From positions 14,211-78,210 of the forward strand of contig DATBPB010000066.1 in NCBI GenBank assembly GCA_036561565.1: a DNA stretch of 64,000 bases. Reading direction: 5' to 3'. Positions 1 to 64,000 of this stretch are shown here, one piece after another. The notes below the pieces were generated by a model that made no database searches, had not been told where the DNA came from, and saw only the letters and a program-made list of their open reading frames with translations. Made by a program: the position numbers and the translations under genes. This DNA comes from Solirubrobacteraceae bacterium (GTDB taxonomy: Bacteria; Actinomycetota; Thermoleophilia; Solirubrobacterales; Solirubrobacteraceae). How positions within the stretch are numbered: the stretch's first letter is position 1; each line of letters starts with the position of its first letter.

Positions 1-904
1 ACAGCCGCCGACGCAGCCGCTCCGGCAGCCGCCCGGCCCGCGAGCCGAGCACGGCCGCGACGTAGCGGGAGATCTCGGCGCAGCCGGCAGCCGCCAGCGA
101 CACCGCGCCCGCCCCCTCGCGCCGGCGCGGCCCAAGCTCACCGCGCAGGCGCGAGAGCAGCCGCGCGGGCGAGGCGGGCTCGCGCCAGCCGTAGACATCG
201 CGCAGCCCGCTCGACTCATCGAACACGCGCCGGAAGCGCTCGCGCGCTCCGTAGTCATGCGAGTGCAGCACCGCTGCGCGCGGCTCATAGACCTTGGCGA
301 ACCCGGCGCGCAGCATGTCGAGCGCGAGCGCGCGATCCTCGGCGTAGGCCACGTCGCGGAACGGCACCCGCTCCCAGGCCGCCCGGTCGATGCAGGCGTT
401 CGCGTCGCTGAAGAAGCCTCGGCGACCCATCAGCTCGACCGCCGCCAGCTCGCGCTCGTCCTCGCCCAGGCGCTCGACTCCGGGCTCCAGCGATCCAAAC
501 CAGCGCTCGAGCTCACGCCGCACCGCAGGCGAGGCGCCCGGGCGCGGGAGGTAGGGACCGAAGACGAGGGCGACTCGCTCGGCCGCAGCGAACGCGTCGA
601 GCAACCGCTCGAGCCAGTGCTCGTCGGCCGGCTCGGCGTCCTGCGTCAGTAGGGCGACGTGCGCTCCGCGTGCCTCGCGCATCAGGAGGTTGCGCGTCGC
701 GCCGTGGCCGAAGTCACCGCGCGCCACGTCGATCACGCGAGCGCCCGCTGTAAGCGCGCGCTCGCGCGAGCCGTCGCTCGACGCCGTGTCGGCGACCAGC
801 AGCTCGACGTCGGTGCCGACACGCTGAGCGCGCACGGCGTCGAGCACGCGCGCGAAAAGCTCGCCGCCGTTTCGCACTGGAATGGCGACCGTCACCACGC
901 TCAC
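1..904 (-). CDS. Glycosyltransferase family 2 (partial; C-terminus runs off the window start)
   Basis: Absent from the ORF track because it is open at the window edge. My reverse-strand translation from GTG at 904 reads VSVVTVAIPVRNGGELFARVLDAVRAQRVGTDVELLVADTASSDGSRE...ALLTQDAEPADEHW, a typical GT-A/GT2 N-terminus. The GTG overlaps the stop of the upstream ORF (GTGA at 901-904). Confidence 0.7.
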   Translation of the reverse strand, partial: MSVVTVAIPVRNGGELFARVLDAVRAQRVGTDVELLVADTASSDGSRERALTAGARVIDVARGDFGHGATRNLLMREARGAHVALLTQDAEPADEHWLERLLDAFAAAERVALVFGPYLPRPGASPAVRRELERWFGSLEPGVERLGEDERELAAVELMGRRGFFSDANACIDRAAWERVPFRDVAYAEDRALALDMLRAGFAKVYEPRAAVLHSHDYGARERFRRVFDESSGLRDVYGWREPASPARLLSRLRGELGPRRREGAGAVSLAAAGCAEISRYVAAVLGSRAGRLPERLRRRL

Positions 905-3327
905 GGCTTCACCAGCTCGATCCAGTCAGCGGGCTTACCGCACAAACTCCGCCAGCGAGACAGCGCCACCGTGCGAAGCACCTCCGGACCGGCCTTGGCG
1001 AGCATCACGTAACCGAGCTCCGCCTGGTAGGACCCGTCGCCCGGATAGATCGTGCCGCCTTCGCGCTTGATCAGCAGAAGGTGGTTTCCGCGACCGAGCC
1101 GGATCGCGCCGGCCGAGGACCACTGATCGACCGAATCGATCCCGCCGACGTTGCCGAGCGGATGGTTGTCGACGAACAGCGAGAGCGGCCGCACGGCGCT
1201 CACCTGCACCCACCCGCGGTACACCCCCGGCGCCGCGATGTGCACGAAGTCGAACTCCTTGCCCGGTCCGGTGAGCGTCACGGAGTTGTACGGATCCTCG
1301 TTCAGGCCCCATGAGAACGGCCGGTTCGGCGCGTTCAGCGCCGTGAAGCCGACGACCGCCGGCGCGACCGCCGCGACGAGCTCCTCGCCCGCATGTCCAC
1401 TCGCCGCGAGCGCCCCCACCGCCGAGCAGACCGGAACGGCGCTCCCGTCCCACTCGCTCTGCAGCGGCATGTGGGTGATCACCTTCGGCGATTGCAGGCG
1501 TCGCCAGCCGAGGTAGTAGCGGTTCGAGTAGACCAGGCGATAGTTGGCCGGCGGCCGGCTCTCGATCGGCGAGCGGCGGGTCACGATCACCGGAAAGGAC
1601 TCGACATAGGGCAGCTGCTCCTGGTCGAGGTCGAAGTAGTAGTTGAAGATGTTCTGGCCCGCGTAGACCAGCTGAACCTGCGCAGGGGTGATCGATTCGA
1701 AGGGCGCGATCGTGTCGGTCGAGCCGGCGAAGTACTTGATGTACTGGTCGGACTCGTTGAAGAGGATCGGGCCGGATCGCGCAAAGTGCTCGGCGGTGGT
1801 GCGGATCGCGAGCATCCGCGCGGTCGGCGAGGGCACGTCGACGTGGTATGCGAGCAGGTCGGAGGCGACGATCGACAGTGCCAGCGCCGCGCCGGCGAGC
1901 GTCGCGAGCGCGCGCAGGCGCCTCCACGGCAGCGCGAGGAGCCCGACGCCCGCGATCCACACGACGACCGGGCTCGCCATCGCGTAGACCTTGCCGACCG
2001 TGTAGGGCGTGACGCGCGGCACGACGATCAGAAGCACGAGCCCGGTCGTGACCGCCGCGATCAGCGGACCGGCATCGCGGCGACGGATGCTCGCAAGCAC
2101 GCCCGGGATCAGCGCGAGCAGGATCACGATCGTGGCGAGGGTCGTAAGCCCGGCGGCCGGATGTCCCGCCACCGGTATCCGGTAGTTGCCGGACAGCCAG
2201 ACGCCGCTGATCTGGCTGAGCGGCAGCGGACGCTCGAGCTGGCCGAGCGGGTTCACCGCTCCGGCCGCGACGGCGCTGCCCTTCGTGCTCAACACTGCGC
2301 TGCTGATGCCGTAGAGGGTGGAGGCGCCGGTCAGCGCCGGAACCGACAGTGCCGCCAGCAACCCCCCGCCGAGCAGAGCCGGCGGTGCCCAGCCCGGCCG
2401 CGGCAGCCGGCGCGTGAACACGACGATCACCAGCGCCGCGGCGCCGATCGCCGCCATGACGTAGGGAGCGCCGTCCACGCCATATGTCCCGAGCGTCGCC
2501 GCGAGCGGAATCGCCCCGATCACGACACCGCTGTAGCGGCGGCCCGCGCGGAACGCCTCGGCGCCGAGGGCGAACGCCGTGACCATCATCGCGGCGGTGG
2601 CGACCTCCTTGATGTTGCCCTGCATCGCGTACTGGAAGTAGAGGTTCGCGGCCGCCGCCGCGAAGCCGAGGACGGCGCCGCGCCGGGCGCCGATCGCCGG
2701 TGCGGCCGTCGTGCCGACCGCAAGCGCGATCAGCGCCGCGAGCGCACTGAGGTAAGCCTGGTAGACGACCTCCGGCGCGACGCTCAGAAGGCCGCTCAGC
2801 GTCGCGAGCTGGGCATGGGCGCCGACGGGATAGGCCGTCAAGAGATAGCGGTCGATGTTCGCGCCGAGCGTGGTGTTCCCGGGCACGAGCGCGGTGCCGG
2901 CGGTCTTCAGGTGGCCCGCCAGCAGCAGCTGGACCGCAGTGTCGTTGTCGAAGTTGTAGCCCATCCACAGCCAGTGGCCGCTGACGAGGACGGGCAGCAT
3001 GAAGAGCACGAACACGCCCAGCGCGGCTAGGCCCGGGAGGCCGGGATTGACACGGCTGCGCAGCCCGCCGGCGGCGCACGCGAGCCCCAACACGGCGACG
3101 ACCAGCAACAGGACGAGCGCCGGGACATAGGACCCGTGCAGGGCGTAGACGGGATACACGAGGACGATCGTGCCGGCGACACCGAGGGGAACGAGCAGCG
3201 CGTTCGCGAGGCGAATGCGGGCGAGCCGCTCGATCGCGAGCCCGACGCCGAGTGCGGTCAGCCACATCGCCACCGGCAGCCCGGCGATCGCCATCACGTT
3301 CTGGAAGAGGCTCGGCTGGAACGTCAC
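901..3327 (-). CDS. Large polytopic membrane protein with ~300-aa soluble C-terminal domain (GT-C-like glycosyltransferase/polymerase candidate)
   Basis: 808-aa ORF. The N-terminal ~500 aa is a series of hydrophobic helices. The C-terminal part has non-membrane composition (…NRYYLGWRRLQSPKV…GYVMLAKAG…). It lies directly downstream of, and co-oriented with, a polyprenyl-phosphate-type GT2. The function is inferred from architecture and context only. Confidence 0.55.
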   Translation of the reverse strand: MTFQPSLFQNVMAIAGLPVAMWLTALGVGLAIERLARIRLANALLVPLGVAGTIVLVYPVYALHGSYVPALVLLLVVAVLGLACAAGGLRSRVNPGLPGLAALGVFVLFMLPVLVSGHWLWMGYNFDNDTAVQLLLAGHLKTAGTALVPGNTTLGANIDRYLLTAYPVGAHAQLATLSGLLSVAPEVVYQAYLSALAALIALAVGTTAAPAIGARRGAVLGFAAAAANLYFQYAMQGNIKEVATAAMMVTAFALGAEAFRAGRRYSGVVIGAIPLAATLGTYGVDGAPYVMAAIGAAALVIVVFTRRLPRPGWAPPALLGGGLLAALSVPALTGASTLYGISSAVLSTKGSAVAAGAVNPLGQLERPLPLSQISGVWLSGNYRIPVAGHPAAGLTTLATIVILLALIPGVLASIRRRDAGPLIAAVTTGLVLLIVVPRVTPYTVGKVYAMASPVVVWIAGVGLLALPWRRLRALATLAGAALALSIVASDLLAYHVDVPSPTARMLAIRTTAEHFARSGPILFNESDQYIKYFAGSTDTIAPFESITPAQVQLVYAGQNIFNYYFDLDQEQLPYVESFPVIVTRRSPIESRPPANYRLVYSNRYYLGWRRLQSPKVITHMPLQSEWDGSAVPVCSAVGALAASGHAGEELVAAVAPAVVGFTALNAPNRPFSWGLNEDPYNSVTLTGPGKEFDFVHIAAPGVYRGWVQVSAVRPLSLFVDNHPLGNVGGIDSVDQWSSAGAIRLGRGNHLLLIKREGGTIYPGDGSYQAELGYVMLAKAGPEVLRTVALSRWRSLCGKPADWIELVKP

Positions 3328-3387
3328 GTGCGCAGCCGCGTCAGTTGGTCGCCGCGCGTCCAGCGGCGGCGCGCAGCTGCGCGAGTG

Positions 3388-4563
3388 TCACGCGTCCCCG
3401 CGCCGGCGAAGGCCGAGGATGCTCAAAAGGAAGGAGGAGAAGAAGATCTGGATGCCGACGATAAGCAACTCGAAGGCGACGACCGCGAGCTTGTTGAGCC
3501 CGAGCGCCCCGAACCCGTGGTCGATCCACTGGATGACGATGAGCAGTCCCGACACGAATCCCGCGACGATGATCACACCGCCGAGGGCCAGCCCGTGCTC
3601 GAGGCGGAAGCGCGCCCGCATCGCGTCGAACCACGCGTCGCGCTCACCCATGAAGTAGGTCGCGTAGGCGTGCGCACAGAGCCCGAGCGCCAGCACCTGG
3701 GTGCCGACGATCGTCAGCAGCGCGCCGCCGATCAGAGCGTGGATGTCCCAGCTGCGCCCGAAGATGTCGAGCTGCGCCAGGACCATCACCGACACCAGCG
3801 CTCCGAGTAGGGCGAGGACGGCCCCGGGGAGGATGAACAGGTGCGTCGGGCTGTGCACGAGCAGGAAGCGCAGATGTCGCCAGCCGTCGCGGAAGCTCGA
3901 CAGCTTGGACTCGCCACCGCGCGGGTGGTAGGTGATGTCGATCTCGCGGATGTCGAGGTGCTCCTTCGATGCGCGGATGACCATCTCTGAGGCGAACTCC
4001 ATGCCGGTCGTGCGCAGGTCGAGCGTGCCGAGCACATCACGGCGCAACGCGCGCATCCCGCAGTGCGCGTCGCGCACGCCGGTGCGGAAGAACAGGTTCA
4101 GCACGCCGGTCAGCAGCGGGTTGCCGACGTAGCGGTGAAGCCACGGCATCGCACCGGGTCGGATGTCGTCCATGCGATTGCCCATGACGAGCTGAGCTCC
4201 ATCCGCCAGGGCGGCCACGAAGTTCGGGATCTCGTTGAAGTCGTAGGTCAGATCGGCGTCGGCCATCACGATGTAGGTGCCCTGTGCAGCCGCAAAGCCG
4301 GCCAGGTAGGCGCTCCCGTAGCCGCGGCGCCGCTCGCTGACGACGCGCGCGCCGGCCGCGGCCGCGAGCTCGGCGCTGCGGTCCTCCGACGCGTTGTCGA
4401 CGACGATCACCTCGCCGTCGAGATGGGCGGCGGCCAGCGCCTCGATCGCCTCGCGCACACAGCGTGCGACGTTCTCCTCCTCGTTGAGGCAGGGGATGAC
4501 GACGGACACGAGCGGTGTGACCTGCGCAGCCGCCACTTCGGGTGTCTGCTGGAGCGTGCTCAC
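3388..4563 (-). CDS. GT2 polyprenyl-phosphate glycosyltransferase (DPM1/GtrB/ArnC-like) with C-terminal TM helices
   Basis: 391 aa. N-terminus VSVVIPCLNEEENV…VVDNASEDRS…MADADLTYD carries the GT2 DxD motifs. The C-terminal ~130 aa is hydrophobic (LFILPGAVLALLGALV…, LLIVGIQIFFSSFLLSILG). Confidence 0.85.
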   Translation of the reverse strand: MSTLQQTPEVAAAQVTPLVSVVIPCLNEEENVARCVREAIEALAAAHLDGEVIVVDNASEDRSAELAAAAGARVVSERRRGYGSAYLAGFAAAQGTYIVMADADLTYDFNEIPNFVAALADGAQLVMGNRMDDIRPGAMPWLHRYVGNPLLTGVLNLFFRTGVRDAHCGMRALRRDVLGTLDLRTTGMEFASEMVIRASKEHLDIREIDITYHPRGGESKLSSFRDGWRHLRFLLVHSPTHLFILPGAVLALLGALVSVMVLAQLDIFGRSWDIHALIGGALLTIVGTQVLALGLCAHAYATYFMGERDAWFDAMRARFRLEHGLALGGVIIVAGFVSGLLIVIQWIDHGFGALGLNKLAVVAFELLIVGIQIFFSSFLLSILGLRRRGDA

Positions 4564-4652
4564 GTGGACGGGAGTAACAACGCGCGACGCGCTCGGACAG
4601 AGCGCTCAACCGTGGCACCCAGTGTAGATGGTGTCTGGGATGCTGAGGGGCC

Positions 4653-5804
4653 TTGCGCATATGCCTGGTCTATGACTGCCTGTACCCCCACACGGTCGGG
4701 GGCGCCGAGCGCTGGTATCGCAATCTCGCCGAGCGGCTGGCCGCCGCCGGCCACGAAGTGACGTACCTGACGCTCCGTCAGTGGCCGCGCGATCAGCCCC
4801 CGCAGATCGACGGCGTGCGCGTGGTCGCGGTCGGGCCGCCGATGTCGCTCTATGTGGAGGGCCGGCGGCGGATCCTGCCGCCGCTTCGCTTCGGCGGCGG
4901 AGTGCTCGTTCACCTGGTGGCTCGCGGGCGCCGCTACGACGTGGTGCACACAGCCTCGTTCCCCTATTTCTCGCTGCTCGCGGCCGCGCTCGCGCGCCCG
5001 GCCTGGCGCTACGCGCTGATCGTCGACTGGCACGAGGTGTGGTCGGATGACTACTGGCGCGAGTATCTCGGCGCGGCGGGGTGGTTCGGGATCGCCGTGC
5101 AGCGGCTCTGCGCGCGGGTTCGCCAGCGGGCGTTCTGCTTCTCGCGACTTCACGCCGATCGGCTGCGGCGCGAGGGCCTGCGCGGCGACGTCACCGTCCT
5201 CGAGGGGGAGTACGCCGGGCCGCTGGAACCCGCGCCCGTGCAGCAGCCCGAGCCGGTCGTGATCTTCGCCGGGCGGCTGATCCCCGAGAAGCGCGCGGCG
5301 AGCGTCGTGCCGGCGGTGGCGATCGCCTCAGAGTCGGTGCCGGGGCTGCGCGGCGTGATCTACGGCGACGGGCCGCAGCGCGCCGCGGTGGACGAGGCGA
5401 TCGCGGCGCTGGCGGATCCGGCGAGCGTGCAGGCGCCGGGGTTCGTCGACGCCGCCGTGCTCCACAGTGCCCTCGCCTGCGCGCTGACGATGGTGCTGCC
5501 CTCGCGCCGCGAGGGCTACGGCATGGTCGTCGTCGAGGCGGCCCAGTGCGGCACCCCGAGCATCGTCGTGCGGGAGCCCGACAACGCGGCGGTCGAGCTC
5601 ATCGAGGAGGGCGTCAATGGCGTGATCGCGGCGTCGGCGGCACCCGAGGCGCTCGCCGCGGCGATCGTCGCCGTCCACCGCGGCGGCGCGGCGCTTCGCG
5701 CCAGCACGCGCGAGTGGTTCGCCGCGAACGCGGAGCGACTGTCGCTTGAGCGCTCGCTCGAAACGGTCCTCGCCGCCTACGAGCCGGACGCGGCGCGCGC
5801 GTAG
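4653..5804 (+). CDS. Glycosyltransferase family 4 (GT-B)
   Basis: 383 aa with a TTG start. N-terminus RICLVYDCLYPHTVGGAERW. The E-x7-E region is REGYGMVVVEAAQCGTPSIV. Confidence 0.85.
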   Translation: MRICLVYDCLYPHTVGGAERWYRNLAERLAAAGHEVTYLTLRQWPRDQPPQIDGVRVVAVGPPMSLYVEGRRRILPPLRFGGGVLVHLVARGRRYDVVHTASFPYFSLLAAALARPAWRYALIVDWHEVWSDDYWREYLGAAGWFGIAVQRLCARVRQRAFCFSRLHADRLRREGLRGDVTVLEGEYAGPLEPAPVQQPEPVVIFAGRLIPEKRAASVVPAVAIASESVPGLRGVIYGDGPQRAAVDEAIAALADPASVQAPGFVDAAVLHSALACALTMVLPSRREGYGMVVVEAAQCGTPSIVVREPDNAAVELIEEGVNGVIAASAAPEALAAAIVAVHRGGAALRASTREWFAANAERLSLERSLETVLAAYEPDAARA

Positions 5805-6895
5805 ACGTCGAGCGTTCCGCGCGCCGTGCGCTCCCACGTGAACTTCGCGGCGCGCGCGCGACCGGCCTGACGCAGCGCCTCGATCTCGGGGCCGCCCGCC
5901 AGCAGACGCCGAAGCGTCGCGGCGATCGCGCCCGCATCGTGCGGATCGAACAGCAGCCCGGCGTCGCCAACGATCTCGGGTAGCGACGAGGCGTTCGAGC
6001 ACGCGACCGGCACGCCCCGGGACATCGCTTCGAGGACCGGCAGGCCGAACCCCTCATACAGCGAGGGAAAGACGAACGCCGGCGTGAGTGCCCACAGCCC
6101 CTCGAGCATTGCCGGCTCGACCCAGCCGGCCCAGCGAACATCCGCTTCGATCCCGAGTTCGCGGACTCGCGCGCGCAGCGCCCGCTCGTAGTCCGTGACA
6201 TATCCGGCAAGGACGAGCAGCGGTCGCCGCTCGAGCATCGCGAGCGCCTCGAACAGCCGGACCAGGTTCTTGTGCGGTCGCTGTGCCGACAGCGCGAGCA
6301 GCACCTGACGGTCGGCCAGCTCGAAGCGACGGCGCACCTCTCCTTCGCCGGCTGCCGTGACCGCCGATCTCGAGCCCAGTCCCTGGGGGACGACGTCGAT
6401 GCGCGAAGTGTCCGTGCCGAGCAGCTCGACGATGTCGCGCTTGGTCGCCTCGCTGACGGCGATCACGCGCCGGCAGCGCCGCACGGCGAGCGGGACCAGC
6501 ACGCGCATCCCGAGCGCTCGCAAACCCATGTGCGCCTCGGGATAGCGGCGGTAGATGAGGTCGTGCACGGTGACGACGCGCACGAAACGCCCCCACAGCG
6601 GCGAGGTCGAGGCGAGCGAGTGGACGAGGTCGACGCCGGCCGCGGCAGCGATGCGGGGCAGCAGCTGCTGCTCGCCGCGGACCCACTCGGCGCGATTGCC
6701 GACGCGGACAGGCACCTCGACCTTCGGGACGATCTCGCCCCAGGGGCCGGGGCCGGCGTCGCGGTTCACGAACGCCGTGAAGCGCGTGCCGGCCGGGGCG
6801 CACCGCACAAGCTCAGGAATCAACTCGCGCGCGGCGACCTCCATGCCGCCGGTTTCGCCGGGAACCAGATAGATGAGGTTCAGGCCGACGTGCAC
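5777..6895 (-). CDS. Glycosyltransferase family 4
   Basis: 372 aa. Motifs: MHVGLNLIYLVPGETGGME…, KNLVRL, and YEGFGLPVLEAMSRGVPVACSNASSLPEIVG (E-x7-E). Its 3' end overlaps the convergent GT4 gene by 28 nt. Confidence 0.85.
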   Translation of the reverse strand: MHVGLNLIYLVPGETGGMEVAARELIPELVRCAPAGTRFTAFVNRDAGPGPWGEIVPKVEVPVRVGNRAEWVRGEQQLLPRIAAAAGVDLVHSLASTSPLWGRFVRVVTVHDLIYRRYPEAHMGLRALGMRVLVPLAVRRCRRVIAVSEATKRDIVELLGTDTSRIDVVPQGLGSRSAVTAAGEGEVRRRFELADRQVLLALSAQRPHKNLVRLFEALAMLERRPLLVLAGYVTDYERALRARVRELGIEADVRWAGWVEPAMLEGLWALTPAFVFPSLYEGFGLPVLEAMSRGVPVACSNASSLPEIVGDAGLLFDPHDAGAIAATLRRLLAGGPEIEALRQAGRARAAKFTWERTARGTLDVYARAASGS

Positions 6896-6910
6896 GATCG
6901 ACCTCGGAAG

Positions 6911-8038
6911 TCAGCGCGGTTCGGACAGGACACGTGCGTAGACCTCGTGGGTGGCGGCGGCGGCCCGCGACCACGTGAACGTCGCCGCGAAACGCGGTCC
7001 CAGATCTCGCGCGCGCCGGTCGTCCAACGCCGCCACGATCGCGTTGGCCGCGGCGGCGGGGTCGCGCGGGTTGAAGTGGTGGACGAGCTCGCCGCCGACC
7101 TCGCGCAGCACCGGCAGATCCGATGCCGCCACCGGCACCCCGTGCTCGAGCGCCTCGAGAACCGGGAAGCCGAACCCCTCGCCAAGGGTCGGCTGCGCGG
7201 CGGCGGCCGCCAGCCGCCACAGTCCCTCCAGATCCGCGTCCCCGACGTAGCCGACGAACCGAACGCGATCCTCGACGCGCAGTTCGGCGGCGAGCGCCCG
7301 CAGCTCCGCGTCGTAGGGCTCGGGGTGTCCGACGAACAGGATCACCACGTCGGACGGCAGCTGCGAGGCCGACCGCACGAGAACCTCCTGGTTCTTGTGC
7401 GGACGCTTGGCGCCGAGGCACAGCACGACCCGTCGGCCGTCGATCGCCAGCCGGCGGCGAAGCTCGGCCTCCGCCGTGGGGGCGCTCGCCGTGTGGCGCT
7501 CTAGTCCATGGTGAATGACCGTGAAGCGCTCCGTCGGGACCCCGAGCAGAGCGCAGATGTCGTCGCGCGCGGCCGCCGAGACCGCGATCAGAGCGTCGGC
7601 GCGACGGACCGCGGCGCGCAGCAGGAACGCCATGCCAAGCGTCGTGACGCGACCGAACGTGGGCTGGCGCATGAAGGTCACGTCGTGAACGGTGACGACG
7701 GCGCGCGTTCCGGGCACCAGCGGCGCGATGCTTGCCAGGCTGTGCACGATCTGCTCGCCTCGGCGCCGGGCGCGCAGCGGTAGCAGCGCTTGCTCGGCGA
7801 GCTGGCGGCGCACGCGCTGCCCGTCCTCGCACGGGAGCGAGACGAGCTCGGAGAAGTCGCCGAAGCCGTCTGCATGCAGGCTCGAGGCACCCGAGGCCGT
7901 GGTCACGATCGTCAGTCGAAGCGACGGAAAGGCATTCGCCAGGGCGGGAGCGAGGCCGCGCAGATAGGTCTCCGGCCCGCCGCTCACGCCCGGTGCAAGG
8001 AACAGGGCATTGAGCACCACCCGGCTTGGCGCTGGCAT
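6911..8038 (-). CDS. Glycosyltransferase family 4
   Basis: 375 aa. Motifs: PHKNQEVLV and GEGFGFPVLEALEHGVPVAASDLPVLREVGG. Confidence 0.85.
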   Translation of the reverse strand: MPAPSRVVLNALFLAPGVSGGPETYLRGLAPALANAFPSLRLTIVTTASGASSLHADGFGDFSELVSLPCEDGQRVRRQLAEQALLPLRARRRGEQIVHSLASIAPLVPGTRAVVTVHDVTFMRQPTFGRVTTLGMAFLLRAAVRRADALIAVSAAARDDICALLGVPTERFTVIHHGLERHTASAPTAEAELRRRLAIDGRRVVLCLGAKRPHKNQEVLVRSASQLPSDVVILFVGHPEPYDAELRALAAELRVEDRVRFVGYVGDADLEGLWRLAAAAAQPTLGEGFGFPVLEALEHGVPVAASDLPVLREVGGELVHHFNPRDPAAAANAIVAALDDRRARDLGPRFAATFTWSRAAAATHEVYARVLSEPR

Positions 8039-8391
8039 CGCCGGATGCTATCCGGGGCGACGGGGGCACCCGGCTTAGGCGGAGCGGGCGCTGCCTGGCC
8101 TGGCGGCCCGCCCCCCGGCCGTCAGAGGGCCGTTTCGCTCGGCCAGGCCGCCGGTCAGCACGAGCCGGCCCGCACACCGGTCGGCGATCCGCGGCGCGTT
8201 CGATCCGGCACGTGCTTCACCATGCGGGGTCTGTCGAGGGTCGTGCTGACACGACCTACTCGGACAGCTGGGGTCGCAGTGCCTTGGTCCTCGATCAAAC
8301 CAGTGACATCTGTCAACCCTCCAGCGACTCGAGACGAGGCTCCCGTGTGTCCTCCCGCGACAGGCGCTAGGGGCTGGACGCAGTTCAGCCG

Positions 8392-9759
8392 GTGACTGGG
8401 ACGCCGAGCGCCTCGGGGACCGCCGACCGCAGAGGCGCCCACCGCAGCGCGGTGCTGACGAGTCCGCTCGCGTGGTACCTCGCCCTCGTCGCGCTGGAGG
8501 CGGTGGTGATCCTCGTCGCGCTCGGTGTCGACAACGTCCGGATCACAACTGGCGACGGCCCGGAGTTTGACCGTCTGGCCCACAACCTTCTCAGCCACGG
8601 CGTCTACTCGACGGCGTCGTCACCTCCGCTGCTGGAGAACATCACGAGAGCTCCCGGCTATCCGATTCTGCTCATGATCTTCTATTTCGTAGCAACTCAC
8701 CTCGGGATTGCTCAGACGTTGATGGTCAGCCTCTGCCAGTTCGCCATGGTGGCGGTAACCGGCTGGCTGGTCTACAAGCTCGCGCAGGAGCTCGCAGACG
8801 AATTGACCGCGCGCGTCGCCGGTCTATTGACAGCGAGCTACCTTCCGCTGCTCGGAGTCGCGTGGAATCACTTGACCGAATCGACAACGTGCGTGCTCAC
8901 GACGCTCGTTGTCGCGTTGTTGGTACGTCTGGTGAGGCGGCCGGGGACGTCGCTCGTCCCGGTGTTTGGGCTCGGCCTCGCCGTCGCCGCGCTGACCTAC
9001 GTCCGCCCCGACTTCGCGCCGGTGCTGGCGATCGTCGTGATCGCCCTCTTCTTCAGCGGGGCAGGTGCCATCTGGTCGCGTCAACGCTGGGTGCGGCCGG
9101 GAATCGTCCTCGCCGTATTCGTTGTCGCGGTCGTTCCGTGGACGATTCGCAACTACGACGTCACAGGACGACTGGTCTTCATCTCCGCGGCCTCGGGCGC
9201 CAGCCTCCTCGCCTCCGCGGATCAATACTCGGGAAAGATCTCTCCGGCGATGACGTCCACCGACTTCAAGGTCTTTCTGCATCAGCTGTCGAGCATCGAC
9301 AGCTCCATTCACGTCAAACCCGGACCGCGGGGGGCGGCGGCCGCTGATTCCGCCTTTGGTAGCGCGGCAAGACGGATCTTTGGCCGGCTGTCCCTGGGAG
9401 CGATCGTCAAGAGCATTCCCAAGCGAGAGGTCTACCTGTGGCAACCGACCGTCTACCCGCCGGCTCGAGCTCACGCCGTCGTCAACGCCGTGGGCTGGGC
9501 GCAGTACCTGATCCTCATCGCTCTGGGCTTGATCGGCGCCGCGGTGAGGCGCCGGAGCCGCACGCTGCTTCGCGACTGGCCGCTGTGGATCCTGGCGGTA
9601 TACCTCTCGCTCGTCCATCTGGTCTTCCATGTCGAAGGGCGCTACTCGCTCGAGGCACGTCCGATGCTGATCGTCTTTGCTGCAATCGGCGCCGTTGCCG
9701 GCGGACGAGCGCTGCACCGTCGCCGGAAGGTCACGCTCACGCGTTTGGGTACCGCGTGA
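8392..9759 (+). CDS. GT-C membrane glycosyltransferase, ArnT/PMT (GT39/GT83)-like
   Basis: 455 aa with a GTG start and about 10 or more hydrophobic helices. The N-terminal loop motif GDGPEFDRLAHNLLSHGVY…TRAPGYPILLMIF is typical of ArnT/PMT-type enzymes. The 5' part is visibly less GC-rich than neighbouring genes (about 48-63% in the 60-nt blocks I counted). The start codon is uncertain. Confidence 0.7.
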   Translation: MTGTPSASGTADRRGAHRSAVLTSPLAWYLALVALEAVVILVALGVDNVRITTGDGPEFDRLAHNLLSHGVYSTASSPPLLENITRAPGYPILLMIFYFVATHLGIAQTLMVSLCQFAMVAVTGWLVYKLAQELADELTARVAGLLTASYLPLLGVAWNHLTESTTCVLTTLVVALLVRLVRRPGTSLVPVFGLGLAVAALTYVRPDFAPVLAIVVIALFFSGAGAIWSRQRWVRPGIVLAVFVVAVVPWTIRNYDVTGRLVFISAASGASLLASADQYSGKISPAMTSTDFKVFLHQLSSIDSSIHVKPGPRGAAAADSAFGSAARRIFGRLSLGAIVKSIPKREVYLWQPTVYPPARAHAVVNAVGWAQYLILIALGLIGAAVRRRSRTLLRDWPLWILAVYLSLVHLVFHVEGRYSLEARPMLIVFAAIGAVAGGRALHRRRKVTLTRLGTA

Positions 9760-10658
9760 TGGGTGACGTCGCCGTGATCAAGCCGCCACCGGGACGCCAG
9801 GAGCTGCCGCGCTACGACAACGGCTGGATGCTCGAGGATGGCTCACGCGCTCCTTTTCTCTCATACGTCGACAACGACACCGCCGTCAACTGGTCCGACG
9901 ACCTGGAGGTGTTCCACGAAGAGAGCGGGCGTGAGCATTTCCTCGAGGTCTGGACCCGCGACGCGATCGTCGCGCGCGTCGGCCGGCTTCCCGCCGGGGC
10001 CACGATCGTCGACGTCGGCGCCTCGACCGGCTACCTGCTGACGGACCTGGCAGCCGCCTTCGCCGACGCGCACCTGATCGGAATCGATCTCGTGCCGTCG
10101 GGACTCGCCAAGGCACACGATGCGGTTCCTTCCGCTCGCCTTCTGCGCGCTGACGCGCGCACCATCCCACTGGCCTCGGGCAGCGTGGACGCCCTCGTGA
10201 GCGCGAACGTGCTCGAGCACATCGCCGATGACCAGGGAGCGTTGGCGGAGTTCGCACGCGTTCTCAAGCCAGGCGCGCCGGCGATCCTCGTCGTGCCCAG
10301 CGGAGCCGGCACCTACGACTACTACGACCGCTTCCTCGACCACGAGCGTCGTTATGGGCGCCACGAGTTGGCGCGAAAGGGTCAGGCGGCAGGGCTCGAG
10401 ATCGTCGAGGACACCTACCTGGCGGGGCTGATCTATCCGGCCTTCTGGATGGTCAAGCGCTACAACCGAATCCGCTACGACAAGCTCACCGGGCCCGAGC
10501 TCGCGAAGCGCGTCGCCGCCGACATAGATCGCACCGGCGAGTCCGTCCTCGCACCCCGACTGCGCCGAATCGAGGACAGCTTGCGTCGCGTCGGTGTCAG
10601 GCCGCCGTTCGGGATACGTTGCCTGGTGGTACTGCGAGCCCCGGCGTCCGTGCGATGA
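9759..10658 (+). CDS. Class I SAM-dependent methyltransferase
   Basis: In-frame ATG at 9759 shares 1 nt with the upstream stop (TGATG). Motif I is IVDVGASTGYLL. The post-I acidic residue is in GIDL. Motif II/III is VDALVSANVLEHIADD…LKPGAPAILVVP. Confidence 0.8.
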   Translation: MGDVAVIKPPPGRQELPRYDNGWMLEDGSRAPFLSYVDNDTAVNWSDDLEVFHEESGREHFLEVWTRDAIVARVGRLPAGATIVDVGASTGYLLTDLAAAFADAHLIGIDLVPSGLAKAHDAVPSARLLRADARTIPLASGSVDALVSANVLEHIADDQGALAEFARVLKPGAPAILVVPSGAGTYDYYDRFLDHERRYGRHELARKGQAAGLEIVEDTYLAGLIYPAFWMVKRYNRIRYDKLTGPELAKRVAADIDRTGESVLAPRLRRIEDSLRRVGVRPPFGIRCLVVLRAPASVR

Positions 10659-11647
10659 GCCAGCTGCTGAGCGTCGTCATCCCGGCCTACAACGAGGAGG
10701 ACAACGTCGTGCCGGTCTACGAGCGGCTCGCTCGTGTGCTCGACGCGGAGCGTGACCTCGACTGGGAGGTCATCTTCGCCGTCGATTCCGCGACCGACGC
10801 CACCGCAGACCTGATCCTTGAGCTCCGCCGGCGCGATCCCCGGGTCAAGATGCTGCGGCTGTCACGACGCTTTGGACAGCCGATGGCGACGCTCGCCGGG
10901 CTGTCGTTCGCCGGCGGTGACGCCACGGTCGTGATGGACTGCGACCTGCAGGACCCGCCGGAGCTGATCCCCCAACTCGTCGAACGCTGGCGCGAGGGCT
11001 ACGACGTCGTCTCCGCGCGAAGACGACGGCGCGCCGGCGAAACGATCCTCCGGCGTGTCATCGCGTGGGCCGGCTACCGCGTGATCGCGCGGATCTCCGA
11101 GGTCGAGATCCCGCCCGATACCGGTGATTTTCGACTCCTCAGCCGGCGCGTCGTTGACAACGTGCTCGCGCTGAAGGAGAGCCACGGGTTCCTGCGCGGA
11201 CTCGTGGGGCTGGTCGGCTTTCGCCAGACCAGCGTGGACTACGACCGCCCCCCGCGCGCGGCTGGCTCGACGAAGTACAGCCGGCTGTACGGATCGCTGC
11301 TGATCGGCCTGAACGGGGTCGTGGGGTTCTCGCGCTACCCCCTGCAGATGATCTCCCTGGGCGGCATCGCCTTCGCTCTGCTGGCGTTTGTGCTCGCGAT
11401 CGCCTACGCGATCCTCAAGCTCGCCGGCGTGGCCTTTCCGCTGGGCAACCCCACGATCGTGATCGTCGTCGCGTTCTTCAGCGGCATCCAAATGCTGTCG
11501 CTTGGCGTCATCGGCGAGTACGTCGGGCGGACCTACGACGAATCGCGCCAGCGTCCGAAGTTCATCATCGAGTCGACGCACGGGTTGGAGGCTCGCGAGC
11601 CGAGCCAGCACCAGCCCACGACCGAGGTCGGCGGAGCGCGGCCGTAA
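10655..11647 (+). CDS. GT2 polyprenyl-phosphate glycosyltransferase (ArnC/GtrB-like)
   Basis: ATG at 10655 overlaps the upstream stop (ATGA). Motifs: LSVVIPAYNEEDNV…AVDSATDAT…VMDCDLQDPPE…DTGDFRL. Two C-terminal TM helices (ISLGGIAFALLAFVLAIAY, IVIVVAFFSGIQMLSLGVIGEY). Confidence 0.85.
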   Translation: MSQLLSVVIPAYNEEDNVVPVYERLARVLDAERDLDWEVIFAVDSATDATADLILELRRRDPRVKMLRLSRRFGQPMATLAGLSFAGGDATVVMDCDLQDPPELIPQLVERWREGYDVVSARRRRRAGETILRRVIAWAGYRVIARISEVEIPPDTGDFRLLSRRVVDNVLALKESHGFLRGLVGLVGFRQTSVDYDRPPRAAGSTKYSRLYGSLLIGLNGVVGFSRYPLQMISLGGIAFALLAFVLAIAYAILKLAGVAFPLGNPTIVIVVAFFSGIQMLSLGVIGEYVGRTYDESRQRPKFIIESTHGLEAREPSQHQPTTEVGGARP

Positions 11648-11807
11648 ACCGAGCTCCGCGTCTCATCTCGCACCGGGTTCTCGAAGCTGTGACGACGCTG
11701 TCGCGCACGAACGCCCGGCCCACCCCCTCGACACCTCGGCGCCCTCGCCGGCCGCTAGGTCCCGGTCGCGCTCGAGAACCAACTTGCCTCCTCTAGGCTC
11801 TGCGCAC

Positions 11808-12602
11808 ATGGCGCTCAGTCCGCTCCGGCGTGCCTACCGCGGACTGCGTCTTCGCCTTCCCCAGCCTTGGTCGGTAGCGGTCGGCCGGATCGCGTATTTG
11901 CCGAAGCTCGCCGCCGGCGACGCCGCGACGCGCCGCGAGTTCACCGAGGAGCTGCTGATCGAGCGCCTCCTGGCGACCGGCGATGATCTCGAGCACGTGG
12001 GCGCCGGGCTCAGCGAGCGCGTCGTGGAGGTACCGTGGGCGATGCGCGCGCTCCCGGATGAGGCGACGGCGCGGATCCTCGACGCTGGCACGGCGTTCGC
12101 TCCGGTCGTCTACAAGCGGTTGCTGGTCCGCCTGCCGCAGGCCGTCGAGCTCGTCGACCTCGCCGACCCCGACCTGCCGATGTTGCGCAGTCATGTCGCG
12201 GACCTCCGTAGCCTCCCGTTTGAGTCCGGCAGCTTCGACGTCGCGATGTGTGTCTCAACGCTCGAGCATGTCGGTATGGACAACGAGCAGTACGGAGTCT
12301 CGGGCGGAGGCCGCGGCGACGTCGCCGCGCTCGCCGAGCTCGGCCGCGTGGCGCGGCGAGTGATCCTGACCGTCCCCGCCGGCGGGGACGCCGACCTGGG
12401 CTCGCACGTCCAATATGCGCCGTCCACTCTGCGCCGGCTCGTTTCAGAGGCCGGCCTGCGCGTGCTGCGCTTCGACGTGTTCGCCCACAACGCAAGGGAC
12501 GGCTGGACGCTCGCGCCCGAGGACGCGGTCGCAGCGTGCCATTACGGCGTGGGGTCGGTCGCCGCGGCGGCGGTCATCTGCGCGGAGCTCGCAGGCGACT
12601 GA
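11808..12602 (+). CDS. SAM-dependent methyltransferase-like protein
   Basis: In-frame ATG at 11808; the upstream part of the track ORF is Ser/Arg-rich and overlaps the preceding gene. Motifs: ILDAGTAFAP (degenerate motif I) and FDVAMCVSTLEHVG…RVILTVP. Confidence 0.6.
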   Translation: MALSPLRRAYRGLRLRLPQPWSVAVGRIAYLPKLAAGDAATRREFTEELLIERLLATGDDLEHVGAGLSERVVEVPWAMRALPDEATARILDAGTAFAPVVYKRLLVRLPQAVELVDLADPDLPMLRSHVADLRSLPFESGSFDVAMCVSTLEHVGMDNEQYGVSGGGRGDVAALAELGRVARRVILTVPAGGDADLGSHVQYAPSTLRRLVSEAGLRVLRFDVFAHNARDGWTLAPEDAVAACHYGVGSVAAAAVICAELAGD

Positions 12603-12605
12603 GCG

Positions 12606-13193
12606 GTGGGCTACTTCGACTGGCACGAGCAGCCGGGCTACTACCGCGACGTCACGCGTCATTTCGCGGCGGACGCCGCGCTGCTCGACGTCGGCTGTGG
12701 CACCGGATGGCTCGCCGACCACTTCCCCAACTACACCGGGATCGACGGCTCGGCCGACGCGGTCGCCGCCGCGAGCGCCCGCTCGCGCAACGTGGTTCAC
12801 GGCGACCTCGACTCGCCGCTGCCCTTTGCCGACTCCTCCTTCGACGCCGCGGTGCTCAAGGATGTCCTCGAGCACGTCTCGGACCCCGTCGCGCTGATCG
12901 AGGAGGTCCGGCGCGTGCTGCGGCCGGGCGCGACCGTGTTCGCCTCCTCACCCGACGCCCAGCGCTGGGTGTGGGACGACTACACGCACCGCCGCCCGTT
13001 CACGCGCAAGAGCATGCGGCTGCTGTTCGCCGATCGCGGCTTCGAGGTGCTCCGCGTCGGCTACGAGTCGGTCACGCCCGGTGTCGGCCTGATCGCGGGA
13101 CGGACCCGCCGCAAGCGCCGCCCGCGCGCTTTCGCGCTGCTCGCGCGTCTGCCGCTGCACCGACGCAACGTGTGGCTGCTCGCGCGCCGCTAA
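12606..13193 (+). CDS. Class I SAM-dependent methyltransferase
   Basis: 195 aa with a GTG start. Motifs: LLDVGCGTGWLA (motif I), GIDGS, and FDAAVLKDVLEHVSDP…LRPGATVFASSP. Confidence 0.8.
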   Translation: MGYFDWHEQPGYYRDVTRHFAADAALLDVGCGTGWLADHFPNYTGIDGSADAVAAASARSRNVVHGDLDSPLPFADSSFDAAVLKDVLEHVSDPVALIEEVRRVLRPGATVFASSPDAQRWVWDDYTHRRPFTRKSMRLLFADRGFEVLRVGYESVTPGVGLIAGRTRRKRRPRAFALLARLPLHRRNVWLLARR

Positions 13194-14284
13194 GCACGGC
13201 GCCCGAGCTGCTCGAGGACGTCGAGGACGTGGCGCGCGCTGGCGGTCCAGTCGAAGCGCGCCGCCTGCGCCGGCCCGGCCGCGGCGCTCCGTTCGCGCAG
13301 CTCGCGATCGCCGAGCAGCCCGCCGAGCGCGCGGGCGATGTCGCCGACGTCGTAGGGGTCCGCGTAGAGCGCCGCCGAGCCGCCGACCTCGGGCATGCTC
13401 GAAGCCGATGAGGTGAGCACCGCCGTTCCCGACGCAAGCGCCTCGAGGACGGGGAGACCGAACCCCTCATACAGCGAGAGGTAGCAGACCAGCTCGGCAT
13501 GCCGGTAGAGGCACGGCAGGTCGGCTTCGGCGACGAACCCGAGCATCCGAGCGAGCTCGCGGTGGGCGGCGACGGCGGCCGACGGATCCGAGTACCCCCA
13601 CCCGGCCGCTCCGGCGATCCCCAGCGTCCAGCCTTCGCGGATGCGCGGCTCGAGGCTCGCGAAGGCCTCGATAACGCGCGGGAGGTTCTTGCGCGGCTCG
13701 ACCGTCCCGGTGACCAGGACGTAGGGACGCCGCAGGCCATGGCGTTCGAGGATCGCTTCGTCATCTTCGCCGGGCTGTGGCGTGTAGGCCGCGGATGCGG
13801 CGGCGGTCGCCACGCTCGCGCGTCCCTCCGCCGACGGGAAGCGATCGATGAGCTCGCGCCGCGTGGTCTCCGAGATCGCGATCAGCGCCCCGCATCGTCG
13901 GAGCGCAAGCGGCAGCGTCACACGCTCGAGCAGCGCGCCCCGCGGCGGGCGCAGGCGCCGGTCGAAGGCGACGAAGTCGTAGACGATCGCAGCTCCCGGG
14001 ACTCGCCACGGCACCGTGACGGCGTAGCTCGTGCAGGCCAGCGCGACATCCGCGTGCCGCGACATCAGCCGTCCCGCAACCAGCGGCCAGCGCAAACCGG
14101 CGGCGCCGACGATCTCCCATGAGAAGCGCGAGTCGAGGTCTCCCTCGAGCCACGGGCGGCTCGTCACGAGGCGGTATTCGTGGTCGGCGTCCAGGCGGCC
14201 GAGGCCGAGCAGCAGCTCTCGGACGTAGCGACCGCGCCCGGCGGGAACCTCGGCGGCGGCACGGGCATCGATCGCGATCCTCAC
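13190..14284 (-). CDS. Glycosyltransferase family 4
   Basis: 364 aa. Motifs: MRIAIDARAA…GRGRYVRELL, PRKNLPRVI, and YEGFGLPVLEALASGTAVLTSSASSMPEVGG. Confidence 0.85.
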   Translation of the reverse strand: MRIAIDARAAAEVPAGRGRYVRELLLGLGRLDADHEYRLVTSRPWLEGDLDSRFSWEIVGAAGLRWPLVAGRLMSRHADVALACTSYAVTVPWRVPGAAIVYDFVAFDRRLRPPRGALLERVTLPLALRRCGALIAISETTRRELIDRFPSAEGRASVATAAASAAYTPQPGEDDEAILERHGLRRPYVLVTGTVEPRKNLPRVIEAFASLEPRIREGWTLGIAGAAGWGYSDPSAAVAAHRELARMLGFVAEADLPCLYRHAELVCYLSLYEGFGLPVLEALASGTAVLTSSASSMPEVGGSAALYADPYDVGDIARALGGLLGDRELRERSAAAGPAQAARFDWTASARHVLDVLEQLGRRA

Positions 14285-14331
14285 CTCGGCGCCAGCCTAT
14301 TCCACGCCGCCGGCCCGGATATCGTCCGTCC

Positions 14332-15483
14332 GTGGCGGTGCGGGTCGTGATCCTCCGGGGACACCAGGCAAACCCCTGGGAGCTCGCCCCGTGGACCGAG
14401 CCGCCCGTGCGCGAGCGCTTCGACGTCAGCTACCTGCGCACTCGCCGGCAGTGGTTCGACACCTCGAAGCTCGACCTCGAGAGCAGGCTGACGCTGACGC
14501 TGCGCGACCTGTTGCCCCCCGGTCGGCTCGGCGATCTCGCGGTGCGCGTCCCCGGCGACCGTTACCTCGGCCTCGCCTCCGCGCTGCGCGGAGCGGACAT
14601 CGTCCATGCCCAGGAGCTCGGCTACTGGTACAGCATGCAGGCGGCGCGGTTGAAGAGCCGCCTTGGCTTCCGCCTCGTGCTGACCGTCTGGGAGACGATC
14701 CCGTTCATCGATGCCTACCGCAACGCGCGAACGCGCGCCTACCGCCGGCGCACGCTCGAGGCCACCGATCTGTTCCTCGCGAGCACGGAGCGCGCGCGCG
14801 CCGCGCTGCTGCTCGAGGGCGCGCCCGCCGAGCGGATCCGCGTCAGCCCACCGGGTGTGGCGCTCGACCGTTTTCAAGCGGCGGCGCGATCTCCGGATAC
14901 CCGCCCGGGCGTGATCGTCTCGCCCGGAAGACTGGTCTGGGAGAAGGGCCACCAGGACGTGCTCCGCGCGGTCGCGCTGCTGCGTCGCGAGCGCCCCGAA
15001 CTGGCGCAGCCACGCGTCGTCATCGTCGGTCGCGGGCCGGAGGAGGCGCGCCTTCGCGCCTACGCCGCCGAGCTCGGCATCGGCGACGCCGTCGAGCTGC
15101 GCGGGTTCGTTCCCTACGAGGAGATGCCGTCGCTCTACGCCGGCGCGGCATGCATCGTGTTGGCGAGCCTTTCCGTGTGGTCTTGGGAGGAGCAGTTCGG
15201 CATGGTCCTCGCCGAGGCGATGGCGACGGGGACGCCGATCATCGCGAGCTCCTCTGGGGCGATTCCGGAGGTCGCCGGAGGCGCGGCGACGCTGTTTGCC
15301 CCCGGCGACTGGATCTCGCTCGCCGGGCACATCGCCCGCGCGCTCGACTCGACGGACTCAAACCCCAACACCGCGGCGTGCGAGCTCGCCGCGGTGTACT
15401 CGACGCGCGCCGCAGCGCGGCGCCTCAGCGACGCCTACGACGGTCTGCTCAACCGGTCGGCCTGGCCTATGATCAGCACGTGA
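14332..15483 (+). CDS. Glycosyltransferase family 4
   Basis: In-frame GTG at 14332 (VAVRVVILRGHQ…); the upstream part of the track ORF is Arg/Gly-rich and antisense to the previous gene. Motifs: WEKGHQDVL and EEQFGMVLAEAMATGTPIIASSSGAIPEVAG. Confidence 0.8.
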   Translation: MAVRVVILRGHQANPWELAPWTEPPVRERFDVSYLRTRRQWFDTSKLDLESRLTLTLRDLLPPGRLGDLAVRVPGDRYLGLASALRGADIVHAQELGYWYSMQAARLKSRLGFRLVLTVWETIPFIDAYRNARTRAYRRRTLEATDLFLASTERARAALLLEGAPAERIRVSPPGVALDRFQAAARSPDTRPGVIVSPGRLVWEKGHQDVLRAVALLRRERPELAQPRVVIVGRGPEEARLRAYAAELGIGDAVELRGFVPYEEMPSLYAGAACIVLASLSVWSWEEQFGMVLAEAMATGTPIIASSSGAIPEVAGGAATLFAPGDWISLAGHIARALDSTDSNPNTAACELAAVYSTRAAARRLSDAYDGLLNRSAWPMIST

Positions 15484-15521
15484 TCGCTCCGACCGCGCCC
15501 GCGCCACCCGCGCGCTAGGCG

Positions 15522-16514
15522 ATGCGCGAGCTGTTCGGCCCCGTTCTCGACGCGCGCGGCCTCCAGGCGATCGCCGCTCTGCTCGACCGCCCGATCTGTG
15601 CCGTCGACGTCGGCTGCCGCGACGGCGTGCGCACACAGTGGCGGGCACTCGGGAGCCACGGCGTGCTGGTCGGATTCGAGGCCGACCCGCAGGAGTGCGC
15701 CAGGCTCAACGCGGCGACTGCCCGGTTCGCGGGCGAGCGCTACGAGCCGCTCGCGCTCGGAGCGCACGACGGGCCGGCAACGCTGTACCTGACCGCCGAC
15801 CCGCAGTCGGCGTCCCTCTATCCGCCCAACGCCGACGCGATCCGCCGCCACCCCGAGCTGTGGCGCCACGAGCCGCGCGGAACGACGACGCTCGAGACGA
15901 CGACGCTCGACCGCTGGGCGGCCGACCGCCCGATCGACATCCTCAAGGTCGACGTCCAAGGCGCCGAGCTCGATGTCCTGCGCGGCGGCGAGAGCACGCT
16001 CGCCTGGACGCGCGCCCTCGAGCTGGAAGTCGAGTTCCAGCCGCTGTACGTCGGCCAGCCGCTGTTCGGAGAAGTCGACAGCTTCCTGCGCGAGCACGGC
16101 TTCGTCCTGTGGCGGCTGCGCGACGTCGCGCACTGCGGCCTGACCCGCGTCCATCGCGACGAGTCGGCGTTCGTCGTCGGCGCGGCGGCCGAGACGACAC
16201 GAACCGGCGGCCGCGTCAGCTGGGCGAACGCGGTCTATGTGCGGGCGGAGGCAGCCGACCCGGACGTCCGCCTGGACTGGATGGTGAGTGCTCGCGACGC
16301 GTGCGCGGCGGTGTTGTTCGACCTGCCGGAGCTGGTCGTCCTCAATCTCGAGCGCGCCGCGGCGGCGGCGGAGGGCGGCGCGCGGCGGACGCTGCGGCGG
16401 CAGCTTCGCAAGGCGCGGGCCCGCGCGAACCGGCGGCGCGTGCACGGCCTCGTTCGCGACGCGCCGCGCCACGCGCAGGGCTTCGCCCAGGCGAGACTGA
16501 AGCGCGGCCGCTGA
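15522..16514 (+). CDS. FkbM-family methyltransferase
   Basis: 330 aa. Motifs: VDVGCRDG…GFEADP…ATLYLT…IDILKVDVQGAELDVLRGG…LELEVEF, the FkbM signature layout. Confidence 0.8.
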   Translation: MRELFGPVLDARGLQAIAALLDRPICAVDVGCRDGVRTQWRALGSHGVLVGFEADPQECARLNAATARFAGERYEPLALGAHDGPATLYLTADPQSASLYPPNADAIRRHPELWRHEPRGTTTLETTTLDRWAADRPIDILKVDVQGAELDVLRGGESTLAWTRALELEVEFQPLYVGQPLFGEVDSFLREHGFVLWRLRDVAHCGLTRVHRDESAFVVGAAAETTRTGGRVSWANAVYVRAEAADPDVRLDWMVSARDACAAVLFDLPELVVLNLERAAAAAEGGARRTLRRQLRKARARANRRRVHGLVRDAPRHAQGFAQARLKRGR

Positions 16515-16517
16515 GAG

Positions 16518-17726
16518 TCAGCGGGCGCGCTCGGCGATGATTCGCTGGTAGACGCGCAGGTGGCGCTCGGCGACGGCCTCGGGGGTGAGCTGTTCGCGCC
16601 AGTAGGCGTGGCCCGCCGCGCCGCGCCGCTCAGCCTCCCGCGGGTCGCCCAGCAGAGAGCACACGGCGTCGGCGAACGACGTCGACGTCGCATCCGCGAC
16701 GAGGCCGCCGCCCGAGTCATCGACGAGCTCCCGAAGGACCGGGATGTCGGCGACGATGACCGGCATCGCCTGGCTCCAGGCCTCCGCGACAACGAGGCCG
16801 AAGGACTCGCTGAAGGACGGCAGGCAGAGCATGCGAGCGCGCGCGAGCCAGCGTGCCTTGTCGGCATCTGAAACGCGGCCGACGTCGTGGACGCGCTCGT
16901 CGCGGATCGGGATCGCCTCGCCCGGACCGACGAAAGCGAAGCGCGCGCGGGGGTGACGCTCCCAGACGAGCGGGATCGCTCCGAAGAGCACCTCGAGGCG
17001 CTTGTTGGGTCGCCGCTGGCCGACGAAGACGACCAGCGGATCCTCGGCCGCGGCCCGCCGCGCAAGCGCCGCACGCTCACCGTTCCGGAGCATGCCCGCG
17101 GCGTCGGGAACCGGCAGCCCGACCACCTCGAGCCGCTTCTCACAGACACCGGCGTCCCGGTACAGCGCCGCGTCGGCGCGCGTGGTCGCGAGCACCGCGT
17201 CGGCGTTGCGGTAGGCCCGCACCGACCCCGCGTCCAGCCCCCACTCCCCGGGGTGCGCGAACGGCGACACTACCGCGGCCATCCCGCTGCGCTGAGCGGT
17301 CTCAACCGCCGCCACGGCGAGCACCTCGGCACCGAGCATGTGCACGACGTCCGATCCGGCCAGCAGCGGCGCCAGCACGTCACGCACGACGCGCACGTAA
17401 TAGCCGGCGGTGTGCCTGCGCAGCCAGAGCCGGGAAACCCGCCCGCCGAGCGGGATCAGCTCGAGAGAAAACGGCAGCAGCAGCGCGCGGCGCCTGCGTG
17501 ACGGGCGGAACTGGACGACCGACACCCCGTCGTGGTCGAACGGTGCGAAGACGAGCCGCTCGCGGATGATGTGCGTCATCCGGTGAAACGGCGTCTCATC
17601 GACGCTCTGGGCGACGACCGTCACGTCGTGCCCCCGGCGGCGAAACTCCTGAGCGAGATTGATCGTCACGCGCTCCACCCCGCCGACCGACGGCCAGTAC
17701 TGGCGCGTGACCAGAGCGATCCTCAT
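16518..17726 (-). CDS. Glycosyltransferase family 4
   Basis: 402 aa. Motifs: MRIALVTRQYWPSVGGVERV, PNKRLEVL, and SESFGLVVAEAWSQAMPVIVADIPVLRELV. Confidence 0.85.
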   Translation of the reverse strand: MRIALVTRQYWPSVGGVERVTINLAQEFRRRGHDVTVVAQSVDETPFHRMTHIIRERLVFAPFDHDGVSVVQFRPSRRRRALLLPFSLELIPLGGRVSRLWLRRHTAGYYVRVVRDVLAPLLAGSDVVHMLGAEVLAVAAVETAQRSGMAAVVSPFAHPGEWGLDAGSVRAYRNADAVLATTRADAALYRDAGVCEKRLEVVGLPVPDAAGMLRNGERAALARRAAAEDPLVVFVGQRRPNKRLEVLFGAIPLVWERHPRARFAFVGPGEAIPIRDERVHDVGRVSDADKARWLARARMLCLPSFSESFGLVVAEAWSQAMPVIVADIPVLRELVDDSGGGLVADATSTSFADAVCSLLGDPREAERRGAAGHAYWREQLTPEAVAERHLRVYQRIIAERAR

Positions 17727-17781
17727 CGGCCGCGGCGACCCTCAGAACATGTCCGCTCGGCGGCCAAGGCGCGCCAGCGTA

Positions 17782-18717
17782 CTACCGGCTCCGCCTGCGC
17801 CGAAGCCCTGAAAGCGCCGCGACAGCGCGCTGACGCAGCCCAGGCTCGAAGAAGGCGCGGTAGTCGCGGAGCACGCCGGGCTCCTCGGCGGCGGGGGGGA
17901 ATCGCATCGAACCCAGATCGGCTGGGCGCCGCTCGGTCTCCCACTCGAGCCGCCAGCCGGGAGCTCGCCTGCTCCCGTGCGTGCCCTCGACGATGCCGCT
18001 GTTCTCGACCATGTTCCACGCCGGCGTGACGAACCACTGGTCGCGAAGCAGCATGTTCGCCGCGCAGGCGACGTCCCAGGAGCCACCCAGCGACTCGCGG
18101 ACGATCGCGTTCTCGATCAGCCACGGCATGTCGGCGCCCGCGCGCGCGGCTTGGAGCTCGGCTCCCCGCTCGGCTAGGGCGTTGCGCAGCGCGACGCCGT
18201 CGAAGGAAAAACTCGCCCAGCGATCCCGCCAGCTCGCCCAGCCCCACGAGGAGAAGCGCGGGCTCATGAAGACGTCGTAGGGGTAGCGTTCGAGCGCGTC
18301 GCGCGCGAACGGGTAGCGCAGCCCGGTGACCCCCGCCACCCGCGGCTCGTCGCGGTAGGCGTCCAGAGCCGCCTGCGCGTAGCGGCAGAACTCGGGGGCG
18401 ACGCAGACATCGTCCTCGATCACCATCACCGACTCGTGCGCGGCGAAGACCGAGTCGAGGCCGTCGCGGATCGACGCGCTCAGGCCGAGGTTGCGCGGTC
18501 GCTCGACGACGATGGTGTCGGTCCAGTCGATCGCCGCGACTAGCGCGCGGACGGCGGCGACATCGTCCTGCGCCTCCGGGCCGGCGGCCGCGTCGCTGAA
18601 CACGTAGAGGCGACCGGCACCGCTTGCGCGCAGGCAGTCAAGCGTGCGGTGGAGCGGTGCGCACCGACGATAGACGAACAGCGCGACCGGCACTTCAATC
18701 GCCGATGGATCGATCAC
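17782..18717 (-). CDS. Putative GT-A-fold glycosyltransferase (family unassigned)
   Basis: 311 aa. N-terminus is VPVALFVYRR…LYVFSDAA. An acidic VMVIEDDV motif (DxD-like) follows. Context is between glycosyltransferase and FkbM genes. The family assignment comes from pattern memory only. Confidence 0.55.
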   Translation of the reverse strand: MIDPSAIEVPVALFVYRRCAPLHRTLDCLRASGAGRLYVFSDAAAGPEAQDDVAAVRALVAAIDWTDTIVVERPRNLGLSASIRDGLDSVFAAHESVMVIEDDVCVAPEFCRYAQAALDAYRDEPRVAGVTGLRYPFARDALERYPYDVFMSPRFSSWGWASWRDRWASFSFDGVALRNALAERGAELQAARAGADMPWLIENAIVRESLGGSWDVACAANMLLRDQWFVTPAWNMVENSGIVEGTHGSRRAPGWRLEWETERRPADLGSMRFPPAAEEPGVLRDYRAFFEPGLRQRAVAALSGLRRRRSR

Positions 18718-18838
18718 GGTTGCTCCAACGGGGGCGGCGACGGCGCGATGGCCGCCAGATTAGCCGCCGCCGCGGGCGCCACCGGGAGGTCCGGTTCGCA
18801 GCCGCTACCCTACGCCGCGTGCAGCTCTGCCTGTCGCG

Positions 18839-19573
18839 ATGGCCGATCTCCCGCTGAGCACCCGCCTGCGGCGCCTCGCGGGCGGGGTGTTCGACAGGAT
18901 CCGTCCGCCGCGACCGGGCGAAGCGGTCGTCTCCTTCTCGGCCCGCGACGCCAAGGGCGTCCCGCTCGACCTGCGCCTCGCGCATTTCCTCGATCGACGC
19001 GGCGGGTTCTTCATCGAGGCCGGCGCCAACGACGGCCTGTTCCAGAGCAACACAGCGCTCCTCGAGCGCTCACTCGATTGGGAGGGGATCCTCATCGAGC
19101 CAGCGCCGTCGTCGTGCGTGCGTTGTCGTGCTAACCGCCGCGCGCTCGTACACAACTGCGGGTTGGTCTCGTTCGACTACGAGGGCGACACCGTGACTGG
19201 AGACTTCGACGGGTACCCGATGGGCAGCGTCGGCGGCACGCGGCTCGACCGCGGTGGCTCGGTCACGGTGCCGGCGCGCACGCTCCAGTCGCTGCTGGAT
19301 GAGCACGGAGTCTCTCACGTCGACTTCCTGTCGCTTGACGCGGAAGGCTACGAGCTCGAGATCCTGCGCGGCTGCGACTTCGAGCGGACGAAGTTCGATT
19401 ACATCCTCAGCGAGCTCGGTCCCGACAACTTCGACGCGACGCTCGCACTCCTCGACGCCCACGGCTACGAGCACATCGCCAACTACTCCGGATACAACGA
19501 ACGCGACAACCCGGAATGGGACGGACGTCACAACGACCACCTGTTCCAGCGCCGCGCGCTCACGCGGGCCTGA
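18839..19573 (+). CDS. FkbM-family methyltransferase
   Basis: 244 aa. Motifs: FFIEAGANDG…GILIEPAP…VDFLSLDAEGYELEILRG. Confidence 0.8.
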   Translation: MADLPLSTRLRRLAGGVFDRIRPPRPGEAVVSFSARDAKGVPLDLRLAHFLDRRGGFFIEAGANDGLFQSNTALLERSLDWEGILIEPAPSSCVRCRANRRALVHNCGLVSFDYEGDTVTGDFDGYPMGSVGGTRLDRGGSVTVPARTLQSLLDEHGVSHVDFLSLDAEGYELEILRGCDFERTKFDYILSELGPDNFDATLALLDAHGYEHIANYSGYNERDNPEWDGRHNDHLFQRRALTRA

Positions 19574-19578
19574 GCCCG

Positions 19579-22122
<2,544 letters not shown>

Positions 22123-22129
22123 GCCGCTG

Positions 22130-22933
22130 CTAGCCGGCCGGGAGCCAGCCCCACAGCATCCCGTACCCCTCGCGCTCGGTGCCGGGGATCAGCGCCGTGC
22201 GCATCCCGGCGTCGGTGAGGATCTGCTCGGCCTCGGCGCGGCGGTCGACGCCGGCGAGCTCGGCCGGGTGGTACTCGAGCACGACCACGCGCGGCGGGTC
22301 GGCGGCGAAGCGCGCATCGGCGATGATCGGCCACTCCCCGCCCTCGACGTCGATCTTGACGAACTCGGCGCCGCAGATCGCGGGCAGCACGTCGCGCATC
22401 TCGACGCTGACGACGTTCTCCCCGGGCGGAGCATCGCCAACGACCATGAACGACGACGGCCCCCGGTCGATCGCGAAGCGCGCGTTCCCGTCGGCGGTGC
22501 CTGCGGCTGCGCGCACCAGCGTCCAGCGATCGGCCAGGCCGTTCTCGGCGATCGTGCGCTCATGGACCGCCGCGTTGCCGGGGTCGGGCTCGTAGGCGAC
22601 GATCGCGGCCGCCGGCCAGCGCGTCACCGCGAGCGCGCCGAACAGGCCGATGTTGGCGCCCAGGTCGATGATCTCGCGCGGACTGCCCAGCGCGCGCTCG
22701 ACCTCAGGCGGCGTGGCGTACCAATCCGCGCCGAAGACCTCGACGAGCGTCGCCGCGTCGACGCTGCGATGGCGGATCGCGACGCGCACGCCGTTCTTTC
22801 GAAGCGTGTAGACGAAGACACCCGGCGGGCGTCGCAGCTCGCCCCAGAAGAACGCGCCCGACTCGCGCACGAGCCGCGCGGCGATCAGCCGCGCACGCAC
22901 GCTGTCCAGCCCGCGGCGCAGGAGGGCGCTCAC
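22130..22933 (-). CDS. FkbM-family methyltransferase
   Basis: In-frame GTG at 22933 overlaps the upstream stop (GTGA). Motifs: IIDLGANIGLF…AYEPDP…FVKIDVEGGEWPI. The N-terminal 200 aa of the track ORF is an Arg/Ala-rich read-through over the upstream gene. Confidence 0.8.
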   Translation of the reverse strand: MSALLRRGLDSVRARLIAARLVRESGAFFWGELRRPPGVFVYTLRKNGVRVAIRHRSVDAATLVEVFGADWYATPPEVERALGSPREIIDLGANIGLFGALAVTRWPAAAIVAYEPDPGNAAVHERTIAENGLADRWTLVRAAAGTADGNARFAIDRGPSSFMVVGDAPPGENVVSVEMRDVLPAICGAEFVKIDVEGGEWPIIADARFAADPPRVVVLEYHPAELAGVDRRAEAEQILTDAGMRTALIPGTEREGYGMLWGWLPAG

Positions 22934-23799
22934 AGGCGCGCCTTCGCGAGGCGGATGAGCCGGTAGAGCGGCGCCGCGACCGGGCGCAGGGTGATGAACG
23001 CCTCGGCCCGAGCCCGCAGGTGTCGCAGCGAGCGCGTGCGGCGCAGGCCGCCGGGGGTGAGCACGTGGGTCGAGTTGTAGGGGTTGAACGTGTAGCGCTC
23101 GATCCCGGTCGCGAGCTCGCGGTTGCGGGCAGCCTCGGGCCCCTCCCACGACCCGGCGCCGCCCGACACGTGCGCGTAGCCGTGGTTCTGGTGGATCGCA
23201 AGGACGCTGGGCGTCATGTCGATCAGCGGCATTCGAAGCTCGCGCGCGCGACCGATCAACCAGTTGTCCCAGCCCGGTCGCCCGACCGCGAACGGCGGCA
23301 GGCCGAAATCCGTCTCGCGCCGGAACACGAAGTAGTCGCTGCCGCGGCCGAGGTCGAGCGACCCGGTCGCCAGCGCGCGCGCGCGAAGCGCGGCGCCGCC
23401 GTCTGAGAAGTCGACGGGCTCGGTCACGTCGGTGTCCCAGCGGCGCCCGATCGCCAGGTGATCGCGATCGCGCGGCAGCCGTCTGACAGCGGCGGCGAAG
23501 TCCTCTAGCAGGATGATGTCGCCGTTCACGTAGCACAGCCTCGGCGCGCTCGAGCGCTCCCTCGCGAGCGCGAACGCCGAGTCCAGCAGCGGTGTTCCGT
23601 ACTCGTTCTTGGCGACGTCGCCGACGTACTGCGCGCCCGCCGCGCGCGCGGCCTCCGCGACGCCGGGATCCTCACCCATGACGATCAGCTCGACGCCCGG
23701 CGCCAGCGCTCTCCAGCTCGCCAGCGCGTTGCGCTGGATCAGCGAGACGTGCTGGTCGACGAAGCCCTTGGGGAGCGTGAAGAGCGTCAGCTCGGCCAT
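22930..23799 (-). CDS. Uncharacterised protein, possibly nucleotide-diphospho-sugar transferase-like
   Basis: 289 aa with balanced composition. Motif: MAELTLFTLPKGFVDQHVSLIQRNALASW…LCYVNGDIILLEDF (D-x-x-x-x-x-D acidic patch). It is overlap-coupled to the downstream FkbM gene. The function is a guess. Confidence 0.45.
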   Translation of the reverse strand: MAELTLFTLPKGFVDQHVSLIQRNALASWRALAPGVELIVMGEDPGVAEAARAAGAQYVGDVAKNEYGTPLLDSAFALARERSSAPRLCYVNGDIILLEDFAAAVRRLPRDRDHLAIGRRWDTDVTEPVDFSDGGAALRARALATGSLDLGRGSDYFVFRRETDFGLPPFAVGRPGWDNWLIGRARELRMPLIDMTPSVLAIHQNHGYAHVSGGAGSWEGPEAARNRELATGIERYTFNPYNSTHVLTPGGLRRTRSLRHLRARAEAFITLRPVAAPLYRLIRLAKARL

Positions 23800-23889
23800 C
23801 TCGCCCGGCCACCCTACCGGGCGCCAGAGCGGATCCGGCGCGGGCGCCGGCCGCCCGCGGCGCCGTCCGGCCCACTAGCCTCAGCCTCA

Positions 23890-24969
23890 ATGGCGATCCC
23901 GCTGTTCGACTCCCGCACTCCGCTCGAGCCGCTCCGCGAGCAGCTTCACGAAGCGCTCGAGCGCGTCCTCGACAGCGGCCGCTTCATCCTCGGCCCCGAG
24001 GTCGAGGCGTTCGAGCGCGAGTTCGCGCAGCACCTTGGCGCGCGTCACGCGATCGGCGTGGCGAACGGCACCGACGCCCTGACGATCGCCCTTCGGGCGA
24101 TGGGCGTCGGTCCCGGCGACGAGGTCGTCGTCCCCTCGTTCACCTTCTACGCGACCGCCGAGGCCGTCCCCCACACCGGCGCGACGCCGATCTTCGCCGA
24201 CATCGACCCGGCGACGATGCTGATCACCGCCGACACGGTCCGCGCGGTGCTGACGCCGCGCACCAAGGCGGTCATCGCCGTGCACCTGTTCGGCAACGTC
24301 GCGCCGGTCGAGGAGATCGAAGCGCTCGGCGTCCCGGTCCTCGAGGACGCCGCGCAGGCGGCCGGCTCGATCGCCCCGGGGGGCCGGCGGCCAGGCGCGC
24401 TGGGCACGGCGGCGACGTTCAGCTTCTACCCCTCCAAGAACCTCCCCGCCTTCGGCGACGCCGGGGCGATCTCGACCTCAGACGATGAGGTCGCAGAGCG
24501 CGCGCGCCTGCTGCGCTTCCACGGCTCGAGCGACAAGGAGCGCTTCGAGCTGGTCGGCTACAACTCGCGCCTGGACGCGATCCAAGCGGCGATCCTGCGC
24601 GTCCTGCTGCCGCACCTTGACGGCTGGGCCACGGCTCGCCAGGCGGCCGCGGCCGCTTACGAGGCGGCGGGGCTCGGCGATCTCGTGACGCTCACGCAGA
24701 CAGCGCCCGGCTCGCGAGCGGCGTGGCATCTCTACGTCGTTCGCACGCCCGACCCCGACGGCCTGGCGGTCAAGCTCGCAAGCCAGGGAATCGAGGCGCG
24801 CGGCTACTACCGCGTGCCGCTGCACCGCCAGACCTCGCTGCAAGCTGCCGCCGAGCTCCCGCACACCGACGCGGCCTCCGCCACCAACCTCGCGCTGCCG
24901 ATCGGCCCGGCGCTGACAGACGAACAGGTCGCCGAGGTCGTCACCGCGGTCGCCGCCGCAGTCGGCTGA
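23890..24969 (+). CDS. DegT/DnrJ/EryC1-family PLP aminotransferase, WbpE-like
   Basis: In-frame ATG at 23890. Motifs: GRFILGPEV…VANGTDALTIAL…VVVPSFTFYATAEAV…LEDAAQA…FSFYPSKNLPAFGDAGAI…GYNSRLDAIQAAIL. This parallels the WbpE sequence as I remember it, including the PLP lysine in YPSK. Confidence 0.85.
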   Translation: MAIPLFDSRTPLEPLREQLHEALERVLDSGRFILGPEVEAFEREFAQHLGARHAIGVANGTDALTIALRAMGVGPGDEVVVPSFTFYATAEAVPHTGATPIFADIDPATMLITADTVRAVLTPRTKAVIAVHLFGNVAPVEEIEALGVPVLEDAAQAAGSIAPGGRRPGALGTAATFSFYPSKNLPAFGDAGAISTSDDEVAERARLLRFHGSSDKERFELVGYNSRLDAIQAAILRVLLPHLDGWATARQAAAAAYEAAGLGDLVTLTQTAPGSRAAWHLYVVRTPDPDGLAVKLASQGIEARGYYRVPLHRQTSLQAAAELPHTDAASATNLALPIGPALTDEQVAEVVTAVAAAVG

Positions 24970-25000
24970 GCGTGGCGGGGGACCGGGCGCGGCTTCGCCG

Positions 25001-25813
25001 TCAGCCGCCAGCCTCGCTCGGCGCGTCGGATCCCCGCGCCGGCGGCACCGGCTTTCGCCCGAAGTAGAACACGACTCCTTCGGTGGCCCACCCACACGAG
25101 ATCTCCTCGAACTCCGACATCCACACGCGCATCCCGTCGACCGTGGCCCGCCAGAAGTCTCCACCGAAACTGTACTTCTCGCCGATCGTCGAGTCCCCGC
25201 CGGTGTGGTAGGGCTGCCAGAACGGCAGCTCGGCATAGAGGAATCCCCCCGGCACAAGCACCCTGTGGAGCTCGTCGATCGCCCGTTGCGGGTCGTGGAT
25301 GTGCTCGAGGATCGCGCAGCACATCGCCAGCGCGAAGCGCCCGCTCCAATCGCCGGGCAGCTCGTGGACGTCGTAGTGGTAATCGACGGCCGGCGACGGG
25401 TCGTAGAGGTCGACGGCGATCCAGCGCGGGCCGAACTTGCCGTCGCCGTAGCGCCCCAGACCGACCTGCAGGAACTCGCCGTCCTTCGCAAGACCGGTGA
25501 TGAAAGGCTCGGACCGGCCGTAGAGCTGCAGCGACAGGAAGCGGCGGTAGGACTGCCCGGTCGCGGTCAGGGTCTCGGGCAGGTAGCCGAGCGGGTTTGA
25601 CGGCGCGTGAGGTTCCGTCGGGTTGATGACGTAGTCCTGGAGCCGGCGAACGTCCGCCTCCAGGTGCCCCTTCTCGAGCGCCAAGATGCCGACGTCGCGC
25701 CGCAGGTTGGCGAGCTCCGCCATGAACGCGGCGACCGGCGGGAGCGCCATGGCGAGGCGCTTCATCACCCGCGCGCCCGCGGCCCGGCAGCGTCGGAGCA
25801 TCTCAGCCTCCAT
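25001..25813 (-). CDS. Methyltransferase-like protein with N-terminal coiled-coil segment (tandem paralog 2)
   Basis: In-frame ATG at 25813 shares 1 nt with the upstream stop. Motifs: FLQVGLGRYG (motif-I-like), WIAVDL, and FALAMCCAILEHIHDP…LVPGGFLYAELP. About half its positions match the upstream neighbour. Confidence 0.65.
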   Translation of the reverse strand: MEAEMLRRCRAAGARVMKRLAMALPPVAAFMAELANLRRDVGILALEKGHLEADVRRLQDYVINPTEPHAPSNPLGYLPETLTATGQSYRRFLSLQLYGRSEPFITGLAKDGEFLQVGLGRYGDGKFGPRWIAVDLYDPSPAVDYHYDVHELPGDWSGRFALAMCCAILEHIHDPQRAIDELHRVLVPGGFLYAELPFWQPYHTGGDSTIGEKYSFGGDFWRATVDGMRVWMSEFEEISCGWATEGVVFYFGRKPVPPARGSDAPSEAGG

Positions 25814-26547
25814 CACGCGGCGCTCGCCTCGGCGGGCTTGCGGCCAAAGAAGTAGACGACGCCCTCGTCGGCCCAGCCGCTCGACAGCTCCTGGAACCCC
25901 GCGGCCCAGATGCGAAGGCCGTCGACCGTCGCGCGCCAGAAATCGCCACCGACGCCATCCTGCCCGTCCCCGAACGTCCGGTACGGCTGCCAGAACGCCA
26001 TCTCCAGATAGACGTAACCGCCCGGGGCGAGGACTCTGTGGAGCTCGGCGACGGCCTTGCGCGGATCCGGTATGTGCTCGAGGACCGCGTTGCACAGCGC
26101 GAGGGCGAAGCGGCGCTCCCACTCGGCCGGCAGCGCGCCGTCACCGTCGAGGACCGGCGCGGGGTCAAGAAGGTCGAGCACCGTCCAGCCGGGACCCAAC
26201 TCAAACGGCCCGTGGCGGCCCACGCAGACCTGGAGATACTCGCCGCGATCAGCCAGGCCGACGATCGCGGGAGCGCCCGCCGAACATATCTGGCGAGTCA
26301 GGTACTCACGGTAGGCCTGGCCGCTGCACGGCACGCTCGACGGTATGTGGCCGCTGGGGTTCGTCGGCGGCCGGGGCGCGGCGGGGTGGACGATCTGCTG
26401 CGTCAACCCGCGCACCACGGCCTCAAGCTCGCCCTTCTGCAGCTGCAGGATCCCCCTGGCGACCCTCAGGTCCCGCCGCTCGCTGACGAGCGCATCGATG
26501 CGCCGATTCCTGCGCAGGATCTTCTTGATCAGACGCTCGGCGAACAC
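25813..26547 (-). CDS. Methyltransferase-like protein with N-terminal coiled-coil segment (tandem paralog 1)
   Basis: 244 aa. Motifs: YLQVCVGRHG, WTVLDL, FALALCNAVLEHIPDP…LAPGGYVYLEMAFWQPY…GGDFWRATVDGLRIW. Collinear with the 25001..25813 product. Confidence 0.65.
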   Translation of the reverse strand: MFAERLIKKILRRNRRIDALVSERRDLRVARGILQLQKGELEAVVRGLTQQIVHPAAPRPPTNPSGHIPSSVPCSGQAYREYLTRQICSAGAPAIVGLADRGEYLQVCVGRHGPFELGPGWTVLDLLDPAPVLDGDGALPAEWERRFALALCNAVLEHIPDPRKAVAELHRVLAPGGYVYLEMAFWQPYRTFGDGQDGVGGDFWRATVDGLRIWAAGFQELSSGWADEGVVYFFGRKPAEASAA

Positions 26548-26576
26548 CCTGTTCGGGTGGGGTTGCTTGCGGTCCG

Positions 26577-27290
26577 CTAGCGCCAGCGCTCGAGCAGCTC
26601 CTCGTCGCCGACCTCGCCGACGACTCGCGCCGGCACGCCGAGCACGACGGCGCGCGGCGGAACGTCGCGCGTGACGACGGCGCCGGCGCCGACGAACGCC
26701 TCCTCGCCGACCGTCACCCCGGGCACGAGCACCGCGCCGCCGCCGACGCGGCAGGCGCGGCGCAAGAGCGCGCCGCGCAGCTCATAACCGTCGTCGTGGC
26801 GCGCCATCGTGTCGTCGTTGGTCGTGACGACCCCGGGGCCGATGAAGACGTCGTCCTCGACGACGCTCCCGCCGGTCAGGTAGACCGCGGTCTGGATGCG
26901 CGCCCGCGCGCCGACGACGACCTCGGGGTCGACGACGCTGCCGCGGCCGATCACAGCGCCGGCGCCGATCCGCGCGCGCTCGCGAACGAACGCCTGGTCG
27001 CCGATGATCGCCCCCGCGCCGAGCAGCCCGCCGGCGAAGACGATCGCCAGGGCACCGACGCTCGCGCCCACCTCGAGCACCAGCGCTCCGGGGTCGGCCC
27101 GCGACGCGCTCGAGTGCGCGGCCAGATACGGCCGGCGGCCGAGCACCGCGCCGTCGCCGACGACGCAGCCCGCACTGACCACGACACCGTCGTGGATCGT
27201 CACGCCCACGCCCAACCCCACATCGTCGGCGATCGACACGCCCGCGCCGACATGCAGCCCCGGCGCTCGCGGATCGCCGCGCAGGCTCAC
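26577..27290 (-). CDS. Left-handed beta-helix (hexapeptide-repeat) N-acetyltransferase, WbpD/WlbB-like
   Basis: In-frame GTG at 27290 overlaps the upstream stop (GTGA). It has a long run of hexapeptide repeats (VGAGVSIADDVGLGVGVTIHDGVVVSAGCVVGDGAVLG… IGAGAVIGRGSVV…). Confidence 0.8.
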   Translation of the reverse strand: MSLRGDPRAPGLHVGAGVSIADDVGLGVGVTIHDGVVVSAGCVVGDGAVLGRRPYLAAHSSASRADPGALVLEVGASVGALAIVFAGGLLGAGAIIGDQAFVRERARIGAGAVIGRGSVVDPEVVVGARARIQTAVYLTGGSVVEDDVFIGPGVVTTNDDTMARHDDGYELRGALLRRACRVGGGAVLVPGVTVGEEAFVGAGAVVTRDVPPRAVVLGVPARVVGEVGDEELLERWR

Positions 27291-28276
27291 GCCCGGCTCG
27301 CTTCGAGTGAGTCCTGCAGCCGCGCCAGCACGCGCACGACCCGCAGCCCGCTCTCGCCGTCCGAGCGCGGCACGCGTCCCTCGCGGATGCACTCCACGAA
27401 GTGCTCGACCTCGAGCCGCAGCGGCTCGGTCGAGGGCACGCGCGGGCTCTCCGAGGCCCCCGAGCGAGCGATGTACTCACCCCACGAGTCGGCGCGCTCG
27501 TCGAAGCCCTTGTCGTAGACGGTCAGCTTGCGCTCGAGCTCCATGTCGTCGAACGTCGCCATCCGCCGCGAGCCGACGACGGTCAGCCGCCGCTCCTTGT
27601 GCGGGTCAAGCCACGACAGGTGCAGGTGCGCGGCGAGACCGGACTCGAAGCGCATGAAGGCGAACACGACATCCTCGATGCCGGGCCGCATGTAGCAGGC
27701 GCCGCGCGCCTCCAGCTCGACCGGCTCGGCGCCGACCAGGCCGAGGATCACGGCGACGTCGTGCGCGCCGAGGCTCCACAGCGCGTTCTCATCCGAGCGC
27801 AGCTGCCCGAGGTTCAGCCGCTTGGAGTAGATGTAGTGGAGGTAGCCGAGCTCGCCGTCGGCGATCAGGCGTGCCAGCGCGAGCACCGCGGGGTGGTACT
27901 CGAGCAGGTGACCGACCATCAGCACCCGCCCCGACTCCCCCGCGGCGTCGAGCACCCGCTGGGCGTCCGCCACCGAGCCCGCGAGCGGCTTCTCGACGAA
28001 GCAGTGCTTCCCGGCCTCGAGCACCGCCACGGCCACGTCGGCGTGTGTTCCAACGGGGGTCGCGATGAGCACGCCGTCAAGCGACGGGTCGGCCAGCGCC
28101 TCCTCGAGCGACGCGCTCATGCGCGCCCCTCCCGAGACGGCCGCCGCCCGCTCCCGCGCGCCCTCGTCGACGTCGCAGCACCACGTCAGGCGCGCCCCCG
28201 CGACGGCCGCGACGTTGCGCGCCAGGTTCGGCCCCCAGTAGCCTAGCCCCGCGACGGCGAGCGAGATCTCGCTCAA
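27287..28276 (-). CDS. Gfo/Idh/MocA-family NAD-dependent sugar oxidoreductase, WbpB/WlbA-like
   Basis: Motifs: ISLAVAGLGYWGPNLARN (Rossmann fold), …EKPLA…, VGHLLEYHPA. I chose TTG at 28276 because it makes a TTGA overlap with the upstream stop. The alternative start is 28330 (track ORF). Confidence 0.75.
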   Translation of the reverse strand: MSEISLAVAGLGYWGPNLARNVAAVAGARLTWCCDVDEGARERAAAVSGGARMSASLEEALADPSLDGVLIATPVGTHADVAVAVLEAGKHCFVEKPLAGSVADAQRVLDAAGESGRVLMVGHLLEYHPAVLALARLIADGELGYLHYIYSKRLNLGQLRSDENALWSLGAHDVAVILGLVGAEPVELEARGACYMRPGIEDVVFAFMRFESGLAAHLHLSWLDPHKERRLTVVGSRRMATFDDMELERKLTVYDKGFDERADSWGEYIARSGASESPRVPSTEPLRLEVEHFVECIREGRVPRSDGESGLRVVRVLARLQDSLEASRA

Positions 28277-29508
28277 AGCCGCACCACGTTCGCGGCCGGG
28301 CGCGTGACCCCGCGCAGGTCGAGCAGGCACGGCACGGCTGAGGCGGCCGCGTCGTGGTCGACGCCGGGCTGGGCGGTCACGATCACCGCGCAGTCCGCGC
28401 CGCCGAGCGCCTCATCGAGCGGCAGCGACGCGAGCCCCGGTCCCTCGAGCGAAGGGACCAGCGCGTCGTGGTACACGACGTCGGCCCCGAGGCCGCGTAG
28501 CAGCTCGATCAGCTTCAGCGCCGGCGACTCGCGGACGTCGCCGACGCCGGGCTTGTAGCTGACGCCGAGCAGCGCGATCCGCGCCCCGCGAACCGCCTGG
28601 CCGCGGTCGTTGAGCATCCGCTGGAGCTTGGCCGCGCAGTGGTAGGGCATCTGCTGGTTGAGCTTGCCGGCGAGCTCGATGAACTCGACCGGCATGTCGA
28701 ACTCGCGCGCGCGCCAGGCCAGATAGAACGGGTCGACCGGCAGGCAGTGGCCGCCCATCCCCGGCCCCGGCTCGAAGCGCATGAAGCCGTAGGGCTTGGT
28801 CGCGGCCGCGTCGATGACCTCCCAGATGTCGATCCCCATCCGGTCGGTGAGCATCGCGAGCTCGTTGACGAGGGCGATGTTGACCGCGCGGAAGATGTTC
28901 TCGAGCAGCTTCGTCAGCTCGGCGACCTCGGGGCTCGACACGCGCACGATCTCGTTGCAGACGAGCCGGTAGAGCTCGACGGCGGCGTCGGTGCAGGCGT
29001 CGGTCAGTCCGCCGACGACCTTCGGCGTGCTCGCCAGCGTGTGGTCGGTGCGGCCGGGGTCGACGCGCTCGGGCGAGAAGGCGAGGTTGAAGTCGATCCC
29101 GGCGCGCAGGCCGCCGCGCTCGAGCAGCGGCGCGACGCGCTCGCGGGTCGTGCCGGGATAGCTCGTCGACTCGACGACGACGAGCTGGCCGGCCACCAGC
29201 ACCGAGCCGAGGTCGGTGGCGCTCGACAGCAGCGCGCCGAGGTCGGGCTCGCGGTTGGCCGACAGCGGCGTCGGCACGCAGATCAGCACCGCGTCGGCGC
29301 CGGCGAGCGGCGCGTAGTCGCTCCCGAGCTCGAGCCGCGCGGCCGCGAGCGCGGCGTCAGCGACGTCCTCGACGTAGGAGCGCCCGCCGACAAGCGCCGC
29401 GATCCGCTCCTCGTCGGTGTCGACGCCGAGCACGTCGACGCCGGCTGCTGCGAAGGCGACGGCCAGCGGCAGCCCCACGTAACCGAGACCGACGATGCCG
29501 ACTCGCAT
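28273..29508 (-). CDS. UDP-N-acetyl-D-hexosamine 6-dehydrogenase (nucleotide-sugar dehydrogenase, WbpA/WecC-like)
   Basis: 411 aa. Motifs: MRVGIVGLGYVGLPLAVAFA, …GGHCLPVDP… (catalytic Cys), and LGVSYKPGVGDVRESPA. Confidence 0.85.
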   Translation of the reverse strand: MRVGIVGLGYVGLPLAVAFAAAGVDVLGVDTDEERIAALVGGRSYVEDVADAALAAARLELGSDYAPLAGADAVLICVPTPLSANREPDLGALLSSATDLGSVLVAGQLVVVESTSYPGTTRERVAPLLERGGLRAGIDFNLAFSPERVDPGRTDHTLASTPKVVGGLTDACTDAAVELYRLVCNEIVRVSSPEVAELTKLLENIFRAVNIALVNELAMLTDRMGIDIWEVIDAAATKPYGFMRFEPGPGMGGHCLPVDPFYLAWRAREFDMPVEFIELAGKLNQQMPYHCAAKLQRMLNDRGQAVRGARIALLGVSYKPGVGDVRESPALKLIELLRGLGADVVYHDALVPSLEGPGLASLPLDEALGGADCAVIVTAQPGVDHDAAASAVPCLLDLRGVTRPAANVVRL

Positions 29509-29526
29509 TCAGGGCCAGAGTGTAGG

Positions 29527-29550
29527 GGGGCGGGTGCATGCACCCGCCCC
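29527..29550. repeat. Perfect 24-bp palindrome GGGGCGGGTGCA|TGCACCCGCCCC
   Basis: Read directly from the sequence. The centre lies between 29538 and 29539, 19 nt upstream of the ATG (29508, minus strand) of the wbpA-like gene. Confidence 0.9.
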
Positions 29551-29551
29551 T

Positions 29552-29679
29552 AGGTTCGGTGCATACCCCTTCAGGGCACACGTGCACCGAACCTGCGATC
29601 GGCGCATACCCCTGCGGGGCACATCCGCACCGAACCTGCGATCGGCGCATACCCCTGCGGGCACAGGTGCGCCGATCGC
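29552..29679. repeat. Nested repeat array: two 12-bp inverted-repeat pairs plus a 43-bp tandem duplication
   Basis: - Arm A, AGGTTCGGTGCA (29552-29563), pairs with TGCACCGAACCT (29583-29594) and, in 11 of 12 positions, with 29627-29637.
- Arm B, GCGATCGGCGCA, occurs twice (29595-29606 and 29638-29649) and pairs with TGCGCCGATCGC (29668-29679).
- The unit GCACCGAACCTGCGATCGGCGCATACCCCTGCGGG(G)CACA occurs at 29584-29623 and 29627-29665 (period 43, one G indel).
- A third degenerate core, GCATACCCCTTCAGGGCACA, lies at 29561-29580. Confidence 0.9.
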
Positions 29680-29694
29680 TTCCTGGAAGGGGGT

Positions 29695-30492
29695 TCAGCC
29701 GAGCCGGGGCTGGCGCATCCGGCCGGCGACGGCGACCGCCTCGACGCGCGAGTGCACGCCGAGCTTGCGCAGGATGCTCTTGGTGTGGCTGTAGACGGTG
29801 TCCTCGGAGAGGAACAGCTTGGCCGAGATCTCGCGCGTGGAATCCCCGGCGCAGATCAGGTCGAGGACCTCCCACTCGCGCGTCGTGAGCGGGCTCTTGA
29901 CGGGGCGCATGCCGGTGCCGTTCTCGGCCGTGTTGCGCAGCAGCTCGACGAGGTCGCGGGTCAGCGCGCGGCTGACCGCCGCCTCGCCGCTGGCGACCGA
30001 GCGCAGCGCGCGCGCGACAGCCTCGATGTCGGCGTTCTTGGAGAGGAAGCCCGCGGCGCCGGCGCGCAGCGCGCGGATCTCGACTTCGCGATCCTGGGGC
30101 ACCGAGAACATCACGACGCGGACCTCGGGGGCCTTGGCCGCGATCTCGCGGCAGGCGCCGATCCCGTCGAGCGCCGGCAGACCGATCTCCATCAGCACCA
30201 GCTCGGGGCGGTAGTGGGTCGCAAGCTCGACTGCCTCGACGCCGTCGCGCGCCTCCGCGGCGACCGTGAAGCCGCCGTCGGCGTGCAGCGAGTCGCGGAT
30301 CACGCGCCGCGCGAGCGGATCGGGATCGGCGATGATGATCCGCAGGCGTTCCGCGGAGCTCGTCGTTGGTGACACCAACTCGGCGCCCAGCGCCGGCACG
30401 GCGTCCCCCATGTCTGCGGACAGCTCGGCGCCGATCCCCCGAGTCGGGTGGTCGCCGTTGTGGCTGCCGTTGGTGCTCTCGCGCTTGCTCAT
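29695..30492 (-). CDS. NarL/FixJ (LuxR-HTH) response regulator, atypical receiver (Glu at phospho-acceptor position)
   Basis: 265 aa with a ~48-aa N-terminal extension. Receiver motifs: IIIADPDP…PELVLMEIGLPALDG…VVMFSV…GFLSKN. C-terminal LuxR HTH: LTTREWEVLDLICAGDSTREISAKLFLSEDTVYSHTKSILRKLGV. Confidence 0.85.
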   Translation of the reverse strand: MSKRESTNGSHNGDHPTRGIGAELSADMGDAVPALGAELVSPTTSSAERLRIIIADPDPLARRVIRDSLHADGGFTVAAEARDGVEAVELATHYRPELVLMEIGLPALDGIGACREIAAKAPEVRVVMFSVPQDREVEIRALRAGAAGFLSKNADIEAVARALRSVASGEAAVSRALTRDLVELLRNTAENGTGMRPVKSPLTTREWEVLDLICAGDSTREISAKLFLSEDTVYSHTKSILRKLGVHSRVEAVAVAGRMRQPRLG

Positions 30493-30725
30493 CGCGCTCC
30501 TTGCGACTTTCCGGATTACCCGCTCACCAGCCGGCGAGCATGGAAATCCCCCGTTTACACCTTCCTTGGTCCGAAAGATTAGGGTCCGCTCCGCTGCCCG
30601 GCTGGGTGGATTTTCACCCTCAGAGGCGGTGAGGGACCCTCTGGCGCCCGGTGATCTTATCCCGGGGGGATCATCCGGACGTCGAGCGCCTGCAAGGCCG
30701 GCGCCGGCTCGCGCGTTTCTCGAGC

Positions 30726-31196
30726 GTGAACCAGCGAGCGCTCAGGGAGGCCCCGCGTTCGGCGCGTCCGGAGGCGCGGCTCGACGCGGTGCTGCTGCAG
30801 CACACCGACGTTCTGGCGGCGCGGCGCGGCATTCTCGCGATCGCGCCCGACGTCGAGCTGTTCGAGCTGCTCGAGAGCATGGGAAACCTCCAGATCGCCT
30901 ACGCCGCCCGCTCGCGCGCCGCGGCGCTGGCCTTCGCCGACAGCTGCTTCGACGTCGTCGTGACCGACAGCCGCCGTAGCGGCGGCGTCGCCGAGCGCGC
31001 CGGTGCACGCGAGCTCTCGCGCGTGCTTCGCCCCGGCGGGCGGCTGATCGTCGCCGCCGCCTGCGCCTGCGCGCCCCAGCTGCGCCGGCGCCTTGAGTGC
31101 GAGGGCTTCCTCGTCGCGCTGGCCGCCGCCGATGAGCGCACCGAGGTTCTCGTCGGCGTCGCCGGCGAGTTCAGCGGCGCGCGCCGCGTTCGCTGA
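30726..31196 (+). CDS. Small methyltransferase-fold-like protein with degenerate SAM-binding loop
   Basis: The frame has strongly GC-rich third codon positions. Motif: FDVVVTDS…LSRVLRPGGRLIVAA. It has ILAIAPD where a GxGxG loop is expected. The start is uncertain: GTG at 30726, or 30651 as in the track. Confidence 0.4.
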   Translation: MNQRALREAPRSARPEARLDAVLLQHTDVLAARRGILAIAPDVELFELLESMGNLQIAYAARSRAAALAFADSCFDVVVTDSRRSGGVAERAGARELSRVLRPGGRLIVAAACACAPQLRRRLECEGFLVALAAADERTEVLVGVAGEFSGARRVR

Positions 31197-31413
31197 CGCG
31201 GGCGCGTGACGACACCGCCAGGCGGGTAGTCGCGCAGCGCGCCCGATCGTCGGGCGGCTGACCCGAGACGGTCCTGGCTTCGCGCTACTGTCAGCAAGCC
31301 TTACGCCGTGGGTGGTGGCTGGGTCGGTGACGGCGGGCGGGAGAGATGAGGTGGGAGTGGCTGGACGTTCATGGGGGAGCCTTGGCTCGGCTGGGCGCTT
31401 CGCGGCCTGGCGC

Positions 31414-33084
31414 ATGCCGCGCGTCCGTGTACGCATGCGGAGCGCCTGGGGAGCGCTCCTCGCGGCGTTCCTGCGACTGAGCCTGATCGCCCGCGCCGGC
31501 GTGACGCTGCTCGTCCTGGCGGCGCTGGTCAACGTGGGCGTGCTGATCGCGCAGTCCCACGACATCCTGATCTGGCTTTACTCGAACGCCGACAACGACG
31601 CGGGATTCGTGCTGCCGAAACTCGCCGGCGGCGCGGGGGGGTCGCAGATCAACCTCGGCTACCACCCGTGGTATGAGTGGTGGATCTTCGCGCGCGTGAC
31701 GGCGGGGCTGCCCGGCTCGCGTCAGCTGTGGGAGCTGTGGCCGTTGCTCGTCTCCTTCGCCGGCTTCGCCGTGATCATCTGGTGTGCCCTGGCGACACTC
31801 GGCCGCTGGGCCGCGCTGCTGACGGCGGTCGTGCTGCTCTCGACCGGTCAGGCGCTGTGGACGATCCTCTTCACGCCGGAGACTCACCTCGGCGCCGGGC
31901 TTCACGCCGGGCTCTGCTGTGCGGCGCTGCTGATCGCTCATCGCGCGGCCCGGCGCGGGTCGGGCACGGTCACGCTGCTCGGGTGGGGCCTTGCGATCGT
32001 CGTGTTGAGCGTGGTCGGCATGACCGATCAGCTGGTCGCAACCGGCGTGCTCGTCCCCTACGTGCTCGCTCCGCTGCTCTGCTGGTGGGCGATCCGCTCT
32101 CGCGCCCTGGCCGTCACGGCGCTGTTTGCGATCGTCACGGCTGCGGTGATGATCCTCGGCAGCGAGCTGATCATCCACGCGATGCACTCCAGCGCGATCG
32201 GGACGACCCCCTTTCCGATCACGTTCGTCCCGGCGAGCCTGCTGCTGGCGAACCTCGAGAACGCCGCTGCGGCGTTCGCGAACCTCGGCAACGGATCGTT
32301 CTTCGGGATCGCGGCGAGCGGCGGCGGCCTCTGGACGGCGGCCGCGGGCGTGCTCTGCCTCGTGGCCCTCGGCGCCGAGCTGCTCGGCCTCTCGCGCGCC
32401 ACCGGCCGAGCGCTGGGACCCCGCCCGGCGCGGCCTGCGCCGGAGATGGAGCCGCGTGAGCGCGTCGCGCTGTTCTCGTCCTTCTGGGGCGTGGCGCTCG
32501 TCGTCGCGCTGGCGGAGTTCACGCTCACGAACCTCGGCACCACGCCGACGGGTCGCTACCTGATCCTCGCCTGGACCGCCGCCGCGGCTCTGGTCGGCCT
32601 GCTCGCGCGAGCAGGCCGCGCACGCGAGCTGACGATCGCGGGCGTCATCGCCTTCTCGCTGCTCGCCGCGCGGGCGAGCATCGACGCCGGCGCCCCGCCG
32701 CCGTTCGCGGCCGCGCCGACCTATGCGCAGGCGGCGCAGATCGAGCAATTCGTCACCGCGCACGGCGCGAGCGTCGGCTTCGCCAGCTACTGGCAGGCCT
32801 CGCCGCTGATGTGGGAAACGCGGTTTGCCCTGCGCACCTACCCGATCGAGGCGTGCCCAACGAGCCCGCCGTTCTGCCAGTGGGTCCTCGCCTACATCGG
32901 CAGCTGGTACACGCCCGGTCACGCGCGGGCGACGTTCCTGGTCACATCGTCGATCGCCGAGCCGACCGACACGATCACCGCTCCGGCGCCCAATCTCGGC
33001 CCGCCGCTCGCGGCGGCCACCGTCGGCCCCTACGTCGTCGACGTCTACCCCTACGACATCAGGCGCTCGTTCGGCGTCTGGTGA
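31414..33084 (+). CDS. Polytopic membrane protein of unknown function (Wzy-like polymerase or GT-C candidate)
   Basis: It has 10 or more hydrophobic helices followed by a ~130-aa soluble C-terminus (…QFVTAHGASVGFASYWQASPLMWE…). ATG at 31414 or 31435; the track ORF starts at 31312. Confidence 0.6.
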   Translation: MPRVRVRMRSAWGALLAAFLRLSLIARAGVTLLVLAALVNVGVLIAQSHDILIWLYSNADNDAGFVLPKLAGGAGGSQINLGYHPWYEWWIFARVTAGLPGSRQLWELWPLLVSFAGFAVIIWCALATLGRWAALLTAVVLLSTGQALWTILFTPETHLGAGLHAGLCCAALLIAHRAARRGSGTVTLLGWGLAIVVLSVVGMTDQLVATGVLVPYVLAPLLCWWAIRSRALAVTALFAIVTAAVMILGSELIIHAMHSSAIGTTPFPITFVPASLLLANLENAAAAFANLGNGSFFGIAASGGGLWTAAAGVLCLVALGAELLGLSRATGRALGPRPARPAPEMEPRERVALFSSFWGVALVVALAEFTLTNLGTTPTGRYLILAWTAAAALVGLLARAGRARELTIAGVIAFSLLAARASIDAGAPPPFAAAPTYAQAAQIEQFVTAHGASVGFASYWQASPLMWETRFALRTYPIEACPTSPPFCQWVLAYIGSWYTPGHARATFLVTSSIAEPTDTITAPAPNLGPPLAAATVGPYVVDVYPYDIRRSFGVW

Positions 33085-33329
33085 GGCGCTCGCGAGCGCG
33101 CCCGGCGGACGCGAGCTCTAGCAGCAGCTCGACGCGGCGCGGTAGCCGACGCGCGTCGTGGCCGGCGTCTGGATCGCGGCCGAGTTGACGCGGCGCAGGC
33201 GGCCGTGCGGTGCGCGCGGCGTGCCGCCCAGCATCAGCGTCGGGCTCGCCGCGCAACGGATGCTGCGGCGGACGGCGCGGCGCGAGGCCGTGCCGGGGGC
33301 TGCGGTGCAGGTGTTGCTTCGCATCGCGA

Positions 33330-33995
33330 TCAGGCCGCCAGCGTCGTCGGGGCCGCACCGAGCCGCGTCAGCTCGGCGCGCAGGGCGCGGCGGCCGCGGT
33401 GGTGGAGGCCGTTGATGGCGCTTTCGCTGCGTCCGAGGCGCCGCGCGATCTCGGCCGGCGCGAGGCCGCCGAGGTGGCGCAGGACGATGATCTGACGCTG
33501 ATCCTCGGGCAGCACCTCGAGCGCGCTGCGAAGGATCTCGCGGCGGTCGCTGGCGGCGCCGTCGTCGGGCGTTGAGGCCAGCACCGGCTCGGCGACCGGG
33601 ATCGCACGCCGCTGGCGCAGGTGATCGATCGCGGCGTTGCGCGCGAGGCGCACGAGCCAGCTGAGGAACGGGGCGCCGCGGTCCTCGTAGCGGGCGAGGC
33701 TGTCGCTCAGCTTGGCGAAGACCTGCTGGGTGACGTCCTCGGCCTCGTGGTGGTTGCGCAGGATCGAGCCGACGTAGCTGTACACGTTGTCGGCGTAGCG
33801 GATGTAGAGGAAGCGGATCGCGTCGGCGTCGCCGGCCTTCGCGCGCTCGACGGCGAGGCTTGTCGCGCGGGCCGCGTCCGGGCTCTCGATGGCGGCGCTG
33901 CGCAGGCGGAAGGCGACAATCGGTGCAGGGTCGTGCGCCCGGCGAGCCTGCGTGGCCTGGCGATGGGGAGCTTGCGGAGTGGCGGTCGGTGTCAT
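33330..33995 (-). CDS. ECF-type sigma-70 family RNA polymerase sigma factor
   Basis: 221 aa. Region 2: FLYIRYADNVYSYVGSILRNHHEAEDVTQQVFAKL…FLSWLVRLARNAAIDHLR. Region 4: LPEDQRQIIVLRHLGGLAPAEIARRLGRSESAINGLHHRGRRAL. It has a ~55-aa N-terminal extension. Confidence 0.85.
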   Translation of the reverse strand: MTPTATPQAPHRQATQARRAHDPAPIVAFRLRSAAIESPDAARATSLAVERAKAGDADAIRFLYIRYADNVYSYVGSILRNHHEAEDVTQQVFAKLSDSLARYEDRGAPFLSWLVRLARNAAIDHLRQRRAIPVAEPVLASTPDDGAASDRREILRSALEVLPEDQRQIIVLRHLGGLAPAEIARRLGRSESAINGLHHRGRRALRAELTRLGAAPTTLAA

Positions 33996-34167
33996 GCCTG
34001 AAGACTCAGGCTTGACTGCCTACCCGGTGGGGTGATCTTCGGCTACCCCACAGGTGAGAAAACTCACCCCGCGGTTCGGCCCGTTTTTCGCGCGATCTTC
34101 ACCACGGACCGCCTGCAGTTCCCCCAATCATGAGCTCTTCTTTACCTCTAGCATCCTCGGATTCGCG

Positions 34168-34869
34168 ATGTCAACGCCGGAGACCCTCAGCGATGCCCCG
34201 CACGGCGGGGCCCAGGCCGTCATACGGCTGGTGCTCGTCGATCGTGACGCGCTGGCCCGCCGCGGCATGCGCGAGACGGTCACGGGCGGGGGCGAGTTCG
34301 TCGTCGCGGGCGAGGCCGCGCACGAGTCGGAGGCGCTGGCCTGCGTACGCCGCGAGCGCCCCGACCTGGTGCTGATCGACATCGGCTACCCGCTCCTCGA
34401 CGGGATCGCCACAGCGCGCGAGCTGCGCCGCCAGATCCCCTCGACGCGGATCGTCTTCTGCTCGATCACCGACGACGAGGACACCGCCGTGCGCGCCTTG
34501 CGCGCGGGCGCCGTCGGCTACGTGCGCAAGGACCTCGAGTACGGCCCCCTGTCACGCGCGCTGCGCGGAGCGCTCGCCGGCGAGGCGGCGATCTCTCGCC
34601 AGCTCGGGATGCGCCTGATCGAGGAGCTCTACCGCCACAGCGAGCCGTCCCAGCGTCTTCGTCCCGCCGGGGGCGAGCTGACCACGCGCGAATGGCAGGT
34701 CCTCGACCTGCTGATCGACGGCGCCGGAACGGCCGACATCGCCGAGACGCTCGGCTTGGCGATCGAGACGGTCCGAAGCCACATCAAGCACGTCCTGCGC
34801 AAGCTCGGCGTGCGCACGCGCGGCGAAGCGGTCGAGATCGCGCGGCGGCTGCGCGGCCGGCGTCGCTGA
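34168..34869 (+). CDS. NarL/FixJ (LuxR-HTH) response regulator
   Basis: In-frame ATG at 34168. Receiver motifs: LVLVDRDALARR…PDLVLIDIGYPLLDG…IVFCSI…GYVRKD. HTH: LTTREWQVLDLLIDGAGTADIAETLGLAIETVRSHIKHVLRKLGV. Confidence 0.85.
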   Translation: MSTPETLSDAPHGGAQAVIRLVLVDRDALARRGMRETVTGGGEFVVAGEAAHESEALACVRRERPDLVLIDIGYPLLDGIATARELRRQIPSTRIVFCSITDDEDTAVRALRAGAVGYVRKDLEYGPLSRALRGALAGEAAISRQLGMRLIEELYRHSEPSQRLRPAGGELTTREWQVLDLLIDGAGTADIAETLGLAIETVRSHIKHVLRKLGVRTRGEAVEIARRLRGRRR

Positions 34870-34882
34870 ACGCCGTGGCGGC

Positions 34883-34910
34883 AGGATTCTCAGGCCCGCG
34901 CGAGAATCCT
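34883..34910 (+). terminator. Hairpin immediately downstream of the response-regulator gene (candidate intrinsic terminator)
   Basis: AGGATTCTC (34883-34891) and GAGAATCCT (34902-34910) form a 9-bp perfect stem with a 10-nt loop, 14 nt after the TGA at 34867-34869. There is no clear U-tract. Confidence 0.4.
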
Positions 34911-35035
34911 CCCTTCGTCGCCCGCCGCTTGGGGGCGAAGATCACCAACTTCTTCGACGATACCTCACCGATGAGCTCTGCACGGACGCAGCGAGAGTCG
35001 TCCGGCGAGATCCAGTCAGAGGGGGCAGCAGCGTC

Positions 35036-35419
35036 GTGAGGCATCTAACAGCAGCAGCAGCCGAGACAGAGCAGATCGGCGCCGTCGCGGCGCAGGCCCT
35101 GTCGGACATCCACTCCGCGCTCTACGGCCAGCCGCCGCGGGCGAGCAGGGCCTGGATCGAGGGCGACGCGATCCTGCTCGTGATGCGGCTGCCGGTCGAC
35201 GGCGCGGCTCGCCGCGGCGACCCGCCGCTCGGCGCGATCCAGAAGATGGTCTCCGCGACCGTCCAGCGGCGAACCGGCGTGTCACTGCGCACCGCCGGTT
35301 CGAACGCCGACACCGACCGCGGCCTCGTCGTGCTCGCCTTCGAGCGGCTGCGCGCCGGCACCGACGCCCTCGAGGAGGACGCGGAGTTGCCCGCCGGACC
35401 CGTCTTGGGCTCTGGCTGA
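35036..35419 (+). CDS. Small cytoplasmic protein, DUF2294/MpsC-like (tentative)
   Basis: 127 aa with a GTG start. The layout …YGQPPRASRAWIEGDAILLVMRL…IQKMVSATVQRRTGVSLR…LVVLAFERL resembles the DUF2294 pattern from memory. Confidence 0.45.
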   Translation: MRHLTAAAAETEQIGAVAAQALSDIHSALYGQPPRASRAWIEGDAILLVMRLPVDGAARRGDPPLGAIQKMVSATVQRRTGVSLRTAGSNADTDRGLVVLAFERLRAGTDALEEDAELPAGPVLGSG

Positions 35420-35453
35420 GCGCCCCGAGCCCGCTCCACCGCCGAGCGCTGAG

Positions 35454-36209
35454 GTGCTCGGCATCCCCCTCGCGATCACCTCCTACGCCGAGGTGGCCGA
35501 CTGGATCGAGGCGATGCTGGCGAGCGGCTCGCGGGGCAGCGTGTCCGCCGCCGCCGTCCATCTCGTGATGCGCGCCCAGGAGAGCGCGGAGGTGATGGCG
35601 GCCGTCCTCGCCGCGACGCTCGTCGTCCCCGACGGCCAGCCGCTCGTCTGGGCGCTTCATGCCCTCGGCCACCGCGCCGCGACGCGCGTCTACGGTCCCG
35701 ACCTGATGGCGCTGTGCTGCCAGCGCGCGGCGGCGGCGGGTACCCCGATGTACCTCTACGGCGGTCGCGACGAGGCCGCGCTCGACGCCCTCCGCGCCGC
35801 GCTCGTGGAACGCCATCCGGGAATCGCGATCGCCGGCGGCTTCTCGCCGCCCCACCGCGAGCTGACGGCGCAGGAGGAGGACGCGGTGGTCGCGCGCATC
35901 GAGGACTCGGGCGCGCAGATCGTCTGGGTCGGGATCGGCCAGCCGCGCCAGGAGCAGTGGATGGCGCGGATGCGCGGGCGGCTGAGCGCCCCGATGCTGG
36001 CGGCGGTCGGGGCGGCGTTTGACTTTCACGCCGGCCTCGTCCCGCAGGCGCCGGCGTGGATGGGCCGCCGCGGCCTCGAGTGGAGCTACCGCCTGGCTCG
36101 CGAGCCGCGCCGGCTGTGGCGGCGCTACGCGCGCTACAACCCGCGCTTCGTCGCCGCCTTCGCCCGCCAGTACGCCGCTGCGCGGCGCCGCGGCGGCGCG
36201 AGGGAATAG
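35454..36209 (+). CDS. WecB/TagA/CpsF-family (GT26) glycosyltransferase
   Basis: 251 aa. Motifs: LGIPLAITSYAEV…VVPDGQPLVWA…YLYGG…IVWVGIGQPRQEQWM…GAAFDFHAG…. Confidence 0.85.
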   Translation: MLGIPLAITSYAEVADWIEAMLASGSRGSVSAAAVHLVMRAQESAEVMAAVLAATLVVPDGQPLVWALHALGHRAATRVYGPDLMALCCQRAAAAGTPMYLYGGRDEAALDALRAALVERHPGIAIAGGFSPPHRELTAQEEDAVVARIEDSGAQIVWVGIGQPRQEQWMARMRGRLSAPMLAAVGAAFDFHAGLVPQAPAWMGRRGLEWSYRLAREPRRLWRRYARYNPRFVAAFARQYAAARRRGGARE

Positions 36210-36222
36210 CCTCTCTGCGCGG

Positions 36223-37458
36223 ATGAGCTACGACGTCGCGATCGTCGGCCTCGGGCGGGTCGGACTGCCCCTTGCACTGGCCTTCGCCGACCACGGCCTG
36301 AGCGTCCTCGGCATCGACAACGACGCCGAGCGGCTGGCGGCGGTGCGAGCGCGCGAGATGCCGTTTCGCGAACCGGGCGCCCAGGAGCTCCTCGACCGCC
36401 TCGATATCGGGCTGTCGGCGGAGGTCGGCGACGCCACGGACGCGCGCCACATCGTGCTGACGCTCGGAACGCCGTCCTTCTCGCACATCGAGATCGACAT
36501 CAGCCAGATCCGCTCGGCGGTCGATCAGCTCGCGGGTGGCCTCGGCGGCGGGCAGTCGCTGGTGCTGCGCTCGACGGTCGGCCCCGGCACGACCGACTTC
36601 GTCGCGGCCTACCTGCACCGCCACACCGGCCTCGTCGTCGGGCGCGACATCTATGTCGCCCACGCACCGGAGCGGATCGCCGCGAGCCGCTTCTTCTCCG
36701 AGATCGGAACCCTCCCGTGCATCGTCGGCGGCGCCGAGCCCGAGAGCGGGCGCGTCGTCGGCGAGCTGTTCGCGCTGCTCGGCGCGCCGGTCGTGCAGAC
36801 GACGGCCGTGCACGCCGAGCTCGCGAAGATCTGGACCAACATCCTTCGCTACTCGACGTTCGCCCTGCCGAACCTGCTGATGATGGACTGCGAGCAGTAC
36901 GACGCGAACGTCTTCGAGGTGATCGAGCTGATCAACCGCGACTACCCGCGCGGCGGGATCGCGATGCCCGGCCTGACCGCCGGGAGCTGCCTGCGCAAGG
37001 ACTTCGCCTTCTCCGAGGAGCGCTCCAACTCGCCGGGGATGCTGCTCGCCGTCTCGCGCGTCAACGAGTCGGTGCCGCTGTTTCTGGTGCGCGGGCTGGC
37101 GCGGCGGCTGGGCTCGCTCGAGGGCCGCCGCGTCGGAGTGCTCGGGCTGGCTTTCAAGTCCGACACCGATGACGAGCGGGACAGCCTCTCGCACAAGCTG
37201 ATCCGCCTACTCGAGCGCGAGCTCGCCGAGGTCGCCGTCCACGACCCCGTCGTCGCGACCACCACGGCGCCGCTGGCCGACGTCGTCGCCGGCGCCGACG
37301 CGATCGTCGTCGCCACCGACCACAGCGAGTTTCGCCGGCCGCAGACGCTCGCGGCGATCGCCGCAGGCGCGGGGCCCGAATGCCTGATCGCCGACCCCTG
37401 GAACTGCTGGGGGTCGGGGCAGCTGTTCGCCTACGTCTCGGAGATCTCGGCTGCGTGA
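36223..37458 (+). CDS. Nucleotide-sugar dehydrogenase (UDP-glucose/GDP-mannose dehydrogenase family)
   Basis: In-frame ATG at 36223. Motifs: YDVAIVGLGRVGLPLALAFA, …AGSCLRKD… (catalytic Cys), and LGLAFKSDTDDERDS. Confidence 0.85.
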   Translation: MSYDVAIVGLGRVGLPLALAFADHGLSVLGIDNDAERLAAVRAREMPFREPGAQELLDRLDIGLSAEVGDATDARHIVLTLGTPSFSHIEIDISQIRSAVDQLAGGLGGGQSLVLRSTVGPGTTDFVAAYLHRHTGLVVGRDIYVAHAPERIAASRFFSEIGTLPCIVGGAEPESGRVVGELFALLGAPVVQTTAVHAELAKIWTNILRYSTFALPNLLMMDCEQYDANVFEVIELINRDYPRGGIAMPGLTAGSCLRKDFAFSEERSNSPGMLLAVSRVNESVPLFLVRGLARRLGSLEGRRVGVLGLAFKSDTDDERDSLSHKLIRLLERELAEVAVHDPVVATTTAPLADVVAGADAIVVATDHSEFRRPQTLAAIAAGAGPECLIADPWNCWGSGQLFAYVSEISAA

Positions 37459-38420
37459 GCCGCGTCCTGGTCACCGGCGGCGCGGGGATGATCGGCCAGG
37501 CGATCGTGCGCCGGCTCGTGCGCGACCCGGACTTCGAGGTGCGCGTCTCCGACGAGCGCGAGGCGCCGAGCTGGATCCGCGAGGCCGCCGAGGTGCACAC
37601 CGGCGACCTGCGCGAGCCGGCCGTGGCGCGCGCGGCGGTCGCGGGGGCCACGCACGTCATCCACTGCGCGGCGATCGTCGGCGGCATCGCCAACTTCCAC
37701 CGCCTCCCCTACACGCTCACCGAGGTCAACAACGCCCTCTACAACGGCGTGATCGGGGCCGCGATCGAGCAGGGCGTGGAGCGCTTCGTCTACATCTCGA
37801 GCTCGATGGTGTTCGAGCGCGCCGAGGTCTTCCCGACGCCTGAGGAGCACATCCACGAATGCCTCCCGCCGCGCTCGGCCTACGGCTTCTCGAAGCTGAC
37901 CGGCGAGGTCTACTGCCGCGCCGCCCACGAGCAGTTCGGCCTCCCCTACACGATCTGCCGCCCCTTCAACGCCTACGGACCGGGCGAGATGCCGGCCGAT
38001 GAGCCGGGGATCGCGCACGCCGTGCCGGACCTGATCCGCAAGGTCCTCGGCGGCCAGCGGCCGCTTGCGATCTTCGGCTCGGGGGAGCAGACGCGGACCC
38101 TGACCCACGTCGACGACATCGCCGCGGGCGTGGTCGCGGCGCTGCGCTCGCCGGCCGCGCTGAACGAGGACTTCAACATCTCGGCATCGCGGGAGCTGAC
38201 CGTTGCCGAGATCGCGCGCGCCGTCTGGGAGGCCTGCGGCGAAGACCCGGCGGAGTTCGCGCTGGATCATTTGCCAAGCTTCCCGGTCGACGTCCAGCGC
38301 CGCTGGCCCTCGGTCGAGAAGGCGCGACGGCTGTTGGCGTGGGAGGCTGCGATCGAGTTGTCCGAAGGCATCGCCGCGACCGTGCGGTGGTTGCGCGAAC
38401 GGGAGGTGCTGGCCAGTTGA
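37455..38420 (+). CDS. NAD-dependent epimerase/dehydratase (extended SDR)
   Basis: GTG at 37455 overlaps the upstream stop (GTGA). Motifs: [22 protein letters not shown], and [11 protein letters not shown] (YxxxK). Confidence 0.8.
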
Positions 38421-39385
38421 AGAAGCGATCGGCTCTGATCACCGGCATCACGGGGCAGGACGGCTCCTACCTCGCCGACCTGCTGCTCGAGAAGGGCTAC
38501 GACGTGCACGGGATGGTGCGGCGCTCCTCGACGGAGCGCTCTGAGCGCATCGAGCACCTGCGCGACCGGATCACGCTCCACCAGGGCGACCTGCTCGACC
38601 AGCGCTCGCTCGTGGACACGCTGCGCGCGAGCAACCCCGACGAGATCTACAACCTCGCCGCGATGTCGTTCGTGGCCGTCTCGTGGGTCCAGCCGACGCT
38701 GACCGCGGAGTTCACGGGCGTCGGCGTGACACGGATCCTCGAGGGGATCCGCGAGGTCTGCCCGCAGGCGCGCTTCTACCAGGCATCGTCGTCTGAGATG
38801 TTCGGCAAGGTCCGCGAGGTCCCCCAGACCGAGCTGACGCCGTTCTACCCGCGCTCCCCCTACGGCGTGGCCAAGGCCTACGGCCACTTCATCACCGTCA
38901 ACTACCGCGAGAGCTACGACCTCCACGCGACAAGCGGAATCCTCTTCAACCACGAGTCCCCGCGGCGCGGGCTCGAGTTCGTGACCCGCAAGATCACCTG
39001 GCACGCCGCTGCGATCAAGCTCGGCCTCGTCGAGGAGCTCCACCTCGGCAACCTCGACGCGGAGCGCGACTGGGGCTATGCCAAGGACTACGTCGAGGCG
39101 ATGTGGCTGATGCTCCAGCAGGATGAGCCCGAGGACTACGTGATCTCGACCGGCGTCGCGCACTCGGTGCGCGAGTGCCTCGACATCGCCTTCGACCAGG
39201 CCGGCCTCGAGGTCGATCGCCATGTGCGCCACGACAGCGACCTCGTCCGCCCGGCCGAGGTCGACCACCTGATCGGCGACCACTCGAAGGCGACGAAGCA
39301 GCTCGGCTGGAAGCCCACGACCGGCTTCGAGGAGATGATTCGCCTGATGGTCGACGCCGACATGAAGTTGCTTCGGGGCTTGTAG
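38417..39385 (+). CDS. gmd: GDP-mannose 4,6-dehydratase
   Basis: TTG at 38417 overlaps the upstream stop (TTGA). Motifs: [55 protein letters not shown], and [15 protein letters not shown]. Confidence 0.9.
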
Positions 39386-39394
39386 AGCGATCGG

Positions 39395-40129
39395 ATGAGC
39401 GAGCCCCAACAGGCCCGAACGGCCGTCCTGACGGGCGCCTCCTCGGGCATCGGCGCGGCGACGGCGCGCGCGCTCTGTGCGCAGGGCCACCGCGTCGCGC
39501 TGCTCGCGCGCCGCGGCGAGCGGATCCGCGCGCTCGCGGCCGAGCTGGGTGGCCGGGCGCTGGCGATCGAGGCCGACGTCACCGATCGCGACTCGCTCGT
39601 CGCGGCGGCCGCGCAGGTGCGGGGCGAGCTCGGGCGGGCGGAGATCCTCGTCAACAACGCCGGCGTGATGCTGCTCGGCCCGTTCTCCTCCGAGCAGCGA
39701 GACGACTACCGGGCGATGATCGAGGTCAACCTGCTCGGGGCGATCACGGCAACCGAGGTCTTCCTCAGCCAGCTCCGCGACGGCGGTGGCGATCTCGTCA
39801 ACATCTCCTCGGTCGCCGGGCGCACGGCTCGACCCGGCAACGCCGTCTACGCGGCGACCAAGTGGGGATTGGGCGGCTTCTCGGAGGCCCTGCGCCAGGA
39901 GCTTCACCCCGACGTCCGCGTCACCGTGATCGAGCCGGGCGCCGTCGCGACGGAGCTCTCAGACCACATCACGCACGCCGAGACGAAGCGGGCCACGCAG
40001 CAGTTCGCCCGCGACATCACGGTCATGGCGGCCGAGGACATCGCCGAGGTGATCGCCTTCGCGGTCTCGCGGCCGCGCCACGTGACGCTGAACGAGATCC
40101 TCGTGCGTCCCACGGCGCAGCTGCGCTGA
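39395..40129 (+). CDS. Classical short-chain dehydrogenase/reductase (SDR)
   Basis: 244 aa. Motifs: [19 protein letters not shown], and SSVAG…YAATKWG (S-Y-K triad). Confidence 0.85.
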
Positions 40130-40175
40130 GTACCCCCACCTGCAGCCCGCCGCGCCGACGCGCTACGCTCGCTCC

Positions 40176-41247
<1,072 letters not shown>

Positions 41248-41261
<14 letters not shown>

Positions 41262-42213
41262 GCGCCGCGAGGTCGGCCTCGACCATCTGCGCGACGAGCG
41301 CTTCGAAGCTCGTCTCCGCGCGCCACCCGAGACGCTCGTGCGCTCGGGCGGGGTCGCCGACGACCGGGTGAAGCTCGGGCGCGCGAACGAGCGCCGGGTC
41401 GACGCGCAGCCGCCCGTCGGGCTCGATCCCGGCGCAGGCAAACGCCGTCTCGACCAGCTGCGCGACCGAGTGCCCGACGCCGCTCGCCAGCACGTAGTCG
41501 CCCGGCTGCTCGGCGGCGGCCATCAGCCGTAGCGCCGCGACGATGTCGGTCGCCGCCGACCAGTCGCGGATCGCCGCGGTGTTGCCGAGCACGAGCTCCT
41601 GCTGGCGGCCGAGGCTGATCGCCGCGACGGCGGCGCTCACCTTGCGCGTGATGAAGGCCGGATCGCGCCGCGGCGATTCGTGGTTGAAGAGGATCGCGGA
41701 GGACAGATGCAGGCCGTCGCGCTCGCGCAGCAGGCCGACGAGCTGGTGGCCGGCGAGCTTCGCGACGCCGTAGGGCGAGCTCGGCCGGCACGGCGTGTCC
41801 TCGTTCTGCGGGCTCGGCGCGTCAGGCCCGAAGATCTCGCGCGAGGTCGCGAACACCGTGTGCGCACCGGGCGCCTCCGCGCGAACGGCCTCGATCAGCT
41901 CGGCGGTGACCGTCGCGATCCCGTGCACCGAGTCGGCGAGCAGCTCCCAGGAGGCCGGCACGAACGTCGGCGCGGCGAGGTGGTAGATCTCGTCGGGCAC
42001 CGCGGCGGCGACGATCCGGCGAAGCGTCCCGCGCTCCAGCAGGTCGCCGGTGTGAAACGTGGCGGCGTCGCGAACCCCATCGAGGCGGTCGGTCCCGCGG
42101 TCGGCCCCCTCGCGCAGCACCCCGTGCACCTCGACGCCTTCGGCCAGCAGCAACTCGGCGAGGTAGGAGCCGTCCTGGCCGCTGATGCCGGTGATGAGCG
42201 CGCGGCGGGGCAT
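41248..42213 (-). CDS. GDP-mannose 4,6-dehydratase paralog
   Basis: 321 aa. Motifs: [55 protein letters not shown], and NTAAIRDW. It is clearly diverged from the 38417 copy. Its 3' end overlaps fbaB by 14 nt. Confidence 0.75.
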
Positions 42214-42225
42214 CCCCGACGGATC

Positions 42226-43320
42226 CTATGAGTAGATCGCGGCGAGCGTCGAGGCGATCCGCCCCGGGTCGAGGCGCTCGCGCGCCGCGGCGAGCGCGGT
42301 CTCTCCCGCCGCCGGATCGCCGGCCAGAGCCGCAACCGTCTGCGCCAGCGCCGCCGCGTCGCCCGGCGCCGAGAGCCACTCGCGCGGGACCAGCTCGCGC
42401 AGCGCGCCGATATCCGACGCCGCGACGGGCAGCCCGGCCGCCAGCGCCTCCGCCGCGGCGAGGCCGAACGTCTCGGCGGTCAGCGACGGCATGACCGCCA
42501 GCCGCGCCCCCGTCCGCAGCTTCGCGAGCGCCTCGGCATCGACGCTCCCCGCAAACGTGACGCCGGGCGCGCCCTCGTGGAGCGAACGCTCCGATCCCTC
42601 GCCGGCGACGACCAGCGGCACGCCGGCCTGCGCGCAGGCGGCCACGGCGACGCCGAGCCCCTTCTCGGGCTCGAGCCGCCCCGCCAGCAGGGCGTAGGAG
42701 CCGCGCGCAGCCTGCGATGCCGCCACGATCGCCCGAACCGGGTCGGCGACGACGTGAACGCTGCGCGGCAGCGGCGCCCCCAGCGCTCGCAGCCGCGCGT
42801 GCGCGAACTCGCTCGGCACGATCGCGGCGTCGATCAGGCCCGCCGCGCGCCGCTGCCACAGCGCGAGCGACGCGGCGTAGACGAGCGCCTCGCGAGCGTC
42901 GCCGCGGCAGTTGTGAAGCACGCCCGGCAGCGTGTTGCGCCCGTGGCAGCGAGTGCACTCGCTGCCCTGCGTGAAGCAGATCCCGACGGCACAGACGCTT
43001 CGGTACTGGTGGAAGTGCGCGACCACGCGCGCGCCCGCCTGACGGGCCGCCGCGAGCGCCCGCCAGCCAAGCGAAGGGTGGAGGTTGTGGGCGTGCACGA
43101 CGCGCGCGTTCGTGCGTCGCACCGCGCGCGCGACCTCATCGGGCGCGAGGCCGCCGCGCAGCATCCCGGCCGCGGCCTGCCGGCGGCCGAGCAGCGCCGA
43201 GTCGCGAGTCAGGAGCTCGGCGTCCTCGCCGAGGTGCTCGCGGACGAGCCAGAGCAGGTTCTCGACGGCGCGCTCCTCGCCGCCGCTTTGCCGGTAGCGG
43301 TTGTGGACGAAGAGAATCAC
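42226..43320 (-). CDS. Glycosyltransferase family 4
   Basis: 364 aa. Motifs: MILFVHNRYRQSGGEE…, PEKGL, and AETFGLAAAEALAAGLPVAASDIGALRELV. Confidence 0.85.
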   Translation of the reverse strand: MILFVHNRYRQSGGEERAVENLLWLVREHLGEDAELLTRDSALLGRRQAAAGMLRGGLAPDEVARAVRRTNARVVHAHNLHPSLGWRALAAARQAGARVVAHFHQYRSVCAVGICFTQGSECTRCHGRNTLPGVLHNCRGDAREALVYAASLALWQRRAAGLIDAAIVPSEFAHARLRALGAPLPRSVHVVADPVRAIVAASQAARGSYALLAGRLEPEKGLGVAVAACAQAGVPLVVAGEGSERSLHEGAPGVTFAGSVDAEALAKLRTGARLAVMPSLTAETFGLAAAEALAAGLPVAASDIGALRELVPREWLSAPGDAAALAQTVAALAGDPAAGETALAAARERLDPGRIASTLAAIYS

Positions 43321-43350
43321 GGTCGCGCGAACCTACACTCACACCCTGAC

Positions 43351-45015
43351 ATGGGTCCCTCTGCCTCAATCGTGATCCCCACGCGCGACCGGCCCGACTA
43401 CCTCGCGGTCGCGCTCGCGTCGGTGGCACCCCAGGCGCAGGCGGCGGGCGCCGAGCTGATCGTCGTCGACGACGGCGCGAGCGAGGCGACGCGGAGCGCC
43501 GCCGAGCGCTTCGGCGCCCGCTACGTCGCGCTCGGGCAGCCGCGCGGGCTGAATGCCGCGCGAAACGCCGGGATCGACGCGGCCTCCGGCGAGTTGCTGG
43601 CCTTCATCGACGACGACGTCGAGGTGCACCCCGGCTGGCTTGCCGCGCTGCTGCAGGCGGCGTCGGCCGACCCCGGCGCCGGCGTCCTGACCGGCCCGAT
43701 CGTGGCTCGCCTCGAGGGTCGAGCGCGCAGGACGTGCGGGCGCGAGGGTGCGCCGATCACGCACTCGAACCCGGGCGGCGGGGACCGCGACGTACGGCGC
43801 GCGTGGGGCGCCAACATGGCGATCCGCCGCTCGGCGATCGATGCGGTCGGCCGCTTCGACCCCCACCGCCACGTCTGGAGCGGAGATGAGGAGGAGTGGG
43901 AGGAGCGCCACCTGCGTGCCGGGGGGCGGATCCGGTTCGTCGCCGCCGCCGGCCTCGATCACCGCCGCGCCGCCCACGACGCGCGCCTCATCGCCCTGAT
44001 GCGCGTCGCCGCCGTGCGCGGCCGCGAGGCCCGCGACTACGACGAGGAGAACGGCCGCGCCCCCTCGCTCGCCGCCGAGCTGCGCGTGTTCGCGGGCTGT
44101 CTCTGGCACACGCTGCGGCGCGGCTGCGAGAACGGGCCGGTGATGGCGGCGCACAGCTTCGGCCGGCTGGCGCGCGCCCGCCGCCGCGACCGCGACAGTC
44201 CGCGCGGGGACCCCGGCGATGACTTCCTGTCGGGGGAGAGCGGGACGATCGGTGGCCGCCGCGACCTGCTGCGCGCCGCGCAGGACGGAGCCCTCGAGGT
44301 GCGCGGCGGATGGCAGCTGTGGCGCGCTCGGCGCGCGGCGCGGCGACTCGGGCCGCGCCGGGTGCTCGTGCTGTCGGTCGTTCGCGAGGCGAACCGGCCG
44401 ACGTATGAGCGCGCGCTCGAGAACCTGCGCGATTCGCGCGCCTGCGAGGTGGTCGCGCTCGAGCGAGCGCCGGGCGAGGCCGCCAAGTTCGCCAACCTCA
44501 ACCTCCTGGCCGAGCGGGCGATGCTCGACGCCTTCGACTGGATCGTCGTGATGGACGACGACGTCGAGCTCCCGGCGGCGTTTCTCGACCCCTTCATCCA
44601 CCTCGCCGAGCGCTTTGGCCTCGTCCTCGCCGCCCCCGCCCACCGCATGCGCTCGCACGCCGGCTGGCCGCTGACGCGACGGCGCTGGGGAAGCGTCGTG
44701 CGCGAGACGGCGTTCGTTGAGATCGGCCCGCTGACGGCGCTGGCGCGCGCGACCTTCGCCGATCTGCTGCCCTTCCCGGCCGAGGCCGGCATGGGCTGGG
44801 GCCTCGACGCACACTGGTCGTGGCTGGCGCGCGAGCGCGGCTGGCGGGTCGGGATCGTCGACCTTCTACCGATCGCGCATCGCGGCGCTCCGGCTGCCTC
44901 GGCCTACGCGCGCGAGGAGGCGGTCGCCGCGGCGCGGGCGTTCCTGGCCGAGCACCCCTACCTGCCGGTGCGCGAATCCCAGCGCACGCTCGCCGTGCAC
45001 CGCCGATGCGCGTAG
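43351..45015 (+). CDS. Two-domain glycosyltransferase (N-terminal GT2 plus C-terminal second GT-A-like module)
   Basis: In-frame ATG at 43351. N-terminal domain: SIVIPTRDRPDYL…IVVDDGASE…FIDDDVEV…. The C-terminal ~230 aa carries its own DxD-type motif (WIVVMDDDVELP). Confidence 0.7.
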   Translation: MGPSASIVIPTRDRPDYLAVALASVAPQAQAAGAELIVVDDGASEATRSAAERFGARYVALGQPRGLNAARNAGIDAASGELLAFIDDDVEVHPGWLAALLQAASADPGAGVLTGPIVARLEGRARRTCGREGAPITHSNPGGGDRDVRRAWGANMAIRRSAIDAVGRFDPHRHVWSGDEEEWEERHLRAGGRIRFVAAAGLDHRRAAHDARLIALMRVAAVRGREARDYDEENGRAPSLAAELRVFAGCLWHTLRRGCENGPVMAAHSFGRLARARRRDRDSPRGDPGDDFLSGESGTIGGRRDLLRAAQDGALEVRGGWQLWRARRAARRLGPRRVLVLSVVREANRPTYERALENLRDSRACEVVALERAPGEAAKFANLNLLAERAMLDAFDWIVVMDDDVELPAAFLDPFIHLAERFGLVLAAPAHRMRSHAGWPLTRRRWGSVVRETAFVEIGPLTALARATFADLLPFPAEAGMGWGLDAHWSWLARERGWRVGIVDLLPIAHRGAPAASAYAREEAVAAARAFLAEHPYLPVRESQRTLAVHRRCA

Positions 45016-46130
45016 CGGTCGTCGCCGAGTTCTATCCGCGCCGGGGCGACGGCGTGCTCGGCGTCTGGGCGCACCGCCAAGCGCTGGCCGCACGCGACGC
45101 GGGCGCGGAGGTGTCGGTGTTCGTGCTTCATCGCCTGGTGCCCCCGCTTGGCCAACCGCGGTCGCTATGGGCGCTGGCGCGCCAGCCGACCTTCACGCAG
45201 CCCGACGGCCTCCCGGTGCGCTACGTCCGCTATGTCTCACCGCCGCGCTCGCGCGCCTACGCCCGCTGGGGCGCCTACGCCGCGCCGGCGCTGCGGCGAG
45301 CGCTGCGCCGCCATGGCCCGTTCGATGTGATCCACGCCCACTACGCCGTCCCGGCCGCCGACGCCGTGCTGCGCGCGGGCATCGACGCTCCGCTCGTCGT
45401 GTCGGTCCACGGCGGCGACGTCCTGTGGACCAGCTCGCACGTTCCGGGCGGGCGCGAGGCGGTCGAGCGGGGCCTCGCGGCCGCGCGCCTGGTGCTCGCC
45501 AACAGCGCCGGGATCGAGGCCCTCTCGCGCGAGCATGGCGCGCGCGAGGTGCGCGTCGTCCACCTCGGCGCCGACGTGCCGCCGGTGCCCGGCGAGCCAG
45601 CGGCGCAGCCGCTGATCGCCAGTCTCGGACACCTCGTCGCGCGAAAGCGCCACGCCGACGTCCTGCGTTCGCTGGCGCAGCTCCCCGGCGTGCGCTACCT
45701 GATCGTCGGCGACGGACCCGAGCGGGGGCGCCTTGAAGGGCTCGCCGGGGAGCTCGGCGTGGCGGCGCGCGTCGAGTTCGCGGGTCAGCTCGAGCCGGGG
45801 CAGGCGGCGCGGCGGATCGGCGCCGCGTGGTGCCTCGCGATGCCCTCGACGGAGGAGGCGTTCGGCGTCGCCTACATCGAGGCGATGGCGGCCGGCGTGC
45901 CGGCGGTCGGCCGCGCGGGCGAGCCGGGCCCCGAGGAGATCGCCGCCGCCGGCGCCGGCATCGAGCTCGTCGAGACGGACCGGCTGACCGACGCGCTTCG
46001 CCGCCTCACCAGCGACCGCGCCGCGCGCGACAGGCTCGGCGCCGCCGCGCGCGAGACGGTGCTTCGCGAGTTCACGTGGCGGCTGTGCGGCGAGCGGACC
46101 GTGGCCGCCTATGCCGAGGCGCGCGCGTGA
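45006..46130 (+). CDS. Glycosyltransferase family 4
   Basis: In-frame ATG at 45006 gives a 10-nt overlap with the upstream gene. Motifs: MRVAVVAEFYPRRGDGVLGVW…, ARKRHADVL, and EEAFGVAYIEAMAAGVPAVG. Confidence 0.8.
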   Translation: MRVAVVAEFYPRRGDGVLGVWAHRQALAARDAGAEVSVFVLHRLVPPLGQPRSLWALARQPTFTQPDGLPVRYVRYVSPPRSRAYARWGAYAAPALRRALRRHGPFDVIHAHYAVPAADAVLRAGIDAPLVVSVHGGDVLWTSSHVPGGREAVERGLAAARLVLANSAGIEALSREHGAREVRVVHLGADVPPVPGEPAAQPLIASLGHLVARKRHADVLRSLAQLPGVRYLIVGDGPERGRLEGLAGELGVAARVEFAGQLEPGQAARRIGAAWCLAMPSTEEAFGVAYIEAMAAGVPAVGRAGEPGPEEIAAAGAGIELVETDRLTDALRRLTSDRAARDRLGAAARETVLREFTWRLCGERTVAAYAEARA

Positions 46131-47176
46131 AGCCGGTCCTGTTCGTGACAGGACACGTGCCGGCGGACCGGCGCGGCGCCTTCGAGCGACTCCACGAACG
46201 AGTCGGGATCGAGCTTGCGCTGTTCGGCGGGCGCCATCTCCACGGCTTCGAGCCGACCGAGCCGCCGGCCTCGCTGCCGCACCACCTCGTCGCGCAGCGC
46301 GACGTGGCCGCGCTCGTGCGCTCCGGCGCCTACCGCGCGGTGGTCGTCGGAACCGGCGGACGCGTGGCGTTGCCGGCCGCGTGGCGCGCAGCGCGCCGGT
46401 CCGGCGTCCCATTCGTGTTCTGGGCCGCGTTGTGGCGCACGCCGCGCACGGCCGCGCACCTCGCCGCCGCCCCGCTGATGCGCACGATCTACCGCGACGC
46501 GACGGCGATCGTGACCTACGGCGCGCACGTCAGCGACTACGTCCGTCGCCGCGGAGCGACACGCGTGTTCATCGCTCCACAGGCGGTCGACAACGAGTTC
46601 TGGTCGGCTGCAGCCGCGCCACGCGACGGCGAGCGCTTCTCACTCGCGTTCGCCGGCCGCGCGGCGCGCGAGAAGGGCCTCGCGGTGCTGCTCGATGCGT
46701 GGCGGCGCGCCGGCCTTAATGGGATCTTCACGGTCGCCGGCGATGATCGTCGAATACCGCCTGATGTGGTCGCCGCGGGACGCCTCGATCGCCGGCAACT
46801 GCGCAACTTATTCGCCTCCGCAGACGTTGTGGCTGTACCGTCGATCGTCACTCGGCGGTTCATCGAACCGTGGGGGCTCGTCGTCAACGAGGCCATGAAC
46901 CAGGGAGCAGCAATCATCGCAACGGATGCCGTGGGAGCCGCCGCGGGCGGCCTCGTGCGCGACGGCCGAAACGGGCTGATCGTGCCCGCCGGCGACGCGC
47001 AGGCGCTGGCCGGCGCGCTCGTCTCGCTGGCCGCCGATCGCACTCGCTGCGCCGCGCTCGGGGCAAACGGCCGCGAGGACGTCCGGGCGTACACCTTCGA
47101 CGCCTGGGCTCAGAGCTTTGCCGACGCGCTCGAATTCGCCGTTTCGCATGGCGCGGAGGGGGGAAGGGCCGGATGA
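46127..47176 (+). CDS. Glycosyltransferase family 4
   Basis: GTG at 46127 overlaps the upstream stop (GTGA). Motifs: REKGLAVLL and IEPWGLVVNEAMNQGAAIIATDAVG. Confidence 0.75.
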   Translation: MKPVLFVTGHVPADRRGAFERLHERVGIELALFGGRHLHGFEPTEPPASLPHHLVAQRDVAALVRSGAYRAVVVGTGGRVALPAAWRAARRSGVPFVFWAALWRTPRTAAHLAAAPLMRTIYRDATAIVTYGAHVSDYVRRRGATRVFIAPQAVDNEFWSAAAAPRDGERFSLAFAGRAAREKGLAVLLDAWRRAGLNGIFTVAGDDRRIPPDVVAAGRLDRRQLRNLFASADVVAVPSIVTRRFIEPWGLVVNEAMNQGAAIIATDAVGAAAGGLVRDGRNGLIVPAGDAQALAGALVSLAADRTRCAALGANGREDVRAYTFDAWAQSFADALEFAVSHGAEGGRAG

Positions 47177-47742
47177 TGCTCCGCCGATCGGCGCGGGTTC
47201 TTGTTGCGCTGCTCGCTGTCGCATGGTCGATCGCCGGCGCGGACGTGGCTTTCGCCGGGTACCCGAACTCGGTGGATGGCGCCCTGGCTGACTGCGGCGC
47301 GGGCCACGACCCGCTGGTCGGCCATTACAGCGTCGCCGTGCTGCACAAGGCCCTCAGGCAACTGAACACCAACTCGCTGCAGTACACGACCTGCTCGGAC
47401 GCGCTCACGCAGGCCCTCCGTGCAGACCTGCTTCCGAAGCGTAGACCGCGCTCGCGCCCGCGCTCAAACAAGCCGGTCACGAAGCCGAGCGGCCCCGTCG
47501 TCAAGCCCACCCCGTCGGCGATCCGCCGGCGCGTGCACGAGATCCAGAACTGGGGCGGCGGGCGGATCACGCTGCCGACCGGCGCGACGGTGACTCCGGG
47601 CACCGTGACGGCGCGCAGCGCGGGCTTCCTCTCGAACCTACCAACCCCGCTCCTGGTTGTGTTGGCGGCGCTGCTCGCGGCAGTGGTGGCCGTCGCGGGC
47701 CGCGCGCTCCAGACCGTTGTCCGCGCACGCCGCACCCGTTAG
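47173..47742 (+). CDS. Secreted, C-terminally membrane-anchored protein of unknown function
   Basis: ATG at 47173 overlaps the upstream stop (ATGA). Signal-peptide-like N-terminus MMLRRSARVLVALLAVAWSIAGADVAFA. Lys/Pro/Ser/Thr-rich linker (KRRPRSRPRSNKPVTKPSGPVVKPTPS). C-terminal hydrophobic helix LPTPLLVVLAALLAAVVAVAG followed by basic residues. Confidence 0.55.
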   Translation: MMLRRSARVLVALLAVAWSIAGADVAFAGYPNSVDGALADCGAGHDPLVGHYSVAVLHKALRQLNTNSLQYTTCSDALTQALRADLLPKRRPRSRPRSNKPVTKPSGPVVKPTPSAIRRRVHEIQNWGGGRITLPTGATVTPGTVTARSAGFLSNLPTPLLVVLAALLAAVVAVAGRALQTVVRARRTR

Positions 47743-49849
47743 CCACGGCGAGCGCCCGCCGCTGACCGCGGTCGCCGCGCGGGCGGCGAGCCGTTCCTGG
47801 CTGGCGGTGGCGATCGGCGCGGCGATCGCCGTGATCTGCTTCGCCGCGACCGGCGGCATCGTCTCGAGCGCCGGCGGCTATGTGCGCGGCTCGACCCTGA
47901 CTGCGAACACCGTCATCGAGATCGCGCTGACGCTCGCCGGCGGAGCGCTCGTCGTGGCCGCCTGCGCGCTCGCGCCGGCGGGCCGCGTGAGGATCGCCGG
48001 AATCGGCGCGGCGCTCGCGCTGTTCGCGCTCGCCGCGCTGACGGCGCTGTCGGTCGGCTGGTCGGTCGCGCCGTCGAGCTCGTGGCTCGAGGCCAATCGC
48101 ACGCTCGCCTATGCAGCGACCTTCGCCGGGACGATCGCCCTGGTGCGGCTGTGCGGCTCGCGCTGGCGCAGCTTGATCGCGGGCGTGCTGCTCGCGACGG
48201 GCTTCGTCTGCGCGTACGCGCTGCTCAGCAAGGTCATCCCCGAGTCGCTCGATCGAGCCGACCAGTTCGCGCGGCTGTCCGTGCCGTTCTCCTACTGGAA
48301 CGCGGTCGGGCTCACGGCGGCGCTGGGCATCCCGCCCGCTCTGTGGCTCGCCGCTCGCCGCGAGGGTCACGGAGCGCTGAACGCGCTCGCCGCGCCGGCG
48401 CTCTGCCTGCTGCTCGTGACGCTGGTCCTCTCCTACTCGCGCGGCGCGGTCCTTGCGGCGGTGATCGGCGCCGGCCTGTGGTTTGCGTTCGTGCCACTGC
48501 GCCTGCGAGCTCTTGCGGTCGGCGCGATCGCCGCGATCGCCGCGGGCGCGGTGCTTCTGTGGACGCTCAAGCAGCCCGCGCTCACCGACGACCACGTCGG
48601 CCTCGGCGCACGCGGTTCAGCGGGCCATCGCCTTGGCCTGTTGCTGCTCGCCGCGCTGATCGTCAGCTACTGCGCCGCCCTCGTGCTGCGCTTCGCCGCC
48701 GAGCGCAACCCGTTGCCGGCGGCGCGGCGGCGCACGCTCTCGATCGCGGTGGCGGTCATGCTCGCGCTGGTCCCCGTCGGGGGTGTCGCCGCGCTCGCGC
48801 ACAGCTCGCGCGGGCTGTTCGGCGAGATCTCGCACGGATGGCATCAGCTGACGACGCCGAACGGCGCGCAACCGACCAACGGTGCGAGCCGCCTGACATC
48901 CGGCGGGAGCATGCAGGCGCTCTACTGGGACTACGCGCTGAAGGTCTTCGACACCAACCCGGCGCTCGGCGCCGGCGCCGGCGCCTACCCCGTCGCCGAC
49001 CAGCGTTTCATGACGAGCCACGCGCTCGCCGACAACGCGCACGGCTACGTCTTCCAGACGCTCGCCGACCTCGGCATCGTCGGCCTGCTCGTGAGCCTCG
49101 CCGTGGCGGTGCTGTGGTGCTTCTCCGCGGCGCGAGCGGCGGGGCCCTGGCGACGACGCGCGCCGGGCGGCGAGGCCGGCGAGCGAGCGGGCCTTCTGAC
49201 CCTGATGGCGGTCGTCGTCGTCTTCACGGTCCACTCGGCGGTCGACTGGACCTGGTTCGTCCCCGGCGACGCCATGATCGCGCTGCTGTGCGCGGGCTGG
49301 GTCGCGGGCCGCGGGCGCCCGCACGAGCGCCACGAGCCGGGCCGTCCCTCGCTGGCGCGACTCGGCCGCTCACCGCTCGCCGCCGCTGTCGCGGCGACGG
49401 CCGTCGCGGTCGCGCTCGTCGTGGCGTGGTCGCAGTGGCAGCCGCTGCGCTCCGAGCAGGCGGCGAGCGACGGTGAGACGGCGATCGCCAACGCCCAGCT
49501 CGCGACCCTCTCGGGCGACACGGCGGGCGCCAGGCGCCAGATCGCGATCGCGGTATCCGATGAGCAGAGCGCGGCCTCCTACGACTCACTCGACCTGACG
49601 CCGGCGATCGACCTTGCCGACGCGTATGCGCAGGCCGGGCGCCTCAGCGACGGCCAGCGGACGCTCGTGGGGGCGATCGCGCAACAGCCTTCGAACTCCG
49701 CGAGCTGGCTGGCGCTGTGGGAGTACGACTACAACACCCTGTTCGACCTGAACGCCGGGAGGCGGGCGCTGAGCGCCGAGTTCTACCTCAACCCGCGCAA
49801 CCAGGCCAACAACGCGCTCGACCGCGAGTACATCAAGACGCTCAATTGA
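47717..49849 (+). CDS. O-antigen ligase/polymerase-family (Wzy_C-like) membrane protein with C-terminal TPR-like domain
   Basis: It has 12 or more TM helices and a loop SYSRGAVLAAVIGAGLW. The motif …NAHGYVFQTLADLGIVGLLV resembles the Wzy_C signature. The C-terminal ~170 aa is soluble and helical-repeat-like. The start is uncertain: TTG at 47717 chosen, with 47657 and 47807 as alternatives. Confidence 0.7.
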   Translation: MSAHAAPVSHGERPPLTAVAARAASRSWLAVAIGAAIAVICFAATGGIVSSAGGYVRGSTLTANTVIEIALTLAGGALVVAACALAPAGRVRIAGIGAALALFALAALTALSVGWSVAPSSSWLEANRTLAYAATFAGTIALVRLCGSRWRSLIAGVLLATGFVCAYALLSKVIPESLDRADQFARLSVPFSYWNAVGLTAALGIPPALWLAARREGHGALNALAAPALCLLLVTLVLSYSRGAVLAAVIGAGLWFAFVPLRLRALAVGAIAAIAAGAVLLWTLKQPALTDDHVGLGARGSAGHRLGLLLLAALIVSYCAALVLRFAAERNPLPAARRRTLSIAVAVMLALVPVGGVAALAHSSRGLFGEISHGWHQLTTPNGAQPTNGASRLTSGGSMQALYWDYALKVFDTNPALGAGAGAYPVADQRFMTSHALADNAHGYVFQTLADLGIVGLLVSLAVAVLWCFSAARAAGPWRRRAPGGEAGERAGLLTLMAVVVVFTVHSAVDWTWFVPGDAMIALLCAGWVAGRGRPHERHEPGRPSLARLGRSPLAAAVAATAVAVALVVAWSQWQPLRSEQAASDGETAIANAQLATLSGDTAGARRQIAIAVSDEQSAASYDSLDLTPAIDLADAYAQAGRLSDGQRTLVGAIAQQPSNSASWLALWEYDYNTLFDLNAGRRALSAEFYLNPRNQANNALDREYIKTLN

Positions 49850-50411
49850 CGGGCGGCTGCGCGGACTCGCGCGCGCTCTTCCACTCCTCGGCCGTCATCG
49901 CGTAGATCGCGTGGTCGATGATGCGCGTGCCGATCCGCTCGGCGGCCGGCAGGATGCCCTCGTCGGTGAAGCCGAGCCGCTCGGGGATCGCGCGGCTGCG
50001 CGCGTTCGTGACGCCGGCGCGGATCTCGACACGCGCGAGCTTCCACTGGGCGAACGCGTAGTCGAGCAGGGCCGAGACGGCAGCCGTCATCGCCCCCGTC
50101 CCCTGCGCCTCGGCGGCGAGCCAGTAGCCGATGCTCGTGCAGCGCCGGTTCCAGTCGATCGCGTGAAATCCGGCGACGCCGATGATGCGGGCGTCGGAGG
50201 TGACGGCCAGCTGCATGCCGCGGTTCTCCTCGAACTGGCGGTGGGCGGCGCGGATGAAGGCGAGCGAGTCGACGACGCCGCGCGTCTGCCCGACGAACGG
50301 CATCCAGTGCGCGAGATGAATGCGGTTGGAGTCGATCAGCGCGAAGAGCTCTTCGGCGTCATCGTCCTCGAGCCCGCGCAGCCCGCGGCCGTCCCCCAAG
50401 TCGACTTCCAT
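49842..50411 (-). CDS. GNAT-family N-acetyltransferase (RimJ/RimL-like)
   Basis: In-frame ATG at 50411. Motif: …IGVAGFHAIDWNRRCTSIGYWLAAEAQGTGAMTAAVSALLDYAF…ARVEIRAGVTNARSRAIPERLGF. Confidence 0.8.
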   Translation of the reverse strand: MEVDLGDGRGLRGLEDDDAEELFALIDSNRIHLAHWMPFVGQTRGVVDSLAFIRAAHRQFEENRGMQLAVTSDARIIGVAGFHAIDWNRRCTSIGYWLAAEAQGTGAMTAAVSALLDYAFAQWKLARVEIRAGVTNARSRAIPERLGFTDEGILPAAERIGTRIIDHAIYAMTAEEWKSARESAQPPVN

Positions 50412-50486
50412 GCTCACCCGCTTAAGTCTTACGCAACCGGCGACGGACCCCCGTGGTCGCCGCGCTGCGTAATAGGATCGCCGCGC

Positions 50487-50909
50487 ATGTTCGGGACCCT
50501 CGACCACGTCGGCGTGCTCGTCCGCGATCTCGACGCGGGCGTCGCCACGGCGTGCGAGTCGCTCGGCCTCGAGCTCGCGCGGAGCGCCGATCTCGAGCAG
50601 TTCGCGATCCGCGCGCGGTTCCTCGGCGAGGGCAGCGGCAGCCTCGAGATCTTCACGTTCACCGACCCTGAGATCCTCGAAGGGCGCCTGGCGGGGCTCG
50701 ACCGCCGCCTCGACCACGTCGCCTTTCGCGTCGAGGACATCGAGTCGGTCGCGGCGACGCTGCGCGCCTCGGGCGTGCGCTTCTGCGGCCCGGACCGCCG
50801 CGAGGACGCGCTTGAGCCGATCCCAACGGGACCGGCTCGTGCGCTGTGGACTCGCCCCGAGACGAGCGGCGGGCTGGCGCTACAGCTCATCGAGCCGCCG
50901 CGCAGCTAG
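50487..50909 (+). CDS. VOC/glyoxalase-fold protein (methylmalonyl-CoA epimerase-like)
   Basis: In-frame ATG at 50487. Motif: MFGTLDHVGVLVRDLDAGV…LDHVAFRVEDIES…, two beta-alpha-beta-beta-beta modules with metal-ligand His/Glu positions. Confidence 0.7.
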   Translation: MFGTLDHVGVLVRDLDAGVATACESLGLELARSADLEQFAIRARFLGEGSGSLEIFTFTDPEILEGRLAGLDRRLDHVAFRVEDIESVAATLRASGVRFCGPDRREDALEPIPTGPARALWTRPETSGGLALQLIEPPRS

Positions 50910-51483
50910 CCACGAGCCCGCCGCTGACGCGCCGCACCGCGACGCTCTCGTAGCCGCACGCCTCGAGCAGCATGCGCAGGCTGGCTGCGGTGAAGAAGCG
51001 GACGTGGTCAGAGCGCGGATCGAAGTGGCGCTCGAACGCGACGGCCGAGACGGCGAGACGCGCACGCAGCGAGAACGGGTGGTCGGGCGTCGAGGCGACG
51101 AGCACCCCGCCCGGCTCGAGCACCCGCGCGACCTCCTCGAGCAGGCCGATCCCGTCCTGAACGTGCTCGAGCACCTCGCCAAGCCACGCCGCGCCGAACG
51201 ACGCGGCCTCAAACGGCAGCGGCCCTCCCGCATCCGCGAGCACGAACTCGACCCCGGCTGCTCGCTCGCGGGCGCGGCGCAGCGCCTCGGCGGCGACGTC
51301 CGTGCCCGCCACGGCAAAGCCCGCGTCGCGCAGCGCCGCCGCGAACCAGCCGCTCCCGCAGCCCACGTCGAGCACCCGAGCGCCGGACGGAAGCAGCCTG
51401 ATGAGCTCGCCGCGGCGGCTTTCGAAGTGCTCCGGTGGAGCGTCCGGCGCCTCGCTCCAGATCCGGTCGAAGTAGGCCCCCAC
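50887..51483 (-). CDS. Class I SAM-dependent methyltransferase
   Basis: 198 aa. Motifs: VLDVGCGSGWFA (motif I), GTDV, and FGAAWLGEVLEHVQD…LEPGGVLVASTP. Confidence 0.8.
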   Translation of the reverse strand: MGAYFDRIWSEAPDAPPEHFESRRGELIRLLPSGARVLDVGCGSGWFAAALRDAGFAVAGTDVAAEALRRARERAAGVEFVLADAGGPLPFEAASFGAAWLGEVLEHVQDGIGLLEEVARVLEPGGVLVASTPDHPFSLRARLAVSAVAFERHFDPRSDHVRFFTAASLRMLLEACGYESVAVRRVSGGLVASCAAAR

Positions 51484-51593
51484 TGGGGAGAAATCTATCC
51501 CTGCACGGCCGGCATCCGAGATACAGTGGCGCGGTACCCGTTCGGGTGGGCACGTGGCCCGCCCCTCTTGCGGCGCAGCGAGGGGATCTTAGG

Positions 51594-52568
51594 ATGAGGG
51601 TGGCGTTCGACAGCCGAGCAAAGGGGGATCCGCGCGGGATCGGCCGCTACGTTCGCTGCATGCTCGACGCGCTCCGCGAGACAGCCGGCCCGGCGGCGGA
51701 CATCACCGAGTCCCACCACCCGCGCGGGAGCGACGTCTTCCATTCCCCGTGGCTCGAGGGGGTCCAGCTGCGCTGCCCCTGCGCGATGGTCGTGACGCTG
51801 CACGACCTCGTCGTCCTCAAGCGCCGCGCCGAGTATCTGCGCACCGGCGCCCGCTTTCACCTGCGCTACATGGCCGCGCAGCGCGCCGAGCGCGTGATCG
51901 TCCCGACGCGCGTCGTCGCCGCCGACGCCCGCGAGCGCCTCGACATCGAAGCCGAGCGGATCAGCGTGATCCCCGAGGCAGCGGCTTCGACGATGTACCC
52001 GCGGCAGGAGGCCGAGATCGAAGCCGTGCGCGCCCGTTACGGCGTTCCGCGCGACTACCTGCTGTGGGTCGGGAGCATGCTTCACCCCGAGCGGCGAAAG
52101 CGCGTCGCGGACCTCGCCGCGGCGCCGCGCGAGCTCCCGCTGGTGCTCGCCGGGCCAACGCGCCAGTGGGCTCACGAGCTGCCCGACGTGACGCTGACCG
52201 GCCAGGTCGACGACGACGAGCTCGCCGCGCTCTACAGCGGGGCGCGCGCGCTCGTGTTCCCGTCCGATGAGGAGGGGTTCGGCCTCCCGCCGGTCGAGGC
52301 GCTCGCCTGCGGCACGCCGGTCGTCGCCTGCGACGCGCCGGCGCTTCGCGAGGTGCTCGACACGCGCGCGACGTTCGTGGAAACCGGTGACATGGAGGGG
52401 CTTCTGGCGGCCGGCGCGGCCGCACAGCGCCCCGCCCCCGCGCCGCCGGCGTGGAGCTGGAACGACGCGGCGCGCGCGACGTGGGGCGTCTACGCCGAGG
52501 CTCTCGCGGCGCGCTCGCACTCCGCCGCGACGCGGCGCATGCCGCGGCTGTCGCGCGGCGCGTTCTAG
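51594..52568 (+). CDS. Glycosyltransferase family 4
   Basis: In-frame ATG at 51594. Motifs: MRVAFDSRAKGDPRGIGRYVR…, PERRKRV, and EEGFGLPPVEALACGTPVVACDAPALREVL. Confidence 0.8.
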   Translation: MRVAFDSRAKGDPRGIGRYVRCMLDALRETAGPAADITESHHPRGSDVFHSPWLEGVQLRCPCAMVVTLHDLVVLKRRAEYLRTGARFHLRYMAAQRAERVIVPTRVVAADARERLDIEAERISVIPEAAASTMYPRQEAEIEAVRARYGVPRDYLLWVGSMLHPERRKRVADLAAAPRELPLVLAGPTRQWAHELPDVTLTGQVDDDELAALYSGARALVFPSDEEGFGLPPVEALACGTPVVACDAPALREVLDTRATFVETGDMEGLLAAGAAAQRPAPAPPAWSWNDAARATWGVYAEALAARSHSAATRRMPRLSRGAF

Positions 52569-54145
52569 TAGGCGCCGTCGCCGCGCAGGACGGCGGGGAT
52601 CGTCTTGACGAGGATCGCCAGGTCGAGGAACACCGACCAGCGCTCGAGATAGAGGAAGTCGAGGCGCACGAGGTCGTCGAAGTCGAGGTCAGCGCGGCCC
52701 GACACCTGCCACAGGCCGGTCATGCCGGGCATCACCTGGTAGCGGCGCAGGTGCCACTCGTCGAGGCGCTCGAAGTCGCGCTGAGGTAGCGGCCGCGGGC
52801 CGACCAGCGACATCTGACCGCGCAGCACGTTGACCAGCTGCGGGAGCTCGTCGAGCGAGAAACGGCGCAGCGCGCGGCCGACTAGCGTCAGGCGCGGATC
52901 GCGGCGCATCTTGAAGAGCGCGCCGGTGGCCTCGTTGCGCTGCTCGAGGTCGTACTGGCGCGAGTCGGCGCCGACGACCATCGTGCGGAACTTCAGGCAC
53001 GCGAACGGCATCCCGCCGACGCCCGGGCGGATCGAGCGGTAGAGCACCGGTCCACGCGAGCCGAGCTTGACGGCCGCGGCGATGATCAGGAGCAGTGGGC
53101 TCAGCAGGATGATCAGCAGGGTCGCCACGATCAGGTCGAAGGTCCGCTTGAGCGCGAAGTCGAGGCCCTCGAAGACGGGCGGGCGCAGTTCGAACAGCGG
53201 GATCGACTGGCCCGGGACGAACTCGGCGCGGTGGACGAGGAGCTCGGTCGTCGAAGGAGCGATCCGCACGCGAACGCCGCGGCTGTGGGCGCGCTCGACG
53301 AGCTCGAGCAGCTCGCGCTCGGGGAAGTCGGGGTCGACGATGATCACCTCATCGACGGGGTGGCTGTCGATCGCCTGGCCGATCTCGTTGAGCGAGCCGA
53401 GCGAGCGGAGGCCCTCGCCAGCCTGACGGCGCGTGCGCGAGACGAAGCCGACGATCTCGACCGCCGGCTGCGGCGCCGCCTGGATGGCGTTCGCGACGGC
53501 CTCGATGTGGTGCGCGGTGCCGACGAGGATCGCCCGGCGGCGGTAGCCCGCGAGACGTAGCAGCACGCCCGACACGCGCTCGTAGCCCTGCCTGAAGCCG
53601 GTGACGTAGATGAGCGCGAAGAAGAACGAGCCGTAGAAGATGTAGTAGGAGGAGTAGTAGCGGCCAGGGCCGCTGACGAGCGCGAAGATCACCGCGACGA
53701 CCATCACCTGGAAGAGCGTCGCGAGGATCCGCGTGAAGCCCGGCCGCTCGCCGCGATCGGCGTACATGTCCGATCGTGCGAACAGCAGCATCGTCACCAG
53801 GAAGGCGAAGGCGACGATCGTGCGCGTCTGGTGGAAGGCCTGGCCCGTGAGCCGGCTCTGGCCGTGTACGACGTCCTTGAGGTACAGCGCCGTGAAGATC
53901 GCAAGGAAGACGCCCGCGAAGTCGAGCGCCATCAGGACGCCGACGCGCGCGGCGCGCCGCGCGACCGACCAGCGCAGCAGGAACGACAGCACCGGAGGGC
54001 GCTTTGCGCGCACGTCACGGTCGCCGAGCTGGATCGGCTGCTTCGGTACTAGACGCGGCGGGGTGGAAGCGGGTTCCGTTGACGGGTCAGCGGCCACGCG
54101 TATGGTCTCGAGAGGACTGGCCATCTGGCTTATCCAACGCCCCAC
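52565..54145 (-). CDS. Polyprenyl-phosphate glycosylphosphotransferase (WbaP/large PGT family, initiating sugar transferase)
   Basis: 526 aa with N-terminal TM helices. C-terminal catalytic domain: KRTFDLIVATLLIILLSPLLLII…GPVLY…RFSLDELPQLVNVLRGQMSLVGPRP…PGMTGLWQVSGR. The start is GTG at 54145 or ATG at 54124. Confidence 0.85.
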   Translation of the reverse strand: MGRWISQMASPLETIRVAADPSTEPASTPPRLVPKQPIQLGDRDVRAKRPPVLSFLLRWSVARRAARVGVLMALDFAGVFLAIFTALYLKDVVHGQSRLTGQAFHQTRTIVAFAFLVTMLLFARSDMYADRGERPGFTRILATLFQVMVVAVIFALVSGPGRYYSSYYIFYGSFFFALIYVTGFRQGYERVSGVLLRLAGYRRRAILVGTAHHIEAVANAIQAAPQPAVEIVGFVSRTRRQAGEGLRSLGSLNEIGQAIDSHPVDEVIIVDPDFPERELLELVERAHSRGVRVRIAPSTTELLVHRAEFVPGQSIPLFELRPPVFEGLDFALKRTFDLIVATLLIILLSPLLLIIAAAVKLGSRGPVLYRSIRPGVGGMPFACLKFRTMVVGADSRQYDLEQRNEATGALFKMRRDPRLTLVGRALRRFSLDELPQLVNVLRGQMSLVGPRPLPQRDFERLDEWHLRRYQVMPGMTGLWQVSGRADLDFDDLVRLDFLYLERWSVFLDLAILVKTIPAVLRGDGAY

Positions 54146-54368
54146 TCTGGCAGATGTTGCGCTGTAGCGCCAGCGATGCCAGCTGACTACCCATTTTGGC
54201 AGCGACTCAGGCGGAAGGCGTACGGATGGCGGGAAACGCCCGCCGCGGCCGGCAGCAATTTCCCCACCGCCAGGGGAGGCGACGAACCCGAATCCGCGAG
54301 GGACGGCGCTACCTTGCGAAGGCCCCGCCCAACTCCTAGTTCCCTCCTCTCGATTAGGAAGCGGCGGC

Positions 54369-54403
54369 CACGAACGATCGGCCGGCAGCGCCGGTCGTTC
54401 GTG
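54369..54403 (-). terminator. Strong inverted repeat downstream of vapC (candidate terminator; also lies upstream of the priming transferase)
   Basis: CACGAACGATCGG (54369-54381) pairs with CCGGTCGTTCGTG (54391-54403) at 12 of 13 positions, with a 9-nt loop. There is no U-tract. Confidence 0.3.
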
Positions 54404-54451
54404 CGTTCGGCCTCGAACACGCGGGCTGGTCGGGGCCCCCGCCGGCCGGCA

Positions 54452-54865
54452 CTACGGCAAGATCGTGAAGACCTGGCAATGGCGCGGCGTCACGGCTCCG
54501 AAGTGCCGGCGGTCGAGTGTGACGACGACGTCGGTGTCAAGTCGCTCGGCGAGCGCGATGAGCGAAGCGTCGGTACCCCCCAGCGGAAAGTCGGAGTACT
54601 GCGCGACGAGTTCCGCCATGCGCGCGAAGTCCTCCGTCGTCGGCGCCTCGACGTCCATCTCACCCAGGCCGTCGATGAACCGCGCCTCAGCAGCGGCGCC
54701 GAGGCGACGACCGACGAAGTAGGTGGCTTCGGCGATCACCAGCGCCGGGATGACGAGGCGCAGGTCGCCGCGCTCAAGCGTCGCACGCGCCGCGACGTGG
54801 TCCTGGTCGTCGTCATCGGCGACTGCGTAGAGCGGCCCTGCGTCAACGATCGCCAGAGACGTCAT
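54452..54865 (-). CDS. vapC: PIN-domain ribonuclease toxin (VapC family)
   Basis: In-frame ATG at 54865. Motif: LAIVDAGPLYAV…VIAEATYF…GGTDASLIALAERL…VVTLDRRHF, the four conserved acidic positions of PIN domains. Confidence 0.8.
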   Translation of the reverse strand: MTSLAIVDAGPLYAVADDDDQDHVAARATLERGDLRLVIPALVIAEATYFVGRRLGAAAEARFIDGLGEMDVEAPTTEDFARMAELVAQYSDFPLGGTDASLIALAERLDTDVVVTLDRRHFGAVTPRHCQVFTILP

Positions 54866-55091
54866 GCCACTCCTGCTCGAGCAGCGGCTCCATGTTCCGC
54901 GCCGTCGTCCTGTGCCCGCTTCTGCCGAGGCTCGCGATCGGGAGCCTCCTCGGCGAGTCCTCGTGACCCACGCCGAGGTCTCTGGCAAGGGCGACTCTGG
55001 CGACTTCGGAGACGGACACGCGTCGACGCTTGGCCTCCCGCGTGAGCGCCAGCGCAATGTCCGCCGGGAGGGAGATTGTGGTGCGCTTCAT
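54843..55091 (-). CDS. vapB: Ribbon-helix-helix (CopG-like) antitoxin (VapB-type)
   Basis: 82 aa. Motif: MKRTTISLPADIALALTREAKRRRVSVSEVARVALARDL, an RHH motif. It sits directly upstream of the PIN gene and overlaps it. Confidence 0.7.
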   Translation of the reverse strand: MKRTTISLPADIALALTREAKRRRVSVSEVARVALARDLGVGHEDSPRRLPIASLGRSGHRTTARNMEPLLEQEWHDVSGDR

Positions 55092-55097
55092 ACCTTC

Positions 55098-55103
55098 ATA
55101 ATA
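55098..55103 (-). promoter_or_regulatory. Putative -10 element (TATTAT) giving a leaderless or near-leaderless vapB transcript
   Basis: The minus strand reads TATTAT-GAAGGT-ATG. It is an AT-rich patch in an otherwise GC-rich sequence. The 6-nt spacing to the ATG fits a leaderless start; alternatively GAAGG could serve as a Shine-Dalgarno sequence. Confidence 0.3.
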
Positions 55104-55358
55104 GCATCGCGACTCGCCTTCTCCTTGGGCGGTCGATCGCCGGGCAGGCGCCTGGCTTGCACCACACCCGCCGTTCGTGTGACGTGGCTTCGGGACAGCG
55201 TGCTGGGCGGCGGACTGTGGGGCTGGGTCCGCTTCTGCGTGTCGGATACCGGCAGATGCTTGGGCCCCGAGTCATGCGCGGGAGAGCATCAACCGACCGC
55301 GTGTCAAACTCGCGCTCCGCAGTCGTTCGGCGGAGATGGGCCGTCGACAGCGCCGCTG

Positions 55359-56276
55359 TCAGGCCGCCTGGAGCGACATCCTCAGCCCGTCGCGCAGCGA
55401 GATCTCGGGCGCCCAGGAGAGCAGCTCCCTGGCGCGCGTGATGTCGGGCTGGCGCTGCTTGGGATCATCGACGGGCAGCTCCGCGTAGACGATCGGCGAC
55501 TTGCTTGCGGTCAGCTCGATCACTATCTCGGCGAGCTCGAGAAGCGTGAACTCGTCGGGGTTGCCGATGTTGACCGGCTCGTGGTAGCCAGACTCGGCGA
55601 GCGCGATGAGGCCGCGGATCAGGTCTGAGACGTAGCAGAAAGAGCGCGTCTGGCTGCCGTCGCCGAAGATCGTCAACGGCAGCCCGGCGAGCGCCTGGCG
55701 CACGAACGTCGGGATCGCTCGGCCGTCGTAGGGGCGCATCCGCGGGCCATAGGTGTTGAAGATCCGCACGATCGCCGTGTCGACGCCCTGCTGGCGGTGG
55801 TAGGCCATCGTCAGCGCCTCCGCGTAGCGCTTGGCCTCGTCGTAGACCCCGCGCGGGCCGATCGGGTTTACGTGACCCCAGTAGCTCTCGCGCTGCGGGT
55901 GCTCGTGCGGGTCGCCGTAGACCTCGCTGGTGGAGGCGAGCAGGAAGCGCGCACGGTGAGACTTGGCGAGGCCGAGCGTGTGGTGCGTGCCGTAGGAGCC
56001 GACCTTGAGCGTGTGCAGCGGCAGACGCAGGTAGTCGATCGGCGAGGCCGGCGAGGCGAGGTGATAGACGAAGTCGACGGGCTCATCGACGAAGTAGTCG
56101 GCCGTTATGTCGACGTTCAGCGCCGTGAAGCTCGCGGAGCGGATGTGCGCGATGTTCTCGAGCGACCCCGTCTCGAGGTTGTCGACGCACAGCACTCGGT
56201 TGCCGCGGGCCAGCAGCTCATCGCAGAGATGTGAGCCGAGGAAGCCAGCGCCGCCGGTGACCAGACAGGTGGCCAT
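55359..56276 (-). CDS. uxs: UDP-glucuronate decarboxylase (UDP-xylose synthase)
   Basis: 305 aa. Motifs: [19 protein letters not shown]…VDNLETG…HLASPASP…[10 protein letters not shown]…YDEAKRYAE…[10 protein letters not shown]…[15 protein letters not shown]. Confidence 0.9.
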
Positions 56277-56451
56277 CGCGCGCAGCCTACCCGCCGTGCG
56301 TGACGAGCAGGATTCCGGGGCCTATTTCGACCAGCACGCTGGTCGCCGCCCGCTCAGCCGCGATCTGTGCCGCGATCTCCTCGATTTCCGGCGGCGATCG
56401 CACGGCGTTCGGCGTCCACGAGCCCATCATCGCAGCGTCAGCGCGGGCAGG

Positions 56452-56473
56452 ATTTGCCCCGCGGAGGGCAAAT
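56452..56473. promoter_or_regulatory. 8-bp inverted repeat just upstream of the 56484 ORF
   Basis: ATTTGCCC (56452-56459) and GGGCAAAT (56466-56473) with a 6-nt loop, ending 10 nt before the ATG. Function unknown. Confidence 0.25.
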
Positions 56474-56483
56474 AGACAATGCG

Positions 56484-56930
56484 ATGAGCGCCGTCCAGAC
56501 GCAGCGAACGCTTGTCAAATCAGTGCCGGAGCTGTGGGCCGAGCTGAGCGAGTCCGCTCTGCTCGGGCGCATGCTCGGAAAGCCCTTTGGCGAGATCACG
56601 ATCACGCGCCGCACCCCCGAGTCGAGCATCGAATGGGAGAGCGAGCGCGCAGCGGGAGCGGTCGAGCTCGAGCCGAGCGGCTTTGGAACGCGGGTGCGCC
56701 TGACGGCGCAGATCGCTCCGCCACCGGCGCTCGAGCCGGTCGCGGAGCCACCGCGGCCCGGTCTTCTTGCGCGCATCTGGGCCCAGATCCGCCCACCCCA
56801 GCCCGCGATCGATGATCCGATCGAGCGCACGCCGGCGCCGATCGACGCCGGCGCCGCAGAGGACGCGCTGACTGCCGTGCTTGACGAGATCGGCGCCGCG
56901 CGGCACCGGCCGTTCTCCAGGCACCAATAG
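56484..56930 (+). CDS. Hypothetical protein (small N-terminal alpha/beta domain plus Pro-rich tail)
   Basis: In-frame ATG at 56484. Motif: [23 protein letters not shown]…[17 protein letters not shown]…. No family could be assigned by eye. Confidence 0.4.
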
Positions 56931-56940
56931 GATCGCGCGC

Positions 56941-58506
56941 TTGACCGAGCACGCGCCGCACAGCTACGCGGAGCGGCTGGCGAGGCTCGAGGAGCTCCGC
57001 CACGAGGCCGCGCACGCCGAGGGGCCCGCGGTCGCCAAGCAGCACGCGAAGGGCAAGTACACGGCGCGCGAGCGGATCGAGAAGCTGCTCGATCCCGGCT
57101 CCTTCGAGGAGCTCGACGGCTTCGTGCGCCACCGCACGACCGACTTCGAGATGGCCGGCTCGCGCCCCCTCGCCGACGCCGTGATCACCGGGCACGGCAC
57201 GATCGACGGGCGAGCGGTCTGCGTGTTCAGCCAGGACTTCACGGTCTTCGGCGGATCGCTTGGCGAGGTGATGGGCGAGAAGATCTGCAAGATCATGGAT
57301 CTGGCGGCCCGTGTCGGCTGCCCGCTGATCGGGATCAACGACTCGGGCGGGGCGCGCATCCAGGAGGGCGTCGTCTCGCTCGGCGCCTATGGCGAGGTCT
57401 TCTACCGAAACGTCCGCTGCTCGGGGGTGATCCCGCAGATCTCGCTGGTGATGGGTCCCTGCGCGGGCGGCGCGGTCTACTCGCCGGCGATCACCGACTT
57501 CGTGCTGATGGTCAAGGAGACCTCGCACATGTTCATCACGGGTCCCGACGTGATCCGCACGGTCACGCACGAGGAGGTCGGCTTCGAGGAGCTCGGCGGC
57601 GCGGTCACGCACAACACCAAGTCGGGCGTCGCCCACTTCGCTACGGCCGACGAGGACGACTGCCTGGCGGAGGCGCGCTACCTGCTGTCGTTCCTACCGC
57701 AGAACAACCTCGAGTCGACGCCGCGCGTGGCGAGCGCCGATGACCCGCTGCGCATGGATGCCGAGCTCGACTCCGTCGTCCCCGACAGCCCGTCAAAGGC
57801 CTACGACATGCGAGCGGCGATCGCGATGATCGTCGACGACACAGAGTTCCTGGAGGTGCACGAGCACCATGCCACCAACGTCGTCTGCGGCTTCGCGCGC
57901 CTCGACGGCATCGCCGTCGGCGTGGTGGGCAACCAGCCGCAGTCGCTCGCCGGCGTGCTGGACATCGACGCCTCGGCCAAGGCGGCGCGGTTCGTGCGAA
58001 CCTGCGACGCCTTCAACGTCCCGATCGTCACCTTTGTCGACGTGCCGGGCTTCCTGCCGGGCACCGCGCAGGAGTGGGGCGGGATCATCCGCCACGGCGC
58101 GAAGCTGCTCTACGCCTACGCCGAAGCGACCGTGCCGAAGTTGACGGTGATCACGCGCAAGGCCTACGGCGGCGCCTACGACGTCATGGCCTCAAAGCAC
58201 CTGCGCGCCGACTTCAACTTCGCCTGGCCCACAGCCGAGATCGCCGTGATGGGACCCGAGGGCGCCGTCAACATCATCTACAAGCGCCAGCTCGCCTCGA
58301 GCAAGTCGCCGGCCAAGCGCCGCGAGCAGCTGATGGACGACTACCGCGCGCGGTTCGCCAACCCCTACTCGGCCGCCGAACGCGGCTACATCGACGACGT
58401 CATCGAGCCCCACCAGACGCGGCCGCGGCTGATCACGGCGTTACAGCTGCTCGAGACCAAACGCGAGCACGGTCCGCAGCGCAAGCACGGCAACATCCCC
58501 CTCTAG
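56941..58506 (+). CDS. pccB: Acyl-CoA (propionyl-CoA) carboxylase carboxyltransferase beta subunit
   Basis: In-frame TTG at 56941. Motif: …[23 protein letters not shown]…[15 protein letters not shown]…[12 protein letters not shown]…[13 protein letters not shown]…GVVGNQP…AGVLDI…[28 protein letters not shown]…. Confidence 0.9.
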
Positions 58507-58512
58507 GAGCGC

Positions 58513-59550
58513 TCAGCCGGCATGCGCGCGGCGTGCGAGTGCCCGCACGCGGCTCGTCAGGTCGAGCTCCCCCAGGTTCCACGTCGGATGCCGCGAGCGC
58601 AACAGCGTCGAGACGCGCTCGCGCTCGCCGACCGACCACCAGCCCTGCGAGTGCTCGCCGAACAGCGCGCGCTTGAGCGCGGTCCCGCTGCCGGGATCCG
58701 GCCAGTTCGCCTCGATCTGGCCGGCCGCGGCCTCGACGTCCTCGAACGCCACGGCCGTCCAGAGCTCCGCCAGCCGCCGCAGCCGAAGCGGCTCGGGTGT
58801 TTCCGCGGGACCGAACTCCTCGAGAAACGACCGCAGCGCGCCCGGGGCCGGAGACCGTGCGGTGCACGCCAGCTCCTCGAGCCACGCCGGGGCCGGCTTC
58901 GGCAGGCGCTCGAGCACGCCCGTGCCGCCGCTCAGCCGCGGCGCGGCCGACAGCAGGAACTCCGATTGATCGGCCGCGGCGAGCTCGCGCGTGCGAAACG
59001 AGAAACGGGCGCGCAGCGCCGGCCACATCGCCGACCACAGCGCGACCATCGCGCGTGCGGCCTCCGCCAGATCGGCGTGGAGCACGACGCCGGCGCCGGT
59101 CGTGCGACAGGCGACCTGGATGCAGCGCTCGAACAGCTCGACGCTCGGGGTGCGCTCGGACAGGAACGTCGCCGGCGGGTCCGCGCCGTCGGCGGTGAGC
59201 GTCAGCGCGGTGGTGAAGCCCTCGAGCGACCCTCCCGCCGGATTGCGCGGCAGGCGCACGAGCGCCTCGACCGCATGCGGAGCCGCCAGCGCCGCCGCAT
59301 CGATCAGCAGGACGTGGCTGCACACCGCGCCCGCGCGCTCGGCGCGCGCGTCACTCCAGGTGACGCAGAAGGCGAACTGACGGGTGTCGGGCAGCGCGAG
59401 CCCGGTGACCAGCGGCGGACAGCCGGGGCTCATCACGGCGTCGGTGGCAACGAGCAGCCGCACCATCAGCGCACGCGGAACCTCGCGCGATGCGGCGAGG
59501 AGCCGGTGGCCGTCGTCGTAGCCGAAGACGAACTGGTCGGCCCGGCTCAC
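58513..59550 (-). CDS. Unknown 345-aa partner protein of the paired-GTPase operon (gene 4)
   Basis: GTG at 59550 overlaps the upstream stop (GTGA). It has balanced, non-shadow composition, an N-terminal block QFVFGYDDGHRLLAAS, and no catalytic motif or TM segment that I recognise. Confidence 0.65.
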   Translation of the reverse strand: MSRADQFVFGYDDGHRLLAASREVPRALMVRLLVATDAVMSPGCPPLVTGLALPDTRQFAFCVTWSDARAERAGAVCSHVLLIDAAALAAPHAVEALVRLPRNPAGGSLEGFTTALTLTADGADPPATFLSERTPSVELFERCIQVACRTTGAGVVLHADLAEAARAMVALWSAMWPALRARFSFRTRELAAADQSEFLLSAAPRLSGGTGVLERLPKPAPAWLEELACTARSPAPGALRSFLEEFGPAETPEPLRLRRLAELWTAVAFEDVEAAAGQIEANWPDPGSGTALKRALFGEHSQGWWSVGERERVSTLLRSRHPTWNLGELDLTSRVRALARRAHAG

Positions 59551-60392
59551 GAGCCCCAGATCGCCCAGCGCAGCGGCTCTGTCAACGAGACGCGCTTCCC
59601 GTCGCGCTCGATGGCGTACACGCGGTCAAAGATCTCGCCCTTGGCGAGCAGCTCGTCGCGATCGACCAGCGCGCCGCCCTGCGCCGACACGCCGAACACG
59701 CCGAGCTCGGCGATGTGCGGGTTGCACTCGATCGTCGCGAGCAGGCCGGGAATCCGCGTCTCGAGCCACTGGTAGGGAGTGGGATCCCCGTCGACTGTGT
59801 CCCACGCCGAGACGACGACCGCCATGCGAATCGGCCACAGCGCCCGGCCCACGTCGGCGACGTTCTCGAACACCGAGATCAGCTCGGCGGCGCTGCTCGC
59901 GTGCTCGCGGGGGTCGAACGGGATCGTTGCCGCTGCGTTCGCGCCGTCCCCGTTCGCAGCCTGCGTGGCCCCCCCAAGCACGGCAACCGGCTGAGGCACG
60001 CGGATGCGCTCCGGGTGCACGAACAGCAGGATCCCCGTCGCCTCCTCGCAGATCCCACGCAGCGGCGCGTACCAGACACGTTGTTCGAAGAGCAGGCGCA
60101 GCGACTCGCCGGAGGTGTCCGGGACGAGCAGGTCAGCCGTGCCGTTGGCCTCGAAATCGAGCGTTACGGCGAGCTGGCCGCTCGTCTCGAGCGTCGTTCG
60201 CTCGACCTCCTGAGCCCGCGCGACCTGGTCGGCGAGTCGCTGGACGTAGGCGCGATCGCCGCTGAAGCTGGCCTCGGTGACGGACCGATCGAGCGGGGAC
60301 TGCACGAGCGCCCAGAGCGTCCCGAGGTAGGTCGACTTTCCGCTGCGCGGCATCCCAAGCAGCGCGACGCGAGGCCGCGGGCGTTCGCTCAC
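59547..60392 (-). CDS. P-loop GTPase-like protein B (gene 3)
   Basis: GTG at 60392 overlaps the upstream stop (GTGA). G1 VALLGMPRSGKST. G3 LLVPDTSGE. G4-like VVVSAWD. G5-like GVSAQGG. Confidence 0.7.
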   Translation of the reverse strand: MSERPRPRVALLGMPRSGKSTYLGTLWALVQSPLDRSVTEASFSGDRAYVQRLADQVARAQEVERTTLETSGQLAVTLDFEANGTADLLVPDTSGESLRLLFEQRVWYAPLRGICEEATGILLFVHPERIRVPQPVAVLGGATQAANGDGANAAATIPFDPREHASSAAELISVFENVADVGRALWPIRMAVVVSAWDTVDGDPTPYQWLETRIPGLLATIECNPHIAELGVFGVSAQGGALVDRDELLAKGEIFDRVYAIERDGKRVSLTEPLRWAIWGS

Positions 60393-61291
60393 AGCTCATA
60401 CCCCACGTTCGTGCGGCCGGGCTCGAGCTCCGCGGCAGGGGCCGGAATCGTCTCGTGCCGCTCGCCGCTGCACAGCCAGCGCACAAGCTCACCGAGGCCG
60501 GCGGGCTCCGCGGCGAGCCCCGGTAGCGCGGTCCGCACGCTCGTCGTCTCGGGGTCGACGCCGCGCACGGTCGAGAGAAGATGGGGCTCGTGCCGGCGAA
60601 CCGCCCGTTCGCCTGCCGCTGTCAGCGCGTCGGCCTTGGTCAGGGCGATCGCCACGCGCGCGCTCGCGCGGACGGCACCCGAGCCACGCAGCGCGAGAAT
60701 CTGACGCAGCGCCCGCGTCGCGGCGATCTCGGACTCGCCCGGTGTCGAGAGCGCCTCGCCGTCGAGGACGACGACGAAGCGGTCGGCGTGAGCGGCCAAC
60801 GGCAGTTCCTGAAGCAACGGCCGGCCCTCGCGGACGCGCTCGAAGACGCCACCGCCGAGATCGGCGAAGACGAGCTCGACGAGCTCGCCGCTCGGCGGCC
60901 TGACGCGCATGTGGAGGAGAAAAGCATCCTCGTCGGCGGTTGGCGGGAAGCGCTCGCGGAGATGACCGGACTCGATCCGCCCGCCGTGGGCGCGGCGTTC
61001 GAAGCCGAGCGCCGTGCGAGTGCCGGCGAGGCGGTGCTCGGCCAGGCCGTTCGCGGTCTGCATCCGCTGCCACAGCGAGACGAGCAACGCCGTCTTGCCG
61101 GTGCCCGGCTCGCCCATCAGCAGCACCAGCCGCGAGCCTCGACCGCGCCGCAGCCCGCGCGCCTCGGCGAGCGTCATCGCCTCGCCCGAGATCGCCGTGT
61201 CCGATTCCTCCGAACTGGGCTCGAGCCGCGCGTCGGCCTGCTCGAGGGCCTCGATCCAGGAGCGCTCGCGCTGGCCGTCCGGCTCGCTCAT
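60389..61291 (-). CDS. P-loop GTPase-like protein A (gene 2)
   Basis: ATG at 61291 overlaps the upstream stop (ATGA). G1 LLMGEPGTGKTAL. G3 VFADLGGG. G4 IALTKAD. Confidence 0.7.
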   Translation of the reverse strand: MSEPDGQRERSWIEALEQADARLEPSSEESDTAISGEAMTLAEARGLRRGRGSRLVLLMGEPGTGKTALLVSLWQRMQTANGLAEHRLAGTRTALGFERRAHGGRIESGHLRERFPPTADEDAFLLHMRVRPPSGELVELVFADLGGGVFERVREGRPLLQELPLAAHADRFVVVLDGEALSTPGESEIAATRALRQILALRGSGAVRASARVAIALTKADALTAAGERAVRRHEPHLLSTVRGVDPETTSVRTALPGLAAEPAGLGELVRWLCSGERHETIPAPAAELEPGRTNVGYEL

Positions 61292-61887
61292 CGCGCGATC
61301 GCCTCAGCCAGCGGGATCAGCTTTCCGGAGCTGCGCGCGCGCTCGAGGATCGCGTGCTCGCGCGCGATGCCGTGCGTCTCCTCAAGTCCCTTGAGCAGGT
61401 CGAGAGACCGGGCGGCGCGGTAGCGGACGTCGGGCGCGACGCGCATCACATCGATGATCACGGCGTGCTCGGCGGCGCTGATCGGCTCAGACGGCTCCTC
61501 GCCGGCCGCGCCTTCGTCCGCCGGCTCCTCGACCCGCGCGGCGAGCCCCGCCCAGCCGGCGGTGGAGAGCGGCTCATACGCCGGCTCGCCACGCTCCGCC
61601 TCGACGGTCGCGAGCACCGCCGGAGCGGATTCGACCACCGCCGGCTCTGGAGCAACGACCGGCGGGATGGCCTCGGTCGGCTCCAGATCGGCGTCCTCCA
61701 CGGGCTGCGCGGCAGGCGGCTCAGGCGCCGCCTCGGTGTGAACCACGGGCGGCTCCCGGGGCTCCTCGCGCTCCTCGCGAGCCGGCGTCAGCGGCTCATC
61801 GAAGAGCGGGGCGTAGGGACCCGGCATCGGCCCGTCGTCGGGGCCGGCCCGCGGGCGCGATTTGCCGCGGAACAGACGCCCGAACAT
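61288..61887 (-). CDS. Pro/Glu/Ala-rich low-complexity protein with ~65-aa helical C-terminal domain (gene 1 of the GTPase operon)
   Basis: 199 aa. Residues ~20-130 are PE/PA-rich (…EPREPPVVHTEAAPEPPAAQPVEDADLEPTEAIPPVVAPEPAVVE…). The C-terminus is AEHAVIIDVMRVAPDVRYRAARSLDLLKGLEETHGIAREHAILERAR…. Confidence 0.55.
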   Translation of the reverse strand: MFGRLFRGKSRPRAGPDDGPMPGPYAPLFDEPLTPAREEREEPREPPVVHTEAAPEPPAAQPVEDADLEPTEAIPPVVAPEPAVVESAPAVLATVEAERGEPAYEPLSTAGWAGLAARVEEPADEGAAGEEPSEPISAAEHAVIIDVMRVAPDVRYRAARSLDLLKGLEETHGIAREHAILERARSSGKLIPLAEAIAR

Positions 61888-62036
61888 CAGCTCGCCTGCC
61901 GCGAGAGAGGAGCGGGCTGATACCCGTTGGCCGATGAGATCTGCATCGCGTCAGTACTACCCATCGCCGCTGCGGGCGAACGCTAGCACCAGCCCGCGAG
62001 CACGCGTGGCTCGTCGTGGGGCGCCAGAATGGCGAC

Positions 62037-62243
62037 ATGGAGGTGCAGCGCGGGATCGAAGCGGCCGGGTCGCCCACCGAGCTCGAGGCCGTGGCGATCG
62101 TCGCGGCGATCCAGCGGTTCCTCAGCGACACCGCGCCGCCGGCGCCCCGGGCCTCGGGGCGCGACAGCGGATGGCTGCGGGCTGCACGGCTTGAGGCGGT
62201 TGGCCTCGATGCCACGGCAAACCCCCATTTCTTAAAACTCTAG
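62037..62243 (+). CDS. Small protein resembling the acyl-CoA carboxylase epsilon subunit (tentative)
   Basis: 68 aa from the ATG at 62037, with GC-rich third codon positions. MEVQRGIEAAGSPTELEAVAIVAAIQRF…PPAPRASGRDSGWLRAARLE resembles AccE/PccE-type peptides from memory. It is on the same strand as pccB. Confidence 0.4.
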   Translation: MEVQRGIEAAGSPTELEAVAIVAAIQRFLSDTAPPAPRASGRDSGWLRAARLEAVGLDATANPHFLKL

Positions 62244-62260
62244 AAAGGCGCCTGCCTTTC
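62243..62260 (+). terminator. Short hairpin at the stop codon of the epsilon-like ORF (terminator or operator candidate)
   Basis: GAAAGGC (62243-62249) and GCCTTTC (62254-62260) form a 7-bp stem with a 4-nt loop, inside an unusually AT-rich 55-nt patch. Confidence 0.3.
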
Positions 62261-62262
62261 AG

Positions 62263-62268
62263 TAGTAT
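62263..62268 (+). promoter_or_regulatory. Putative -10 element (TAGTAT) for a leaderless sulfite-reductase transcript
   Basis: TAGTAT is followed by 6 nt and then the ATG at 62275, the same geometry as upstream of vapB. It lies in an AT-rich patch (62221-62275). Confidence 0.3.
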
Positions 62269-62274
62269 CTAGGG

Positions 62275-64000
62275 ATGGCCTCCACCCCGCGCGGCTCGCT
62301 GGCCGATCCCGAGGTGTATGAGAACGTCCCCGGGCACGTCATCCCGATCCTCGAGCGCGAGTTCGACGACTTCGACACGCAGGCCGGGAAGTTCCTCGCC
62401 GGCGAGACGCCCGAGGACGAGTTCATCGGCTTCCGCCTCAAGCAGGGCGTCTACGGGCAGCGCCAGATCGAGCGCCAGATGGTCCGCGTCAAGCTCCCCT
62501 TCGGCGGGATCAACCCCGAACAGATGGAGGCCTTCGCGGAGGCCGTCGAGCGCTGGGTTCCGCTGCGCAAGGGTCACATCACGACCCGTCAGAACGTGCA
62601 GATGCACCACGTGCCGCTGCCCGACGCAGCCAAGCTGATCCGCGACATCTCCCGCAGCGGCCTGTCCTCGCGCGAAGGCTGCGGCAACACGATGCGGAAC
62701 GTGACCGGCGATCCGTGGGCGGGAATCAGCGACGGCGAGCTTTTCGACCCGACTCCCTACGTCGGCGCCTACGTCCGCTACTTCGTGCGCAACGAGGTAT
62801 GCCAGCTGATGCCGCGCAAGTTCAAGACGGCGTTCGCGGCGACAGACGAGGACGTCGCGATCACGGGCATTCACGACGGCGGGTTCCTGCCGCGAGTCAG
62901 GGACGGCCGCCGCGGATTCGAGCTTCGCGTCGGCGGCGGCACCTCGATCATGCCGCGCGTCGCGCCGACTCTCTATGAGTTCGTCGGCGCCGACGACGGC
63001 GAGTACCTGAAGGTGATGGAGGCGGTACTGCGGATCTTCAACCGCCAGGACGAGCTGCGAGCCAACCGCGCCCGAGCCCGCATCAAGGTGCTGATCGACA
63101 AGATCGGCATCGACGCCTTCCGCGAGATGGTCGAGGAGGAGCTGCGCGGAGACTGGGTCGGCGAGCGCGACTTCGATCCCGCGCCGCTGCTGTTCGCCTA
63201 CGACGAGGAGGCGGGCGCGCCGGAGCTTCGCGACCACTACCGCCAGCCCGAGGGCTCCGAGCCCGAGTTCACGCGCTTCGTCGAGCTCAACACGCAGCCT
63301 CAGCGCCAGGAGGGCTTCGTCAGCGTCGAGGTCCGCGTGATCCGCGGCGACCTGACCCCCGAGCAGTTCCGCGGGATCGCCGCGATCATGCGCGATCACT
63401 CCGGCGGCTACGCGCGCACGACCGTTCAGCAGAACCTCGTGCTGCGCTGGGTGCGTCCGCAGGCGCTCTATGAGGTGTGGCTCGCGCTGCGCGAGCTGGG
63501 TCTCGCCGACGCCGGCCCGCGCACGACCGAGGACGTCGTCAGCTGCCCTGGAACCGACTCCTGCAAGCTCGGCATCACGAGCTCGATGGGGCTCAACGCG
63601 GCGGTCCAGGAGCGCATCGAGTCGATGCGGCTCACCGATCCGCTGAGCAGCCGGATCCACATCAAGATGAGCGGCTGCCCGAACGGCTGCGGGCAGCATC
63701 ACATCGCCAACATCGGCTTCACGGGCGCCTCGATCAAGATCGGCGAGCGCACCGTCCCCGCCTACATCCCGATGATCGGCGGGAGCTTCGCCGACGGCGG
63801 CGTCGCGATCGGCCAGCGGCTGAAGTCGCGCCTGCCGGCGAAGCGCGTGCCCGACGCCGTCGAGCGCTGGATCCGCGCCTACGAGGACGAGCGCGTCGAG
63901 GGCGAGACGTTCAACGAGTACGTCGAGCGGATCGGGACGGGACGCTTCGAGGAGCTCGTCAAGGACCTCGCGCTGCCGCCCGAGTTCTCGCTGGAGACGA
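62275..64000 (+). CDS. sir: Ferredoxin-dependent sulfite (nitrite/sulfite) reductase hemoprotein, NirA/Sir type (partial; runs off the window end)
   Basis: Absent from the ORF track because there is no stop in the window. My translation from ATG 62275: MASTPRGSLADPEVYENVPGHV…FRLKQGVYGQRQ…TTRQNVQMHH…REGCGNTMRNVTG…VVSCPGTDSCKLGITSS…IKMSGCPNGCGQHH (siroheme/4Fe-4S Cys cluster). The 477-aa track ORF on the minus strand is its antisense shadow. Confidence 0.85.
   Translation, partial: MASTPRGSLADPEVYENVPGHVIPILEREFDDFDTQAGKFLAGETPEDEFIGFRLKQGVYGQRQIERQMVRVKLPFGGINPEQMEAFAEAVERWVPLRKGHITTRQNVQMHHVPLPDAAKLIRDISRSGLSSREGCGNTMRNVTGDPWAGISDGELFDPTPYVGAYVRYFVRNEVCQLMPRKFKTAFAATDEDVAITGIHDGGFLPRVRDGRRGFELRVGGGTSIMPRVAPTLYEFVGADDGEYLKVMEAVLRIFNRQDELRANRARARIKVLIDKIGIDAFREMVEEELRGDWVGERDFDPAPLLFAYDEEAGAPELRDHYRQPEGSEPEFTRFVELNTQPQRQEGFVSVEVRVIRGDLTPEQFRGIAAIMRDHSGGYARTTVQQNLVLRWVRPQALYEVWLALRELGLADAGPRTTEDVVSCPGTDSCKLGITSSMGLNAAVQERIESMRLTDPLSSRIHIKMSGCPNGCGQHHIANIGFTGASIKIGERTVPAYIPMIGGSFADGGVAIGQRLKSRLPAKRVPDAVERWIRAYEDERVEGETFNEYVERIGTGRFEELVKDLALPPEFSLET

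Follow-up and report, generated by a model that had tools for sequence, protein, structure and literature searches.

The closest described counterparts of the locus reported here are the REP/BIME elements of Enterobacteria, Pseudomonas and Stenotrophomonas (PMC3733652). These are GC-rich palindromes of small size that number in the tens, lie outside genes with a preference for gene 3' ends and for the gaps between convergent genes, form arrays, occur patchily among relatives, and come and go at orthologous sites, and the family described below is like them in each of these respects. REP stem-loop families bear GTAG/CGTC tags (Di Nocera et al. 2013, PMC3733652). Untagged REP-like stem-loop families are known from M. 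tuberculosis, D. radiodurans, Bordetella, Brucella and cyanobacteria (PMC3733652); compared by description, these are also alike, being intergenic palindromes without a terminal tag or a known mobilising enzyme. Template switching is established as a model for the correction of inverted repeats (Lavi et al. 2018, PMC5941160). The perfect inverted repeats of that study are alike in that the arms remain perfectly complementary through evolution and ortholog changes are paired, but they are isolated repeats of Proteobacteria, whereas the units here are dispersed and stacked and have a conserved centre. In a full-text search of the published literature, including Solirubrobacter intergenic palindromes and Actinobacteria REP with RAYT, no description of the family was found, nor one of GCATGC-centred 24-bp units, of stacks in register, or of an insert at the dyad.

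The window is the whole 64-kb stretch of DNA that was analysed, C66:14211-78210 of genome G000 (2.9 Mb, 71% G+C, 91 contigs). Both genes flanking the spacer at 29509-29694 are on the minus strand, so the spacer follows the regulator stop codon (29695) and precedes the dehydrogenase ATG (29508). There is little doubt that this spacer is a copy of a dispersed palindrome-array family, and in all likelihood it belongs to a RAYT-less, untagged, REP/BIME-like family of hairpin arrays. Copies of the family stand in gaps flanked by unrelated genes, in the genomes of a few uncultured Solirubrobacteraceae from soil. The features of the locus are given below (dots mark the centre of a palindrome or the edges of an insert).

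28273-29508, minus strand: gene of the UDP-glucose/GDP-mannose dehydrogenase family, 411 aa, downstream neighbour (Pfam PF03721, PF00984 and PF03720, E 1.7e-40 to 4.3e-16)
29519-29524, minus strand: TACACT, 10 nt ahead of the ATG, a likely -10 element for a transcript with a short leader (TA[G/C]ACT is kept in orthologous spacers)
29527-29550, no strand: unit 1, a loop-free perfect 24-bp palindrome, GGGGCGGGTGCA·TGCACCCGCCCC, identical in the ortholog of the closest relative, G005 (DNA hairpin z = -4.6)
29552-29594, plus strand: unit 2 (A), 12-bp arms AGGTTCGGTGCA and TGCACCGAACCT with the 19-nt insert TACCCCTTCAGGGCACACG between them (fold z = -5.9)
29595-29637, plus strand: hybrid unit, made of the unit C left arm, a loop and the unit A right arm, from a 43-bp duplication (z = -0.56 alone)
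29638-29679, plus strand: unit 3 (C), arms GCGATCGGCGCA and TGCGCCGATCGC with the 18-nt insert TACCCCTGCGGGCACAGG between them (fold z = -5.5)
29680-29694, no strand: 15-nt spacer from the array to the stop codon of the regulator gene, read from the sequence
29695-30492, minus strand: upstream neighbour, gene of a 265-aa response regulator whose HTH is of the LuxR/GerE type (Pfam PF00072, E 1.4e-21; PF00196, E 6.9e-20)

In the response regulator the receiver domain begins only at residue 52, and the first ~50 residues are without a Pfam match.

The repeat structure that the original prediction had described in this spacer was recovered. The perfect 24-bp palindrome lies at 29527-29550, and a repeat search showed that the arm at 29552-63 pairs with 29583-94 (12/12) and with 29627-37 (11/11), and that the arm at 29668-79 pairs 12/12 with both 29595-606 and 29638-49. 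The 43-bp tandem duplication was returned by TRF with a period of 43, 2.8 copies and 85% matches over 29556-29675, and the core was found in the spacer in three copies at 43- and 43-nt spacing. RNA folding of the spacer, as had been proposed, was run on both strands and gave z = -6.2 and -5.1 against dinucleotide shuffles, with no shuffle equally stable. The statement that nothing comparable was seen elsewhere holds within the 64-kb window but not genome-wide, where ~20 such arrays are present.

Relatives of the units were found using a scan for hairpins with arms ending GYGCA/TGCRC, by which dozens were recovered in G000. Perfect 12+12 palindromes centred on GCA·TGC numbered 22 in this genome against 0 in the reversed-genome control. 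The original prediction had considered a generic repeat of dozens of identical copies; the genome-wide search returned ~40 related units at ~20 unrelated loci on 19 contigs, which are indeed scattered but not identical. The arrays comprise 13 doublets, 2-3 triplets and some singles, and their units abut head to tail at a 24-bp pitch with no spacer. Among the loop-free palindromes, arms of exactly 12 bp are in excess, with 29 cases against 10 with arms of 11 bp and 3 with arms of 13 bp. The unit consensus is N6-GGYGCA·TGCRCC-N6', in which the GCATGC centre is conserved and the arms vary. About 15 of the units in G000 bear an 18-22-nt mini-hairpin insert exactly at the dyad, in either orientation, which reads TA-CCCC-N3-6-GGGG-CACAKG. 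Unit 1 of the window locus is of the loop-free type, and units 2-4, counting the hybrid unit, are of the looped type. Neighbouring looped units within an array share a loop subtype, which points to local copying. The outward flanks of the arrays are, on either strand, rich in T ahead of the array and rich in A behind it, and they are enriched in AAC(AG), and some arrays are flanked by inverted CTGTT...AACAG. It is unlikely that the ~20 arrays are assembly artefacts, because independent MAGs carry arrays at orthologous sites.

The family shows REP-like behaviour without two REP hallmarks, the tag and RAYT. REP/BIME units are imperfect palindromes, whereas the units here are perfect, with arms of exactly 12 bp in a 24-bp register without linkers; unlike in REP/BIME, conservation is limited to the GCATGC core at the dyad and the arms vary, the units carry neither a GTAG nor a CGTC tag, and the array ends show AAC(AG). 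The RAYT/Y1 domain (PF01797), which is expected with RAYT-associated REP/BIME, gave no match in a six-frame search of G000; the same search was positive in 6/14 control genomes, and since the MAG is 94.8% complete the gene is probably absent. Features of a MITE were also looked for: neither a target-site duplication nor a parent IS was found for the arrays, and the comparison of a filled with an empty site at C74 shows extra flank that is not part of a unit. Three readings had been offered for the spacer, and dispersal, covariation and the orthologs favour the REP/MITE-like element over both the attenuator or switch and the array of LuxR-type operator half-sites. Several further assignments were rejected. 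The arrays are not CRISPR arrays, as the units differ from each other and abut without spacers. A ~390-aa gene that seemed to be shared beside many arrays proved to be an artefact, produced when loci were cut at +/-1200 nt, and the neighbours are unrelated. Avoidance of GCATGC, which would hint at a restriction system, was not observed, the site being present in 690 copies against 215-306 for similar hexamers. An Rfam scan at a permissive E-value returned chance-level matches only, far below gathering scores.

The regulator and dehydrogenase genes are adjacent in 12 congeners, and the spacers between them were extracted. In the closest relative, G005, whose flanks are ~91% identical, three loop-free palindromes stand at the orthologous site. 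The first, GGGGCGGGTGCATGCACCCGCCCC, is identical to unit 1 of the window. The second, AGGTCCGGTGCATGCACCGGACCT, differs from unit A by one substitution per arm, the two compensating each other, and the third, GAGATTGGCGCA·TGCGCCAATCTC (GAGATTGGCGCATGCGCCAATCTC), differs from unit C by two compensated pairs; both are loop-free in G005. Arm changes between G005 and the window units affect 6/72 positions with zero uncompensated change, and their frequency is about that of the divergence of the flanking genes. In a more distant congener, G163 (flanks 81-88% identical), three loop-free units were found at the same site, the third of which (CCGATCGGCGCA..) is clearly the counterpart of unit C. As the units are loop-free in both relatives, the loops of units A and C were, by parsimony, gained in the window lineage. 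The spacers of the nine other congeners (9/12) are 41-176 nt long and have no GCATGC-centred unit. As a separate observation, in the congener G007 (G007:C33:66150-68700), the dehydrogenase and regulator genes are separated by an additional 2.3-kb insert, without a Pfam-recognisable ORF, that follows immediately on the unit 1 counterpart.

Turnover was also seen at other loci. The site at G000 C74:40204-40263 is empty, and a three-unit array stands there in G005. Loop presence or absence differs on orthologous units of G000, G005 and G007 at three other loci: the C40 unit CGCCGGGGTGCA is loop-free in G000 and looped in G007, the C29 unit CGGGACGGCGCA is looped in G000 and loop-free in G007, and unit 1 at C8 lacks a loop in G000 and has one in G005, these two versions also differing by a 1-nt indel that is present in both arms and so compensated. 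In unit 3 at C8 the centre has changed from GCATGC to GTATAC, again with compensation. The G005 array at the C24 site has looped units with 3 uncompensated arm changes, two of which recreate arms common elsewhere, and this suggests arm exchange. The looped subfamily is restricted to one genus, and with its loops on or off at orthologous units it offers a datable series of events.

At the window locus the elements follow in the order A-left, loop, A-right, C-left, loop, A-right', C-left, loop, C-right. This is exactly the order of arms and loops expected if the 43-nt segment [A-right + C-left + loop] was duplicated in tandem, which gives rise to the hybrid unit at 29595-29637, and the mutually exclusive pairings would exist because this duplication between adjacent looped units left a hybrid unit. 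The two loops form direct repeats at a distance of 43 nt, and slippage or unequal exchange between them would have duplicated the segment. The three proper units fold alone (z = -4.6 to -5.9), and the hybrid unit shows no independent folding (z = -0.56). It is missing from G005 and G163 at the orthologous site, and since these nearest relatives hold only three units there, the 43-bp duplication is recent and lineage-specific. The locus started as a three-unit array like theirs, of which units 2 and 3 then gained loops. The hybrid unit looks like an intermediate caught in the birth of a new unit.

The alternative pairings had been read in the original prediction as a possible switch. In such a locus-specific RNA switch or attenuator, exclusive hairpins would decide whether transcripts of the regulator gene run on into the dehydrogenase operon; the alternative 12/12 and 11/11 pairings do exist, and on the two strands different combinations of arms are paired in the minimum-free-energy and centroid folds. 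These alternatives, however, come from one tandem duplication that left a non-folding hybrid unit and is missing in both G005 and G163, and nine congeners carry this gene pair without any unit between the genes. The locus also has no U-tract and no Rfam family, and units of the same kind stand at ~20 unrelated loci, all of which makes a switch extremely unlikely. A cis-regulatory RNA family was rejected for similar reasons (9/12 orthologous spacers without a unit, no Rfam match). An intrinsic (Rho-independent) terminator was rejected as well, there being no U-tract at 29300-29900 and the flanks being A-rich downstream on both strands, the reverse of what such a terminator would have; a consensus scan of the same interval returned no terminator-like site. 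Elsewhere in G000, at C51:14826-14911, adjacent looped units have their right arms swapped (A-left/B-right, B-left/A-right), a hybrid arrangement that simple duplication does not explain.

The sequence TA[G/C]ACT stands 9-10 nt upstream of the dehydrogenase ATG in 12/12 orthologous spacers, and the rest of the spacer is not conserved. No Shine-Dalgarno-like sequence lies ahead of this ATG. Judging from the sequence, TA[G/C]ACT probably serves as the -10 element for an mRNA with a short leader or none; a consensus scan found no sigma-70-type promoter at the locus. Unit 1 ends 2 nt from the TACACT hexamer, and the GTAG beside it is part of the conserved flank of the -10-like element, being present also in orthologs without an array. 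Unit 1 extends over the -35 and spacer region of the putative promoter of the dehydrogenase gene, so that a local promoter effect or co-option by a regulator is possible. This placement, with unit 1 covering the -35 region, is what an operator array would call for, in which the palindromes bind the adjacent LuxR/NarL-type or another dimeric protein and control the dehydrogenase promoter, and conservation of the core GGYGCA·TGCRCC resembles that of a 12-bp dyad site. Against this, the outer 6 bp of each arm vary freely yet are always complementary, whereas a reader of duplex DNA would conserve their sequence; the arrays lie mostly at gene 3' ends, including six promoterless convergent gaps; and the spacers of nine congeners have no units though the regulator gene is present. 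An operator array is very unlikely, and no sign was seen that the array serves the neighbouring regulator in particular. For this locus the result does away with an attractive regulatory account that is wrong.

Covariation, which had been proposed as a check, was evaluated for the units of the family. In 64 distinct loop-free units 10/12 pairs covary, with a single G-U cell. In 14 looped units 7/12 outer pairs covary; of the inner CCCC/GGGG pairs 3/4 are invariant, the fourth deviates only in three unpaired cells, and the apical loop varies in length and sequence. The units used for the pair counts were chosen as palindromes, so that the 99% pairing is partly ascertainment, and the unbiased evidence for pairing is the reversed-genome control and the ortholog comparison. 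Covariation of the arms around a conserved centre means that a hairpin or cruciform is maintained rather than a duplex operator sequence. The strict Watson-Crick pairing is compatible with DNA correction by template switching or with use of both strands as RNA, and between convergent genes the use of both strands as RNA is expected. Complementarity of the arms would be kept up in the DNA itself, through correction templated by the hairpin (template switching), through selection for a hairpin that functions on both strands, or through both, and units and loops may shuffle by short-homology exchange through the conserved core. The arms evolve at about the rate of the flanking DNA and yet remain perfectly paired, which makes the family a natural system in which the upkeep of palindromes, by template switching or by selection on both strands, can be studied.

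Insertions were also seen within units. In G019, a genome of the same genus, an IS1595-family element lies inside a palindrome unit (L085, G019:C5:173700-177620) with an 8-bp duplication of unit sequence, CATGCACC, on its flanks; it encodes a transposase (PF12762 and PF12760) and a PIN-domain passenger gene. Outside the window in G000, the same terminal repeat, GGGGATG(N8)TGACAAACC, abuts half-units at C89:39793-39830 and C49:37-564. These three or four insertions in two genomes, with both ends read in the G019 copy, suggest that IS1595-family elements prefer the units as insertion targets. IS1397 and ISKpn1 insert into the palindromic units of BIMEs in a comparable way; alike is the insertion sequence within units, and different is the IS family, which is IS1595 here.

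The origin of the mini-hairpin was considered separately. A footprint of IS excision or a TIR remnant of the IS1595-family element was rejected on inspection, as the ends do not match on the same strand. An insertion flanked by a GGTGCA target duplication was likewise rejected, since it breaks down in GGCGCA units. The older insert form, GCA·CCCCGTTCGGGGCACAG·GCA-TGC, is a 17-nt insert with a repeated GCA. No consistent rule was found in G000 for the orientation of the loop relative to the upstream gene, the other examples all being in convergent gaps. It is doubtful, with a small chance of being right, that the 17-20-nt mini-hairpin is itself a minute mobile element inserting at the precise dyad of GCATGC palindromes. 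If this were true, these bacteria would possess an unrecognised enzyme acting on hairpin or cruciform tips, and the palindrome family would be the substrate of an enzyme and not a passive REP-like repeat.

At least 14/20 arrays in G000 lie <=22 nt from a stop codon, 6 are in convergent gaps and at most 2 in divergent ones; these positions rest on a crude GC3-based gene call, and the arrays fill intergenic gaps. At the window locus, read-through from the regulator gene would fold into a train of very stable hairpins. These would probably act as a barrier or insulator at the transcript 3' end, not as a U-tract terminator, and the dehydrogenase gene would retain its own conserved -10-like TAnACT element. 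For the array this function at the 3' end, as a barrier or an insulator, is inferred, and the adjoining -10 element may be affected as well. A serious, if somewhat improbable, alternative is a purely selfish or neutral palindrome cassette, mobile or prone to slippage, that has no effect on its neighbours and is perfect only through template switching at the DNA level. Gain and loss at orthologous sites, including the empty site in G000, the patchy occurrence among species and genera, the hybrid and arm-swapped units, and the IS1595-family insertions within units all agree with selfish or neutral DNA. The strong bias to positions just after stop codons and the avoidance of divergent (promoter) gaps speak against it, as does a three-palindrome composite a-b-c in G144, a genome of another genus, which in the 7-8 loci read is apparently always just after a stop codon with unit a first. 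Such position patterns could, however, reflect insertion preference or purifying selection rather than function. With arrays at 0-22 nt from stop codons and, in the window, at 2 nt from the probable -10 element, the annotation of transcript ends and promoters in Thermoleophilia MAGs may have to take them into account.

The distribution of the family was determined across genomes. Matches to GGYGCATGCRCC were counted against the reversed control and numbered 26/0 in G000, 19/1 in G019, 29/0 in G144 and 17/4 in G074, and were at background in the other genomes of the family examined. Across 400 sampled genomes of the phylum, GCATGC-N18-GCATGC was clearly above the control in G000 (7 vs 0); the other genomes had <=4, except one with 7 against 10 in its control. 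No unit doublets were found in a collection of viral contigs, in which carriage by phages was looked for. The G000-type loop (GCATACCCC..GGGGCACANGTGC) was present only in G000, G005 and G007, with one isolated match in an unrelated MAG. The older loop form, GCA·CCCCGTTCGGGGCACAGGCA·TGC, was found in at least 9 further congeners, and in 50 other genera of the family nothing beyond single background matches was obtained. Arrays in the 24-bp register occur in G019 and G144 too, and are mostly triplets. At the G144 loci L066, L067, L070, L072, L077, L078 and L080-L082, the a-b-c composite is fixed, with a length of 72 bp and a constant order of its three palindromes. On a reading of 7-8 loci, with no formal test, it lies 6-12 nt after the stop codon. 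Arm differences between the copies of the composite are compensated.

Follow-up and report, generated by a model that had tools for sequence, protein, structure and literature searches.

The 64,000-nt window analyzed here, part of a metagenome-assembled genome (MAG) of a soil bacterium of the Solirubrobacteraceae (G000), carries a four-gene GTPase operon between a pccB-type carboxyltransferase gene and a small open reading frame (ORF). We consider it probable that this accessory GAP1-N1 DO-GTPase operon was inserted once into the pccB/small-ORF junction and was inherited vertically thereafter. The explanation is based on the geometry of the locus, on empty sites in relatives, on the nesting of carriers in gene trees, on the native composition of the insert and on selection acting on its genes. 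The event itself is an ordinary accessory-gene insertion. The relevant features, in window positions, are the following.

56881..58506, plus strand: pccB/accD-type acyl-CoA carboxyltransferase, beta subunit, left flank (PF01039, E=7.4e-202; TIGR01117, 801 bits)
58507..58512: spacer GAGCGC, 6 nt, between the convergent pccB and GAP1 stops; left junction
58513..59550, minus strand: GAP1 of the N1 type, last operon gene (PF20012 GAP1-N1, E=6.5e-17)
59547..60392, minus strand: DO-GTPase1, P-loop GMPRSGKST (PF19975, E=2.5e-44, above cut-off)
60389..61291, minus strand: DO-GTPase2, P-loop GEPGTGKT (PF19993, E=1.7e-28, above cut-off)
61288..61887, minus strand: p199, first operon gene, in the GASH position of canonical systems
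61979..61991, minus strand: conserved TGGTGCTAGCGTT, putative operon promoter, reading as an extended -10 (TGnTAGCGT)
62025..62030, plus strand: CAGAAT, -10-like hexamer 6 nt before the small-ORF ATG
62037..62243 (68 aa, ATG) or 62016..62243 (75 aa, GTG), plus strand: small conserved ORF, candidate divergent epsilon-like, right flank
62275..63999, plus strand: sir/nirA, ferredoxin-type sulfite/nitrite reductase (PF01077 and PF03460), syntenic neighbour of the small ORF

The pccB-type gene, one of the genome's three carboxyltransferase genes, terminates with a TAG codon at 58504-58506, and the GAP1 stop codon (TCA on the plus strand) occupies 58513-58515. The earlier note had placed the end of pccB at 58506, 6 nt from the GAP1 stop, and had described the gap as wholly occupied by an opposite-strand four-gene GTPase operon; direct reading of the sequence and coordinates confirms both statements. 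Four minus-strand genes, GAP1, DO-GTPase1, DO-GTPase2 and p199, fill 58513-61887 and are overlap-coupled, with a 4-nt overlap between each start and the stop before it, that of GAP1 with DO-GTPase1 included. The inserted stretch spans about 58507 to 62015-62036, that is ~3.5 kb.

Of 61 genomes from the order, 53 share the small ORF, and its dN/dS ranges from 0.26 to 0.46, for which reason we regard it as a real gene. Whether it encodes the small epsilon subunit of acyl-CoA carboxylase, as the earlier note had suggested from resemblance, determines what exactly was interrupted. The rule that epsilon follows beta in actinobacteria held for 11 of the 15 true ACC_epsilon loci sampled, where the gene lies directly after one for a carboxyltransferase; 2 of the remaining 4 are located at contig ends. 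The position of the small ORF fits this rule. It starts 4-130 nt past pccB in 21 congeners and in three further genomes (G041, G043 and G051), not in G000, and in relatives it lies immediately behind the carboxyltransferase gene on the same strand, like the PccB-PccE and AccD5-AccE5 pairs of Actinobacteria. Its product is likewise Ala-rich and 60-75 aa long; the N-terminal helix has the form PxxEEAAA(I/L), and a conserved Trp follows ~25 residues later. In profile-profile comparison, hhalign of the small-ORF family against true ACC_epsilon gave a score of 28 over 44 columns (probability 56-63%, P ~1e-4), where 200 column shuffles reached at most 19.3 and the reversed profile 14.7; the alignment pairs the defining PxxEExAA helix and downstream Trp. 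The single sequence scored 13.6 bits against PF13822 (ACC_epsilon; E=0.11), below the gathering threshold of 25 bits. The family also has conserved motifs of its own (ERFxRDTAP and GWLRAARLEAV) that set it apart from ACC_epsilon and, unlike in beta-epsilon pairs, the small ORF is syntenic with sulfite reductase and is separated from pccB in G000 by 3.5 kb of opposite-strand genes.

On this evidence a divergent acyl-CoA carboxylase epsilon-like subunit is plausible. A sulfate-assimilation-linked or otherwise unrelated small protein is a distinct possibility that we nevertheless find the less convincing of the two; if this were its nature, no functional housekeeping pair would have been split and the order of genes would merely be an inherited synteny block. 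Besides the sub-threshold score, several observations point in that direction. The family profile did not recover AccE5 in an hmmsearch of the PDB, where AccE5 structures are present (e.g. 9t97 and 9yx1), and some homologues carry a different precomputed Pfam label, PF26062. In family f5 the small ORF has the inverse orientation and diverges from sir, in f4 it is found near sir with no pccB within 4 kb, and in both f2 and f4 dodecin-like and sulfur-assimilation genes come next. Against this, ACC_epsilon is the sole family matched repeatedly by small-ORF family members (23 of 99 at E<=0.01, best E=3.9e-5; 22.9 bits for the best individually scored member), the profile-profile score exceeds those of its shuffled and reversed controls, the alignment matches the defining helix and Trp, the spacing to pccB in most genomes is that of true epsilon genes, and the G000 genome has no other PF13822 candidate.

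Irrespective of the function of the small ORF, its linkage to pccB could be followed in relatives, all represented by MAGs with 0-7% contamination. The order pccB-small ORF-sir is kept across most of the genus. Among 29 congeneric Solirubrobacteraceae genomes, 21 have pccB and the small ORF contiguous, 5 have an OCD-like gene at the junction and 3 (G000, G005 and G007) the DO-GTPase operon, whose only other occurrences at this site are on two metagenome contigs; in the sister genomes G031 and G026 only 4-5 nt separate the pccB stop from the small-ORF start. The synteny proposed in the earlier note, with pccB directly followed by the small ORF where the module is absent, is therefore what most congeners display. 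Its description of a cassette inserted into a conserved pair holds with respect to the empty sites in the nearest relatives and the nested carriers, but the pair is not universally contiguous: an opposite-strand OCD-like gene occupies this site in the genus's basal clade, an OCD-like gene is also present there in families f2 and f4, other families have other cargo, and in one the small ORF is inverted.

In the sir tree the three carrier genomes (G000, G005 and G007) form a 100/100 clade nested among contiguous genomes, and the pccB tree likewise nests the carriers among contiguous genomes (100/99), which makes one old gain the best reading. When a fourth carrier was added to the sir tree, carrier monophyly was not rejected (AU p=0.515). 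In the free tree, contiguous G026 falls, with weak support (83/48), between one metagenomic carrier and the core clade of carriers, a placement that may reflect one loss or transfer through flank recombination. The opposite polarity, a module ancestral at the junction and precisely deleted in most of the genus, appears very unlikely to us. The junction does lose cargo, and the OCD-like gene of the basal clade, f2 and f4 suggests an ancestral occupant whose deletion gave the contiguous state; G026 may also fall inside the carrier group. However, both flank trees nest the carriers as a small clade, none of 24 genomes from the order's other families yielded DO-GTPase1, and at least 4 independent deletions would be needed, each restoring the 4-130 nt spacing between pccB and the small ORF.

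We also considered whether the module reached the lineage recently from elsewhere as a horizontally mobile cassette, which we judge very unlikely. DO-GTPase systems are patchy in the genus (16 of 39 genomes, in three paralogous types), they have been portrayed as mobile gene neighborhoods (Kaur, Burroughs, Iyer & Aravind 2020, eLife 9:e52696, PMC7159879), and the dS of the module genes between G000 and G007 (0.66-1.02) exceeds that of the flanking sir (0.34). On the other hand, the insert is native in composition: among 1,586 genome windows of its size it ranks at the 88th percentile for GC content (73.3%, genome mean 71.2 +/- 1.9) and at the 71st for tetranucleotide distance. All five known carriers have the module at this one junction, its nearest relatives are modules within the same genus, and a search through 185,579 species genomes yielded no carriers other than the two congeners. 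In agreement with the earlier note, which had seen no integrase, tRNA or obvious flanking repeats, we detected no tRNA in 40000-64000 (24 kb), no recombinase domain in the four operon genes or their neighbors, no Rfam match, and at the junctions no direct or inverted repeats, target-site duplications or terminal inverted repeats beyond GC-rich chance matches. Compositional deviation and target-site duplication, raised in that note as possible marks of insertion, were both absent. Of the accessory or mobile role proposed there, the accessory part is borne out by the patchy distribution, while recent mobility conflicts with native composition and a single site. Because integrase, tRNA, target duplication and terminal repeats are all missing, the module is accessory and not visibly self-mobile; the insert looks native, old and vertically inherited. 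Finally, an assembly or binning artefact yielding a chimeric contig, a concern for a 91-contig MAG with 4.2% contamination, can practically be dismissed, as both junctions recur on one contig of G007 (with a left spacer of 5 nt versus 6 nt in G000) and on two independent metagenome contigs (81 kb and 334 kb) that come from other samples, and the right junction was recovered in G005.

The inserted genes have been kept under purifying selection since the insertion. Between G000 and G007, dN/dS is 0.25 for GAP1, 0.15 for DO-GTPase1, 0.22 for DO-GTPase2 and 0.37 for p199. The small ORF has been kept under purifying selection over the same period.

The first operon gene, p199, begins with the motif MFGRLFRGKSR, continues with a disordered Pro/Glu/Ala-rich linker of variable length and ends in a four-helix domain with the invariant stretch MRVAPDVRYRAARS. 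Its AlphaFold model reaches pLDDT >=95 at residues 138-198 and is <60 elsewhere. Nothing in Pfam, NCBIfam or PADLOC matched p199, its C-terminal domain had no match in a fold search against the PDB, and only 8 relatives were found among 5.8 billion proteins. Given its position, p199 was considered as a GASH protein and rejected, as it has no PF19994 match at E<=10 and shows no similarity by BLAST to GASH proteins from the modules of congeners; nor is there room in the operon for a further, separate GASH gene.

We propose that the single insertion took place in the common ancestor of a small subclade within the Solirubrobacteraceae and landed within the 4-5 nt between the pccB stop and the start of the normally pccB-coupled small ORF. 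The source would most likely be a paralogous five-gene module, p92-GASH-DOG2-DOG1-GAP1, at the purD/purE-clpB locus in the same genus, copied to the new site with loss of GASH. This module encodes a p199 homologue at 44% identity, with the GCTAGCGTT motif in common. The link is weak, as the G005:C225 module groups with type A in the DOG1 tree with a long branch involved and, at 44-55% identity, is no closer to type A than other type-B modules are. Since the locus bears neither a recombinase nor a repeat signature, the insertion probably occurred by illegitimate recombination at a junction tolerant of opposite-strand cargo. Vertical inheritance would have followed, perhaps with homologous exchange via the conserved flanks, which would not require an integrase.

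Two short elements suggest how transcription may have been arranged after this insertion. The conserved TGGTGCTAGCGTT lies ~93-104 nt upstream of the p199 ATG, in the equivalent place in G000, G005 and G007, and the paralogous G005:C225 module has a related GCTAGCGTT upstream of its p92. A scan with the sigma-70 consensus found no promoter; TGGTGCTAGCGTT is a putative operon promoter brought along with the insert. Having been uncoupled from pccB, the small ORF presumably relies on a new -10-like element for its expression. The hexamer CAGAAT has the same geometry as the TAGTAT-N6-ATG of sir in this window and the CACAAT-N6-GTG before the small ORF of G005, and could be a leaderless promoter newly serving the uncoupled ORF.

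With respect to known systems, the operon is an unusual variant of the GAP1-N1 DO-GTPase systems, without GASH and with the novel small protein p199 first. As in the GTPase-centric conflict systems of Kaur et al. (2020, PMC7159879), a pair of paralogous DO-GTPases precedes a GAP1 whose N-terminal domain is of the N1 type (PF20012, 62 bits, cut-off 27; the GAP1-M domain, at 17.1 bits, is under its cut-off), the operon is tight and the distribution is patchy, with up to three paralogous versions per lineage. In contrast to those systems, the GASH position is taken by a protein of 199 aa whose family is tiny and lineage-specific, and the zinc ribbon is absent from both GTPases: their translated N-terminal extensions have no Cys/His clusters and DO-GTPase2 lacks a cysteine-rich N-terminus. 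Similarly, no effector, EAD or GAAD domain was recognized in the four operon proteins with Pfam, NCBIfam or PADLOC, the last of which has no model for DO-GTPase/GAP1 systems. The host also differs, being an actinobacterium (Thermoleophilia), whereas N1 systems were reported mainly in proteobacteria, bacteroidetes and spirochaetes (PMC7159879). Our literature search on anti-phage defense by DO-GTPase/GAP1 systems found only this 2020 computational paper; the operon is a predicted NTP-dependent conflict or defense system. Canonical GASH-containing versions, types B and C, are present within the same genus.

The insert differs from self-mobile elements and genomic islands in lacking an integrase, a tRNA site and flanking repeats, and from genomic islands also in its host-like composition. 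A parallel may be found in the hotspots for defense genes and other variable cargo that are known between conserved core genes in the genomes of E. coli, Pseudomonas and Vibrio. Here the junction lies inside a pair that is coupled elsewhere and not between operons, only one cargo is a predicted defense system, and turnover is slow, with an old insert and states that track phylogeny. Like those hotspots, however, the junction is variably occupied, being empty or holding the OCD-like gene, the DO-GTPase operon or, in G007, the operon plus an FkbM methyltransferase gene to which the small ORF is coupled, and its cargo includes a predicted conflict system.

The geometry described in the earlier note, with an opposite-strand four-gene operon filling the space between the end of pccB and a small downstream ORF and with 6 nt between the convergent stop codons, proved exact by coordinates. 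The genome carrying the window (G000) is a MAG of 2.9 Mb in 91 contigs with 71.2% GC, and its named relatives are likewise Solirubrobacteraceae MAGs.

Features of the pccB–sir region (window coordinates)
56881..58506, plus strand: pccB-type carboxyltransferase (PF01039, E=7e-202), stop TAG at 58504-58506
58507-58512: spacer GAGCGC, 6 bases between the pccB stop and the minus-strand stop codon
58513..59550, minus strand: GAP1 (GAP1-N1), last operon gene (Pfam, E=6.5e-17)
59547..60392, minus strand: DO-GTPase1 (Pfam, E=2.5e-44)
60389..61291, minus strand: DO-GTPase2 (Pfam, E=1.7e-28)
61288..61887, minus strand: p199, first operon gene, without Pfam, NCBIfam or PADLOC match
62016 (GTG, 75 aa) or 62037 (ATG, 68 aa) to 62243, plus strand: small ORF
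62275: start of sir (sulfite reductase)

Neighbouring operon genes overlap by 4 nt, the start of one with the stop of the one before. The 5' end of the operon lies 128–149 nt from the small ORF depending on the start chosen, and across carriers the convergent pccB and GAP1 genes have only 5–6 nt between their stops, with no convincing terminator. G000 encodes three carboxyltransferase and three biotin-carboxylase genes (contigs C29, C61, C2 and C10); none of the three biotin-carboxylase genes adjoins the pccB of the window, and its alpha partner is therefore encoded elsewhere.

The junction survey, the trees of the flanking genes and the distribution of DO-GTPase1 support insertion of the operon into a previously contiguous pair of pccB and small ORF, as the earlier note had read it. 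Among 29 congeners with a readable locus, pccB, the small ORF and sir are contiguous in 21, an opposite-strand ornithine cyclodeaminase-like (OCD-like) gene lies between pccB and the small ORF in 5, and the DO-GTPase operon occupies the same interval in 3 (G000, G005 and G007). The nearest two contiguous genomes, G031 and G026, have 4–5 nt between the pccB stop and the small-ORF start. The sir tree unites the three carriers with 100/100 support, in a position nested within contiguous genomes. In the pccB tree they group together at 100/99, join G026 and G031 at 92/90 and with these fall into a larger group of contiguous genomes (100/99); the OCD-bearing genomes are basal. DO-GTPase1 was detected in none of 24 genomes of the order's other families. 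When a more distant metagenomic carrier was added, constraining all carriers together cost no likelihood (AU p=0.515). These data are compatible with one gain of the operon at the junction; one loss in G026 is conceivable. Deletion in the relatives rather than insertion, which would make the filled state the older one, is unlikely on the two flank-gene trees. An assembly artefact is excluded, since the filled site also occurs in two independent metagenome contigs of 81 kb and 334 kb. The pair can be called normally contiguous, as the earlier note had it, for the closest ~20 relatives of the window and some other families, but not for the whole order, in which the small ORF is kept in 53 of 61 genomes. 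As genome evolution goes, such an insertion is ordinary, and it overturns no current view.

Other cargo was found in the same interval. Families f2 and f4 and the basal clade of the genus have the OCD-like gene there; in family f5, where the small ORF is inverted, the place is taken by a KatG-like gene or by the remnant of an IS, and other genes are present in f2 and f3. The OCD/mu-crystallin-like genes lie on the opposite strand at L062 and L063 (G030), L064 (G034), L106 (G023), L108 (G022), L103 (G018), L058 (G044) and L061 (G054), as identified by sequence motifs and tblastn between loci and not by a Pfam scan. This gene is possibly the ancestral occupant of the junction. G030 has two near-identical pccB-OCD-small-ORF loci, on contigs C7 (L062) and C1 (L063), reflecting either duplication or strain heterogeneity (the MAG has 5% contamination). 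At loci L047, L058, L060 and L061 of f2 and f4, a dodecin-like gene of 68-69 aa (MAVVKIIELIG...) sits directly 3' of the small ORF and upstream of sulfate-assimilation genes.

The module had been proposed to be accessory or mobile. It is accessory, but in its present state it bears no mark of a self-mobile cassette, and recent mobility is not supported. Its composition, a comparison raised in the earlier note, is native rather than foreign, as GC content (73.3% versus 71.2 +/- 1.9 for genome windows of equal size) falls at the 88th percentile and tetranucleotide distance at the 71st. The operon sits at the junction of pccB and small ORF in every known carrier, and searching species genomes for DO-GTPase1 brought up nothing beyond the two congeners already known. 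The integrase, tRNA and direct repeats missing from the first reading were also missing here: no tRNA was found within 24 kb, no element by the Rfam scan and no recombinase domain by Pfam/NCBIfam. Candidate target-site duplications or terminal repeats at the junctions, likewise raised earlier, were merely imperfect GC-rich chance matches. For the module genes, the comparison of G000 with G007 gives dS of 0.66-1.02 and dN/dS of 0.15-0.37, against 0.34 and 0.13 for the flanking sir, which argues that the insert is old, under selection and faster-evolving than its flanks.

The small ORF is clearly a real gene, with dN/dS of 0.26-0.46 in carriers and non-carriers alike and a confident AlphaFold helix across its conserved motif. 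Its resemblance to an acyl-CoA carboxylase epsilon subunit, suggested in the earlier note, held in part. PF13822 was the one family matched repeatedly, at 13.6 bits in the small ORF of the window (below the Pfam threshold) and up to 22.9 in relatives, with 23 of the 99 family members reaching E<=0.01. Compared profile to profile with 13 bona fide ACC_epsilon sequences of other actinobacteria, the family gave a probability of 56-63% and a score of 27-28, pairing the PxxEExAA helix and a downstream Trp; none of 200 column-shuffled controls scored as high (mean 9.8, maximum 19.3), nor did the reversed profile (14.7). Position agrees as well, with 11 of 15 sampled true ACC_epsilon matches lying 9-75 nt downstream of a carboxyltransferase gene, consistent with the rule, given in the earlier note, that epsilon usually follows beta. 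No other epsilon candidate was found in the G000 genome. On the other side, the small-ORF family profile did not retrieve AccE5 from PDB sequences, whereas the true-epsilon profile did (E=3.6e-12), and synteny with sir is nearly as strong as with pccB. The top PDB match of the small-ORF profile, ribosomal protein S14 (E about 0.03), was judged to be chance. A fold search of the small ORF against PDB gave no match at E<1. Some homologues carry the precomputed Pfam label PF26062 (P0002, P0004, P0030, P0066, P0068, P0071, P0086 and P0093). On balance we lean toward an epsilon-like small ORF, a plausible if unproven identity, and this family of small proteins may be the epsilon-like subunit so far missing for the acyl-CoA carboxylases of Solirubrobacterales.

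In carriers, co-translation of the small ORF with pccB would no longer be possible. A -10-like CAGAAT (62025-62030) lies 6 nt before ATG 62037 in G000, and G005 has CACAAT-N6-GTG at the equivalent place. Such hexamers at this spacing, as also before sir in the window (TAGTAT-N6-ATG), point to leaderless transcription. CTTTCAGTAGTAT stands directly upstream of the sir start in all congeners (62221-62277 in the window; loci L007-L023), and the position of TAGTAT in the window suggests a leaderless sir transcript. Some relatives have a hairpin and GAGG before the sir ATG instead. In G007 an FkbM-type methyltransferase gene (L025, contig C17, 5525..6505, minus strand; PF05050 E=1.7e-6) separates the small ORF from the putative operon promoter, and its TGA overlaps the small-ORF ATG, which re-couples the small ORF to a different gene. 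Split from pccB, the small ORF has stayed under selection and appears to have acquired start signals of its own.

Three DO-GTPase lineages are spread over 16 of the 39 genomes of the genus: type A, the module of the window; type B, found at a purD/purE-clpB locus, in which DO-GTPase1 identity is 56-61%; and type C, in which it is ~27%. Types B and C start with a true GASH gene (PF19994). At the purD/purE-clpB locus of G005 (L096, contig C225, 3343..7357, minus strand) we found a type-B-like five-gene module, p92-GASH-DO-GTPase2-DO-GTPase1-GAP1, and G005 thus carries two DO-GTPase systems. Its 92-aa p92, which overlaps the GASH start, is 44% identical to p199 and the sole p199 homologue found away from the pccB site. 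A promoter-like motif, GCTAGCGTT, or TGGTGCTAGCGTT at 61979-61991 in the window, is common to this module and type A; it precedes the first gene by ~83-104 nt and reads as an extended -10. The motif remains with the operon in G007 despite the extra methyltransferase gene beyond it and therefore belongs to the insert. A sigma-70 consensus scan of 58300-62400 gave no matches, so the promoter proposals are built solely on conserved motifs. The DO-GTPase1 tree groups type A with the G005 module (100/99), with a long branch involved. By inference, type A goes back to a five-gene module of the p92-GASH type, which would have been copied to the pccB junction and then lost GASH. At L046 (G012, contig C2, 7307..10022) the three core genes of the type-B module each came up as several tblastn fragments, and the module is probably a decaying copy or the product of assembly errors. 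In the most divergent carrier, the metagenome contig ERZ25039540:contig_21938 (L093, 4955..6971), ~2 kb of extra DNA with unassigned small ORFs separates the small ORF from the p199 homologue.

Empty site, filled site and candidate source module in one genus make a clean natural example. It shows how a predicted NTPase conflict system can be domesticated at a junction between core genes with no mobile-element machinery involved, and the fate of a translationally coupled small gene cut from its partner, kept by selection and apparently with start signals of its own gained.

DO-GTPase/GAP1 systems were described by computational prediction (Kaur, Burroughs, Iyer and Aravind 2020; PMC7159879), and our literature search found no experimental work on them; the conflict or defence role of the operon is that prediction, not a result obtained here. 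PADLOC had no model for any of the four operon proteins or for GASH. The p199 protein had zero matches in Pfam, NCBIfam and PADLOC and just eight relatives among 5.8 billion proteins. At its N-terminus stands the conserved motif MFGRLFRGKSR, followed by a Pro/Glu/Ala-rich linker that is hypervariable and by prediction disordered, and then by a four-helix domain, modelled with confidence (pLDDT >=95), that contains the invariant stretch MRVAPDVRYRAARS; a fold search of its model against PDB gave no match at E<1. The idea that p199 is a truncated GASH was rejected, as a comparison within a tiny search space gave no hit at E<0.03. A broader joint reading, which we regard as speculative and rather unlikely to hold as a whole, would make the operon a distinct GASH-less DO-GTPase subtype with p199 replacing GASH as sensor/adaptor, the junction of pccB and epsilon-like gene a place where opposite-strand cargo has landed repeatedly in Solirubrobacterales, and the split the force behind a leaderless promoter of the small gene's own. 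A four-gene DO-GTPase system lacking GASH and effector would offer a minimal, compact construct for a first experimental test of the class. In contrast to N1 systems, for which PMC7159879 also lists the helical protein GASH, a zinc ribbon carried by one of the GTPases and an effector that varies, the operon of the window has none of the three and is an undescribed GASH-less variant of this predicted conflict system.

Follow-up and report, generated by a model that had tools for sequence, protein, structure and literature searches.

A compact double-GTPase cassette in a Solirubrobacteraceae bacterium, probably a reduced form of a predicted conflict system

Operon layout

The window analyzed here (the whole 64,000-nt stretch of a Solirubrobacteraceae contig) carries four minus-strand ORFs at 61887>61288, 61291>60389, 60392>59547 and 59550>58513, exactly where an earlier note on this DNA had placed them. 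They encode proteins of 199 aa (gene 1, ATG start), 300 aa (gene 2, ATG), 281 aa (gene 3, GTG) and 345 aa (gene 4, GTG), and adjoining genes overlap by 4 nt (ATGA, GTGA and GTGA), as can be read directly in the sequence. The motifs quoted for these proteins were also found: GEPGTGKT, FADLGGG and LTKAD in gene 2; GMPRSGKST, VPDTSGE, VVSAWD and SAQ in gene 3; and the N-terminal block FGYDDGHRLLAAS in gene 4. As had been observed, none of the four proteins contains a TM-like segment, the highest 19-residue hydropathy (1.74) lying within a confidently folded core of gene 4, and the two GTPases are not recent duplicates, the P-loop region being the only part they have in common (BLASTP E 0.003).

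The operon stands above chance, with strong Pfam matches, a gene order repeated in many contigs and dN/dS well below 1. No nuclease, protease, TIR, SLATT or pore-forming domain was found in the four proteins by Pfam search, and no PADLOC defence model matched the cassette.

Two DO-GTPases and their family

Genes 2 to 4 match DO-GTPase2 (PF19993, 1.7e-28), DO-GTPase1 (PF19975, 2.5e-44) and GAP1-N1 (PF20012, 6.5e-17), respectively. Because these three Pfam families were verified, we assign the cassette by sequence to the GAP1-N1-type double-GTPase systems described by Kaur, Burroughs, Iyer & Aravind (eLife 2020; PMC7159879), which are a computational prediction only. The names proposed in the earlier note thus held for DO-GTPase2, DO-GTPase1 and a GAP1 with an N1-type N-terminus, and failed for GASH (PF19994), which is absent. 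The system is not uncharacterized in the sense of unrecognized, as all three families are already in Pfam; the searchable literature is consistent with the statement that no function has been defined for any double-GTPase system, as no paper besides PMC7159879 names these families.

Gene 3 (59547..60392, minus strand) matches the DO-GTPase1 profile over positions 2-271 of 271 (152 bits) and, in a motif alignment of 42 members, keeps all motifs of the family (GMPRSGKST, PDTSGE, SAWD and GVSAQG). Its G4 had been called degenerate; SAWD is instead a signature of DO-GTPase1 as a whole, with SA[WFY]D present in 41/41 aligned sequences. As judged from the alignments, the true departure from the family motifs sits in the Walker B of gene 2.

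Gene 2 (60389..61291, minus strand; 100 bits, cut-off 27) has an intact P-loop (GEPGTGKT) and G4 (TKAD). Aligned with 40 family members, however, its Walker B reads D-L-G-G-G (ADLGGG) where the family has D-x-x-G-E, replacing the glutamate that is described as a family hallmark (PMC7159879) with glycine. This glutamate is present in most of the family and missing in all five GASH-less sequences; since part of the sister clade, which has GASH, lacks it too, its loss is not tied to the reduction of the cassette. Any effect on catalysis is presumed from the analogy to the Gln61 position of Ras. Neither GTPase carries a zinc ribbon: gene 2 has a single Cys and none in its first 60 residues, compared with the Cys-rich N-termini of L029, L047, L027 and L034.

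A short GAP1

Gene 4 (58513..59550, minus strand) encodes a short GAP1, for which AlphaFold2 gives a model with pLDDT 82 and pTM 0.82. Residues 1-105 form the N1-type domain, with a predicted longin/PAS-like beta-beta-alpha-beta-beta-beta-alpha-alpha arrangement, followed by a predicted alpha/beta middle (~137-202), where GAP1-M matches at 0.0066, under the Pfam cut-off, and an all-alpha C-terminal region (222-344). By BLASTP, residues 5-335 align to residues 12-333 of the 642-aa GAP1 of L019, and by this alignment gene 4 corresponds to the N-terminal half of a canonical 620-724-aa GAP1. Eleven GAP1 residues vary little or not at all across phyla (G10, Y11, G14, H15, S21, D37, W65, R72, G74, H79 and P104). 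The window's subclade carries the substitutions A67D, W77C and Y148C at positions where the other 31 GAP1 sequences all agree.

The best Foldseek matches of the GAP1-N1 model are FNIP2 (prob 1.00), Lst4 (0.99) and an Asgard Roadblock-Longin protein (0.98), at TMq 0.52-0.56. No match reaches E <= 0.001; the longin matches have E of 0.02 or worse and a TM of about 0.5, PAS/Cache domains are interleaved with them, and the domain-only model has a pLDDT of 72. The models thus hint weakly that GAP1-N1 is most like the longin domains of Rag-GTPase regulators. Longin and roadblock domains serve as platforms for GTPase binding (PMC3521125). The top full-length Foldseek match of the GAP1 model is TagF, an accessory repressor of type VI secretion (PDB 9t0n; E 6.9e-3, prob 0.72, 366 columns), with a TM-score of just 0.26, an rmsd of 13.5 Å and no sequence similarity. 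The examined parts of the window showed no type VI secretion genes, and we take this modeled likeness as a lead only.

A GAAD-like adaptor in gene 1

Gene 1 (61288..61887, minus strand) begins with a short hydrophobic-basic peptide, MFGRLFRGKSR, which has no significant amphipathicity. The Pro/Glu/Ala-rich stretch reported for this protein follows; the three residues make up 57% of positions 12-133, and the stretch is disordered. The protein ends in a helical domain of ~65 aa (residues ~134-199; 61288..61485, minus strand; …VMRVAPDVRYRAARSLDLL…ILERARSSGKLIPLAEAIAR). As a whole it has no match in Pfam, NCBIfam or PADLOC, and just 8 homologues were found among 5.8 billion proteins, conserved mainly in this C-terminal domain.

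A purpose-built profile of the C-terminus matches Metallophos ORFs of L019, L023, L024 and L026 at their C-terminal end, the position at which Pfam places GAAD (PF19976) in L042 (4e-16) and L019 (2.9e-4, which falls short of the curated cut-off). Compared by hhalign with independent canonical GAAD domains, the gene 1 domain scores a probability of 93.8% (E 1.7e-7, 59 columns). Exhaustive hmmsearch yielded 24 relatives of the domain, either short standalone proteins or Metallophos proteins of ~410-435 aa with the domain at the C-terminus; the nearest fused relatives are Metallophos proteins, one of which has a GASH gene after it. Taken together, the profile, alignment and homologue evidence identifies the C-terminus as a divergent GAAD adaptor domain and gene 1 as an effector-less GAAD-adaptor protein, in which the disordered stretch replaces the calcineurin-type phosphoesterase effector that is fused to GAAD in canonical systems. 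The standalone GAAD proteins have gained a conserved N-terminal peptide.

We also considered whether gene 1 might be GASH and rejected this, as L010 and L014 have a small gene-1-like ORF beside a full GASH gene.

Insertion site and selection

Alignment of junctions with empty-site relatives (L053-L056) delimits an inserted segment of ~3.5 kb (58507..62015), between the stop codon of a carboxyltransferase gene (58506) and the small PccX-like ORF downstream of that gene, which starts at 62016. The 128-nt region upstream of gene 1 (61888..62015), shared divergently with the PccX-like ORF, belongs to the insert. It presumably holds the promoter, although no sigma-70-type consensus was found there. 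At the cassette ends, the only direct or inverted terminal repeats were GC-rich matches attributable to chance, and no mobile-element scars were found. The flanks are housekeeping genes rather than a defence island, and no functional link to these neighbors was found, the cassette lying in opposite orientation and its paralogous copies elsewhere. Some 3.4 kb from the cassette lies another insertion, a VapBC toxin-antitoxin pair.

The cassette is present and syntenically stable in one Solirubrobacteraceae clade, and the same site is empty in equally close relatives, which gives a mixed answer on the strict vertical conservation in all relatives that, according to the earlier note, would refute its reading. 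On this comparison, the cassette behaves as an accessory insertion rather than a housekeeping gene set. Its proteins evolve faster than those of the flanks (50-82% vs 83-94% identity). Compared with L012 and L001 at dS 0.65-1.1, dN/dS is 0.13-0.15 for DO-GTPase1, 0.16-0.22 for DO-GTPase2, 0.24 for GAP1 and 0.35-0.37 for gene 1; purifying selection acts on each of the four genes.

Interpretation

We consider the cassette to be, more likely than not, a reduced and effector-less derivative of a GAP1-N1-type double-GTPase system that retains a GTP switch core. The ancestral operon, still found in relatives, would have comprised a calcineurin-type phosphoesterase fused to GAAD, GASH, DO-GTPase2, DO-GTPase1 and a GAP1 of ~650 aa. 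In the Solirubrobacteraceae lineage, the phosphoesterase domain would have given way to the disordered stretch, leaving a GAAD-only gene 1; the GASH gene and the Walker-B glutamate of DO-GTPase2 would have been lost, and GAP1 would have come to consist of its N-terminal half. The predicted switch core would then have been held by purifying selection as an accessory cassette.

Kaur et al. inferred that the GTPase pair is a dimer to which its own GAP1 binds and that GAAD links effectors to GAP1 (PMC7159879). In the window, DO-GTPase1 and DO-GTPase2 may likewise form a heterodimer in which the former hydrolyzes GTP and the latter binds it, hydrolyzing poorly or only with help. Serving as regulator or scaffold, GAP1 would dock onto the pair through its longin-like N-domain and might contribute its invariant Arg72. 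From the GTPases, the nucleotide state could be relayed via GAP1 to the GAAD protein. That protein would use its disordered arm and its basic N-terminal peptide to recruit, or act on, a partner whose gene lies elsewhere. Judged from sequence, the output may still be anti-phage or may have been redirected to a cellular function, and dispensability in close relatives fits an accessory defence as well as a redirected role.

It is unlikely, though worth keeping in view, that the cassette is instead a complete, autonomous anti-phage or anti-plasmid system with an unrecognizable effector, which could reside in the disordered arm and basic peptide of gene 1, in the helical C-terminus of GAP1 or in the GTPases themselves, acting by GTP consumption or by assembly. 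Kaur et al. defined the core families as parts of conflict systems whose effectors vary (PMC7159879), and such a system would sit well with an insertion that is polymorphic among close relatives, outpaces its flanks, has a VapBC insertion nearby and is under purifying selection in all four genes. Against this, Metallophos, the sole effector type in the related systems examined, is missing, as are GASH, any PADLOC match, any of the effector domains listed above, a TM segment, a defence-island setting, mobile-element scars and amphipathicity in the gene 1 peptide. The defence reading put forward earlier is borne out for the families of a predicted conflict system, whereas calling this copy an active defence goes too far, because it is without every recognized effector and several defining parts.

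Less likely still is a domesticated regulatory switch, a GTPase-GAP1-GAAD core kept for a non-defence role in the cell after loss of the effector, comparable to MglA-MglB or to the Rag heterodimer with FLCN-FNIP or GATOR1. Purifying selection across lineages at dS 0.65-1.1 despite the loss of effector and GASH would agree with it, as would the stable position within the clade, the persistence of an effector-less sister clade (one MAG holds both types, L013 and L014), the longin-like fold signal and the peptide gained by standalone GAAD proteins. Yet equally close relatives keep the locus without the cassette, so any cellular role is dispensable, and the faster evolution, the lack of a functional tie to the neighbors and the weak fold evidence also speak against it. 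That the cassette is a non-functional relic on its way to pseudogenization is very improbable: the losses of effector, GASH, GAP1 C-terminal half, zinc ribbon and Walker-B glutamate, the three GAP1 substitutions and the fragmented copies or genes in L004, L022, L036, L044 and L052 are outweighed by four intact ORFs with preserved coupling overlaps, dN/dS far from 1, retained DO-GTPase1 motifs and invariant GAP1 residues, and the same four-gene form in at least six diverged lineages.

As a reduced double-GTPase system, the cassette offers a compact setting in which to study the switch on its own, having lost its enzymatic weapon and one core partner while selection was maintained.

Comparison with known systems

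A canonical operon in Xenorhabdus (L042) encodes Metallophos+GAAD (4e-16), GASH (2e-28), two DO-GTPases and a 658-aa GAP1, an order repeated in L019, L023, L027, L029, L034, L037, L045 and L047. The window shares with such systems the order DO-GTPase2, DO-GTPase1, N1-type GAP1, a first gene with GAAD, cytoplasmic products of tightly coupled genes and accessory insertion. It differs in its half-length GAP1 (345 aa), in the lack of GASH, zinc ribbons and the DO-GTPase2 hallmark glutamate, in having a disordered stretch in place of Metallophos, and in its syntenically stable position in an actinobacterial clade; GAP1-N1 systems were reported mostly from proteobacteria, bacteroidetes and spirochaetes (PMC7159879).

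In a concatenated phylogeny, the copies without GASH group into a single clade. Its sister clade has GASH, and the Solirubrobacterales systems of that clade (L009-L011, L014-L018 and L020) are the nearest to the window. These comprise a class I SAM methyltransferase, an optional small GAAD protein, GASH, DO-GTPase2, DO-GTPase1 and a short GAP1 (307-345 aa); like the window, they have no Metallophos and no zinc ribbon, and some also lack the DO-GTPase2 Walker-B glutamate. Unlike the window, they keep GASH, occupy another chromosomal site, are always preceded by the 251-aa methyltransferase and retain the small GAAD gene only in some cases, and the window's GAAD protein carries a long disordered insert.

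The Rag-type longin regulators (FLCN-FNIP or Lst7-Lst4, and Nprl2-Nprl3 of GATOR1) and MglB acting on MglA resemble the cassette only in how they work. They have no sequence similarity to it, and we claim neither homology nor membership; any GAP or GEF activity of GAP1 is putative, and the DO-GTPases, marked by SAWD/TKxD and DxxGE motifs, make up a TRAFAC family of their own. What they have in common is a paralogous GTPase pair with a dedicated non-GTPase partner, whose N-domain has a predicted longin-type arrangement, and the predicted order of longin-like, alpha/beta and all-alpha parts in GAP1 parallels that of longin, DENN and d-DENN (PMC3521125).

Results

The earlier note had described four overlap-coupled ORFs on the minus strand, and these were recovered at exactly 61887>61288 (gene 1, 199 aa), 61291>60389 (gene 2, 300 aa), 60392>59547 (gene 3, 281 aa) and 59550>58513 (gene 4, 345 aa). 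The ATGA, GTGA and GTGA overlaps joining them are present in the sequence, as are all of the motifs quoted for genes 2-4. The cassette genes are real, based on Pfam matches for three of them, a gene order repeated in many independent contigs, and purifying selection (dN/dS 0.13-0.37 in comparisons with L012 and L001, its nearest relatives). The family assignment is also right: the names DO-GTPase1, DO-GTPase2 and GAP1-N1 given in the note were verified by Pfam for genes 3, 2 and 4. GASH (PF19994), also named there, is found both in canonical systems and in the sister clade, and has no match in the four cassette proteins. A GASH profile search across the 64-kb window gave no match, and no second DO-GTPase copy lies within the window. 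None of the four proteins contains a TM-like segment, in agreement with the first reading; the highest hydropathy window (1.74) falls inside the confidently folded core of gene 4. Searches of the cassette region for sigma-70 promoters, intrinsic terminators and Rfam families returned nothing above chance.

The DO-GTPase, GAP1, GASH and GAAD (PF19976) families all come from Kaur, Burroughs, Iyer & Aravind 2020, who defined "GTPase-centric" conflict systems through comparative genomics alone (PMC7159879). No other paper naming DO-GTPase, GAP1-N1, GASH or GAAD was found in the literature searched, in support of the earlier remark that such systems have no known function. In the GAP1-N1 subtype, GAP1 is accompanied by a GASH protein, by two DO-GTPases of which one bears a zinc ribbon, and by a variable effector that is most often a calcineurin-type phosphoesterase and otherwise a PNPase, TIR, SLATT, peptidase or other domain (PMC7159879). 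This effector is either fused directly to GAP1 or linked with it by EAD1 or by a small helical adaptor, GAAD, an alpha-helical domain confined to such systems (PMC7159879). The 2020 survey counted the N1 type in 262 organisms and the N2 type in 904 (PMC7159879).

Gene 3 is a full-length match to DO-GTPase1 (PF19975, 2.5e-44) and gene 2 matches DO-GTPase2 (PF19993, 1.7e-28), both far above the 27-bit cut-off. Gene 3 keeps the family motifs GxPxxGK[ST], PDxSGE, SAWD and GVSAQG. Its SAWD had been taken for a degenerate G4 and is instead the signature of the whole DO-GTPase1 family. The Walker-B glutamate, a hallmark of the DO-GTPase family (PMC7159879), is present in gene 3 (PDTSGE). Gene 2 retains the P-loop and TKxD, whereas its Walker B reads ADLGGG compared to DxxGE in most of the family; all five GASH-less sequences, as well as some from the sister clade, have Gly, Ala or Ser in place of the glutamate. 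As we take this position to be that of the catalytic Gln of Ras-like GTPases, we infer that gene 2 binds GTP and hydrolyzes it poorly or only with help. Both GTPases lack the N-terminal zinc ribbon: gene 2 has no Cys in its first 60 residues and one in the whole protein, and gene 3 begins directly at the P-loop. Cys-rich DO-GTPase N-termini are found at the related loci L029, L047, L027 and L034. No solved structure is detectable by sequence for DO-GTPase1, DO-GTPase2 or GAP1.

We annotated 57 related loci with custom profiles and checked representatives by Pfam. The nearest named relatives of the window (71.5% G+C) are Solirubrobacteraceae MAGs. The canonical order is Metallophos+GAAD (~420 aa), GASH (~355 aa), DO-GTPase2 (Cys-rich at its N-terminus in some loci), DO-GTPase1 and GAP1 (620-724 aa), and is found in Xenorhabdus, Pseudomonas, Methylobacterium, Binatia, one Deltaproteobacteria MAG and several Solirubrobacterales. 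A sister clade within the Solirubrobacterales has the order methyltransferase, GASH, DO-GTPase2, DO-GTPase1 and short GAP1. Across the annotated loci, the GASH-less form is limited to the window, L001-L008, L012 and L013. In a tree of concatenated DO-GTPase2, DO-GTPase1 and GAP1, the GASH-less copies form one clade, sister to the GASH-containing one. Both forms occur in a single MAG, SMAG_U9782 (L013 and L014), so they are paralogs able to coexist.

The systems of the sister clade are always directly preceded, on the same strand, by a gene for a 251-aa class I SAM methyltransferase of the Methyltransf_25/11 type (L009:5382-6137, L010:5100-5855 and L011:5387-6142, with equivalents in L014-L018, L020 and L022). 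The outer flanks differ among the three loci with wider context examined (L009-L011). The methyltransferase may be linked to these systems as a component or may stand in for their effector. In one cassette-bearing lineage (L005:6108-7940, and also L006-L008), the GAAD gene is closely preceded on its own strand by a 610-aa ORF that is absent from the window; this ORF has a long acidic region of EAVEEI-type repeats and a C-terminal DUF5655 (3.2e-6). We note that DO-GTPase/GAP1 matches or flanking genes are split in L004, L022, L036, L044 and L052, including the sulfite reductase in L004; these may be assembly or frameshift artefacts or, in some lineages, genuine decay.

Gene 1 has no direct match to Pfam GAAD at E ≤ 1. 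Only eight homologs were found among 5.8 billion proteins, and most of their conservation is in the last ~65 residues. When 1.84 billion representatives were searched exhaustively with this C-terminal domain (hmmsearch), only 24 relatives were returned; these are either short and standalone or 409-435 aa long, the longer ones carrying the domain at the C-terminus. All three long relatives scanned are Metallophos (calcineurin-type phosphoesterase) proteins, and a GASH gene follows the closest one. A profile of the gene 1 C-terminus matches the C-terminal end of Metallophos ORFs in L019, L023, L024 and L026, and Pfam detects GAAD at this same position in L042 (4e-16) and L019 (2.9e-4). By profile-profile comparison with canonical GAAD, using independent domains that the gene 1 profile had missed, the match had a probability of 93.8% (E 1.7e-7, 59/69 columns). 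Based on this match and the transitive links through L019, we accept the gene 1 C-terminus as a predicted, divergent GAAD member. Together, these findings suggest that gene 1 descends from the effector gene, with the adaptor kept and the enzyme lost. The enzyme position is filled by a stretch of variable length that is 57% Pro/Glu/Ala.

We also considered, and rejected, the idea that gene 1 is a truncated GASH. BLASTP found no similarity to GASH, and in L010 and L014 a complete GASH gene comes directly after a small ORF resembling gene 1. A short hydrophobic-basic peptide is common to the N-termini of the standalone GAAD proteins (MFGRLFRGKSR, MLFRRRKKQ, MFFRRRAKQ). A MinD-like amphipathic membrane anchor was not supported for this peptide in gene 1, as the helical hydrophobic moment was non-significant compared to shuffles in four of five homologs.

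Gene 4, whose start overlaps the end of the DO-GTPase1 gene by 4 nt, has a GAP1-N1 domain (PF20012, 6.5e-17, 62 bits). It scores 17 bits against GAP1-M, under the 24-bit cut-off, and has no Pfam match to GAP1-C; both models also fail on the canonical 642-658-aa GAP1. As the 345-aa protein aligns with residues 12-333 of a 642-aa GAP1, the C-terminal half of GAP1 is missing. An AlphaFold2 model from a 25-sequence alignment (pLDDT 82, pTM 0.82) predicts three structural regions: residues 1-105 (beta-beta-alpha-beta-beta-beta-alpha-alpha), residues ~137-202 (alpha/beta) and residues 222-344 (all-alpha).

In this model, the secondary-structure order of the N-domain fits the longin fold. Foldseek returned no match of the gene 4 model to the PDB at E ≤ 0.001. 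The N-domain matches, at E ≥ 0.02, are mostly to longin domains of GTPase regulators (prob 0.96-1.00, TMq 0.52-0.56), namely FNIP2 in the FLCN-FNIP2-Rag-Ragulator complex (prob 1.00, TMq 0.52), the Lst4 longin domain (prob 0.99), an Asgard Roadblock-Longin protein (prob 0.98, TMq 0.56) and, further, FLCN, GATOR1 Nprl2/3, C9orf72-SMCR8 and DENND10. PAS and Cache domains are interspersed among them, as expected since the longin fold is PAS-like (PMC3521125). The best full-length match is TagF (E 6.9e-3, TM 0.26); we found no source documenting TagF as a DENN-like protein, and the TagF paper is silent on its fold. Kaur et al. 2020 make no mention of a longin, DENN or roadblock fold (PMC7159879). 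We tentatively hypothesize that GAP1-N1 adopts a longin-like fold and claim no family membership.

In a comparison of 37 GAP1 proteins spanning many phyla, the invariant residues are G10, Y11, G14, S21, D37, W65, R72, G74 and P104; H15 and H79 are almost invariant. We hypothesize that Arg72, conserved in 37/37 of these diverse sequences, is a candidate catalytic or contact residue. The substitutions A67D, W77C and Y148C occur only in the inner subclade of the window copy (with L001, L004, L012 and L013), compared to Ala, Trp and Tyr in all 31 other GAP1 sequences from many phyla. The paired aromatic-to-Cys changes W77C and Y148C hint at a compensating pair or a lost interface.

Within its clade, the cassette always sits between the sulfite-reductase/PAPS-reductase cluster and a carboxyltransferase (pccB-like) gene. 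In the empty-site relatives (L053-L056), the carboxyltransferase is followed after 7 nt by a 65-aa PccX-like ORF and then by the sulfite reductase, all on one strand. Their carboxyltransferase is 84-87% identical to that of the window, compared to 87-88% for cassette-bearing L005. Trees of both flanking genes place empty L053 beside filled L005, with empty L054 and L056 outside. These equally similar empty-site relatives, the flanking-gene trees and the junction alignments show that the cassette is an insertion of ~3.5 kb (58507-62015) in reverse orientation, gained and lost among close relatives. No direct or inverted repeats terminate it, and we rejected a transposon-like insertion on this basis. 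Strict vertical conservation at this locus, which the earlier note had raised as grounds against its reading, is contradicted by the empty sites, and the cassette is not housekeeping. The opposite orientation, the empty sites and paralogous copies elsewhere rule out a housekeeping link to the flanking carboxylase and sulfite-reductase genes, to which the same note had likewise seen no functional tie.

The cassette evolves faster than its flanks. Protein identity to relatives is 69-82% for DO-GTPase1, 61-80% for DO-GTPase2 and 50-66% for GAP1, compared to 83-94% for the flanks. Against L012 and L001, dS is 0.65-1.1 for the cassette (58513-61887) and 0.34-0.41 for the flanks (56881-58506 and 62266-63999). 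Codon usage under weaker constraint could account for this roughly twofold difference from the flanking housekeeping genes, as could a separate history of the cassette, for example through exchange among relatives.

The cassette lies outside any defense island, and the only nearby accessory element is a VapBC-type toxin-antitoxin pair on the minus strand (54452-55091), an 82-aa RHH antitoxin (PF01402, 1.6e-5) overlapping a PIN-domain toxin ORF (PF01850, 9.3e-15). It lies between sugar-transferase and epimerase genes. As no gene is called between those two in L005 and L053-L056, the pair, ~3.4 kb from the cassette, is probably another small accessory insertion. In L001, FkbM-type Methyltransf_21 genes (6972-7790, 11429-12271 and 12578-13417) are inserted on both sides of the cassette, indicating that the site accepts further insertions.

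Downstream of the cassette, a plus-strand 75-aa ORF (62016-62243) is the counterpart of the small ORF found 7 nt after the carboxyltransferase in empty-site relatives, and the insertion has parted it from that gene. It has no Pfam match; its L001 counterpart has a weak PccX match. Between this ORF and the sulfite reductase start is an AT-rich stretch on the plus strand (62228-62270; TTCTTAAAACTCTAGAAAGGCGCCTGCCTTTCAGTAGTATCTAG) in a 71% GC genome. Alignment A6 shows no variation in the core of this stretch, CTTTCAGTAGTAT, among four lineages with proteins that are only ~83% identical. The stretch contains a hairpin, AAAGGC-GCCT-GCCTTT, and has no Rfam match. It may serve to regulate the sulfate-assimilation operon.

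Discussion

We have described a reduced member of the DO-GTPase/GAP1 family that is inserted among housekeeping genes and held under purifying selection. The interpretation that we favor, and consider probable, is that the cassette is the core of a GTPase switch that has lost its effector.

In such a core, the two DO-GTPases would form a heterodimer, as Kaur et al. 2020 inferred from gene pairing (PMC7159879), in which DO-GTPase1 would hydrolyze GTP and DO-GTPase2 would serve as a nucleotide-binding partner. GAP1 would bind the pair through its longin-like domain and regulate or scaffold it. The gene 1 GAAD protein would in turn bind GAP1, as predicted for the family (PMC7159879), leaving its disordered arm as the only remaining output. 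A bolder scheme makes the effector-less core a functional machine of its own, with one catalytic and one nucleotide-binding-only GTPase, longin/DENN-like control by GAP1 via the invariant Arg and output through the disordered arm; this scheme is speculative, and we regard it as quite unlikely.

Two competing interpretations each give the output of the core a specific form. The cassette could be a complete defense system whose effector is unrecognized, which the diversity of effectors in the family would accommodate. No effector domain in the cassette was matched by Pfam, NCBIfam or PADLOC; the PADLOC-DB v2 scan returned P-loop-level matches only (E ≥ 0.0018), with no significant match to a known defense-system model, and the NCBIfam scan gave only P-loop noise. 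We consider this interpretation unlikely. A domesticated cellular regulator, in keeping with the selection on these genes, would have to accommodate their gain and loss among close relatives, and we find it improbable. That the cassette is a dead relic, as its losses might suggest, is scarcely credible given the dN/dS values.

As an effector-less core, the cassette would be a natural minimal version of the system, with four small soluble proteins, without a toxin domain or GASH, under selection. Being toxin-free, it could allow the switch itself to be studied, including GTP binding, heterodimerization, the effect of GAP1 and GAAD binding. Persistence without an effector would show that the GTPase-GAP1-GAAD core is worth keeping alone, calling into question the simple picture in which the switch acts by releasing a fused toxin. 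As for GAP1 action, the predicted longin-like fold of GAP1-N1 offers a concrete, testable hypothesis. For annotation, small proteins of the gene 1 type can be labeled as GAAD-only remnants of effector genes.

Rather than founding a new category, the cassette falls within a kind of system already described by Kaur et al. 2020, but without several of its defining features, namely GASH, the zinc ribbon, the effector and, in one GTPase, the Walker-B glutamate. GAAD is fused to Metallophos in canonical relatives, whereas in the cassette it is attached to a disordered stretch. Should the functional-machine scheme hold, this lineage would show a GTPase switch surviving without any toxin, and the DO-GTPase/GAP1 proteins would be prokaryotic counterparts, possibly relatives, of the longin-regulated switch of the Rag-FLCN/GATOR1 type.
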